In this document: positions 1 through 64,000 of the stretch, piece by piece | Position numbering within the stretch: the first letter of the stretch is position 1 | Layout of the letters: every line of letters begins with the position of its first letter | Assembly: GCF_030684315.1 (NCBI RefSeq) | Contig: NC_081355.1 | Coordinates: 101,666,472 to 101,730,471, forward strand | DNA length: 64,000 nucleotides | Origin: Stegostoma tigrinum | Taxonomy: Eukaryota | Direction of reading: 5' to 3' | The notes under the pieces: generated by a model | The model's input: only the letters and a program-made list of their open reading frames with translations | Told to the model about the DNA's origin: nothing | The model's database searches: none | Translations under genes and position numbers: made by a program

Positions 1-169
1 TGCTGACTGATCTGTGTATTTCCAGCATTTTCTGTTGTTTCATCCTTCTGTATTAACTATTCCATGTAAACAATTCTTATGGATATTTTTCAGACAAAAC
101 AATAAAAAAAAAGAAACAACCATCAAACAGATAGTGGTTGAGCATTTTTCAAAAACTGTAGAGAATTAG

Positions 170-590
170 GGTGTTAAATTAGATCTGTAGCTCGGGTTGT
201 AGGTGTTGACGTTGGTTGGCTCACCGAGCTGGTTTGTTGTTCTGCAGACATTTCGTTACCGTGCTTGGTAACATCCTCAGTGCAGTCTCTGATGAAGCGT
301 CTGTGTTTTCCCGCCTGGTTTTTAAACTCTGGGGTATGTTGCGATGGATTGCCTCACTTCCGGGTTTCCTCTGTAGTGGAATGTATATGGGCTCGAGTTC
401 AATGTGTTTACTAATAGCCTGCTTCGTGGAGTGCCATGCTTCCGGGAATTCTCGTGCTTGTCTCTAGCCTGTCCCAGGATCTTGGTGTTGTCCCAGTCGA
501 AGTGGTGGTTCTCCTTGTCCATGTAGATTGGGATGAATGAGTATTGGTTGTGTCTTTTTGTAGCCAGCTGGTGTTCATGTACCCTCGTGT
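170..590 (-). mobile_element. Penelope-like element (Poseidon-type) 3' fragment: GIY-YIG endonuclease C-terminus plus pLTR
   Basis: ORF 322..522(-) HHFDWDNTKILGQA and following frame REFxEAWHS..AISKHIE; similar to the element at 2446-3764. Confidence 0.85.
243..284 (-). ncRNA. Minimal type I hammerhead ribozyme motif in Penelope pLTR
   Basis: Minus strand GCA-CTGAGGA-T-GTTACC-AAGCAC-GGTAAC-GAAA-TGTC-TGC: CUGANGA and GAAA cores, perfect 6-bp stem II, GUC cleavage triplet, GCA/TGC stem I. Confidence 0.8.
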
Positions 591-1054
591 ACCATTATGA
601 CACTGCCATCTCCACCCAAGCGAGAAACAATGGGGCAGAAGAAAGCCAACTAAAAGAACAAGATAGCATGTACATAATCTTGTGAAAATGAAGAATGCCA
701 GCTCATGGGGTTGACTTCAACATAGAAAGTGAACTAGCTGACCCATTTCACACCCCACTCTCGGCTAAAAACATGCTTCATAACCTTTATGCTCACCTAA
801 ATCCAAAAGCAGTTCACCACCAGCAGCAGTGTGTACTCCCAACCCTAGAAGCAATAGCTGAAACCAAAGAGAAATTCTATGGGACTCATGCTATTAATTA
901 ATTTAATCGACTGGTACTTAGCACAAATAGAATAAAAACAGTTTCATCATTTGAAAGAAACCTGAAAAGAGACATGGCAATATCACACCTAGGTGTGAAA
1001 ATAAAATATTAAATTTCAGGTGGAATACTGGAACCTTCTAATGCGATGGTAAAC

Positions 1055-2250
1055 ATAAAACATAGGAGCAGGAGTAGGCCATTCAGCTCTTCGAGCCTCC
1101 TCTGCCATTCAATGCTATCATGACTGATCACCCAACTCAGTACCCAGTTCTATCTCTCAAAGGGCCTACCCTGATCCTTAGACTGAGACCCCTGAATACC
1201 TCATTCATTGAAAACATCCTTCCTGCAATTGTCCTGTATAGTCTATTAAAATTGTATAGGTTTTTTATGAGATTCCCCAATTCTTCTAAACCTTAGTGAA
1301 GATAGGCCTAACCAATACAGTCTTTTCCCACAGGCCAGTCCTGCCATCCCAAGAATCAGCCTCATAAATAAGTGTGGAGCTGGAGGAACATAACAGCCAG
1401 GCAGCATCAGAGGAACAGGAAAGCTGACATTTTGGGTCAGGATCCTTCTTCAGAAAATGCTGCCTAGCCTGCTGTGTTCCTTCAACTCCGCGATTTGTTA
1501 TCTCTTCTTCAAGCGTCTGCAGTTCTTTTAATCAGCCTGATAAACCATTTTTTTTAACATCCCCCTCCATAGCCAGAATATCCTTTTTCAGACAAGGAAG
1601 CTAAAACTGCGTGCAGTGCTTCAGATGTGGTCATACCATACAGTTGAAGCAAGACATTGAGGCTCCTCTACTTGCATCCGATTTGATATGAAGGCCAATA
1701 TACCATGTTTTATTCACTGCCTGCTGTACTGTATGTTTACATTCAGCAATTGATGTATGATCACCTCATTCCCTAATTTATCAACATTCAGATAATTTGT
1801 CTGTTTTTGCCATCAAAGTGGATTATTTCACATTTGCCTGCATTATGCTGCATCTGCCATGTATTTGTTCAATCACGTAACTTGTCCAAACTGCACTGAA
1901 GCTTGTCTGCGTCCTCCTCACAGCTCAACCTTCCACCCAGCTTTATGTTATCTGTAAATGTAGAAGTGTGACATGTTAGTTTCCTCATCTAAATCATTAA
2001 TCTATATTGTGAATAGCTAGGGTCCTAGCACTGATCCTTGCAGTACCCACTTGACACTGCTTGCACTCGGGGGGGGGAATAAAAATCCCGTTATTCCAAA
2101 CTCTCTGGATCCTGTTTGGCAACCAGTTCTCAATCCATTTCCGAACGGAACCTCCAATTCCATTTTAACTTTGCATGTTAACCTATTAAATGGTACCTTA
2201 TCAAAAGCCCCTGAAAATCCAGATGAACCACATCCACTAGCTCCTCTCTA
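1055..2250 (-). mobile_element. Degraded CR1-family LINE 3' fragment
   Basis: Reverse-strand remnants of CR1 RT (QGSVLGP-like, ADxIKL) and the typical tail 'ataggagcaggagtaggccattcag'. Confidence 0.7.
1369..1529. mobile_element. Fold-back PLE pLTR mini-insertion
   Basis: Inverted pLTR halves; TSD AATCAGCCTCATAAA (1354-1368) / AATCAGCCTGATAAA (1530-1544). Confidence 0.8.
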
Positions 2251-2520
2251 ATTGGTTCATAATGTATTATCTTCACTTTTTTATAAAAAAAACTTCTGCT
2301 TTATCATTGAAACCAAATCTACACTGTTGTCCATTTGTATTTGTTAAATAAAAACTAAACAAAATATTACTTACCAAGCCAGATGTCGGACCAGGATCTG
2401 ACTTGTTCAACAATAGTATCAATTGAGATATAACAGTATAAATCTAACATTCTTGAGTAGATTTGTAGCTCAGGTAGTGGATGCTGTGGTTGGTTCACTC
2501 ACCGAACTGGTTGGTCAGTT

Positions 2521-2560
2521 TGCAGACATTTCTTACCTTGCTGGGTAACATCATCAGTGC
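2521..2560 (-). ncRNA. Hammerhead ribozyme motif (Penelope pLTR)
   Basis: GCA-CTGATGA-T-GTTACC-CAGCAA-GGTAA-GAAA-TGTC-TGCA on the minus strand. Confidence 0.7.
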
Positions 2561-3686
2561 GGCCTCTGATGAAGCGTGGGTCTGTTGGAATTGGTTACCT
2601 TATTTTTGGTTTTTCTTCGCAGTGGCATATATATAGGGTCTAATTTTACATGTCTATTGATGGCTTTCTTGGTGGAGAACCAAGCCTCTAGAAATTCCCG
2701 TGCTTGCCTCTCTTTGGCCTGTCCTAGGATCTTGATGTTGTCCCAATCAAACTGGTAGTTCTCCTTTTCCATGTGAATGGAGACGAGTGAGTATTGGTCA
2801 TGTCTTTTTGTTGCTAGTTGGTGTTTATGTATTCTTGTGGCCAGTTTCCTTTCTGTCATGGAATATTTGTCACAGTCTTTGCATGGAATTTTGTATATCA
2901 CGTTGGTTCTGTCCACAGTGGGTAAGGGAACTTTGGTTTGAGTTAGCAGTTGGTGTAGAGTTGATGTAAGAGTGTGTGCAACTCTGATGCCCATTGATCG
3001 TAGGAATCTTGTGGTCAGTTCAGATATGTTTTTGATTTATGGTAATGTGATGAGTGTGTCAGGGCATTCTGTATCTTCCTGTTGTTGTTTGTGTGACAGG
3101 CAGCATTAGAGCCAGCTGTTCAAGTATCCGTTGTCATAGTTTATGCCGTAGTTTATGTGGGGTCTGTGGAAGGGCCAAGCTTTTGAGTCTCTGCATCACC
3201 ACTTCTGCTATTTGTCTGGAGATAGATGATCACATGGGTTTCCCATTGATTTGTTCATAGATTTGGCCGTTAAAGGTCAAGTGGGTCATGAAGCATAGTT
3301 CCAGTAATTTCAGTATGTTGTCTATGGAGATGGTGTCACTTGAGTCTTGTCCTTTTAGAAGTGTTGCTAGTGTTTCTCTTGCCACTGGTATGTTAATCAA
3401 TGTGAACAGTGTGGTAACATTAAAGGATACCATGGTCTCGTCCATGTCTATTATGTCTTTGAGGGAATTGAGGAACTCCTGGGCTGAATGGACTAAGTGG
3501 AATGATTTGCTGATAAGGTGCTTTAGTCTTTTTTTGTAACTCCTTGGCAAACCTGTGTGTTGGTATGCCTGGGAGGGGACGTCCATTTTGTGTACTTTTG
3601 GGAGGCTGTAGAATTCATGAGGTGTTTGTCCTTTTAGGTAGTCCTAAACCCCAGATGGGAAAACACAACAGCGCTTCATCGGAGGC

Positions 3687-3728
3687 TGTACTGATGATGT
3701 TATCCAGCAAGGCAATGAAATGTCTGCA
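3687..3728 (+). ncRNA. Hammerhead ribozyme motif (inverted pLTR), partly decayed
   Basis: TGTA-CTGATGA-T-GTTATC-CAGCAA-GGCAAT-GAAA-TGTC-TGCA. Confidence 0.65.
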
Positions 3729-5422
3729 AACTAACAAACCAGCTCAGTAAGCAAACCAACCATGGTATAAATCTGATGTTATAGACCAGTTGCACCTTTT
3801 GTGTTTTGCAGATTCATCAGAAGCGGGTGACGTCCTTGATGCCCTGTGAGATATTCTGCATCTGTGAATACACATTCACTTCAACTATCTTACCTGCCAT
3901 TAATAAAGTCTGTGTATCTGAATCATAGAACCCATTTCAGAGTTCCAGTTTTTGGGTGCCCTGATGATGGTCTGGATATTGGCACTTGGATTTTGAGACA
4001 CTCTAGATGTCATCTGTTGTCATCATACCTTTTAGTAATCTAGAAATTTTTATATCCCTAGTGTAATTTATATACCAGTCAAGATTGACAAGCTTCGTGG
4101 TTTTTAGCCAGTTGCAATTCATGAAACCGATTCTTTTGCTAATTATTTGGTCGCTAAGACTGTTAACACTTGCTGACACAGGTCAGTCTAAATATTATTT
4201 AGGAAGGCTTCATATTGGCTTCAGGCTATTATTGGTCAAGGAATTGTAAATACAATACCAGGATTATTTAGTGCTATGAAATTGCCTGTTAAATTGCTGA
4301 CACACCATCTTGGCATGATATGTACATACATTAGGTATCTTTCCATAGTGTCTTCTTTCAGTATTCAGTGCATTTGGGATCATTGCCCTTCTCCTGGTTC
4401 TTAAGGAATTGCCTTCTTTCAAGATTGTGTGTGAAGTGCTATTGCATTAGTGTGAATATTCTCTCTTGCCCTGTTCATCCTTTTCTGCCAATGATTTTTC
4501 TCAGCTCTGCAATCAGCCTTCATTGCAGTGTCCCATGAATGAAAGATGTGACTGCATTATTTCACGTGACACTTTTTTTTTAATCTTCTGTACAGCTTTG
4601 TCTATTGAATGGTCATTTTGTTCATTTCTTTCAATATATCAAAGGTTCAATCATCTTGTCATGTACTGAAACTTCCTATTCATAAATTTATACAGCTATT
4701 AAGATGCTGTTTATATCTTCACATTCTCCATTTTACCATTACAAGTCTCGTTTCTGATGATTCTAAACAGACCATAATGCACGGTATGTTTTCATTGTTC
4801 TAACATTAGTCTATTTATACTATGAATTCATTTTAGCATGATAATATGGTGTTGTATGTCTCCTTGTTTAAAACGTTACTTTATTCACTTAGCATTATTT
4901 GTTGTTCACATACTGTGAGAGGAAGGTATAACAATACCTGGTTAGAAATGTAGGTTTGATTGCAAATTATGTGTATCTAAGTAGATAGGACACGCATATT
5001 AAAATATTAACTCCTGTGTGAATCATTGTCCTTAATCATTAAAGACACCACCCAGCAAGAAAAGCCAGAAAGATCTACTTTGTGCAATGTCTCATCAATT
5101 TCAATCAAAAACAGGTGTGAAAATGACTAACTACAAAAGAAATGCTGAAATCCTCCAACTGATATGCAATAACAAAGATCCTATTCACATGAATATCATT
5201 TGAAACCTGAATAAAGCAGCACATCAAAAACAGAAATGAAACATCTCTACTGATAAATCTTTAAGAATGGATTATTTTAAGATTAAAAAACAAATGAGTT
5301 AAAAGGAATATAAAAACATTCATCATCTATTATGAGATATGGATGGTGTTGCCTGGGCCAGCATTTATTGCCCAGACCTCATTGACCTTGAGAAGGTGGT
5401 GGTGAGCTGCCTTCTTAAGGTC

Positions 5423-7040
5423 AAAATCATAGAGCTGTGTAGCATGGAAACTGACACATCGGTGTAACTCGTCCATGCCAACCAGATACTTTAAATAAAT
5501 CCAGTCCCATTTGTCAGCATGTGGCCCATACCCTTCTGAACCCTTCCTATTCATGTACCCTTCCAGATGCCTTTTAAATGTTGCAAATGTACCAGCCTAC
5601 ACCACTTACTCTGGCAGCTCATTCTATACACATACCACCCTTTTTGTGAAAAAATTGACCCTTAGGTCCCTTTTATTATCATTTCCTTCTCACCTTAAAC
5701 CAATGTCCTCTTGTTTTGGACTCTCTCACCCTGAGCAAAAGACTTTACATATTTACCCTATCCATACCCCTCATGATTTTATAAACCTATGAGGTCACCC
5801 CTCAGCCTCCATCACTCCAGGGACAATAGCCCCAGCCTATCCAGCCTTGTAAATCTTTTCTGAACCCTTTCAAGTTTCACAACATATAACATCCTTCCTA
5901 TAGGAGGGTGACTAGAATAGTGTCCTAAACAATGTCCCGTACAACTGCAACATAGCCTCTCATCTCCTATACTCAATGCACTGACCAATAAAAGCAAGCA
6001 TATCAAACACCACCTTTGGTATCTCATCTGTGTTTCTGCTTTCAAGGAACTATAAACCTGCACTCCAAGGTCTCTTTGCTCAGCAGGACCTTTCCATTAA
6101 CTGTATAAGTCCTGCCCTGATTTGCCTTTCCAAAATGCAGCACCTCAGATTTATCTAAATTAAACTCCATCTGCCATGCCTTGGCCCATTGGCCCCTCTG
6201 ATGAGGACCCGGTTGTGCTCCGAGTTAACCTTCTTCACTGTCTACTGCACCTCCAAGTTTGGTGTCATCTGCAGACTTAATAATACCTCTTATGTTTGCA
6301 CCCAAATCGTTCACATAAATGACAAAAAGCAGTGAACCCAGCGCTGATTAGTGTGGCACACTGCAGGCCACAGACCTCCTGTCTGAAAACAACTGTCCAC
6401 TACCTCCCTCTGTCTTCTACCTTTGAGTCAGTAGTGTGTCCAAATAGTTAGTTCTCCCTGCATTCCATGTGAACTAACTGTGCTAACCAGTCTACCGTGA
6501 GGAACTTGTCAAATGCCTTACTGAAGTCCAGAAAATCACATCTACCGCTCTGCCCTCATCTTCTTTACTTCTTCAAAAACTCAAACAAGTTAGTGAGACA
6601 TGATTTCCCACGCACAAAGCCATATTGACTATCCCTAATCAGTCATTGCCTTTCCAAATACATGCAAATCCCGTCCTTCAGAATCCCTCCATCAACTTGC
6701 CCACCACTGATGTCAGGCTCACTAGTCTATAGTTCCCTGGCTTTTCCTTACCACCTTACTTTAATAGTGACACAATGTTAGCCAACCTCCAGTCTTCCAG
6801 CACCATATTTGTATCATTGCTCGCCACAGGTATCTCAGCAAAGGGCCCAGCAATCTTTTCCCTTGCCTCACATAGAGTTCTGGGTTACACCTGATCGGAT
6901 CCCAGAAATTTATCCACCTTTTTGCATTTTAAGAGGTACAGCACCTTCCCCTCTGTAATATGGACATTTTTCAAGATGTCGCTATTTATTTCTCCACGTT
7001 CTCCATCTTCCACCCTTCTCCACAGTAAACTCTGTTGAAC
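5423..7040 (-). mobile_element. CR1 LINE, 5'-truncated, degraded
   Basis: Minus-strand RT motifs (DFSKAFDK-like, ADDTKL, KLERVQKRFTR in ORF 5812..6063) and CR1 3' UTR. Confidence 0.85.
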
Positions 7041-7280
7041 CACTGCAATTCATTTGATGAATTTAGATAAATATGAAGTGCCGTATTTTGAAAAGGCAAA
7101 TCAGGGCTGGACTCATATATTTAATGGCAAGGCCCTTGGGTAGTGTTTCATTGTTCCTTGAAAGTAGAGTTGCAGGTAGACAGGATAGTGAAGAAAGTGT
7201 TTGGTACCCTTGCCTTTATTGGTCAATGCACTGAGTATCGGAGTTGAGAGATCACGTTGTGGCTGTACAGGACATTGGTT

Positions 7281-10200
7281 CCTTTTTTTCATTCATGAGA
7301 TGAGGGAGTCTTTGGCTAGGCAGCATTTATTGCCCATTCCTAATTGCCCAGAGGGCAGTTAAGTCAACCACATTGCTGTGGGTCTAGAGTCACAGGTATA
7401 AAGTAAGAATGGCGGTTTCCTTGACTAAAGTGCATTAATGAACCAGATAGGACTTTCCTGACAATTGGCATGGATCAGAACTTGGGACTACGATGTTGTG
7501 CCCATTACAGAGACTTGGATAACACAGGGGCAGGAAAGGTTGTTGGGTGTTCCGGGGTATAGATGTTTCAAAAGAAATGAGAGGTAAAAGAGGTGGGGGA
7601 GTGGCATTGCTAATCAGGGATGGTATCACAGTGCAGAAAGGGAGGATGTGAGGGAGGGTTTGTCCACTGAGTCAGTATGGGTGGAAGTCAGAAACAGGAA
7701 AGGAGCAGTCACTTTATTGGGAGTTGTCTGTAGACCCCCAATAGCAGCAGAGACACTGAGGAACAAGTTGGGAGACAGATTTTGGAAAGGTGCAGAGATA
7801 ACAGCGCTGTTGTAATGGGTGACTTTAACTTCCCTAATATAGACTGGAACCTCCGAAGTGCAAATAGTTTTGATGGAGCAGATTTTGTCAGGTGTGTCCA
7901 GGAAGGATTTCTGAATCAATATGTAGATAGGCCCACTAGAGGGGAGGCCATATTGGATTTGGTGCTTGACAACGAACCAGGCCAGGTGTCAGGTCTCTCA
8001 GTGAGAGACCACTTCAGTGATAGTGATCACAACGCCCTGAGATTTATTATAGTCATGGAGAGGGATAGGAGCAGATAGTATGGGAAAGTATTTAATTGGG
8101 GGAGGGGTAATTACAATGCTATTAGGCAAGAACTACAAAACACCAGTGGGGATCAGATGTTTTCAGGGAAATGCACGACAGAGAAGTAGAGGTTGTTCAG
8201 GGAGCAGTTGCTACAGGCACTGGATAGGTTTGTCCACTGAGGCAATGAAGGGATGGTAAGGTGAAGGAACCTTGGATGACAAGACATTTGGAACACCTAG
8301 TCAAGAAGAAGAAGGAAGCTTACTTACGGTTGAGGAAGCAAGGATCAGACAGGGCTTTAGAGGTCTACAGGTAGCCAGAAAGGAACTGAAGAATGGACTT
8401 AGGAGAGCGAGAAGGGGGTATGAGAAAACCTTGGTGATTAGGATCAAGGAAAATCCCAAGGTTTTCTATACTTATGCGAGGAAAAAGAGGATGGCCAGAA
8501 TGAAGGTAAGGCCAATCAGGGATAGTGGAGGGAACTTGCGTGCGGAGGAGGTGGAGGAGGTCCTTAATAAATACTTTGCTTCAGTATTCACTAGTGAGAG
8601 GGACATTGACGTTTGTGAGGACAGCATGAAACAGGCAGCTACACTCGAACAGGTTGATGTTAGGAAGGTGGATGTGCCAGAAATTTTGAAAAAAATGAGC
8701 ATAGATAAGTCCCCTGGGCCAGACAGGGTATACCCAAGGTTACTACAGGAAGCAAGGGAAGAATTTGCTGCCTCTTTGGCATTGATCTTTGCATCCTCAC
8801 TGTCCACTGGAGTAGTACCAGACGATTTGGAGGGTGGCAAATGTTATTCCCTTGTTCAAAAAAGTGAATAGGGATAACCCTGGGAATTGCAGACTGGCCA
8901 GTCTTACTTCTATGGTGGGCAAATTATTGGAGACAATTCTGAGAGATAGTATTTATGATTATTTGGAAAAGCACAGTTTGATTAGAAATAGTCACCATGG
9001 CTTTGTGAGGGGTATATCATTCCACACAAGCCTTATTGAAATCTTTGAGAATGTAGAGCAGTGGATGTGATGTACATGGATTTTAGCAAGACATTTGATA
9101 AGGTTCCACATGGGAGGCTCATTCAGAAAGTTAGTAGGCATAGGATTCAGGGAAATTTGGCTGTCTGGATATGAAGCTGGCTGTCCAATAGAAGACAGAG
9201 GGTAGTAGTAGATGGAACGTATTCAGCCTGGAGCTCAGTGACCAGTGGTGTTCCAAAGGGATCTGTTCTAGGACTCTGCCCTTTGTGACCTTTATAAACG
9301 ACTTGCATGAGGAAGTTGAAGGGTGGATTAGTAAGTTTGCCAATGACACGAAGGTTGGTGGAGTTGTGGATAGCGTAGAAGGCTGTTGTAGTTGTAATGG
9401 GACATTGACAGGATGCAGAGTTGGACAAAGAAGTGGTAGATGGAATTCAACCCAGAAAAGTGTGAAGTGATTCGTTTTGGAAGGTCAAATTTGAATGCAG
9501 AATACAGGGTTAATGGCAGGATTCTTGGCAATGTGGAGGAACAGAGGGGTCTTGGGGTCCATGTCCATAGATCCCTCAAAGTTGCCACCCAAGTTGACAG
9601 GGTTGTAAAGAAGGCATACGGTGTCTTGGCTTTCATTGGCAGGGGGATTGAGTTTAAAAGCCGTGAGGTTATGCTGCAGCTCTATAAAACTCTGGTTTGA
9701 CTACACTTGGAATATTGAGTTCAGTTCTGGTCACCTCATTATAGGAAAGAAGTGGAAGCTTTAGAGACAGGGTGCAGAGGTGATTTTCCAGGATGCAGCC
9801 TGGGCTGCAGGACAGGACTTATGAGGAAAGGTTGAGGGAGCTAGCACTTTTTTTTCATTGGAGCGAAGAAGGATGAGTAGTGACTTGATTGTGTAAACCT
9901 CTATGATGAGAGGCATAGGTAGAGTGGATAATTAGAGACTTTTTTCCAGGAAATGGCTATTAGGATGGGACATAATTTTATGGTGATTGGACGAAGGTAT
10001 GGGGGAGATGTCACAGGTAGGTTCTTCACACAGAGAGTGGTGGGTGTGTGGAATATGCTGCCAGCAGTGGTAGTGGAAACAGATCCATTAGGAACATTTA
10101 AGTGACTCTTGGATAGGCACATGGAGGATAGCAAAATGTAGAGTATGCAGGATAAATTGATTTTAGTAGAATAATAGTTTGGCACAACATCGTGGGTCAA

Positions 10201-10390
10201 AGTGTCTGTACTGTGCTATGTTCTATGGCAATAGATTTATGGTCATCATTAGACTCTTAACTCCAGATATTTATTGAATTCAAATTCCACCATCTGCCAT
10301 GGTGGGATTTGAACCTGTTCTCCAGAACATTATCCGTGTGTCTAGATTAACAGTCCAGCAATAATACCCTCTAGGGCATCACCTCCCCAT
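7281..10390 (-). mobile_element. tRNA-derived SINE (HE1-like) split by a CR1 insertion; SINE parts about 7281-7470 and 10226-10390
   Basis: Minus-strand Pol III B-box CAGGTTCAAATCCC near 10304-10317; A-rich tail near 7282 similar to the LINE 3' end at 27200-27250; TGGCA repeated at both CR1 junctions. Confidence 0.7.
7471..10225 (+). mobile_element. CR1 LINE ORF2 (APE endonuclease + RT), fragmented
   Basis: ORFs 7782 (VMGDFNFPNIDW, PTRGEAILDLVL, SDHN), 8272, 8834, 9285 (FANDTK), 9440; ends in CTATGTTCTATG tail. Confidence 0.95.
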
Positions 10391-10399
10391 TTTTGAAAT

Positions 10400-10940
10400 A
10401 CTGCTTCCAATTCTAGTCACCCTGCTGCAGGAAACATGTTGTAAAACTTATAAATCTTTTCTGAATTCCCTTCAAGGATATTGCCAGTGATGGAGGGTTT
10501 GAGCTTATAGGGACAGGCTAAAGAGGTTGGGCTATTTTCTCTGGAGCATCAGAAGTTGAGCTTTGACCTTATAGATGTTTATAAAATCCTGAGGGGCATG
10601 GATAGGGTGAATAGCCCAGTCTTTCTCCAGGGTAGGAGAGTCCAAAACTAGTAGGTGTAAGTTTAAGGTGAGAGGGGAAAGACTTAAAAAGGAACTAAAG
10701 GCGGGGTGGGAGCAGCAACTTTTTCATGCAGAGAGTGTTCACGCAGAGAGTGTTCACGCATAGAATGAGCTGCCAGAAGAGGTGGTGGAGGCTGTTTCAA
10801 TTCTAACACTTAAAAGGCATCTGGTTAAGGTTTAGAGGATAATGGGCCAAATGCTGGGAAATAGGACTAATTAACTTAAGGTGTCTGTAGAAAGACTGAA
10901 GGATCAACTTCCACTTTTTTTTTAAATCTCCATGACTCTA
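10400..10940 (+). mobile_element. CR1 LINE 3' fragment (probably continues the fragment at about 7060-7280)
   Basis: LGLFSLE / DLIDVYKILRG / FKVRG-like remnants. Confidence 0.7.
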
Positions 10941-12699
10941 AGATAAATCCAAAATGCCATTAGGTAAGAAATTCCAGGAATTTTACTAGGTGACACTGAC
11001 GGTGATATGTTTCCAAGACAGGATGATGAGTGGCCTACAGTGGTAAGTGGTGATGTTCCCATATACCCAAGGCCTTTGTCCTTCTATATGTGGGTTTGAA
11101 AGGTGCTGTTGGTGAGTTTCTGTAGTGCATCTTGTAGTTGGTATACACTGTCGCTGTTATGCATTGGTTATGGAGGAAGTGAATGTGGTGTCAATGAAAT
11201 TGGTTATTCTGTGCTGGATAATATCAAATTTCTTGAGTGTTGCTGGAGCTGTGTTGGCGGTGTACTCCAGTTGACTCCTGACTTATGCCTTGTATAGTGG
11301 ACAAGCTTTGATTTCCAAAGTGAGTTGCTTGCTGCAGATTCCCTAGAGTCTTCCCTGCTGACGTAGACACTAATGACGAATCAAGTTCAGTTTCTGGCCA
11401 ATAATAACCCTCAGGACATTGATAGTGGGGAATTCAACGATGGTTATGCCATTGAATATTAGTGGATAATAATTGGATTCTCTCATTTGAGATTGTCATT
11501 ACTTGGCATTTGTCGGTCATGAATGTCTTGTGGCAATTTCCAGTCCGAACCTAGATATCGTCTAGGTCTTGCAGCATTTGCACATGGACTGAAAAGCTTC
11601 CAGAATTTATGTTTGGATATTGAATCCCTTGTCTATTCTGCCGCCATAATTTCTTCTTCCACTAGACTTTTTCTGCTTTAGAGTCTGAATTGCCCATCTC
11701 AGTGGTTTAATGCTGGCTTCACAACTTACTTGGTGTGCAACCTTTTAAATTGGACTGTAGCCTTTAATTTCTGCTATGCCTGCTTGCTCTGTCAATGACC
11801 TTCAATTTGAGCTGTACTTTATTTCTTCTGGTTTGAGGAAAACATATAAACAGCTCCAATCTTATCTTGAAATTCTTTTATTTTACCCATTGGAGGTTTG
11901 AACTTTATTTGTGAAGTCTCTAAAGTCAGTTCTTTCTCTGTCTATGATTGCTACCTGAAGCAATCCTTAGCTGTGCTGGAGTGACTAATGCTCCAGATCC
12001 AGGAACTTCTGAACATCTTCCTGCTGCAGATCTCTTATCAGTTCCGAAATGCTTTTTATCACCAGCTGTAGATTCAGCCTTAAAGAATCCTGCTATGAGG
12101 TTGTCTCGTGAATGTTTCTTGAATATTTGGCTCCTTTAGCTGCTGTCTTCATGACCTGCTGTTCAGACCCTCACCGTAGTCATGGGTTTGAATGCTGCAG
12201 CTATATACAGTCCACACTGCTTGCTGTCACATTGGTCAGTGAAAAAAAAATTCATTTTTATACCAAGTTGCACAATCACTTGGTAGATTTGTTGTCAATA
12301 TCCTCCTTAGTGGTAGGATCTACTGGACCTGTTTGGTCTAATGTGGTAGGGAGAAACCATTTGGTAGTCTAAAATGAAGAGGGCTCGTCTCAAAAAAAAT
12401 ATAGCTACTATCATGTATTGAACTATGTACAAGTTACATTAACATAATGGTCACCATAAAGAGGTCTATGAGGAAGGCACAGGAGGTAGGTCTTACTCCT
12501 TTGGGATCTTAAACTTTTCTCCTCACCAAGGTCAAGTGACATTACCATATTTGACAATGCTTAATGTGCTCTTCAACACTGACCCTTTCAAATCCATTTT
12601 ACAGCAGACAGCTGGAAGATATTAAAGGACTAGTCAGGTGGGTGGAACAGTAGCAAATGCTTTTCAAACTGGAGAAGTTTGCAATATTTTGGGGTGGTC

Positions 12700-15600
12700 A
12701 TTAAGGTAATAAGAGAGATCCAGGAAGCTGCAGTTCTGGCAGATACCTAAGATTCCTTTTAAAGATGTTACACGGAAATCCACAAGGAAATCAGTGAAAC
12801 AGTGTGTGGGTGGATGAGGTACTAGTTTTAGTAAAGAAACAGAAGGGTACCAAAGAATTGAAGGAGAAAGGATAGAACCAAACAGTGATATAAATAAGAT
12901 GCTTCATCGTAATGTGTTACAGGACAGACTAAACCCCCTTCAAATATGTCAAGGAGACAGGCTAGGCCCTAACTTTTTCTTATTTAAAGACAAGTGTAAG
13001 GTGCTGTGTTCCAGATGTAATTCAACTGGTTACACCACTTGGCTTTAAGCAAAACACACTTTATTCCTACTCTACAGTTAAAATACAAAGAAAAGAAAGG
13101 AGAATTGGTCTAATTCTAACTCTATTGGAAAACTTGACAGAATAATAGATTATTTAACTAAACAGCACTATTCCAATATAGTAACGTCCCATAAACACAC
13201 AGTTGGCAAAGGTAAATCCCATAAATAGATAGTCTCACAAACAATGTTTTTCCAGTCCAGGAGTAAAAAGCATCAAGAGAAAATTCTGGCAGAGAGAGAG
13301 AGAGAGAGAAAGAAAGAACTCGAACATTTTGCCGTAGAAGGGAGATGCAAGGCCTCACAAGCTATTTACTTTATTGGCTTGAAACAGATCACTTGTCACA
13401 TCTATCTTGACCTCACCTCACAAAAAAATACCAGGACAAAATACACCTCTTAAAGCCAATAGTTTCGTCACATAAGGCTGACATATCAAAGCTAACTGTT
13501 GCAAGTAAACAGGAGACTGATTAATACAATAACAATGTTCAAGGAATCCACAGAACAGCCAACAAGAATGTGAATAGGTACTAAAACTAGCTATTGTACC
13601 AAGAGAATGTGTTTCCTGAGAAGCTACGAAGGGAAGTGATAAGTCTGGACAGGGTAGAAAATTCTGAACTGATAGAAAAAATCAAATCACCTGGAGGTTT
13701 GAATATTTTCTCTCAAAAGGAGGTATTTCCTTATGTTTTAAATCAAGGAGATAAACCCATAAAAAGAGAAACAACCAGGTTGGTCACTGATGCTGACTGA
13801 TTCAAAAATAAAGGTCTCACTGAGGCTAGTGAAACAGCTAGTGGAGATAAAAGAAATGAAGATGTGACAAGAGGAACATTCTGGACTGTTTCTTCACTTT
13901 GCTGTGCCTAGATCGCACAACCATAGAATTGAACAGACAAATAATCTGTGAAACAGGGAGATAACCTGGAACATCAGAAACTGCCGTAATTTCTGAAGTT
14001 TTGACTACAAAAGTAAATAAGGCTAACAGTTCAGCCCATCTTTCTAACAGAAGTGTAACAAATAGATTCTAAATTGAAAGAGTTTTGTCAAACAACCCAT
14101 ACAAAAATAAAATCAAAGCCAATACTCCAGCATTATTATTTGCGAGACAAAAGTACTACTGAGGAACTGAAGAACACATCAAATATCAGCTGAGGATGAA
14201 TGGGATGTAGTCCATCAGGTGCTAATCACGTCAGAAAAGAGAGACAAAAATTCACAAGCATTCATGAAATTTCAACAGTAAGTATTAGAAAAAGACAAAC
14301 GTAAATACTAAACCAGTTCTATCGGTCAGAATTACATAAAGTCATGGTCAAACTTTGTTAGGCATGTCATGAGTGTCAGATATGAAGAAATCCCAGCCAA
14401 CAATCCAGCCTGTGCCTCTAATTGCAATATCAACTTTTGAAAAACTGGTTAGCAGGATTAATAGCTTGTGTAAGACTCTTACTTAAAACCAGAAATGGGA
14501 ATCAGTACTCTCAAACTATTACAGGTATTTCAATAGGATTTCCTAAAGTAGTGCCATGAGAGAAAATACTGCAAAAATGATAGTGGAAAAGTTAGTTTAT
14601 TTTTTTTAAAGATACAGATTGCCCAAGGAAATACAATCAGATCAAGGTTAAAACAGTGTCACAAATACTTCAAATGAGAATAAGAAATAATGAATAGTTT
14701 GGAACCAAAACAATTTACATCTTCACTTATCATTTACAATCTCAAAGAATCCTGGAAAAGTAGCATCACAGTTTGAAGACCATAACTACAGAATATTGTC
14801 AGCCATATCCTAATAAATGGGATAAACATTACCATTGTTACTCTTTGTCATTAGGAACACTCCTGATGAGCTTGTAGGATTCTATCCCTTTCAACTGATA
14901 TCTGGACGTTAGGTCAGAGGATCAGTGAATTGATTAAAGAAAACTTGATAAACCAATTAGATCGGCCAAAAATTGTTTGAAGAGTACTCAACTAACAATG
15001 AAAAGTAAAGCAGATAAAATGGTACAGGTAGAAATTCTGTGGCTGGAGAAAAATTGTCAACATTACACAAATTTCAGGAGAAACATTTTATGCAAGGTTC
15101 ACTGGATTTCATCAAAAGGAAACACAATTATTTATGTAAACAGTATCCCCGTCAAGAGGAGAAAAATGAGCAAGTGTATCATGTTAACACATTAACTATA
15201 CTGAGAGTGCACAGTCAGTACAAAAGTGTTTACAGTAGTAAGTTAAAAATCTTAGAGCAACTGGAGAAAGAATGAAAGATTCAAAAAGTTGATCCTTCAA
15301 TCAGATTGGCAAATATGGAGGTGTTTAAAAAGTTTAGAAAGCATGATACTTCATTTTACAGAAAACTACTTAAGTAACATATGAAAGCTATTACATATAT
15401 TGATTCATCTAAATAGGCCAGGAGCACGGACTTTCCCTTTACGTGAGGTTCAAGCGGGAACTGCAAAACACAAGAAACAACCACTCTCAAGATTCAACTT
15501 TGAGAAATTAGGAGAGAGATAAAGTTCAGTAAATGACAATTACATTTAATGGAGTCATAGTAGCTGGACGTCAACTAACACTATCGTGCTGAAACCAGGT

Positions 15601-15830
15601 GGGTCACAAGTTAACGTGGTAAGAAAACCAGGCTTGTATTCTATTCCAAGATTGTAAGACATGCATCGAAAAAATTAGACATGCATGATTTATCATCATG
15701 ATGCCATTCAAACAGTCTACTGATGCACCCAAAATTGGTGTGGCTAGCACTTTAGAACAAGATGAAATGGGAACCCAATAGCCTGCCACATTTTAAAATA
15801 ATCTGAAGACTTGTCAGGTGGTGATAGAAA
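12700..15830 (+). mobile_element. Degraded Gypsy LTR retrotransposon, Gmr1-like domain order gag-INT-RT-RNaseH
   Basis: CCHC knuckle split at 12900/13475; integrase (C..CQ, LPKEIQSDQG at about 14620-14648, WDK.LPLLLF.IR) at 14280-14940; GPY/F-like region about 15090-15190; RT start (KPGG, YSIPR) about 15560-15690; RNaseH TDA at about 15720. Confidence 0.8.
12915..13472 (-). mobile_element. Solo LTR (558 bp) inserted in the Gypsy gag zinc knuckle
   Basis: TGTTAC...GTCACA termini; flanks TAATG/TAAGG (5-bp TSD, 1 mismatch); AATAAA on minus near 13060; internal (AG)n. Confidence 0.75.
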
Positions 15831-18800
15831 CAGCCTCAAAATGTGGAAAACAGGAGCTGAAATAGACCATTCAGTCCTTCAATTCTGTTCTACTATTCAA
15901 TATGATCAGGGCTCATCCTCTAATGCCACATTCCCACTTTCTTTCCGTACCCCTTGATGGCTTTATTATTTAAAAATACGTTAATCTTTTTCTTGCATAC
16001 TCAGTGACCAAGCCTCTAAAGTCTTCCGTAAGGTAGTGAATTCCACAGTTGTTCATCCTTTGACTGAATAAATGTTTCTTCATCTCAATCCTAAATGGCT
16101 CACCCCATATCCCGAGACTTCTGGTTCTAGATTCATCAACCAGTAAAAAAATGTCCCCTGCATCTAAATATCAAACACAGTAGACCTATTTTCTCCTTTT
16201 CATACCTTCATTTGCAACCCTTTTTACAACTTCATTTTCCTTTCACTACCTCTGGCAAACACTTTAAATCTGAGAACTTTCACAATTTGTTCCACTTGCT
16301 CATCCTCTCCTTCTGTCTATAGCATTAAAAAAAAACACAATTTTACAACACCTTTCAGTTGTGAAGAGTTATACAAGACTCCGAAAGCTAACTTTTTTTC
16401 TCAATCACAGATGCTGCCAAATGTGGCGAGTTTCTCTAGCACTTTTTATAACTACAAACCTCCTATTGTGTTAATGGAAAGGCTTTTATATTGTGGCATT
16501 TATCACAGTAGAGAGTGACCACATAAGACCATTAGATGTGTTTTCTATTCAGTGGTAGAAATTAACACAGAGACACAGCTAAGGTAGCGTTCTAATCAAA
16601 GGGTGTGCCGGAGCAGAGAGGCGTGGGTGTAAATGTGCACTAAGGTATTAAAGGTGCCAGGACACACGGAGGCAACTGTTAATAGTGGCATAGAATACAA
16701 TAGCAAGCAAGTTATGCTGAACTTGTGTATCGTACTAACTGGACTTCAGCTGTGTGCATTTCAGGTCGCCACTCTTTAGAAAGGATATGAATGTATTGGA
16801 GAGAGAGCAGGAGAATTTTAGAAAAATGGTTCCAGGGTGATTTTAGACTTCACTACCTCAATGAGCTCTTAGTATTTATTTCTGTCGCACAAATAATTTC
16901 TGCAGCCATCTTCCATAAGATCCTAAAGCAAGTGAAGACCTTATAGATCCCTCTAGTTACAGTTGTAGTCCTAGAAATCAATTTTCAGTTCTAAGGGCCA
17001 CACTGAGATGTTCAAAGTAACCTTTGGAAACTCGGGAGTGCACATTACATTTGCCGCTGGAAAATACACAGATTCAGGTCTTGCAATTTTGGATTTGTGT
17101 TCTTACTTACTAAATGTATGAATTAGCAGGCTGAGTCTTATGGGCATGAAAATTGGGCCTACCTTTACACTCAATACACTCTGATGTCCCATACATATCC
17201 AGCCTCACCCAATTCTAATCCTCATCTTACAGTTTAGTCAAACATAAAGCTTTCTCATTCATGAGAAAGCAACTCCTTTTCCATTTACAGCAGAATCCAT
17301 ATTATGAAATACACAGAACAGTAGATTCAAATCAGCATCCCTTCACTCCTTCAATAGTGAGCATTGTCAAAGGTACTGTATGTGGGTGAAAAATATCTCC
17401 TGGTCATCTTCTGCTCTTCAGTAACATTCAAAATTCGGTTCTGCAGTCTCTGTCAACAGACAAACTAGTTGGCCACAAACAATAACTGTATTTCAGTGTT
17501 CTAGCACTTTAGGAAGTCCTGTGGCTGTAACCAGCACTATATTAATGTGTACTCTGTCTCTCTTTCCGTTAACTTCCCAAATTAATTTTGCAGAGAGAAA
17601 CTTTTTCATAAAGATCTCTTCTCACAAAAAATGCTATAACCATGCAGCTCACAGGAATAAATTGCACTTCAAACACATTTAATACAGAAAAGGGTGTTTA
17701 CTTGGATTTTTAGCATTGTTGAAGTCCAAAATAAATGAGAAACTGGTGCTGGTAATAAATTCTCATTAGTAGCAAAAATCACCTTCCTGCCAAACAGGTT
17801 TTTTTTAACAGTTGTCCTTTTATTAGTATTTTTAGTATATAATCTTGAAGTTTTCTACGACTTTGAGCAGAAGTTCTGGCTGTCAGCAAAGTCTGTCAAT
17901 GAATGAGAATGGCAGAATGCAACAGTAAATTGTTTGTTTGCATTCTTGCCCTGTTGTGATACTAAAATGGAGCACGGCCATGAAAATGTCATTGAGCAAT
18001 AATGGAAAAAAAAGTCATATTAAAGCTTGCTGCCATTTAGTTATATGATTAGAGTACGCAATTATTGAATGATTATACTGACATGAATTATGGCTCAAAG
18101 ATAATTAAAAATCTATTTTAATTATACTTTCTACGAGCAGCCATTCAAACCTGCTTCAAAATTCCAGCAGTTTCCAATACACAGGTTTTCTAAAGGAGCA
18201 CATTAAAAACATTCAAATCAATGGAAAAATATTTCCCATTTGACTGCAGGTTAATAGGTTCTACAGTTCTACAAACCATATTCACGCAACATACAATTTG
18301 GCTGCTTGGAATTCCATTCTAAATTGTAAATACTATTAAGTGATCCTCATAAAACAACTGGAAATAACGCTGCTCAAATTTATTGCCTGCTTTCTCTTAC
18401 ATTGCTGCAGATAATTACAGAATTGAAGAAACTGAAATAATGCACACAAACATTCTTTTATTTAGGTAAAATAAGCATTAATGTTTGACAGATTACATTG
18501 CCCGTAATATGTTGATACAATGCTTAAACAGTTTTCTGTAACGGAAACTAACATATGTAACAATTTCAAAAGATAAACCTCAACTTTAAAACTGTCAGGT
18601 TTATGGTTAAACCCCCAATGGTGTCACCAAAGCACCACTTCTGACATTTTTGTACATTTGCTTCTAACTTCACCCTATCAACTTTAGTCAATGTCAATAA
18701 CCAAAGGCATGCTCTGAATTCATTTCATTAAATTGACCACCCCCTTCAAGGCCCTCTTTAAAATCTACTTCTCTGATCAACCTTATGGTTCCTTTTTTGT

Positions 18801-20149
18801 CCGAGCATACATTTTCCCTTATACTTGTGTGAAGTGCCTTAAGACATTCTTTTCAAGGCTACAAGCCCGATAGAAATGCAAAGTTGAAGTGCAACACTGC
18901 ACAACAAAAATAGCCTGCTTATTAAAATTCATGTTCTAACTAATTATACATTTCTAATTGCATCATCAAATATTACTAACCGGTTAATAATTAGCATAGA
19001 TCAATGCAAACACTGGTATATACACAGGAATGAACTGGAGAAATGTGAACAACGTACTGATGGCAACACAGACACTGAAGAGGAACTTTCCCCAACTTCT
19101 TTGTTGAATTCTCTGATTTTAACTGACTATTACACATTTATTTCTCAATTATGTGAGCAAAATCTAACCAATTTGATCCATAATTTTCCATCTATAAGCT
19201 CATTGCCCTTTGTTCCAACCTGGTTTCCAGGTAAGAAAGAATAACCCTCAAACATACTTTCAACTTTCCATCCTTAAAACCCTGTTTACGAAATTTTCAT
19301 TTGTTACATCCAATGTTGACATCTCTGAAAGACATTTAGTTAGAGAGTTTCATTCCCATTTAAAAATACTGTAGACTTGAATTCAGACCTATAGTTAGAT
19401 GGAAAAATTAGGGTCTATTTTCAAAGGCAGTACTATTAAACTTAACCATTTTAAATAAAAATTACATCTTCAACTAATTTTACAAATAAGGTAATAAATT
19501 GCAAAGTTTTAATGCAGTCCCTGAGCTTTATAAATTATCGATAACCAGAACTACTACCAAGCCATTTTGAATTTCTACTTTACAGAGCAAATCATAGATG
19601 GAAAAACATTTTACAGCATGCAATTTGTGAAGTTGTGCATAACATTCACTTTAGCAAAGCTAGTGTATTTTACTATTTTGATGATAATATGGTATTCTTG
19701 AAGGCAATGTCCTTCAAATAAATAAAATAATTTTGAAGTAAAAACAGGAAGCAAGTTGCTCCAAAATTTACTAAGCCAATTCTGTGACTGGTGGGATTCA
19801 CTCTGAAATCGTCACTCAAAAGCACGGGGAAAAGAATATTCAAAAAGCATGTGCTCCAAATTCATTTGACATTGGAGTAATAAACAATTTAAATTCATCT
19901 CAAGACCTTACAAAAAGGTACAAAGTTGCATCAAATCTTTCAGTTCAGAAACTCTGAAAAAGGGGGCCTGGAATTCAAACTTCAGGAGAGCAGTGTCTGC
20001 CTGCAATTAATTTGAAATGTAAAATAAACACTATCTTTGCTTCCAAAACCATGAAATGGAGCTTTCTAAATAATGCAAGTAAATTTAAGGCAAGGGTCTA
20101 TTTTGTCCTTCCTTAGACAAGAAAAATTGTATTCCTATTTGTTGTATGG

Positions 20150-22330
20150 GCAAGCTTTAACAACTTCTTTCCCTAAACTGAAAGCAACTACAGGTCAAAA
20201 GACTACAGAAAGTCAGAATACAATGTATTTCACAATGTATCCCTCATAAAAAAACAACCAAAAAGAATTACATGTACTATCACCTACATTTCCAAGTTAC
20301 ATGTTGGATGAAGAGTGCAATCACTTGTGAACAAGAACTTTGTTTCTTCTTCCATATCACTTTCATAATCCTTACAGCATTCAAACCCTAAGTGTTACAT
20401 AAGAGTTTTGTTCGTTATTTATCCAGCTGTTGCTCATTCCTGGGATGATGCTCCTTCCTCAGCTCAAGGGAATGCTGTTCCGTTTATATCACTGCCTAGG
20501 ATGTGAAAGTCACAGACTCGTCCAGATACTCATCCGGAACAGCAGAAATGACAAACATGCATAACAACCTGAAACTCCCAAACGACACCCAAAGAAAACT
20601 GATGTAACATACATACTCACAAACCATTCAGCCTTCGCATCTAGGGGAAACACTTTTTGCCTTGGGAATTAGGGTTACCATGGCGTAGTGAAATCTCCTT
20701 AAAGTATTACTAAGATACTTTCAATGTATTCACACACACAACTTTCCAGGTTTTTCCACTACCACCATGCTGCCAGTCCTGGCAGGAGTTGTCATAACCA
20801 TCATTAATCTTTTCTTTACCAGTTCCACTTTCCTGTCTTTCAGACCTGACTTGAAGACAGCTAGAATTCTTCCCACTGAGTGAGTATCGAACCTTCATCT
20901 ACTTCAGGTAATATTCTCCACGTCGACTAAGAAGGCCAATAAAAGTATCCTTGTTATATTTTAGAATCTGTTCAACAGTCAAAGGTTTGGAACACTGTAG
21001 AATCTTACAAATTTCTTCCATTAAGTGAAGGCTACCAGCCTAACCTTTCAATTTAAAGTCTACTAATTAGAACTGCAAATTTTCATTCTTCTCATTGCAC
21101 TATTATTGCAGTTTTGTTTGTCCTCTTGGGATGAGCAATGTTCCATCATACAATTTCAACTTTACCTTCAATGGGTTCATTTTTAGGTTAGCATCTTGAA
21201 TACTTTGCACAGGTCTCTGAAGCTCATGATGATTCACAGCACTGCTGCCCATTTGTCACTTCACATTCACTTTATTCTTACCATCTGCAGTCATGTTCCA
21301 GCAGTCTCAAACCAGTTAGCACCTTTAGGTGGGACAGTGCCAATCTATTTGACATTGTAGAGTGATTCAGACATCTGACATCTCTCTGGTAGCGAAATTT
21401 ATAGGCTTGCTTTGCTTCACTCCAGCAAAAATCACACTCACCAAACCAAGTGATTAGCTCCTTGTAGTTAAAAAAAAAACTTCCCTATGCTGGGCATTCT
21501 TCTTTTCCTTTCACATGATTCTCTGCAACACTTCTGCTGGAAATATTTCTTCCTTTTTTCCATTTTGTAGTTAATTCTACTGTTAAGTCTGGACCGTTTC
21601 AGAGCATAACACAAAAATTCATCAATTCTCCCATTACTACTCTCCAACTGATGGATAAACAACCTCAGAGCTTCTGCATATGTAAGTGTTCTTAGAGTCA
21701 GTTTCTCTTCTCTCAACAGACCTGCTATCATGGCATCTTTAATGAGGTCATCCTTCAGTCACCTACAATCTCACAGTCCAGCTAGACATCCCCATGCTGT
21801 CATAATCTGATCGATATTTCCACATCCCCTCTCCTTATGGTCTGCTGTGAAGCATGCACCATTCACAAATAACTGGAAGATTAGCTCAAAATGTGTATTT
21901 AAGGCTCTCAAGATTTCTCCAGATTGTCTTTTCCATTCAGGTTTAGTGTATAATACAGCTTGTAGCACTGTTTCCTATCAGTAATAACAGAATCACTACT
22001 TTTGTTTTCTGTTCAACTTTGTAGCTATCTCATTTTTACCATGAGACAGGAAGTAGTTCCAAATCTTTCTCATGTCATTTTTCAGCTTCACTGGAGTAGG
22101 AACTGAAAAATTCAAAGCCATCCTGACTCATTCAGTAGTACAAAGCTGCAGACTGAAGTTCTAATTACTCCTGGTTTCTTATTAGCTGTCTTACAGTTCT
22201 AAAGTCTACGATTTTAGATGTTTACCTCTCAGATTTGAATGGCTCTTTTCCTAAACTGAAAACAACTACAACAAAAGTCACATTGTTACAGCAAGTCACA
22301 GTGTTCCAATGCATTCTTCCAATCACTGCC
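20150..22330 (-). mobile_element. Degraded Gypsy LTR retrotransposon (gag-containing)
   Basis: gag from ATG at 22121 (MALNFSVPTPVKL...RKQCYKLYYTLNL...ILRALNTHFE...DDLIKDAMIAGLLREEKLTL); diverged direct repeats at about 20165-20245 and 22245-22320. Confidence 0.7.
20393..20609 (-). mobile_element. Short LTR-like element (217 bp)
   Basis: Perfect 8-bp terminal inverted repeat TGTTACAT...ATGTAACA; GATATAAA TATA-like and ATAAATAA on minus; no clear TSD. Confidence 0.5.
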
Positions 22331-24955
22331 TAATCAGCCTGTGGTTTTCAGCCTTTTCACATGAAAAGGCTAAACTAATGATGCTCACCATCATATAACT
22401 GGAAGCCAGTAACTTCACCAAACCTATACTTATTTAGACATAAACAAAACAATTAATTTGGTACATATTGGGGCAGCAGTAAAGGCAAAGGAAAATAAGT
22501 ACTTTGAAAGTGAAACAAAAACAGAAATTGCTGGAAAAACTCAGCAGGCTTAGCAGCATCTTTGGGAATGAGGCAGAGTTAACGTTTTGAGTCCAGTAAT
22601 TCTCCAGCAGAATTGATGTTTCTCCAGCCATTTCTAATTATCTTTATGTTTGCAAGTGAAACTGTCTCTATACCCCGCCTCCAACTCTTGATATATTCCA
22701 TACGATCATTTCTGTAAAGAATCGATGCCTGATGAAATAGCACGTGTTGAGTTTGGGTAAAGACAGAATTAGCTGCATCAGAAGCTAGTTAAGTAGCCTG
22801 GTCACACTCAATTTATCTAATCTCACATAAGAAACAGTCACTTAGGTGAGGTGGAAGGGAAGAACTTGAAGAAGTGACCAGAGACAGTAGTCTTATTTGA
22901 TAAACCAGTAGAATTTTCAACCAACTCCTTCACTCAAATTATCTATGTACAGAAGTACAAAGTTGTAAAATTCTTTTTCTCTCCAGAAACTGTCAGATAA
23001 TGGCAAACTATTGATTATGTACTGTCAGGAGTGGTTAAGAACATTACCCTTTAATGTAATGTCATCCAGCAGTAACAAACTACTTAGTCATGCACACTCA
23101 ATCGTAATTACTGAAACACGTGAATTCGTGTAAAGACTAGAATAATAGAAACTTTAGCACAGATAAAACTCATTGAGTCCACCGTACCTGTCGGATACTA
23201 GCTCCTCTTCAGATCTACTTATCTGGAGCATTTTCCACTAAACAAATTATTCATTTGGTTCCTTGTGTGCCAATTCAACTTGAAACTCTGGCCAAAACCT
23301 AAATGTTCTTCCTTCCTTTTATACCCTTTTTCATTTTCAAGTACTCATCTAATTATTTCTTAAAATGGTACAACTGGTTCAGCTTTAATATATTCCAAAA
23401 CCTAATATACCTTTCCCTGGAGACAACTTGTATTTATGTAACACCTTTCCCATCTCAGTACCACCCAAAAGTCTTTAGAGCCAGTTAAATACTTTTGAAG
23501 TGTCATCCCTAGTTAAAAATTGGGAAATAAAAAGTTCCCTTTATGCCCGCAGCCATAGGAGACAATGTTGGATTAGCACTGATTTACTTGGAGGCTTCCC
23601 CAGGTATAAATTTAGGGCAGACCATTATAATTATCAATGGTCAGAAAAGTGTACAGCGTCTGCCAAGGTTTTAACACAGGAGAAATTAGCCATTTAGAAT
23701 ATTGAACCTACTGTATAATTCAAATGAGATCTCAACTGGTCATCTATTTCGACCTCGCTTTCCATGATATGGATACATCTCCTGCCGCGAGTCTGCAGAA
23801 ACCTATCATCACTGTTTTGAACCTCAATGACTGAATATTTCTACAGCTTGAGGTGGAGAATACCAAAAATTCACACCAAGTGAAAAAAATTCCATTTCAT
23901 CTCAATCTGAAATAACCTACACCTTTCTGAGACTATCCTCAATTCTAATCCCAGTAGCCATAAGAAATATCCCATCTACAACCATGCAGTCATGTCCTGT
24001 AAAAATGCAATAATTTTCAAAGAGATCTCCTTTCATTTTGCAAAACACAGACCTAGTTTTGTCAAAGCCTCTTCATAAAATAATCCCATTCTCCCAGGGA
24101 TTATTCTGGGTGAACGTCCATTAGATTCCTGCTATGGCAAGTATATCCTTCGAGTGCTAAGTATACAATGCTTCAGGTGTGGGTTACTAAAGCTAAACAC
24201 AACTGATTCACAATATGCAAGGATTTAGTAGCTTGTTACAAAGGACATCGAGGCTCCTTTGTACACAAACACTTGCCAATCTTTCACTATTTAAGAAAAA
24301 TGCTTTAGTTCTGTTTTATCCTCTGAAGATATGCACTCAACTCTCCACCAACAGCTCAAAATATAAACTTATTCTAATTTAATGCCACACACCTTTGGAA
24401 AACTTTGTACATTTCTCCTGCATTCCCCATTAGCCTTTTGGCAACAGGAAATATGGTTTCAAGACTAAGAATCTCACAGCACTGAAGAAAGCTATTTGGT
24501 TCACTGTGCTTGGCTGGCTGCGAGGCAGTAATGCAATTAATTCCAAACTTTCCCTTCAGGTTTCCAAGTTTCTCCCGTCATAATGATTCTTCTATCATCC
24601 AAGTGATGTCACATTTGCCATGGGCCACAGTACTTTCTTCCTGCAATAGGGCCTCAGTTTGCCCATACTGTGTTCTAATCTGTACCATTATTCTAGATTT
24701 ACGCAAAAATATATTGCTTCACTATTGAATGCATATGCACTTGCTTTTTTCCCCAATCCCATCATTTTATCGTAGGTTCAAAATCACACTATAGGATAAG
24801 AATATTAGCAGTTCTACAACTAGTAATAAGTAATAAAAAAGAATATGATTGAGGATCAGTCATCTTACACACAAATTTGTAATCTATTTAGGAGGAGGTA
24901 AAACATGAAAACCTTTAAGTATTGCTGTTTTGAAAAATCCTGCTTACTGGTGCAT

Positions 24956-24961
24956 TTTATT
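24956..24961 (-). promoter_or_regulatory. Candidate polyadenylation signal of the VOPP1-like gene (3' UTR about 1.46 kb)
   Basis: AATAAA on minus at the distal end of an AT-rich, repeat-free block following the stop at 26414. Confidence 0.5.
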
Positions 24962-26413
24962 GTAGCAACCGTTAGTGCAGTGTAAGTTTGTTCAATACTG
25001 ATTCTTTGCATCAAAACATGGTTATTTACATTCTATTGAGTAATACATCATTCATGATCAGTGCAATTTTTCATTTGAAAAAAATCAAAATTGTTCCTTT
25101 AATAAAGGACGTTGTAACTACAAAGCATTGATGTAGTTTAAGCTGTTTGCCTTAAATTGTAGTTTTTCAAAAAAATTAACAATTGCATTAACGATTATGG
25201 AAAATTTAAATTTAAAATAATTTGTAATTTAAATAAAATCCAAATTACCTGTTTGCACACAAAAACCTTTTCTTCATAACTAATGTGTAAAATTTGTCAG
25301 GAATTTCATGCATAAGACAAGCCACTTTAAAAAATTAAAATTAAGTATGATTGGAACAATAACTTTTCCAGAGTTATTTTGAATTTTACGGCTGTACAAT
25401 GAAAATGGAGTTGTTCAGCTTTCAGAGCTGCATAGTGCTACTGCTGAGTGAATTATTTAAGGCTCTCCTCTCTGTTTTGCAGCACTAAATTCACCTCTCT
25501 GAAATATCTTTCTGCAAGGTGATAAGAAACTAAAAACTCATTCAGAACAGAAAACAAATTAGTGAAGTTACTCACACATGTACCTAAGTACAATATCAAA
25601 ACACCAAACCATTCGCCATTCACTACAATAATACGGATAGGATCATCTCATATCTAGGAAACAGTATCACTAGCTACCTACCGTTTGCTAATCCAAATTT
25701 TCCATGAAAATATATCTAAACCTTTCTGTACAAAAAACATTTCATCTAATTGTAACCTTTACGATGCTAGTGCATGTGAACAATACTGAAATTTAAATGT
25801 ATAAATTTTTGAAAAAAGTTTGTAGGTTAAAATAAATGTCTGACTTACTTATTCACAGCATATTGTTCAATGTGAGTTCCCTCCATTTATCATAAACCTT
25901 TTAAAAAGTCTAAGATTGGCTGACAAATGTAGTATGCTTATTAACAGAGACTATTCACATTAACATTATCTTCTAGCAACTATACATTAATTAACCATCA
26001 ATAAACAAGTCCAGTTAAACTGATTAACACAATTTGTTTCTATTTTAATTTGACCAAAACAGGGTTGGAGGATTAAAATGTTACTTATAAACCATTTCCA
26101 AGGACGAGAGTAAGTTTTAAAACAAAGTTTCTACAGAATTCTAGACATTCTTTGTTTCGTGAAGTTTATACAATTCCCTACCTTAGACCCCCAGTTTTGA
26201 AACTGAACATGTTTTTTTTTAAACAAGGCTTTGACCACATAAACTGGAGGGTCTACAGTATATTAATCTATCAAAAATGCATCAAAACTAAATGCAGTTC
26301 TTCGGATGAACTGTGGTTGAGTGTATATGCCCAGAGATTTGCATCTCTCTGAAACTTCTCCCGTAGATCAGAGGTTGCCAGTCTACAAAGGGATATTAAC
26401 TGAAATCTGATAT

Positions 26414-26607
26414 TTATCTTTCACCTTCCTTATTTGATGTTTTAACAACTTGCTCGTATGGAGGGGGTGGCTGATTGCAGTAGGCTGGCGGGGGTGGGTA
26501 GGCTGGGTTGAGTAGAGGAAAATTTGGCTGAATTTGATAGGTTGAGGCAATGGGATTAACAACAGGTGCTCCAGGTTCTGTGTAATATTGCATTCCAGTC
26601 TGGTTGC
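26414..26607 (-). CDS. VOPP1: VOPP1-family protein, last coding exon (proline-rich tail with PPAY and PPPY motifs)
   Basis: ttgtttgcag acceptor, phase 1; NQTGMQYYTEPGAPVVNP...YPPPPAYCNQPPPPYEQVVKTSNKEGER*; matches the VOPP1 C-terminus PPPPAYCNTPPPPYEQVVK. Could be a VOPP1 paralogue. Confidence 0.93.
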
Positions 26608-26939
26608 CTGCAAACAAAAACACAAGATGGTTACACAGAAACTTAGCACTCAAAAGCAACAATATTACTTGTATGGAAAGTAAATTACAAAGTGTCACTC
26701 AATGATACAGCGAGAAAAATTAGCTTGCTCCTCTAGCTAGGTCAGAGTAGGAAAGTAAAATCAAATTATTATTTTTAATAGGAAATCAGCAACAATTTAA
26801 ATGCATATTATACTTCCATGAAGCACAATGTTGCAAAGGTGTGCCACAGGATCATAATCAAACAAAGTAATTACGGATGAAAGCGAGGAGATATTAGGAA
26901 GGAAGATATGGTGGCGTGATTTTTTGAGAGGGAATTCTA

Positions 26940-27250
26940 GAAATCAGGGCAGAAATTCTCCAAAGATCCTCAAGTGGCACCTTTCAAGCCCACAACCACT
27001 TCCATCTGGAAGGACAAGAACAGCAGATGTACGGGAACATGACCACCTTCAAGTTCCCCTCCAAGCCTCTCACCATCCAAAATTGGAAATACATTCTGTC
27101 ACCGGGTCAAAATCCCGGAGTTCCCTCCGGACTGGGATTGTGGGTCAACCTACAGCAGGTGACTCACCACCACCTTGTCAAGGGTAAACAGGGACGGTAT
27201 TAAATGCTGGCCAGCCAGCAATGCCCACATCCCACAAATGAATTTAAAAA
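26940..27250 (+). mobile_element. LINE 3' end fragment (same family as 52000-57300)
   Basis: Similar to the reverse complement of 52020-52200; ends TAAATGCTGG...ATGAATTTAAAAA. Confidence 0.65.
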
Positions 27251-28699
27251 GGTTCAAGGCACAAATGCCAATCCTGACCTAAAGTACGAGCGGATATGGA
27301 AGAGAAGGGTTAGAGAAGTAAGAAGCTGGAAGGGGTCAGGGTTAAGGCCGTGAAGAGACTGGAACATGACCATAAATATTTAAAGAGACATTGTTAAGCC
27401 AGGAGCTAAAGTAGGTCATCAAGCACATGGAGATGGGAAGATGAAACTGGTATTAGGTTAGGATAATGGCAGATCTTTGGATAAAATGTTTACAAGTGTT
27501 AGATGGTCAGTCAGCAGTGGACTCAAATGGTTGGCTCTGCAGATAACAGCATGGATAAAGGGTGCAGTAGCTGATTAGCTAAGGGATGGCAGAGAAGGAC
27601 AATGGTTCAGAAACGGAAATTGAGGGGATTTTGTGATGAGAGAGGATACGAGGTCAGAAACTCAGTTTAGGATTGAGTTAGCTGGATATTTATCAGCAGT
27701 CTAGAAAAGGATGACACAGTGACAAAGAAGCAGAATAGAATTGCTGGCACGATCTTTTTGGCATTTAACTGAAGAAAATGTGGCTTTGCAACTGGATGCT
27801 TAATGAGCAAACTGACACTGACAGTGGCTTGGTTGAGAGATGTGGTATGAGGTCAACTTTGACAACAGTATAAATGTGGAACTGGATGTGTTTTTGGATA
27901 ACACTGATGGACCAACAAATTGATGAAAGATATGAGGAAACCATGAATAGATCTGGACTCTGGCTCCAACAGAGTGAATATGGGAAGAGAATCCAATGAA
28001 GGAGCAGTCTAGACACAAATTATTGACAAAAGTAGGCAGTGATGTTGAGTTGGCCAATAGAGGAGAGGGAAAATGAAAAGAACTTAATATATAATAAAAT
28101 GAAAATTGAATCAGTGTATTCTGTTAAGTGGTGCTAGTTTCAGATAAACAAATGTGTTATGGAATAATTTTGTTTTGGCACAATTACTGAGTAGCTAGTG
28201 TATTTGTGGAATTCTTAGTTGTCTCATTACAAAATACTACCTGTACTGCGCTGGCAAATGAGTAATAAAGTTGTGTGCTCTCTCCAATGTTAGATTTATA
28301 AACTCAAAATTCGATCACTTCAGTGCAATTTACTCTAACAGAGTAAGTGAACAGTCATAGAATTTCAACTTCTCAGAGTGACAAACTTCAATAATGTTTA
28401 TTGACATGATGCATTTTAAAGCTGATCAATGTATATGTTCTGAAATATATACTTCGACACAAAATGGGTGAAATGATTTATTCCCAAATTATATACAAAA
28501 AACACATCTGATTCATTCCTGAGCTTATGAGGAAGGGTCACCGGACCTGAAATGTTAACTCCATTTTTTCCTTCACAGATGCTGCCAGACCTGAACTTTT
28601 CCAGCAACTTTTGCTTTTGCTCCTGATTTACAGCATCAGCAGTTCTCTGGGTTTTCAAACAGTAAATATATTTTGTGTTGAAAAATTGGAATAATCTAT

Positions 28700-31540
28700 C
28701 ATGGCATGACTTGATTAAATATATAAAATTGATATTTATATAGGCTAAAGTGAAAGAAAATGCAAAGAAGCCTAGTATATATGGGATAAACTTTGGAATG
28801 GAACAATTATAACTTTGAGAACTATAATACCAAAAATAACAAACATTCACAAGTTGCATACAGTTTAAGGAAAAGAGCTGTAGGGTCTTTTAAGTTAAAT
28901 TGATTTAGTAGTTAAAGCATTTGTCTCTAATAGCTAGTAATAAAGAATTAGCAAAGTCTCTGACAGAATGTTACTCAGCAAAGTAATCTATAGATGGGTA
29001 ATACAATCTCAGACAGATACTGACAATCCATATCTTCGGGTGTGATGGAGGGAAGTAATAGAATCTTGAGAACAAATTGAAATGTTGGGTACAAACAGGC
29101 TAACATTTACACAGACAACAGGTAGCATTTGGAGATTATATCGTATCATGAACTGAAGGGGATACATCACCTCAGAGGAAGGGGACATATAGCATGAAAC
29201 AGTAATTAAGGCATTAGTGGGAACTGTCAGACTTCTACTTGAGGCAGCAACGATAAAGGTTCAAGCACAATCAAAAGGAAACAGATCACACTCAATTAGG
29301 TAACCTTAAGATAGATGAAGCGGCTATGAAGGCAATTGCAACAGGCCCCAAACATCAGGTGGCAGCAGCAGTAATTGGTCTGGAGAAAGTAAACATGACA
29401 CATTTTGGAATAAGTGATGGCAGGAACAATGAGTAGTAAAAGATGCTGAGGGCATCTGGCAGAAAAGGTACTGCATTCAGCATAACCACATGGGAATATA
29501 CACCGACATGGAAACCATTGAAGGAAGCCACGTTAAGGAGGATGAGCAAATGCTAGTGATGGCATAGGAAGAGCTGTAGCAAAACACTGTCAGCAATTGC
29601 TTGGCATGTGCCCAAAATAGCCCAAGATGACCATGTCAAACAGCCTGACCAAATGGACTATGTGAGCAGTTAGAGGAACGGGAGAAAGCTTATTGTTTGA
29701 TTATTATTGACCAACTGAGAGTGGTGGAAGCCTCTCCCACACAAGGCTTTTCAGTGACAAATGTTACTTAAATATTGTTAGAAGTGGTAATCCTGAAATA
29801 GGGAATACTATTATTAAGAGATTCAGTTCAAGAGGCACATTTCACAGGATGAGTGATTAAGGCAGCACGCAGAATTTTGGCCTTTAGTAGTACTGGGGAG
29901 TTTAAAAATAGAGTAGTGTTGTTACAACAGCACAGGGTGTTGGAGAAACTGCATCTGATATACTGTATACTGTACATTTTTGGTTCTGTATTTTTAAAAC
30001 AGGATACACTGGAATTCAAGGTAGTTCAAAAGAGATTTACTAGGCTGATTCCTGAGATGAAGGGGCTGACTTGCTGAAAACAGATAAACAGGTTAGGTCT
30101 TTATTCAACTGAGTTTGGGAGATTGAGAATATATTGAGGATATGTAAGATATATCTTATTGAAATATACAAAATGACGAAGAGACTTAAAGTGGACGGTG
30201 AGAAGTTGATTTCACCTGTGTGAAATCTTTATCTAGGTGACATAGTTACATATTTAAACAAGAGGCTGGAAGAACATAGCAAGCCAGGCAAGCGTGTGGA
30301 GGAAAGGTGAAATCAATGTTTCGGGTATTACCCTTCTTCAGGGCTGGATGTGGGGGTAGAGGGAGCTGCAAACAAAGACTTTGAGGGGGGGTACGGAATG
30401 GTGATAGGTGGACATTGGTAGTAGGTATGGTATTGTTGATCAATGGGAGAGATGAATTCGGTTGGTAGCTGGAAGTCAGAATCAGTAAGTGGAATGGAAG
30501 GGAGGAGCCGGAGGATGGGTGGGAAGGTTATTTGGAATTACAGAAGTAAGTGTTGGGTACTCTGGGCTGTAGGCGGAAGATAAGGTGTTATTCCTCAAAT
30601 TTATATGCAGCTCCCCCTACTCCCACATCCACTCCTAAAGAAGAGCATTACCCAAAACATTTCCTTTCCTCTAGATGCTGCTTGGCCTGCTGTGTTCTTC
30701 CAGCCTCATGTTTGTCTATCTTGGATTTCAGCATCTGCAGGTTTTTTTTGTCTCTTAACACATATTTAAAACTGAGATGCAAAGGAATTTCTCCTCCTGG
30801 AATTATGAACGTTTGGAATTATGAACGTTTGGAATTGTCTATCCCAGAGAGCTGTGGAGCTCAGACCACAAAGTATTTAAAGAGGCTGAAGATAAATTGC
30901 GAAATATCAAGGAGTCGAGAGCCTGGCAAGCTTGAGGGGACAAATGGCTTACTCCTACTTCTACTTCTTGTGACGTTTCTAAATTGCTAAGAATAAAACA
31001 AAAACTGGAATTTCCTCAATCACCCACAGAGCTTTGGGACAGTACAGCAAATTGATCGGATATCAAAGAGACCATTAGCTAAAGTTATCCAGGAAATGGC
31101 ACAGGAACAGGCCAAACTATTGCCTGGTATCCTGATAGGATTTAGGGTAAAATCTAGTAGGTCAACCAGATTAACTTCGCATGACAGGCAAGGTAATGAG
31201 TCTGTTAGGAGATGGTGTGGCTGGTATTGAGGAAGTACCACCTGCAAGTGAAGAGGGGTAAACAATTTATGAGAAAATCTGTGCAGCTGCTTACAAAGCT
31301 GAGGCAAGAGGTTTGGGATCAGCTGGTCATATGCAACAGAGATGTAGAGGCAGAAACGGAACAGGTCAAGACACCCAGTGTAGAACATAAGGTCATGGTA
31401 TAGGTCATGCTTGAGGGGGACTGGGAATTGCATTACAAAGGATAGGACATCATCAGTAATTATTAGTGGCATGTACACCTATATAGGCATAAAAAGGAAA
31501 GGTCACTTGAAGCACTAGTTGCAATTGGTGCAAGTTAAAG
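28700..31540 (+). mobile_element. Endogenous retrovirus pol relic (class I, epsilon/gamma-like RNaseH + integrase), interrupted by a CR1 fragment at about 29850-30990
   Basis: NIYTDNR.AFG...RGYITS...TIKVQA.SKG...GN..IDEAA (29100-29330); CLACAQNSP, YCLIIIDQ, ILLEVVI..G...DS...HFTG (29590-29850); HPQSFG.V...LAKVIQE...LLPGIL (31020-31140). Confidence 0.78.
30259..30759. mobile_element. Fold-back PLE (Neptune-type) mini-insertion
   Basis: Inverted pLTR arms; exact TSD ACATATTTAAA at 30248-30258 and 30760-30770. Confidence 0.8.
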
Positions 31541-33630
31541 TTAGCAGGTGCAGCGAGTAATTCAGGCAGCAAATAGAATTTTTACCCTTGTAGGAATTCA
31601 AAAATAAGGAAATCTTGTTATAATGTAAAGGGGTTTGGTGAGGCCAAACCTGAGGTACTGTGCATGATTTTCCTTCCTATATTTAAGAAAAATATGATGC
31701 TGGTGCTCAAAAGAGATTCACTAGGCTGATTCCTGGGATGAAGGACTGACCTATGAAGTCAGGCCTGTATTTACTGGCATTTGGAAGAATGAAACAAAAG
31801 TTTCTTACATGTCTCAATGAAATATACAAGATCCTGAAGGGGCTTGAGAGGGTAGATGTTGAGGTGTTTCCACTAGGACGGAAACTAGTGGACACAGTTA
31901 CAGAATGAGTAGACACAAATTTAAAGCCAAAATGTGAAGGAATTTCTTCTCCCAAAAGGATAGTAAATGCCTGGAATTCTCTGAGTGTGTTGTGGAGGCA
32001 AGATCTCTCAAATTATTTAAAGAAGCAATCGACAGATTTTTCAAATATCAGAGAGTGGAGGGCTATAATAAGTTGACATGGATGAGGAGTTAAGGCCTGG
32101 GGCAGATGAGCCATGATCTTGTTAAAGAGCTAGGCAGGCTTGATGAAACAAATGGCCTCTTCTGGCTCCTGTTTTTCTTGTCCTCAAGTAAAACCAGTTC
32201 CTCACTGTCATGCTTATATTGGCTAGCAAATTTACAGACTTCTTCTATCAGGATATCTGCATCTAGTGGTCAGCAAGTGCATTATTTTCACATTAAAAAT
32301 TACAATTTCTGTTATGTACACTTTCTATTGAGCAATCCTGATTTTAGCTATTTTTGCCCATCAGTAAGCATTATCAGCAGGATTTAAGCCAACTACAAAA
32401 TGATAAGTGAATAGGTCTGTGTCAATTTAATTGCACAATACTTAAATTTCATATTGGTAAATGTCTTCAAAATATCTGTTTGTGCAAGCAAGTCTGATTT
32501 TGTCAATGCAAAATTGCATTTTCAGATGAAATCTGCTGATCCTTTAAAAAGGTAATCCATATGAAATTTCACTCAGCTTAAGAACTAGATTAAGTTTTAA
32601 AAAAATGCAACCAAGTATCTTTCTGCACAGCAAATGAATCACTATCTACGTTCCCAATTATATTAAGAACCCTACTATCCTTGCAAATAGCCCTCTTTTC
32701 TTACAAATTGCTACAAAAAGTATCAATATTGGCTCTGAAAAAAGCAAATCAAGTGATGATGGTCTTAAAGACTGAATGCTACAAAAGCTTTTTTTTTAAT
32801 TGCAAGTTTTGCGGCATTCTTTGAATGTTAAATATAGTTGCATTAGTATTTTAAAAGTATACAGTTACAAGAATACTGACTTACTCCTCAAGCTCACTGT
32901 AATAAATTACGTTTTATTGCAAAATCGACAGTTTCATGAAGAACATTTAGCAGCATTCTCACCGAGCTGCATGTGATTCACCAAAGACCGACTGCATAAC
33001 TTTAAAAGACTCCTAGCCAGTAGCATTTGATTTAGAAAAATTACCATATTAAAACAAAAAAGACAGAAGGTTCAAAAGAAACCTACTTTTAGAATCATAA
33101 AGCAGCTGTCCTGTTGCTGCCAATAAATATTCTTGTGACAAGATTTTCCAATATAGACTTGTCTCAATTCAATGGGGTACATGTTGGAACTAAAACCCAG
33201 TTATTCACAGGGGCACCACAAAAGTTAAAATAGTACACAAAGATTCCTCAATTTCCCTGATGTTCAGACCCAGGTTGAAAGAAAGCATGGACCAGGTTCC
33301 TGTGCTTAACGAGAGCTATGTAAACACTTAAAAGCTGTCAGCATGTAACACCATTACTTAAAACTCTAATCCCTTTATAAATTCCATCCCCTTTCTGTCA
33401 CACCTACATATAGGAAATAAAACATGCATTATGGGCAAAGAAAAAAAACAGAAAAAGACAATTCAGTAGTTCCTGTTCACAATGATTACAAAGATGATTG
33501 GAGTGCTAGTCAGAACACAGCTTTTTAGTAATCCTGAGTGATAATGGGAACTGCAGATGCTGGAGAATCCAAGATAATAAAATGTGAGGCTGGATGAACA
33601 CAGCAGGCCAAGCAGCATCTTAGGAGCACA

Positions 33631-33668
33631 AAAGCTGACGTTTCGGGCCTAGACCCTTCATCAGAAAA
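33631..33668 (-). ncRNA. Minimal hammerhead ribozyme motif, sense to the VOPP1-like pre-mRNA
   Basis: CTGATGA-A-GGGT-CTAG-GCCC-GAAAC-GTC-AG: intact cores with palindromic ACGT stem III. Confidence 0.8.
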
Positions 33669-33816
33669 GGGGGATGGGGAGAGGGAACTGGAATAAATAG
33701 GGAGGCGGACCGAAGATGGAGAGAAATGAAGATAGGTAGGTAGGTAGGTAGATAGGTAGAAGATAGGTAGGTCTTTTCTCCATCTTCAGTCCGCCTCCCC
33801 CTCTCCCCATCCCCCT

Positions 33817-33848
33817 CTCTGAAGAAGGGTCTAGGCCCGAAACGTCAG
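33817..33848 (+). ncRNA. Minimal hammerhead ribozyme motif
   Basis: CT-CTGAAGA-A-GGGT-CTAG-GCCC-GAAAC-GTC-AG. Confidence 0.78.
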
Positions 33849-35625
33849 CTTTTGTGCTCCTGAGATGCTGCTTGGCCTGCTGTGTTCATCCAGCTCCACA
33901 CTTTGTTATCTTTTTTTAGTAATCCTTCTCCGATTGCTTCCCCCTAGTGGAAGCAGAGAGGCTGACACTTCTAAAAAAGGTCTCTGACTTATCTGTTATA
34001 AGTCACAGTTTACAGGAACTGAAGCAGAGATGAGTTTTCTTCAGGTTTAAAGTGGTTTACTATAGAGAACAGACAATGAGCTAGCTCCTGGCTGGTGGAA
34101 ATCTGATGGCTTCTCTGTACCTTGTTCCCAGCTCTAAGCTATTGTTACCTTTTTACCAAACACAAGGATTTTGACAGGCAGAAGGCCTCTGTGATCATTT
34201 ACTGGTCAATAGTCCGTAACCAACATACACTAGGGGAAGAGAACACCAATGGATATTGATAAGGGAAGTGGTGATTAATATTTTTCTTGAGTGTATTGCT
34301 GGCATATTTCTAAATTAATTTGGAGTTTGTGAAGGGTGAAAGATAGGAATACCAGTCATGAAATTGATTTTGGACATGAATACCAAGTGGATTTCATGGT
34401 AGGTGATGAGGGTGGAGATGGACATTTTGGGTGGGGAGAAACAACAAGAGAAGAGTCAGCAATGGTCCAAAAATGAAAAGAGCAACCTTTGCTTTTGAGC
34501 TGAAAATGTCAGGTCAAGATAAAGCCAGGCTGCCTTTCCCATTGCGGTGGAACGTCGATGGCGGGTTAAAGCATTGCAGCTACAGACATGTTGGTCCTCT
34601 GGTAGGTAATACAAAGGAGCAGTAGGACAGAGAACTTAGTGACATGAAAATCCACAAGGGGAAGACAATAGATGAAAATGAATAAGAAAAGTAAAGTTCC
34701 TCAGATGCTGGAAGTATGAAATTAAAACAAAATGCTGGAAAAACTCAGCAGGTCTGTCAGCAACTGTGAAGCAAGAAATAGAGTTGGCTTTTGGAGTCCA
34801 ATAATGAATTTTCTTTCGAAGAAAAATGAAGCTGTCAACAATGTCAAAGATGTAGAAAGATCAAAATGAACAAGATTTACTACAATACCTATTTGTAATC
34901 TCGACCAGAACATTCTCTCATGTTGATAAGGCTTGAATCAGAAATGTTGGGAGAATTTGAGCTGCAGCAATGTACTTAAATACCTTTGTGACAATGAATA
35001 GATTGGAAATGAGAAGACAGTTGTAAAAAGGTTGAATGTGTGTTTGAGAAGGGCTGACAACAGTATCTTCTTAAAAAGTGTGCAGAGTTCCCAAGAACAA
35101 CGAGAGTTCAATCAACTTTGGAGTGTAGAGTCAAGAAAAGTTGAAACAAAAGGAGGACGAGGAATCAGGCAGTAGACTGCACAGAGGCATGTGAAGTTGA
35201 GAGGAGCAGGACAGAAACATTAAAGTGAAAGCTGAGTTAGGCAGAGCAGGAGGCTGAACAGACTAAGTGGATTCCCTCAAGAAAATGCAGTCCTGACATT
35301 TGTCAAAGGTGAGACCAGTTGAGGGAGAAAGTGAAGATAGTGACCAGCAGTGTTTAATATCATTTCTTGGCATTCATTTTAGTTGTCTTTGGTTAAAATA
35401 ATACTAACTGCATAGTTTGCAGCCCAGCAGCTTGCAACTGGAACCTTACAGAATGGTTTGAGCAAAGGAGGCTCAATAGAAGGTTTTTTTAAAACAGGTA
35501 ATCATTTCATTCTAAATGCAATATCATGTAACATTTAAACAATACGTCACAACCCCATTTTAAAATATGCTAAAATTTGATGGGCACAAACTTAGCCCTG
35601 ACATATGAACTGATGCCATGCTTAC

Positions 35626-35777
35626 TCCCTGTGGTCTGAAATCCACTCGTGTTAACAGGTTGCCGAGTGAAGCCCACTGTAAATGGAGGGTCAGTAGTCA
35701 GCTGAGGAGGATGTAGTCGTCTTCGGATAAAAAAACCAGCGCCACAACAAAACAAGACACCCATCATCAATAGAAAC
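35626..35777 (-). CDS. VOPP1: VOPP1-family protein, transmembrane/cytoplasmic exon
   Basis: ctttcctgcag acceptor, gtaagc donor; FLLMMGVLFCCGAGFFIRRR identical to VOPP1 as recalled; phases 2/1 fit the neighbouring exons; donor position slightly less certain. Confidence 0.92.
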
Positions 35778-35813
35778 CTGCAGGAAAGGTAAAACAGAGA
35801 AACCAAATACGTA

Positions 35814-37123
35814 TTATAAGGGATAGGATTTATAATCATCTAGAAAAGAATAAATTGATTAGGGATAGTCAGCACGGTTTTGTGAAGGGAAGGTCGTGCC
35901 TCACAAACCTTATTGAGTTCTTTGAGAAGGTGACCAAACAGGTAGATGAGAGTAAACCGGTTGATGTGGTGTATATGGATTTCAGCAAGGCGTTCGATAA
36001 GGTTCCCCACAGTAGGCTATTGTACAAAATCTGGAGGAATGGAATTGTGGGAGATATAGCAGTTTGGATCGGAAATTGGCTTGCTGAAAGAAGACAGAGG
36101 GTGGTAGTTGATGGGAAATGTTCATCCTGGAGACCAGTTACTAGTGCTGTACCGCAAGGCTCGGTGTTGGGTCCACTGCTGTTTGTCATTTTTATAAATA
36201 ACCTGGATGAGGGCGTAGAAGGATGGGTTAGAAAATTTGCAGACGACACTAAGGTCGGTGGAGTTGTGGATAGTGACGAAGGATGCTGTAGGTTGCAGAG
36301 AGACATAGATAAGCTGCAGAGCTGGGCTGAGAGGTGGCAAATGGAGTTTAATGCAGACAAGTGTGAGGTGATGCACTTTGGTAGGAGTAACCGGAAGGCA
36401 AAGTACAGGGCTAATGGTAAGATTCTTGGTAGTGTAGATGAGCAGAGAGATCTCGGTGTCCACGTACACAGATCCTTGAAAGTTGCCACGCAGGTTGGCA
36501 GGGCTGTTAAGAAGGCATACAGTGTTTTAGCTTTTATTAATAGACGGATCGAGTTCCGGAACCAAGAGGTTATGGGGAAGCTGTACAAAACTCTGGTGCG
36601 GCCGCACTTGGAGTATTGTGTACAGTTCTGGTCACCACATTATAAGAAGGATGTGGAAGCTTTGGAAAGGGTGCAGAGGAGGTTTACTAGAATGTTGCCT
36701 GGTATGGAGGCAAGGTCTTACGAGGAAAGGCTGAGGGACTTGAGGCTGTTTTCGTTAGAGAGAAGAAGGTGGAGAGGTGATTTAATTGAAACATATAAAA
36801 TAATCAGAGGGTTAGATAGGGTGGATAGGGAGAGCCTTTTTCCTAGGATGGTGACGGCGAGCATGAGGGGGCATAGCTTTAAATTGAGGGGTGAAAGATA
36901 TAGGACAGATGTCAGAGGTAGTTTCTTTACTCAGATAGTAGTAAGGGAATGGAATGCTTTGCCTGCAACAGTAGTAGTTTCGCCAACTTTAAGTACATTT
37001 AAGTTGTCATTGGACAAGCATATGGACGTACATGGAATAGGGTAGGTTAGATGGGCTTGAAATTGGTATGACAGGTCGGCACAACATCGAGGGCCGAAGG
37101 GCCTGTACTGTGCTGTAATGTTC
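35814..37123 (+). mobile_element. Young 5'-truncated CR1 LINE with an uninterrupted 396-aa RT-to-C-terminus ORF (35855-37045)
   Basis: [36 protein letters not shown]; CR1 tail; TACGTA at both ends (35808-35813, 37124-37129). Confidence 0.97.
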
Positions 37124-37552
37124 TACGTAAGCAATATTATCACCCTTGCTTTTTTACCCCAATTATTTCTGATCAAGAATATGACAATAAGTTTAGGAAA
37201 TAGTTGCCACCGTAGAAAAAAAAAAGAGGAAGTTAGGCTTAGTTGTGTTATTGTATTTGCTTTGCTATTCTGTATTTTGAATTACAAGAAAGAATCTGCA
37301 GGGATATGGAGAAAAAGATTTTGCACAACTTTTTCAAAGAGCTGATATTGACACAACTGGCCCACTAGCTTTTTGTACAATGACTCCATGATATTACCAG
37401 CTCGTGTCATGCTTAATGGTTGCAATATGTACCAATTTGCTTTGACCTGGTATCATACAGATCAGAATATAACGTAGGTGTTACAAAGGCCACTTTCACT
37501 GGAATGGATGCCAATAGATTTTTCAAATGCAACAATGGTACAATTATATGCT

Positions 37553-37784
37553 CAGAGATAGTAACAACTGCAGATGCTGAAGTCAGAGATAACATTGTGG
37601 AGCTGGAGGAACACAGCAGGCCAGGCAGCATTAAAGGAGCAGGAAAGTTAATGTTTCGGGTCGGCAGCATTCTTCAGAAAATTCAGATTTTCTGAAGAAG
37701 GGTCCCGACCTCAAACGTCAACTTTTCTGCTCCTCTGATACTGCCTGGCCCGCTGTGCTCATCCAGTGCTGCACTGTGTTATCA
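37553..37784. mobile_element. Fold-back PLE mini-insertion with two decayed hammerhead cores back-to-back
   Basis: Central palindrome TTCTTCAGAAAATTCAGATTTTCTGAAGAA; TSD CAATTATATGCT / CAGTTATATGCT (37541-37552, 37785-37796). Confidence 0.85.
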
Positions 37785-39329
37785 CAGTTATATGCTATTG
37801 TGATGCACTGAGTGTCCTTATTTATAAGCCAGAAAGTCCAGGTTCAAGTCTCACCTGCCCCAGAAGTGTCTTGTAAACTTTTGAACAGGTTGTTTAAAAA
37901 CATTTATAGTTAGCATCAGTAATTAGGTGAACAAGGACAACAGTCTTCAAGGCTAAGCATGCAGAAACTACAACGTGGCCTGCTTAAACCAGATTGATAT
38001 CAAAGTTATCAAACTTTGTGGAGAATAATTACACAGTGCTGTTATTGTGCTTCAGTGTAGAAAGAGAGAATGTTGTTAATATTACATGGGACACCAAAGA
38101 AATGAGTTTTTGTCCTGGATGGTCTTTTTTTTTTGACAGTTGTTGTACCTGCACTTGCATAGACAGGCACAGAAATTCCACCACATTCTTATGCTTAGTA
38201 AATGGTTGGCAGGCTTTGAGAAGTCAGAAGGTGAATTACACACTGCAGAATTCTCAGCCTCTGACCTGTTCTTGCAGCCACAGTATTTACATGGGTGGTC
38301 CAGTTCAGATTCTGGTCGATGGTAACATCTAAATGGTAGCGGAGGTTTCTGCAAATTTACTTCCATTGAATGTCAAGAAGTGATGATTGCATTAATCTCA
38401 TGACATGTGCTTTTGGTCCATCCTGAATATATATCTTGTCATCTCTCAACACAGTTTAGCCTAGGCCTCGACTCCTCCTGAACCAGGAGTACATGTTTCT
38501 CTCCTCTTGCTCATTTTGTGAAATGACACTACACAGAGAAAATGATTTCAGATTCCTTTCTTGTGCAAAGCTTCCAAATTAAAGTGGCTCCCACTCTTCC
38601 TATGAATCAGCTTTTTTAAAAACAAATCAAGCCCAGTTACCTGCATCATTTTTACTAATCTATAAGCAGAAACTGTTAGTTATTTAAGTCATTTCGCACA
38701 ATCGTCAATAGTATTCAAAAAAGAACAGTGAGGTCATTGTGGAAAGTTCATTAAAAACTGTTGTAATATCTACACACTATCCTTCAAGCTAATGTGGAAG
38801 GGCGAATGTATCTAAGCATCAGTGAAATGACTTTAAGGTAATAGGTACAAAAGGAAAATAGGAAGGGAAAGGCAATTCAGCCACAATGAAGGTAAACTTA
38901 GTATGGAGGCAGGAGATGAAATTAGGATTGCACTAAGGATTCTAAACCAAATCACATTACCAATAAGGACTCTTGCCGGAAAAGACAACCTTATTTTCCT
39001 ATTAATTTTCATGAGCAGAAAAAAGGGAGCAGCACATCTTATTGAAACATATAGGATTCTTAAGGGCTTGACGAGGTAAATACTGAGGGGATGTTTCCCC
39101 TCATGGGAGAGTGCAGGACTAGACAGCATTGTCTTAGAATAAAAGGGTGTCAAATTTAAGACTACGATCGCATTTCATATCTCAGATGTTTAAGTGTTCT
39201 TGGTACTCCTTGCTGCAGAGAGGTCTGAGGGGCCGAGCCCTTGATTATGTTTTTGATTAGTAAGGGAATCGAGGTTACAAGGAAAAGGCAGGAAAGTGGA
39301 TGTGAGCAATTTTGTATCAATTATGATTG

Positions 39330-39880
39330 ACTGATTTTATTGTCACATGTACCTAAGTACAGTGAAAGGTTTTGTTTGTAAGCAGTACAGGCAGATCATA
39401 GAAAGCAAGGATATATAGATCATTGGGTGCTTGGACAGAGTGAGGCATACAGGTTACATTGCACAGGAGGTTCACAAAGCAAGATCAGCATTAACAAGAA
39501 CATTATTTGAAGTTAGCAGAGTTCATTCATTAGTCTAACATCAGCAGGGAAGAAGCTGTTCTTGAACCTGTTGGTGCGTATTCAAGCTTTTGTATCTTCT
39601 TCTTGATGGAAGAGATTTTAGAAGAGCATTACCAGGGTGGGAGGGGATTTTGATGATGTTAACAGCCTTTCCACAGCAATGGAAAATGTAAAATGGAGTC
39701 CATGGATGGAAGGTTCGCTTCCCTGATCGTCTGGGCTGTGCACATAATCTTTTGTTGCTTCTTACGATCCTGGGGTGAGTAGTTGCTGTACCAAGCTGTT
39801 ATGCACCCGGAAAGTAAGCTTTCTATGGTGCATCTGTAAATGTTGGTGAGGGTCCTTCATGGACGCACCGAATTTCCTAA
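39330..39880 (-). mobile_element. Rex1/Babar-type LINE 3' fragment inside a CR1 remnant
   Basis: Minus strand LPSRRRYKSL..RTNRFKNSFFP C-terminal motif. Confidence 0.65.
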
Positions 39881-40283
39881 GCCATGAACCTACTGAATGG
39901 TGCAGCAAACTCAAGGGGCTGAACAACCTACTCCTTTTCCTATTTCTTCTCGTCTTATGGTTTCACACTTTCATTTTTAGTTATTCTAATATATAAAGTC
40001 TAAAATATCTAACTTTATCAATGTTTTGGGTCCCAGCCATACACAATATATATCAACATTTTGGATAACACAATCATTTAACATTTCCAAGTTTCTCAAA
40101 AACATGAAACTAGGTGGGATCGAGAGTGCTGGGAGAATGTAAAGTTTCAGTGATTTAGACAAGATGAACGAGTGTGTAGGCACAAAGGAACAATGTTCTG
40201 CATGTGCTAAGTGTGAAGGAATCACTTCAGTAGGATGAACAGAAAGGCAGAGTATTATTTAAAAGATGATTGATTGGGAAATG

Positions 40284-42437
40284 CACAATTGTAGTTTGGC
40301 ACACTGACCTCTACATCACCAAGGCCAGACGCCAGCTCTCTGACACCTCCTCCTATCGGCCCTATGATCATGACCCCAACCTTGACCACCAAAACATCAT
40401 CTCCCAAACCATCCACAACCTCATCACTTCAGGTGACCTTCCACCCACGGCTTCCAACCTCATCATTCTCCAACCCTGCACAGCCCGATTCTATCTCCTT
40501 CCCAAAATCCACAAATCTGATTGCCCTGATTGACCCATTGTTTCCACCTGCTACTGCCCCACTGAACTTACCCCCACTTATCCCAACTCCATTTTCTCCC
40601 CCTTGGTCCATGAATTCCCCACCTATGTCTGTGACACCATCCACACCCTCCAAAGCCTCCGATTCCCTGGTCCCCAACACCTCATCTTTACCATGGACAT
40701 CCAGTCTCGATTACACTTGCATTCCCCATGCGGATGGCCTAAAGACCCTCCGCTTCTTCCTGTGCCAGAGGCCTGACCAGTCCCGCTCCACTGACACCCT
40801 CATTTGCTTAGCTGAACTCATACTCGTCCTTAACTTCTCTTTCAATTCCTCCCACTTCCTACAGACAAAGGGGGTGGCCATGGGTACCCGCATGGGCCCA
40901 AGCTATGCCTGCCTCTTTGTAGGTTACTTGAAACAATCCCTCTTCCATACCTACACTGGCAAATCCCCGACCTCTTCCTCCTTTACATCGATGACTGTAT
41001 CGGTGCCGCCTCGTGCTCCCAAGAGAAGCTCGAACAGTTCATCCACTTCACCAACACCTTCCACCCCAACCTTAAGTTCACCTGGACCATCTCTAACGCC
41101 TCTCTCTCCTTCCTGGACCTCTCTGTTTCCATCTCTGAGAACCATCTGGAAACCGATATCCATTTCAAGTCTACTGACTCCTACAGCTACCTAGAATACA
41201 CCTTCTCCCACCCACCTTCCTGCAAAAATGCCATCCCCAATTCCCAATTCCTTTGTCTCCGCCACATCTGCTCTGGGGATGAGGCATTCCACTCCCAGAC
41301 ATCCCAGATGTCCTCGTTTTTCCAAGGACCGCAACTTTCCCCCCATGGTGGTCGAAATGCCCTCGACCACGCCTCCCGCATTTCCCGCAACTCATCCCTC
41401 ACACCCCCTCCCCACAATAACAACCAAAACAGAGTCCTCCTCATCCTCACGTACCACCCCATCAACCTCTGGATCCAACACATCATCATCCAACATTTCC
41501 ACCATCTGCAATCCGACCCCACTACCAAAGACATTTTTCCCTCTCCACCCTTATCTGCCTTCCAGAGGGACGACTCTCTCCATGACTCCCTCATCCAATC
41601 CACACTCCCCACCAGTCCCACCACCCCTGGCACTTTTCCTGCAACCGCAGAAAGTGCTACACCTGCCCCAACACCTCCTCCCTCACTCCCATCCCAGGCC
41701 CTAAGAAGACCTTCCACATCAAACAGATGATCATCTACACATCTGCTAACGTGGTATGCTGTATCCGCTGTTCCCGATGTGGCCTCCTCTACATCGGGGA
41801 AACCAAGCAGAGGCTTAAGGACCACTTTGTGGAACACCTACGCTCGGTTCGCCACAAACAACTGCACCTCCCAGTCATGAATCATTTCAACTCCTCCCAC
41901 TCCTTAGATGACATGTCCATCCTGGGCCTCCTGCAGTGTCACAACCATGCCACCCGAAGGTTGCAGGAACAGCACCTCATATTTCATTTGGGAACCCAGC
42001 AGCCCAATGGTATCAATGTGGACTTCACAAGCTTTAAAATCTCCTCTCCCCTGACCACATCCCAAAACCAGCCCAACTTGTCCCTCCTCCCACCTATCCC
42101 CTCCTCCACAAGCCCTAGCCCCATCTCCTACCTATCAGCCTCATCCTGCCCCCTTGACCTGTCCGTCCTCCCTGGACTGACTTATTGCCCCCTCTAACTC
42201 CCCACCTACACTCACTTTTACTGGCTCCACCCCTGCCTTTTTGACCTGTCTGTCTCCTCTCCACCTATCTTCTCCTTTATCCATCTTCTATCTGCCTCCC
42301 CCTTTCTCCCTATGTATTTTGGAATCCCGTTCCCCTCCCCCATTTCTGAAGAAGGGTCCAGACTCAAAATGTCAGTTTTTCTGCTCCTCTGATGCTGCTT
42401 GGCCTGCTGTGTTCATCCAGCTCTACACACTGATATC
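40284..42437 (+). mobile_element. Penelope-like element (Neptune-type) RT + GIY-YIG endonuclease, frameshifted; likely parent family of the fold-back mini-elements
   Basis: FYLLPKIHK, FLQTKGVAMGTRMGPSYACLFVG, YIDD, and NVVCCIRCSRCGLLYIGETKQRL (ORF 41727); 3' pLTR with decayed hammerhead at about 42346-42375; TSD ATTGATTGGGAAATG / ATTGATTGGGGAATG. Confidence 0.93.
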
Positions 42438-43481
42438 ATTGATTGGGGAATGTTGACGTACAAAATGACCCAGGTGTTCTTGTGCACTGGTCACTGAAAG
42501 CAGGAACGTAGGTCTATCAAGCAGTTAGGAAGTCTAAAGGTATGTTGATCTTTATTGCAAGGACAGTTACAGGAGGTGTATTACTGCAGCTACCTAGGGC
42601 CTTGATGAGGCCACACCTGGAGTACTGTGTGCTGTCTTGATATCCATGCCCAAGAGAAATATGTATTTATCACAGAAAGAGTGCAGGAAAGGTTCACCTG
42701 ATTTGATTTCTGGGATGGCAGAGTTGTGGAGGGATTGGGTTGACTGCACTTTTATTCACTGAACTTTAGAAGGATGAGAGGAGATCCAATCGAAACGTAT
42801 AAAATTCTGATAGGACTGGACAGACTGAATGCAGGGATGATGCTCCCCGTGGTTGGGGTGGGTCCAGTGCAAGGGATCACATTCTCAGGATACAGGGTGA
42901 CTCATCCAAGACTGAAATGAAGAGACATTTCTTCTCTGAGGGGGTGGTGAACTTATGAAATTCTCGATCACAGAAGGCTGTAGAGGCAAAGTCACTGAAT
43001 ATATTTAAAAAAGTAATAGATAGGCCTTGTAGACACCAATGGCAGCAAGGGATATGGGGAGAGAGCAGGAGTATTAGTGCTGAGATAGAGAATGAGCCAT
43101 AATTATAATTATATCGAAAGGTGGGGCAGGCTTGATAGGTCAAATAGCCTACTCCTTCTCGTATATTCCTTGTTTCGGTTTCTCACCTTCACTCAAGAGC
43201 TCTCATTCAACTTGCATACTTCCCAAAAGAAAAATGTGTAAATCAGTCAGAAAGTCTAACTCTGCAGCTATTGTATGAACATTCAAGTTATAGATGTCAG
43301 AGAATACATTAACAAAGGCAATATATGCAAAAATGTATGAGCAAACATTCATTTACATCTTGTACCATGATAATTGTGTACAAATGAAGATATGAAAGAA
43401 TTGATATAGATTTATTCTTTTCCCCAAAAGAACATCAACTCATTATTTAACATGCATTACAAAAGCATGCTTAAAACTCAC

Positions 43482-43559
43482 CAAAAATACCATAATCGTT
43501 GAATAGAGAATGCTCGCATACAGCATTTCGTACCACAACAGTCCTCGTATGCACGGCAC
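43482..43559 (-). CDS. VOPP1: VOPP1-family protein, Cys-rich exon (78 nt)
   Basis: tttcatag acceptor, gtgagt donor; CRAYEDCCGTKCCMRAFSIQRLWYFW vs VOPP1 CRSYEDCCGSRCCVRALSIQRLWYFW; not in the ORF track. Confidence 0.95.
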
Positions 43560-46296
43560 CTATGAAAGAAACGCTTTATGTCAGACACATTAGTCAATGC
43601 AATGACACCAGCAGCCTTTACATCCTGATTGTTATGCATTGGCCCTATTGTTCAGTTTCTTTTTAATATGGATAAATGCGGTTTGCCTCAGTGATAACTA
43701 TTTGGTGTATCAATTCCTCTGAGTTAAACATCAGCTTTGTTCAGTTGTTCAGACACTTGCTCCTGGATGTGAAAGCTGAGAGATAAAGTCCTACTTTAGG
43801 ATTTGAGAACTGACATAAGCTGTAATCTGCAACGACAGGACAGGCCACAGGAAGTGTCTGCACATGCTCCGATTACATCACTTCATTCCATGAACAACAA
43901 CACCATCATCAGTGCATACGCTGCTGAAAAAAGGGAAGCAGAGCTGGAACCCTTGCGGAAGCAGGGAGAAAGGCTGGGAGCTGGGGAGGTCTGCAGCAGG
44001 AGCTAACTTCCATTTTGCCCAGGACAGCTGGAGGAAGAGTGGGTGGCTGCAAAGGATGTAAATGAGAGGGGAGGGTGCTAAGATGGAGAAGCAGAGGGAT
44101 GCTATAAAGAGAAACTAGTTTCAAAATCAAATAACTTTACTTTTGTTGTACAAAGTCTTTCATTTTACATACAGCAACATCATCTTTAGATAGGCAGCTA
44201 GCTGCTTCTCATTGTTTGAGAATGACGTCAATTTTGCACCACCTACAGGTGGCATTCAGAGATACTCTGCCAAGCTGATAAATGCTTTACTGAAATAAAA
44301 ATGCTGCATTGTTGATGTGCAATCTTTCAACCCATATCATTAAGCCAAGGCTGCACAAATATTCTATTATGACACATTCCATGGGAGAGAGAGGTTAAGT
44401 ACTTCAGAACAATAAACCCTGAGATTAATTGACCATTCTATTAATTTGCAAGTTGATATTTTACTGTACGCAACACAGTAGCCACATTTAGCCACCTAAG
44501 ATCTTTGACTGCACTTCAGAAGGTAATTTACTGTATGTGAAGCATCCTGCTAGAAATGCAAGTAAATGCATGGAATATCTAGACCAGTTATATCTCACAA
44601 CTTATGCAACATAGTTTCATTGAGGAGAATGTTATGTACACGACAGAGGTAGAAAATGAAAATGTCCAAATGCTACTGTCTGTTGCAGGATCAAGGTAGA
44701 CAAAGCATAGGTAGAGCATAGCACTATCATTGGTTAAACAACTCTTCAGTCTCGTCAGCATGCCTTGAGGTTTTAATCAGGAAGCTCGTGCTCAGTTCAT
44801 TAACTTTAAGATCTCTGAATAATTCTATAATCTCAGTGTCCCCCTTCTGCTCAATTACTATCAGATTTATGCCATGTGTACTCATAACAACAGCGAAGAT
44901 GTTCATGTTTCTTGCAGCTATCAGAAAGGAGAAATCAGCTTTGTTTAGACTGAAATCCAGTGAAAGGAGTGCTGAAACAAAATATCATGTTTTAAAGATT
45001 ATCAGAGTCCTTCTTAGAATTTTGACTTGATGCCTCCATTGCCAGTTAAGACATATTTGACTCATTGTCAGATAAAAGTTTTTCAGCAGCTTTTTGGAGA
45101 TTCTTATTCAACATAGAAATATTGCATTATTTAGACAGTATTACATTATAAGTAGATTCCATACCTACTAATCAAAATTAACCTCCAAATTAATGTTCAA
45201 TAATCAGTCCAGTAAGACTAAAAGGGACACCACTGTCGTCAACTGTTGTCTTCATGAAAATAGGACCACAAAGCAAGTTAAGAAACCTCGGATGTTCTGT
45301 CGCTCACAAATTTCTCAATGTATGTATTGAAAAGCAGATCGTATTATTTGTTAATTAGCATTAATTTGGCTAAATTATACAGTCACCATTATAACAGGGA
45401 GTAAAGTATATGGATGCCCCATGAGCAAAAATGTCCTCCCAATCTTCATATCAAAGCATATATAAAATTTTAAGTGGACTTAACAAGATTCATTTCATTA
45501 TTCTACAGTACAGTCCCAATCTGCTGTTATCCCGTGTAACTGAAACTTCTCTGAACTGCCTCCAATGCAAATATATAATGCCTTCAGTCTAAAGACCAAA
45601 CCCTACACTATATTCCAGGGGCAGTTTCAACAGTACTTGACAAGATGAAATGAACTTTATACTCTAGTTTTCAAATAAAGGCCGATATTCCACTTGCCTT
45701 CCACGTTTTTTTTGTGATTCATGTAAAAACACACACTAACGACTTCTTTGCCCAACTATTCTTCATCTCCACCCAAACTAATTCTACAATCCTGTTCTCC
45801 TGGACCACCAAGCTCTTCTGTAACTACTGCACAAATGCCATTCTTGATTAGCAGTGTTACCCGTCCATCTTTACACAGTCATCTAATTTTCTGGAATAAC
45901 ATACATTCCTCAATATTCAGGACACAATCCTTGCAATCCTGCAGCCCCGCCTCTCATTTATTTGCTTCAACGTGCGCTATCGATTTGTTAAATTTATTAA
46001 GAATGTTTCACACATTTAAATAGAGCGTTTTGTTTAGTCTTTTTATCTTTCCAGCATTTAGCTTTGATTATTGTTATATCTGAAGTGTTTTTCCTCTGTT
46101 TCATCAGGCCATTCTCTGACCCTCATTTCCCATGTTATTTTCTTCTCTTGCATTGTATCTACTCTTGGATATACATCTTTCCACATTTGATCACTTGCCT
46201 ACTATTTAGTTTAAAACTCTACTTCCTTAGTCATGACATTCATAAAAACACTGGTCTCAGCATGGTTCAGATGTAAAATATTTTTTCCTTACAGCT

Positions 46297-46439
46297 ATAA
46301 CACAGTGTGGAGCTGGAGGAACACAGCAGCCAGGCAGCATCAGAGGAGGAGGAAAGCTGATATTTCAGATCAGGACCCTTCTTCAGCTATGGGCCCATGG
46401 CAATGGACTCCAGCATCAGCAGTTCTTACTATCTCTTCA
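46297..46439. mobile_element. Fold-back PLE mini-insertion
   Basis: pLTR pieces in opposite orientation; exact TSD CCTTACAGCT (46287-46296, 46440-46449). Confidence 0.8.
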
Positions 46440-47229
46440 CCTTACAGCTCCAGCTTTGCCCAGTACGAGTGCAAGTGGCCCAAAATGGAACCCAATTCTT
46501 CCATGTCAGTCTCTCAGCCACATATTCACCTATCTAATTTTATGTACCATACTCCAGTTCAAATAATAATCCAGAGAATATAATCTTTTAAGAATTGCTT
46601 TCAACTTAGTGCTGAACTCCTGTTTTACCTACGCAGAACTGGTTTATTAGTTCTGCTGACACATTTGTTACCTGCACCGCCCACAAGCACTGGATCCTTC
46701 CTCTCCTACCGGAACTTCCTTTCCAGTTTTCTCGAATCCTGGCACGAGACAGGAAAGACAGCTATCTAGATGCTCATTCATTGCTGCAGTGAACTGTGTC
46801 AGTCCCCGCACCATAATAAGCCCTTCTACATTCCTTGTTGCTCACCCACTTGAACAGCTTTCTGTACCACTGTGCCAGTCGCTTTGCTAATCTGCCTGCA
46901 GCCTCTGCTCTTATCAAAACGGGTTGGCAGAACCGAAAACCAACTGACAATTGCAGATGGCTGACATTCCTAAACTCCTATCCTCCGGATCCACTTGCCT
47001 GCCTCACTCACAGACAGACATATATCCCTGACCGTGACCAATGATCAATTTAGAACACCATCTCCTAAGTCGTTCATTGTGTCCTGGTACAAAGAATCTA
47101 GATAACTTCACCTCTCCCTGATGCATCATACTACCTGCATTCCAACTCAAATTGTGAACTGATGCTGCTCAAATTTCAAACATTTGTTGCATTTAAACCT
47201 TAATCTACATATAAACTAGAAAAATCAGA

Positions 47230-49090
47230 ATGGCAGTAGTAGTCTGGATGAGGATTTCAGGGAATGCTTTCAAGATCCTGGACTGACCAGAATGCAGATT
47301 ATATTGGATTTGGTATTGTGTACTGTGACAGGATTAATAAATAATCTCAGCACAAAGGCATTCCTTGGCAGCAGTGACAACAACATGATTGAATTTTACA
47401 TCCAGCTTGAAATGGAGAAGACCGTATCCAAGGCAAGTGTTTTAAACCTCAACAAGGGCGACTGTGTGATATGAAAGCTAAGTTAGCTGAAGTGAAGTGG
47501 CATATTAGTTTAGGGCCTAGACTAATAAGCATGCAATGGCAAACATTTAAACAGTTATTTCAGAATGCTCAGAATAAGTATATTCCTACTATGAAGTCAG
47601 GTAAAGCCTGATACTTAAGAAAAAAAAGCATTAACTATACAAAGAGGAGAGCCCAGCCAGGTGACTGATCAGAATATAAAGTACAATAGGGATTAACCAA
47701 AATGAAGCAGAAGAAATTCAAGAGCAAGCTAGGTGGAAATATAAAAATCGATAAGTATTTCTAAAGGTATTTGAAAAGAAGAGCAAAGCAAATGTTAGTC
47801 CTCTGAAAAGTGAGAATGAGGAATTAATAGTAGACAATAAGGAAATGGCAGATGAAACAAATAATTTGCTTCTGTCTTCACTATACAGGACGTTAAAACC
47901 AGATATTAATGAAATTACAATTACGAGGAAAGTGGTACTTGGCAAACTATTGGAGTTGCAGACTGACAAACCTCTGTTTCTAGATGGACCTCACTTCAAG
48001 CATTAAAAGAGGTGGCTGATGGAGTAGTACATGCATTGGTGTTAATTTTCCAAAATTTGCTGGATTCTGGACAGGTTCCATGAGGCAAAGTAGCAAAATA
48101 AACATCTTTTCAAAAAGGGCCACAGGCCAATTAGCTTGACATCCGTCATGGGAGAGGCGCTAGATTCAATCTTTAAAAGGATTGTTGCTGCACACCCAGC
48201 AAAACTCAAGATAATTAGAAGAATCAGCATTATTTCAAAGGGAAATCATAGTTAATCAATGTATTGGAGTTCTTTCAAGAAGTCACATGCATTGTTAAGT
48301 ACCACAAAGATTCCTGAAGAATATAAAGGCTCATGGAATTGGGGTAACATTCACATGGACAGAAGATTGTATGGCTAGCAGAAAAAGCATTATGCATAAA
48401 AGAATCTTTATTTGATTGACAGAATGAGTGAAAACCTGCACAGGTCTGTTTTGAGGCCTGAAACTTTTAGAGTATAGAGCCATGACTTAGATGAGGGGAC
48501 TGAAGGCATGGTAACTAAATTCATGGGTGACACCAAAGTAAGAAAAAAATGTTGCAAAGAAGCTATCAGGAGAATACTGGGCAAAAATCTGGCTGACAAT
48601 GTAAACTATGGGAAACTGATAAGTTTGGCAGCAAAAATAAGAAAAAAATCAAATGGAGAACAACTATGGAATTCTAAGGTGCATTTGGATTTACATGCTT
48701 TGGTGCATGAGTTACAGAAAAATTAGTCTCCTTGTACAGTGTGTCATCAAGGGGGGAAATGGTATGCTATCCTGTATTATGACAGGAAATGACTATGAAA
48801 ATAAGGAGTTTATGATAGGCTGGTCACGTTTCCACCAGAGTTTAGAAGAGTGAGCATGACTAAACTGATATGGGTAAGATCTTGGATGGTCATGAGAAAC
48901 CGAACATGGAAAAGATATTTCTTGTGGACGAGCCCAGAACTGGAGGGCAGTATTTTAAAGTTAGGGCTCACACTTTTAGGAAAGAGATAAGGAGAACAAT
49001 TTCTGTCAGACGGGTGAAAGACCTTTCAACTCTACCTCAAAAGGCATGGAGGTAGGTCATGAAATATTTTAATAGCAGAGTGAGATTCTC
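47230..49090 (+). mobile_element. Old degraded CR1 LINE ORF2
   Basis: ILDLVL, GSSDNNMIEF, KFMGDTK remnants. Confidence 0.75.
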
Positions 49091-52000
49091 ATGCGTAATG
49101 AACCGAGTAAATATTATTACTGGTCGAGTCAAATCCCAGACTGAAATCTGACTTGATATATTTTAAAAAATTTAAATAGGCAGCCTTTCACTGAAACTAT
49201 TACACAATGTTATTGATCTGGTTTTAACATTAATCAGGATATTATAATGCAGAAGAAATGTTGATAAATAGAATAAATCTTGGGCACAGATAATAATGTG
49301 AAATGTGAAACATTAACACATATTAGCCATGAACTTAATGAACAGGACAACTGGCTCAATGAACCAAATGAGTCTACTTCTGCTTATATTTGTAATATCC
49401 TTATGATTCTTCTGTAAAGAAGAATTCTGCAGTCTTTACTCTATTTGAACAATGATCTGCTCTCCTATTTTTCTTGGGGAAGTGGACAACTTCACATTTT
49501 CCATACTATTGTCTAATGCCAAACATGTATGTACTCATTTAAAATAGTGAAATTTCTTTGCAGCCTTGAAATTTGGTTTCCTATGTATCTTTGCTTCATT
49601 AATAAAGGTGGCTATAATACAACGGATTCCAGCATTAATCATAAATAGCTGAAGTCCCAGCTCTAATCCCTTTAGCACTCCACTAGTTTCAATTTACCAA
49701 TCTGAAAATAACCCAATTTATTCTAACCGTTTCCTGTTCAACTGTCAACTTTTACGTATGCTGATTTATTATGCTTGACACCTTCTTCTTCTGTTTGAGG
49801 CACCTTATCAAATGTCTTTTGGAAATTCAAATATACATCTAAGGGTTCCCCCTTAGCCACTCTGTCTGTTACATCCTCAAAGAATGCTAACAAGTTGGCC
49901 AAACATTATTTCCATTTCAGAAAGCCAAGTTAATTCTGTCTGATTGTATTCCCGATGCCGGATGTTTTGACTGACTGAACTATAATTTTGTGCTTTTCAT
50001 CTTCCTCCTTCCTTGACTTGTGGTTCTATTTCCAACCTGTTGGCATCTTTCCAGAATCTATGGAAATGTGGAAGATTATACAAATATACTCACTAGAGAT
50101 GCAACTATTTCCTTTAAAACACTTGGATGCTGGCTATTAGAACTAGGGATTTCTCTGAACCTTCTGTCTCAGTAGTTTTCCTAGTTTTTTTTCCCCCTCT
50201 CACGATTCTAACAATTTTGTGCTCCTCCCGCCCTTTTGCACCTCTGCTTTTTGGCTACTCTTCAGATACTTTTTGTGAAGACAGACAGAAAATACTTGTC
50301 CTAAGCCTCTGCCATTTTGTTGCTTCCCACTGTTCACCATTATTTCCATTTATTTACTTCTGGAAATCTTTATTGTTTGGTTTTATATTTCTTGCTATTT
50401 TCTCTTTCTCCAATTCAACCCTTACTCTTCAAATTATCCTTGATTCTCCTGTTTAAAATCTTTAAATAAAGACAAATAGTCAACATTGCTAAACTCTTAA
50501 TGTAGCTGTTATAATCACATGACTGAAATCAGCTAGAAACCTCTATGAATTCTTGCAAACCAAAGCCAGCAAGTTTGTTAGCATCTCCTTTAACACAGGG
50601 ACATTAGGCTTACCACCATTCTGACCTAGAGATATCCAACTCCCACGAATACCAAAGGCACAAAGGAATTGCAAATTACTACTATCTGATACTAAAATGA
50701 TGATATTATTTCAATGAACTATGGAGACGGACTATCAGCACCTCTTCTCCTCACAGTGGCCATTTTGATAAGGGCAATCAAAGTAACCAGTTTCTCCAAA
50801 TGTTTTAGCAGAAATCACCCTTTCATATGCTTTTCAACTGCTCAAGGGTATATTGTTTCAATTTTTGACTATACCTACTGTCTTAACACCATAGGAAATG
50901 CGGCTCCAGGCCTCAGTAGCTACACATTTTTCATGTATCTTTCACTCAGAAGTTTTATCTCTGGAAAGAATCTCACATTTTCAAGCCAAACTGGACAAAT
51001 TCACTGCAAACAAGAAATATTGCCTACACCTTTGACTGCCTTCCATCTTCATCCCAACTCCCAGGACAGGAATTATTACATGAGCCAACTCAATGGACTC
51101 TAACAAAGAACTGCAGATGCTAGAAATCAGAAACAAAAACAGAAATTATATGGAAAACTCAGGAGGTTTGGCAGCATCCAAAGAGTCACTGGACCGGGAA
51201 TGTTAACTCTGCTTTCTCTCCACAGATGTTACCAGACCTGCTAAGTTTTCCCAACAATTTCTGTTTTTGCACTAAATTCTAAGTCACTTAAACTAACACC
51301 AGCATTTTCAAAACAAAATTCCAACCTGATCTCTATTTATTAGAAACTCCCAAGTTTAACTTCGTGACTTCATTTTCTTTCTTACTATCTTGCACCTTTC
51401 AGGGCATTTTGCCACAAATTTATTTTTAAAGATGGAAACTCTAAAAGCAGGGTTCGGGCCTATTTCAGTAAGAGTAGGACTATAAAGGGAAGGACCAAAT
51501 CAATAATACCACACTGTCTCTGGCTTAAGAGGGGGGAAAAGCAGTTAATTTGACTTCACTCCTGGCTCCCCCTTCATCCATGACAGTCTGGGGATACTTC
51601 TTTCTGCAAGTCAGGCAAAGGAAGTTGTCTTGTTTCCTTTCTGACAGTGACTTTTGCTGACGTGACTGCAACAATCAGCGAGCAAGAGGTTTTTTTCCTT
51701 TACTTGCAAGTGCAAGAGTGCCAGCTGCAGAAAACAGTACCCACCAACCCCACAGAACTGCAACACCAGACGAATACACAGATCTGGGTTGCAGTTATTC
51801 TTCTAAGCCTCTTCTCACATATTCCTGGAAGACGAAGGAGTGAAGGGGTCTCTAATTAAAACTGAACTGCTGCTAAGGGCTTGGATGGAGATACAGCTGG
51901 CAGTAAGTGGCTGATTGGTGTCTGAACTAGTGACCAGTTTTCACTGACAAAGGCATTCTTCATGCCAATACCTGACAGACGGGTTCCAGGGAGGCGAACC

Positions 52001-53945
52001 ACTGACATCCATATTCTATAGATATAATCACAATATCCTTAGGGAGGGTGTTCCAGGATTGGTGACATATTTCAAAGTCAGAATGGTGAGTGCCTTGAAG
52101 GTGAACATACACACAATGGCTTTCCTATAAATCTGCACCCTGGGCCTTCCAGGTGGAACTGGTCTTGGGTTTGGAAGATGCTGTCTAAGGAGCCTTGGTG
52201 AATTTCTACAGCGCATCTTGCAGATGGCATCTTGCCACTACTGCTGAGCATCAGCGTGAAGGGAATAGATGTTTGTGGATATGGTGCCAATCAAGCAAGC
52301 TGTTTTGTCTTGGATGGTATCAAGCTGTTGCAGCTGCATTTATCCAGCCAAGTGGGGAATATTCTATCATACTCTTGAAATATGCTTTGTAAACGGTGTG
52401 CAGATTTTGGGGAGTCAGGAAGCAAGTTACAAGCTGTAGGGTTCACAGCATCTGACCTGCTTGTATAGCTACACACAAATATATATTATCGAATATATAC
52501 ACTACATCTAGCTAGTCCAAAGGTCAGTTTTGGCAAATGGTAACCCTCAGGATGTTGACAGTCAGAGATTAATTGATGGTAAACCCATTGAATGTCAAGG
52601 GATGATGGTTCAATTCTCTCTTGTTAGAAATGCTCACTGCTGAGCATTTATGTAGCACAAATGTTGTTTGCCACATGTCAGCCCAAGTCTTACTGCAATT
52701 AGACCTGCACTACCTCAGTACCTAAGGAGCTGCAAATGGTGCTGAACACTGCGCAATCATCAGAGACCATCCCACTTCTGACTTTATGGAGGATGGGAGT
52801 TTGTCAACGAAGCAGCTGGTTGGATCTAGGACACTACCCTGAGGAACTCGTGTAGAGATCTCCTGGAGCTGAGATGACTGGCATCCAACAACCATAACCA
52901 TCTTCTTTTGTGCCAAGAATGACTCCAATCAATGGAGAGCCAACCCCTGATTTCCACTGACTCCAGTTATGCGAGGGCTCCTTGGTGACACATCAAACGC
53001 ATCCTTGTCAACAGCTGTCATTCTCACCTAATCTCTGGAATTCAGCTCTTTTGTCTATGCTTAAGCCAAGCCTGTAAGTAAGGACTGGAGCTCAGCTGTC
53101 CTGTCAGAACCTAAACTGGGCACTGGGAAGCAGGTTATTGCAAAGCAAGAGCTGCCTAATAATACCGTTAATGACACCTCCTGTCACTTGACTGGTGGTC
53201 GAGCATAGACTGATGTGAAGGTGACTGGTCAGATTATGTTTGTCCTACGTTTTGACCACAGGGCGTACCTGGGCAATCTTCTACAGTGTTGGGAAAATGC
53301 CAGTGTCATAGCTGTACTGGAACAGCTTGTCTAGGAGTGCAACTGATTCTGGTGTACTAGTCTTCAGTACTTTTGCCAGAATGTTGAGACCCCACAGCCT
53401 TTGTAGTACCCAGAAATCTCAGCTGTTTTTGATATCACATGGGTGAATTGAATTAACTGAAAATTGGTGCAAATGCTTCAGCCTAATCTTTTGCACTGTT
53501 ATGCAGGGTCTTGCCCCACTGGGAGGGGAGAAGGTACATTTTGGAACCTTCTTCGCCAGTGGGTTGTTTTATTATCTACAATCATGACAGGACTGTACAG
53601 CTTAGATCTGATCTGTTGATTGTGGAATCACCTGGCTCCATCACTTGGGGCTTATGCTCTTTGGAATGCAAATCCAGTTTTATAGCTACACCAGATTGCC
53701 ACCTCATTTTTAGGAGTGCTGCTCCTAGTATGTCCTCCTGCATCCTTTAGCGAACTTGGGTTGATCCCCTGGTTTGATGATAACGGTACAGTGGATGTTG
53801 TGGTTGTGCTTAAGATTGCAGATTGTGTTCGAGTAACTATATTTCTGCTGTTGATAGCCCACAACACCTCATGGGTGCCCAGTTTTGAGTTGCTAGATCT
53901 GTTCAAAGTCTGTACCATTTAGCATGGTGACAATGCCATACAACC

Positions 53946-56619
53946 TCGTTAGGGGTTTACTACAGGCCCCCCAATAGCAGCAGGGAGATTGAAGAAAGCA
54001 TAGGTCGACAGATTTTGGAAAAGTGTGGAGCAGTAGGGTTGTTGTAATGGGTGACTTTAACTTTCCTAATATTGATTGGAACCTCCTTCGAGCAGAAGAT
54101 TTGAAATGGAGCTGTTTTTGTAAGGTGTGTTCAGGAGGGTTTCCTAACGCAGTACGTTGACAGGCCGACGAGGGGAGAGGCCATTCTAGACTTGGTGCTC
54201 GGAAACGAGCCGGGGCAGGTATCAGATCTTGTGGTGGGAGAGCATTTTGGTGATAGTGACCATAACTGCCTCACGTTCTACGTAGCTATGGAGAAGGAGA
54301 GGATTAGGCAAAATGGGAGGATATTTAATTGGGGAAGAGGAAACTATGATGCGATTAGACATGAGTTAGGAAGCATGGACTGGGAGCAGTTGTTCCATGG
54401 TAAGGGAACTATAGACATGTGGAGACTGTTTAAGGAACAGTTGTTGGGAGTGATGAGTAAATATGTCCCTCTGAGACAGGCAAGAAGGGGTAAGATAAAG
54501 GAACCTTGGATGACGAGAGCGGTGGAGCTTCTTGTGAAAAGGAAGAAGGTAGCTTACATAAGGTGGAGGAAGCTAGGGTCAAGTTCAGCTAGAGAGGATT
54601 ACATGCAGGCAAGGAAGGAGCTCAAAAATGGTCTGAGGAGAGCCAGGAGGGGGCACGAGAAAGGCTTGGCAGAAGGAATCCGGGAAAACACAAAGGCATT
54701 TTACACTTAGGTGAGGAATAAGAGAATGATCAAGGAAAGAGTAGGGCCGATCAGGGATAGCATAGGGAACATGTGTGTGGAGCCTGAGGAGGTAGGGGAA
54801 GCCCTAAATGAGTTTTTTGCTTCTGTCTTTACGAAAGAAACTAACTTTGTAGTGAATGAAACCTTTGAAGAGCAGGTGTGCATGCTGGAATGGATAGAGA
54901 TAGAGGAAGCTGATGTGCTGAAAATTGTCAAACATTAAGATTGACAAGTCGCCAGGCCCGGACCAGATTTGTCCTCGGCTGCTTTGGGAAGCGAGAAATG
55001 CAATTGCTTCGCCACTTGCGAAGATCTTTGCATCCTCGCTCTCCACTGGAGTCTTACCTGAGGACTGGAGAGAGGCAAATGTAATTCCTCTCTTCAAGAA
55101 AGGAAATAGGGAAATCCCCAGCAATTACAGACCAGTAAGTCTCACGTCTGTCGTCTGCAAGGCGTTAGAAAGGATTCTGAGGGATAAGATTTATGACCAT
55201 CTGGAAGAGCATGGCTTGATCAAATACAGTCAACACGGCTTTGTGAGGGGTTGGTCATGCCTTACAAACCTTATCGAGTTTTTTGAGGATGTGACTAGAA
55301 AAGTTGATGAGGGTCGAGCTGTGGATGTGGTGTATATGGACTTCAGTAAGGCATTTGATAAGGTTCCCCATGGTAGGCTCATTCAGAAGGTCAGGAGGAA
55401 TGGGATACAGGGGAACTTAGCTGCTTGGATACAGAATTGGCTGGCCAACAGAAGACAGCGAGTGGTAGTAGAAGGAAAATATTCTGCCTGGAAGTCAGTG
55501 GTGAGTGGGGTTCCACAGGGCTCTGTCCTTGGGCCTCTACTGTTTGTAATTTTTATTAATGACTTGGATGAGGGGATTGAAGGATGGGTCAGCAAGTTTG
55601 CAGACGACACAAAGGTCGGAGGTGTCGTTGACAGTGTAGAGGGCTGTTGTAGGCTGTCCTTGGGCCTCTACTGTTTGTAATTTTTATTAATGACTTGGAT
55701 GAGGGGATTGAAGGATGGGTCAGCAAGTTTGCAGACGACACAAAGGTCGGAGGTGTCGTTGACAGTGTAGAGGGCTGTTGTAGGCTGCAGCGGGACATTG
55801 ACAGGATGCAGAGATGGGCTGAGAGGTGGCAGATGGAGTTCAACCTGGATAAATGCGAGGTGATGCATTTTGGAAGGTCGAATTTGAAAGCTGAGTACAG
55901 GATTAAGGATAGGATTCTTGGCAGCGTGGAGGAACAGAGGGATCTTGGTGTGCAGATACATAGATCCCTTAAAATGGCCACCCAAGTGGACAGGGTTGTT
56001 AAGAAAGCATATGGTGTTTTGGCTTTCATTAACAGGGGGATTGAGTTTAAGAGTCGTGAGATCTTGTTGCAGCTCTATAAAACTTTGGTTAGACCGCACT
56101 TGGAATACTGTGTCCAGTTCTGGGCGTCCTATTATAGGAAAGATGTGGATGCTTTGGAGAGGGTTCAGAGGAGGTTTACCAGGATGCTGCCTGGACTGGA
56201 GGGCTTATCTTATGAAGAGAGGTTGACTGAGCTCGGTCTCTTTTCATTGGAGAAAAGGAGGAGGAGAGGGGACCTAATTGAGGTATACAAAATAATGAGA
56301 GGCATAGATAGGGTTGATAGCCAGAGACTATTTCCCAGGGCAGTAATGGCTAGCATGAGGGGTCATAGTTTTAAGCTGGTTGGTGGAAAGTATAGAGGGG
56401 ATGTCAGAGGCAGGTTCTTTACGCAGAGAGTTGTGAGAGCATGGAATGCGTTGCCAGCAGCAGTTATGGAAGCAAGGTCATTGGGGTCATTTAAGAGACT
56501 GCTGGACATGTATATGGTCACAGAAATTTGAGGGTGCATACATGAGGATCAATGGTCGGCACAACATTGTGGGCTGAAGGGCCTGTTCTGTGCTGTACTG
56601 TTCTATGTTCTATGTTCTA
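53946..56619 (+). mobile_element. Young CR1 LINE ORF2 (APE + RT) with few disruptions
   Basis: ORFs 54192, 54711, 54925, 55695 with all CR1 motifs; (TTCTATG)n tail. Confidence 0.97.
55523..55787 (+). repeat. 131-bp tandem duplication spanning the RT FADD motif
   Basis: Copies start at 55523 and 55654; CTG microhomology at the junction. Confidence 0.93.
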
Positions 56620-58133
56620 ACACAATGCAAGATATTCTCAATGTAAAGGGTGACTTTGATTCATACAAATTCTGCGGTGGTCATCCTTACCAATACCACC
56701 ATCAGTGGTTGGCAGATTGATGAGGACAAAGACAAGTATATTTTTCCCTCTTGCCACTTGCTGCAGACCCAGACTAGCATCAATGTCCTTTAGGACTCAA
56801 CCAGCTTTATAGTATGATGGTGACTGAAATCTCCCACTGAGAGTAAATTCTGGATCGTTGTCACCAGCAATGCTTTCTGTTTCAACACAGAGATGCAAAG
56901 ACACATCAGGCGAGAGAGGATGGTACGTGGTGAATCAATAAGAGGTTTCCTTGCCTATGTCTGACCTGGCAACATGTAACGTCACAATGTCTGAAGTTAA
57001 TGTTGAGGACTCTCATGGAGACTCCCTCATGACTGGATACCACTGTAACACTACTTCTACTCAGCCTGCTCTGCCAGTGGGGAACAAGACATACTCAGGG
57101 ATGATGATGGTGCCTAGTACATTCAGAGCAAGGTATGATTCTGTGAGTGTGACTATGTCAGGCCGTTCCTTGACCAGTCTATGAGACAGTTCTTACAATT
57201 TTGAATCTGCCCCAGATGTTTGTGAGGACATCGTAGGGTTGACATGGCTGTTTTTGCCGTTGTCATTTTCAATGCCTTATTTGACACTATGTGCTCAACT
57301 CTATTCCATTTTTTTGGGGGAAGTTGCTTAGTCATTGTTATAACAGTGACATGTTTGACCATTTTAGTGAGCAGTTAAGAATCCAGCACAGTGCTGCAGA
57401 GCTGGAGTCACATGTAGGTCATACCAGGTTAGGCTGGCAGATTCCCTTTCCTAAACAGTATCAGTGACCTGATTAGTTTTTCTGACAATAGATGGTGACT
57501 TCCACAGTCATCGTTAGAACCTTAATTCCAAATTTTTACTGAATCCAAATTCCATGAAGCCAGGTCTCCAGAACATTACCAAGCTTTCTAAATTAATAGT
57601 TTAGTGACATTACACTGGACCATTGTCTCCCCTTGAATCCCATGTTCCCTGTTGCCGATGTGGTTGCTGTGGACCTCACAGGCATCTAGCAGTTCCCATC
57701 TGATAGAGGTCTTCCAATCTTGTTGTAAGACATAGGAGCAAAAGTAGGTTAATCAGCCCATTGAGTCTGCTCCACCATTCCATAAACTCATGGCTAATCC
57801 AGTAACCCTTAACTCCACGTTCCTGCCTTTTCCCTATAACCCTTGATTTCCGTACTGATTAAAAATCCATCTATCTCAATCAATAACAACTCAGCCTCAA
57901 CAGTGTTCCTTGGTATTTCCACAGACTCTCTGCCACAGATGAATGCTTCCTAATCTCTGTCTTAAATGTGCATCCCCTAATTCTAAGATTATGCCCTCTG
58001 GTCTTAAAATCTCCTATAAGGGGAAACAACCTCTCCGCATGTACCCCTGTCAAATCAAAAACTGTGTGTTTCAAAAAGGTCACTTTTCATTCATCTAAAT
58101 TCTGAGCACAGGCCCAACCTACTGTATGCATAA

Positions 58134-58213
58134 GAGATAATGGGAACTGCAGATGCTGGAGAATCCAAGACAACAAAATGTGAGGCTGTTCATCCAGCCT
58201 CACATTTTGTTGT
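58134..58213. mobile_element. 80-bp minimal fold-back PLE insertion (21-bp perfect hairpin)
   Basis: AGACAACAAAATGTGAGGCTG-ttcatc-CAGCCTCACATTTTGTTGTCT; exact 15-bp TSD CTACTGTATGCATAA (58119-58133, 58214-58228). Confidence 0.9.
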
Positions 58214-59549
58214 CTACTGTATGCATAAAACAGTTCCTTCATACCTATTAGCCTGGTCAACATTCTCTGGACTGCCTACACTGCCAGCATCATTTTCTAT
58301 AACTAAAGAGCCCAAACCTGTTCACAGTACTCCAGCTATGATCTGACTAGTAGCCTGCAGCTTTTGTAAAACCTCTTACTTTTATATTCCATTCCTTTTG
58401 AAATAAAGGCCAACATTCCATTTGCCTTCCTTATTAACCCGAACTTTGATGCTAGCTTTTTGTGATTCATGCATGAGAATACCCAGATCCTTCTGTGCTG
58501 CAGCTTTGTCTTTCTCCATGTAAATAATATTCAGTTCCTCTATTCTACCTTCCAAGGACAATGGTATTTAAAAACAATAGATATCATGGAAGTTCTTCCA
58601 CTTGTACAAAAGTTCAAAAGGTAAGGGTTATAAATACATTAAAGAATTCAGAAGAAGTCTCTTTTCCCACAATGTGGTCTGAATGGGCAACTTTCTACCA
58701 TATGAATTGCTGAAGTAAATAATGTAGAGGCAATAGACAGTTATAGATAGGATAGACAGTTGTATATTATTATACCGATAGGCTTAAAAGAGGGATAGCA
58801 ACATTTGAAAAGGCAATATGGGCTGAAGCGCCTGCCTCTATGCTGTAGTTTCAGCATACTAAGTGACTAAAACTACTCCAGTAATTACAAACAAGTTTAA
58901 ACCATGTCTGCATTTTGCACTAACTAATTTGATTTTCACATATTTCAACAGTTAACCGTTATTCTACTTGGTGGATGTTTGAGACAACTTAAATGAATTT
59001 CTTTCCCTTAAATCCTTTATGGTATACTGGGTAGTAAGGTTAGATCACATGGGATCCAGAGAGAACTATCCAATTGGAAGCAAAATTGGTTTGAAGGTAG
59101 GAGGCAAAGGGTGGTGATAAAAGGTTGCCTTTTAGACTGGAGGCCTGTCACCATGGGTATGCCACAAGGATCAGTACTGGGCTCACTGATTTTTGCCATT
59201 TATATAAATGATTTGTATGTGAATATAGTTGGCACAGTTAATAAGTTTGCAGATGACATCAAAATAGGTTGTGTCATGGTTAGTGAAGAAGGTTACCTCA
59301 AAGTCAACAGTACTTTGATTAGATGGATCCATGAGCTGAGAAGTGGCAGACGGAATTTAGTTTAGATAAATGTGAGGTTCCTACAGATTTCTAGAAACGG
59401 CAGTATTTCGGGCAGTATTTCGCTTTCAGTTTTAGCATTAATTTCTTTACATTCTACATTAATGAATTCTGCACTCTGCAGCATTAACAGATGTAAAATG
59501 TGTTGTGTTCCAAAATAATGCATTAAGCTACTACTTAAAGAATACTTAC

Positions 59550-59608
59550 GTAAAATAAGTGGGATATCCTGCATTCACAAACCAGCAGTACTTTTTGGCT
59601 GCTGCACT
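59550..59608 (-). CDS. VOPP1: VOPP1-family protein, exon equivalent to VOPP1 exon 2 (59 nt)
   Basis: tttttttatttcctcag acceptor, gtaagt donor; SAAAKKYCWFVNAGYPTYFT vs VOPP1 CTEAKKHCWYFEGLYPTYYI; phases 0/2. Confidence 0.93.
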
Positions 59609-60866
59609 CTGAGGAAATAAAAAAAAGTTTAGTTGGACCATGCAAAGTAGAATGTGTCAATAATTAATCATAGGGATTCATTCATTTAATCATAAATACC
59701 TACACTAAAGCATAAAAATGTTTTCTTCCTTGAGGCAGTTGAGGACCATATTCCAAAAGTGATCAGTACAGATAATTCGTTTACATTTAGCTACCATTTT
59801 CTTGTAAACTTTGTTCACAGAACATCACTTGGAAATTCAATGGATCTTTGGAAACCACATGAACTACTTCATCAGGTGCCAAGACCATTCTAAGTTTGCT
59901 GGAAAGAGGATACAATATTTCTTGCTAAGTTATTTTCACATTCTCCTCTAGTCAAAGCCAACGTTTAAGATTTTTTTTTCATATCTAGGTAATTTCAAAC
60001 ATTTAAATCAGATAAATGGACCTTTTTCCATCGGGGCATAGGAGCTTGATGGGTGACGTTATGGACGTTTATAAAATCATGAGGGGTGTACAGCAGGTGA
60101 ACGGCACATGTCTTTCCCCTATGGTGGGGGATTTCAAAACTGGGGGCATATTTTTAAGATTAGAGGAGAAATATTTAAAAAGGACACGAGGAGCAACTTT
60201 GTTTTTTTTTTACAGAGAGTGGTTCATGTGTGAAATGAATTTCCAGGGGAAGTGGTGGATGTGGGTACAGGTACAACATTTAAAAAATGTTCGGCTAAGT
60301 ACGTGAATAAAGAAAGCTTGGAAGGATATGGGCCAAGCATAGGCAGACAGGACTAGTTTACTTTGAGGTCACAGTCAGCATGGACTGGTTGGACCAAAGG
60401 GTCTGCTTCTGTGCTGTTTGACTCCATGTTTAGTTCCGCACACTCTTCACTAACTTGTTCATTGTGCTTGCAGCACACACTGTGATGCATCCAAGTGTAA
60501 AATGTCACCTAACATCATGACAACTCTTCGTTCCCCTGCTGTCTTATTTGTACATAATCTCAACACTTCAGATTTAAAAAGGGAGGCACACCAATTTCAA
60601 AGATCACTTCATTACTTTGCTCCCTTCAGTAGCAGTTATCTAACTTATTCAATATAAAACATAGGTGTCATCACAGGGGTGTTTGAAATGCTTTTACATC
60701 AGAACAGTCACGGCATATTGTGGTTCTTTTTCTCCCAAATAATTTTTTAGCGCTCCCAATTCCTCTTCAATATCACATCCAACTCTTCAAACAGTTTTGC
60801 TTTTATTCTTTCTACCTGCTCCTTAATGGACAATGCAGGTTCACTCCTTTAAAAAGAAGTGCTTAC

Positions 60867-60977
60867 ACAGAGTTCATACCTGTATAGTAAGAAGCCGTTC
60901 TGCACATCATGCATTCACACCGAGAGGTCATCAAAGCAGTCACTTTTACCAGAAACCAGCACCACTAGACTACAAAT
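60867..60977 (-). other. Candidate exon of uncertain role
   Basis: Acceptor ttttatttattccatttgtgtcag; two donors, CAG|gtatga (60880) and TGT|gtaagc (60867). Confidence 0.4.
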
Positions 60978-63110
60978 CTGACACAAATGGAATAAATAAA
61001 ATCCTGTTTTTTCACTCAAACAGACTTCAAGACATTTAGAAGCAGTTTAAGGATATTTCAGGATTAATGTTACAGTTAGGGGAAGGTCACATTGCACAAT
61101 CAAATGATTTGCTGGGAATGAAAGGGATCAAAATGCATTTTAATTTGCTAGGAATATTGGATGTGTTTTCAGGAAGACAGACTGTATTCTGTCCATTTTT
61201 ACACAAAAGCTATCAGTATCTTGGCACTGACAGATTGTTTTCAGACTTTTTTCCACAATGACAGAGCTGACACCATTGGCTATAATGTCAGTGACATATT
61301 CACAAGTATTAGTGGTTGAACCCACATGCCTTGTACGCAAATTGAGCTTTGACTTGCATTAAAATACATCATTTCTAAACTAAAGTAAATTTCACTCCTA
61401 ACAAGTAGTACTGAATATCTAACGTGCACATCTGCATGCATGATGGGGTTTAAACAAAGCCAAGATGTGTGCTGAAGCGGGATATCATAGTATTAATTAA
61501 GCCAATTTCCCATCTCTTTTATTATTAGAATTGTGTGTGTGGAAGTGCAAACTGATTATGAACCAAAGACTGATAACATGATTTTGATCACTTCTTTGAT
61601 GATTGTTGTGCCTTCAGTGGTTTAAACCCCAAGATCTGCAATCATCTCCCCAACTCTATATCTCCAAGACACTTAAAACCAGCCACATCTAACAAACTTT
61701 CATTAACAGATTTTGTTTCATGATGTTTTGAACTGCTGGATTAAATACACTGTATAAATGCGATTCACAGTTGCTAGTGAAAGATCAGATTGAGGAGAGA
61801 AAACAAAGAGATAAGAGAGAAAACTACAAGTATAAATATCTGACAGTGTACTTGAACGAGATTCCACAATTCCAAATGTTCCCTTTCTAGGTTTGAGAGG
61901 TCAAATGGCATTGTAGTAACTTAAATCTCAATAGGTACCAGCAGCAGCTTTAACTATTTGCAGCAAACTTAATTGGTCACAAAACAAGACAACTTCTCAA
62001 AGGTCATGAATCTGTGGAATTCACTAGCTCAGACTGTGGTGGATGCTAGGAAATTGAGTAAACTTAAGGTCAAGATGGACGGTTTTTAGTTAGTAATGAG
62101 TTGAAGGATTATGAAGAGTGGGCAGAAAAGTGGAGATGAGATCAGCCATGATTATCTTAACTGGAAGAGTAGGTTTGAGCTGAATTGCCTACTCCTATTC
62201 CTAGTCCTTCTGTTGTGTTCTTGGACTTGAGGGAAAATTAAGTGAAAATAACAATCTTGTGAGGCTGACATAGAGCAAGGTAAATCATCCAGCAACTTGT
62301 GATTCGAAATTCATTCATCAGCCCATATTGATTGGAAAATTATACACAAATGTGCATGTTAAACAGGCACTTTGGTCCTTCAAGCCTGTGCTGCCATATT
62401 TTGCCCTTCCATGTTAAAACTGTCTTCACTTACAGGATCCGTATCCCTCTATTCCGTTCCTATTCATATATTGGTCCAGGTGCTTCTTGAATGCTGCCAT
62501 TGTGTCTGCTTCCACCACTTCTGGCAACATGTTCCGGGTACTCACCATCCTTTGTGTGAAAAACATGCCTCACACATCTCTTTTAAAAACTTCCCCTCTC
62601 GCACCTTGAATCTGTGCCGCCTAGCAATTGACCTCTCCAGCCTGGGAAAAAGCCTCATACTTTCCACTCTATCCATGCCACTCACAACCTTACAACTTCT
62701 ATTAGGTCGCATCTCAAGCTCCTACGTTCTGGTGAAAATATAACAAGTCTATCCAACCTTGGGTCCAGCAGCAGGTCCATAAAAATTGTGTCAAGACAAT
62801 GTTCCAGTGCTAAAACTGCAGGTGTCTGCTTTACAGTAGTTAATAATAATTAAGACCAAAATGGCACACTAATACCAGAGTTTCAAACAAGCATGTGTCT
62901 TATAAGTACAAAAACCATTTCACACGTTTTTACCTGTGCACCAAAATCACCACAACCTCCATCTGGCACTCCACGTCTTGATCAAGCTGACCACATTTAA
63001 ATTTTAAGAACTAGAATATCAAATTTCACTTTAGCGTGGTGAAAAGAAAACCACTTTTTCCTGCATTCTGTTACTCTTTCCATTTTCAAGTTACAGTCCA
63101 ACATACTTAC

Positions 63111-63153
63111 CAACAAATCGATAAGAGATGTTGGGATCACAAGACAGCATAGC
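63111..63153 (-). other. Candidate 43-nt exon, reading frame and gene unassigned
   Basis: ttcattagtttcag acceptor and consensus TG|gtaagt donor; open in two frames (AMLSCDPNISYRFV or LCCLVIPTSLIDLL). Confidence 0.55.
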
Positions 63154-64000
63154 CTGAAACTAATGAAAGGCAGGACAGACAGGACATGGGGCTGGCAATG
63201 GGGATGGGGTACTGAAGTTGAGAAGGCAAATCAACCTGAGCATTAGAACCTTATGGCTTTTCATCACCTCATCTAAAAGGCAAAGATTGCTTGCAAATTG
63301 ATTTCAATTCTCCAAATTGTGTGTTGGGGGATGTTGATAGTTTTAGCACCAAGCAAAGAGAACCCACCATTTGGGGAGCGAGTTAAAACATAAGAGAAAT
63401 CAATTACGGAGTCTTTGATAATGACTTTAAGACTTTCAGCCTATCTACCTGTCAACTAGGAAATGGTGAGCAGCACAGCTGGAGGGATTAGAAATCTGAC
63501 ACAAAAATTGTGAAAACAAAATTTTCCAGTTATCTTTTAAGTAATTCTCAAACCACGAATATACTACTGCACACGCTAAGCAACGAACAATGCCTTTCTG
63601 CTTGTATGTGTTCTTGAAGAGCTGAAGTCAGAATGTACCTTCCAAGGTCTGTCATTTAAGTTATAACTGGCATTAATCCAATGGTCCAATTTACACCTTG
63701 GATTTTGACTGCCTCTCCTCAGACAATTCCACAAGCAGCAAATCAATTTTGTCTCCTTTTTTTTTAAAATCTTCAGCAACAGACTATGGAAACAATAAGA
63801 TCATTATTAGCTGTGGTTTACCAAAACAAAACAGCCACTCAGACTCAGGCATTTACTTGCATTGTGCTATTTACTTTCTGCTGTAGTAAAAAAAACCATG
63901 CTCTTCAATCCTTTCTGCACGTACACCAGCAGGTTCCACAACAGTGTGATCATTCATTTTACTCATACTTCAAAAAATGTATCACAATTTCCTACTTGCT

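Follow-up and report, generated by a model that had tools for sequence, protein, structure and literature searches.

A 5'-truncated, inverted Penelope-like insertion in a VOPP1 intron, probably an inert scar with hairpin-sequestered hammerhead motifs

The insertion and its host gene

The window, meaning the whole 64,000-nt stretch of DNA analysed here, contains three consecutive coding exons on the minus strand, and their splice phases agree. The middle exon identifies the gene as VOPP1. With phased exons and a 94% match to the white shark protein, the placement of the element in a VOPP1-like intron by the initial annotation is secure. A Pfam search with the three exons returned one sub-threshold match only, which we judged to be due to chance. 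The exons are as follows.

~43559-43482, minus strand: VOPP1 coding exon, assigned by splice phase
35626-35777, minus strand: coding exon of VOPP1 on the upstream side of the host intron; identity to white shark VOPP1, 94%
26414-26607, minus strand: last coding exon of VOPP1, with PPxY motifs and a stop codon, identified from its splice phase and motif

The last coding intron of this gene carries an insert of 377 bp (33536-33912) between exact direct repeats. The splice donor is ~1.7 kb, and the splice acceptor ~6.9 kb, away from the insert. Its parts are listed below.

33522-33535, plus strand: left copy of the target site duplication (TSD), 14 bp, same as the right copy
33536-33773, minus strand: left arm, a 5'-truncated inverted 3' UTR/pLTR copy, sense to the VOPP1 transcript
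33536-33570, minus strand: Penelope 'tail' extension of 35 nt, in the left arm only
33733-33772, plus strand: TAGG array of 10.2 copies, at the inversion junction
33772-33912, plus strand: right arm, a 5'-truncated 3' UTR/pLTR copy without the tail
33913-33926, plus strand: right copy of the TSD, 14 bp, matching the left copy exactly

These coordinates agree with the first description of the element as a 377-bp insert with an exact 14-bp TSD, long inverted arms and a (TAGG)n-like loop. The Penelope origin also stands, both arms being copies of the 3' UTR/pLTR of one family. The main arms (33571-33672 and 33811-33912) are 102 nt long and 92% complementary. Further inwards, 33668-33685 pairs with 33799-33816 and 33700-33725 pairs with 33774-33799. 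Both arms align to the 3' UTR/pLTR of a full-length family copy (locus L061), and each has its own internal deletion. In the right arm this deletion is ~25 nt, and the subfamily variants of the right arm are unlike those of the left. The left arm aligns with the upstream pLTR of L061, where the sequence of the 35-nt tail continues toward the start of the ORF. We took the concept of the tail from the descriptions in PMC3846280 and PMC8557442. The two arms are asymmetrical, with the tail restricted to the left arm, and ORF sequence is absent from the element.

The TAGG stutter was likely seeded by the CCTATCTTC motif in the 3' UTR of the family. No TAGG stutter was found beside the other family copies tallied. 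We also considered the TAGG loop as a feature of the family. This was rejected; CCTACCTA adjoins the 3'-UTR motif in one tallied copy, which is the present one.

The parent family and its fold-back copies

The family is abundant. The 3.2-Gb genome contains 92,385 exact copies of a 31-nt core, and none of the reversed control. For comparison, a different way of counting gave ~4,000-9,000 motifs in coelacanth and Xenopus (PMC4209133), against the ~92,000 exact cores here. The full-length copy L061 (2769-6035, minus strand) has an uninterrupted stop-to-stop frame of 1088 amino acids, encoding a reverse transcriptase (RT) with a YIDD motif, a CxxxxCxxC linker and a GIY-YIG endonuclease (EN). Pfam matched RVT_1 (E 3.4e-5) and GIY-YIG (E 0.0015), both below the curated cut-offs. 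Of 7987 candidates scored, 1712 were homologues of this ORF, and the best was a bamboo-shark protein with 76% identity. Together with the white shark match of the VOPP1 exon, this makes a shark the likely host. L061 is flanked by pLTRs, which are followed by an inverted truncated copy. The two pLTR regions are 98.7% identical to each other and the family looks to have been recently active.

An RT and, at the C-terminus, a GIY-YIG endonuclease in one ORF define EN+ Penelope-like elements, and L061 has this arrangement. The family also has the pLTR structure with tandem or inverted 5'-truncated copies, and a hammerhead within the pLTR. Read by eye, the L061 ORF shows a CxxxxCxxC linker as well as a CxxC within its GIY-YIG core. 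Neptune elements are described as having a CX2-5CxxC zinc-finger-like linker between RT and EN, together with a CCHH motif in the EN, and the linker is also present, in reduced form, in Nematis (PMC8557442). The same account describes Penelope and Poseidon as lacking this linker. Judged by the linker motif in the sequence, the family likely belongs to the Neptune clade. Our literature search for inverted Penelope insertions of Neptune type in sharks found no papers.

We next turned to the arrangement of family copies in four contiguous blocks, 504 kb in all. The C2 block is centred on the window, and the C3 block contributed zero matches and was kept in the count. In total there were 84 family matches, 48 of which fell into 24 outward-facing pairs within 3 kb, the present element included. 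The same 504 kb held 13 inward-facing adjacent pairs within 3 kb. Hence, the pairing rule admits some chance neighbours. Among the first 100 exact cores listed, adjacent pairs separated by no more than 2.5 kb were outward-facing in 10 cases and inward-facing in two. Loci L001-L030, after two duplicates had been dropped, added 17 pairs and brought the total to 41. The tail was present on exactly one arm in 38 of these 41 pairs; it was on both arms in one pair, on neither arm in none, and two pairs were ambiguous. Tested against independent choice at 0.5, this one-tail rule (38/39) has p = 1.5e-10. In 22 of the 41 pairs, a finder with 12-nt slack detected flanking repeats of 11-16 bp. As a rough extrapolation from the 24 pairs in 504 kb, there are likely 10^4-10^5 fold-back Penelope stubs genome-wide.

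Several other features were seen in the surveyed DNA. The C3 block (G000:C3:50000001-50100000, L081-L090) is 100 kb without a family match, and its first 300 bases resemble a tandem satellite. At L025, ~150 nt of non-family filler (~845-998), possibly captured sequence, lies between the arms of a 1.4-kb fold-back. The window has older or related Penelope pLTR fragments at 1364-1525, 30262-30740, 37566-37783, 42244-42437, 46297-46386 and 58133-58215, and several of these are likewise inverted. Those at 30341 and 37677 are in VOPP1 introns, in the host sense, and have a non-palindromic helix III. At 55523-55787 an exact 131-bp tandem duplication lies in an apparent LINE reverse-transcriptase fragment, judged as such by eye.

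On this evidence, we give a probability of roughly 0.87 to the element being a 5'-truncated, inverted insertion of an abundant Penelope-like family, likely of the Neptune clade, with its hammerhead sequestered in a hairpin and the whole likely an inert scar within the VOPP1 intron. The element is an ordinary member of a known and published fold-back layout. An inverted pLTR, a TSD and a tail on one of the inverted ends are described for Adineta (PMC3846280) and in general schemes (PMC8557442; PMC8969392). The closest described counterparts are Adineta vaga Pen2a/Pen2 (PMC3846280; scheme in Fig. 2 of PMC8557442), which share a truncated copy with an inverted truncated neighbour, a TSD and a 30-40-bp tail at one end. 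Compared with the Adineta examples described there, the TSD is 14 bp rather than 9-10 bp, there is no ORF remnant, the junction has a TAGG stutter and the arms are of different subfamily variants.

Non-LTR retrozymes (bioRxiv 10.64898/2026.07.22.740005; PMC7229834) are, as described, also non-coding and hammerhead-bearing derivatives of Penelope pLTRs. Their units form head-to-tail tandems, which allow cleavage as dimers, whereas the element here is single and its two cores are inverted. Elsewhere in the genome, locus L064 (G000:C1:49657614-49658730) has four matches to the 5'-ORF motif of the family, 362 bp apart, and is probably a tandem retrozyme-like array. The spacing is close to the mean unit of 363 bp given for the retrozymes of one chondrichthyan (bioRxiv 10.64898/2026.07.22.740005).

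Origin of the inverted arms

The proposed insertion would begin with the GIY-YIG endonuclease nicking both target strands, ~14 nt apart. Each 3'-OH would then prime a cDNA on element RNA; one start would be at the end of the tail, and the other ~35 nt further in. Both cDNAs would stop early, and their 5' ends would be joined with a TAGG stutter, the run arising by apparent slippage on the CCTATCTTC motif at the joint. Priming on both strands, at two start sites, would explain both the outward-facing 3' ends and the one-tail rule. We infer the two-strand priming step. A precedent is Poseidon_Ac of the green anole (Frangieh et al. 2024, PMC11167929), which is described as sharing an ORF with RT and GIY-YIG domains, a pLTR hammerhead and a tail between two RT starts. 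In vitro, the anole protein cleaved and extended both target strands, with the two RT starts bracketing the tail, and this fits the anatomy here. One difference is that the first Met of the L061 ORF is downstream of the hammerhead and tail, whereas that of Poseidon_Ac is described as lying inside the hammerhead. Alternatively, self-priming on an antisense template has been proposed for inverted pLTRs (PMC3846280), and may be compatible with most copies.

The arms of the present element bear on this choice. They are 92% identical to each other, and each is 97-99% identical to other genomic copies. Thus, the left arm equals another genomic copy at 100 of 102 nt, and the right arm equals another at 95 of 96. 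At the level of sequence, this suggests that two different RNA templates lay behind the two arms. Such discordance is rare. When polymorphic columns were compared, 29 of 31 young fold-backs differed between arms at one column or none; L027 was discordant at 2 of 5 columns and the present element at 4 of 6. On the same count we discarded the idea that the two arms generally stem from different subfamilies; 29 of 31 young pairs differed at no more than one diagnostic column. All four discordant columns of this element fall within 11 nt, so that they would also be explained by a single short tract of gene conversion or by an error of assembly.

The insertion may be a fossil of two-RNA, two-strand priming. 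In that event a dimeric RT/endonuclease would have held RNAs of two subfamilies, started once at the tail and once without it, and left two cDNAs that were joined in the middle. We regard this fuller account as tentative, and somewhat less probable than its negation. A single cDNA folding back on itself cannot yield chimaeric fold-backs. Hence, a genome-wide count of such copies would discriminate between twin priming and self-priming. The origin of Penelope inverted ends is still called unresolved in PMC8557442, and the one-tail rule, together with the rare chimaeric copies, provides a direct genomic test of twin priming.

The hairpin and its hammerhead cores

Folding of the whole element gave -273 kcal/mol (z = -23.7), a value equalled by 0 of 100 shuffles. 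Within VOPP1 pre-mRNA, the insert would fold into an interrupted dsRNA hairpin of ~140 bp and would leave with the spliced intron. Inverted Alu pairs provide a point of comparison for a passive hairpin with consequences for the host. Were the hairpin to be A-to-I edited or diced, it could alter VOPP1 splicing or feed silencing of the family. Its great stability, and its location within a conserved gene, speak for such a role, and anti-Penelope small RNAs have been reported in a rotifer (PMC3846280). However, the splice sites are 1.7 kb and 6.9 kb distant, and the hairpin is indistinguishable from many similar ones. We therefore consider this role unlikely at the present locus. The genome is likely loaded with long intronic hairpins on which RNA editing or small-RNA silencing could act; this load belongs to the family and not to the VOPP1 locus.

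A MITE-like, non-autonomous mini-element that is copied as a hairpin unit would likewise be small, with terminal inverted repeats and a TSD. Several copies sharing an internal junction would then be expected, and were not seen. In a search that gives a lower bound, the 86-nt junction had 18 matches; it was full-length at this locus only, and the remaining 17 comprised the left part with the TAGG run. A junction that is unique indicates that the stub was assembled at insertion rather than spread as a unit. Fold-backs in the sample also vary in size, from 95 to 2,779 bp, and have differing junctions. A MITE-like origin is thus very improbable, and the insertion is better read as one of many inverted Penelope-like stubs.

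Each arm contains a hammerhead core.

33635-33666, minus strand: minimal type I hammerhead, host-sense; CUGAUGA, C3 = 33664, C17 = 33637, predicted cut after 33637
33817-33848, plus strand: minimal type I hammerhead, antisense to VOPP1; CUGAAGA, C3 = 33819, C17 = 33846, predicted cut after 33846

Both have a bulged A, a helix II of 4 bp capped by a tetraloop, then GAAA, an ACGU palindrome and GUC as the cleavage triplet. The assignment to minimal type I hammerheads with a palindromic stem III is thus upheld. Both arms also fit the min-HHR consensus, with a conserved core, a bulge before 10.1, G10.1-C11.1 and palindromic 15.2/16.2. As described in PMC4209133, min-HHRs share CUGANGA, an extra base between 9 and 10.1, G10.1-C11.1, palindromic 15.2/16.2 and the lack of loop 3. 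The same paper describes dual minimal motifs in Schistosoma, on opposite strands and 100-700 bp apart. Helix II is 4 bp here and 7-8 bp in Schistosoma; helix I is 2 bp here, as in a D. virilis variant, and 4-5 bp in Schistosoma (PMC4209133). In the plus arm helix I consists of U-A and C-G, and in the host-sense minus arm of U-A and U.G. Neither arm has the 4-5 bp helix I of the min-HHR. Thus, the initial annotation of intact cores on both strands holds for the core letters and falls short at helix I, which is just 2 bp.

A minimal-hammerhead descriptor matched 25 sites in the 504 kb, and each of 20 shuffles gave zero. Hence, the hammerhead motif is not due to chance. Helix I was 2 bp in 21 of the 25 matches. 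An Rfam search, proposed as a check when the element was first annotated, returned no hammerhead, either for 33200-34300 at E up to 5 or for 33590-33710 at E up to 10. Such a miss is weak evidence against a motif that lacks loop 3. Sub-threshold Rfam matches to generic hairpins (miRNA, snoRNA and lncRNA) were rejected as shape artefacts.

Locus L029 had raised the idea that the true helix I of the family is longer. This was rejected; 94 of 135 cores have a 2-bp helix I and only two have a longer one, both at junctions. The two are L026 and L029, where the junction just upstream of the core happens to give a predicted helix I of 6-7 bp rather than 2 bp. Of these, L029 does not belong to a fold-back; on its predicted structure, it is a stronger candidate than the present element for a ribozyme active in the genome.

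The 5' ends of family copies were also tallied. Of 51 internal ends, 19 are at the core's front edge and five are within ~2 nt of the cut site (p ~0.03, with the window chosen post hoc). The tally is a weak hint that the ribozyme of the family cuts the element's own RNA. Neither arm of the present element starts at the core edge or the cut site. Published minimal hammerheads showed no cleavage as monomers and low cleavage as dimers (PMC4209133). The anole hammerhead is reported to cut only with protein and to be dispensable for insertion in vitro (PMC11167929). By our reading, the hammerhead would serve the RNA of the retroelement and would do no cutting at this locus.

The initial annotation had gone further, and proposed a self-silencing ribozyme switch in VOPP1 pre-mRNA, with a co-transcriptional choice between self-cleavage and hairpin formation. 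Some of the premises are sound. The core letters are intact in both arms, one core is host-sense within the intron and, as had been stated, the inverted cores mean that any transcript contains one ribozyme and its antisense. Because the arms point outward, the antisense arm comes first in a transcript of either strand, and by the time the ribozyme appears its complement is already present. We calculated the folding penalties with ViennaRNA, which treats equilibrium only; strict constraints were used and assistance by protein was ignored. The competent fold was 42-49 kcal/mol above the ensemble once the transcript extended 2 bases beyond the cut site, rising to 52-60 kcal/mol later. With the antisense first and a penalty of 42-60 kcal/mol, there is no window in which a folding choice could be made. 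In an isolated arm, by comparison, the predicted cost of the cleavage-competent fold is 6-15 kcal/mol. On its own, the plus arm favours a fold in which CUGA pairs with UCAG. Helix I is only 2 bp, and helix III cannot close in a monomer. The only other host-sense descriptor match between the mapped exons (~30341) has a non-palindromic helix III. Lastly, fold-backs are the usual, and commonest, form of the family, so that this locus bears no mark of recruitment by the host. A host ribozyme switch would be striking if true; the reading fails, and we rate it the least probable of all those considered, below even the MITE-like origin.

A second family of minimal hammerheads was seen in the window, at 280 (minus strand), 2557 (minus strand) and 3691 (plus strand), and in the C5 block. 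In its members the bulged base is U, helix II is longer and helix I has 3-5 bp; the copies in the window are partly decayed.
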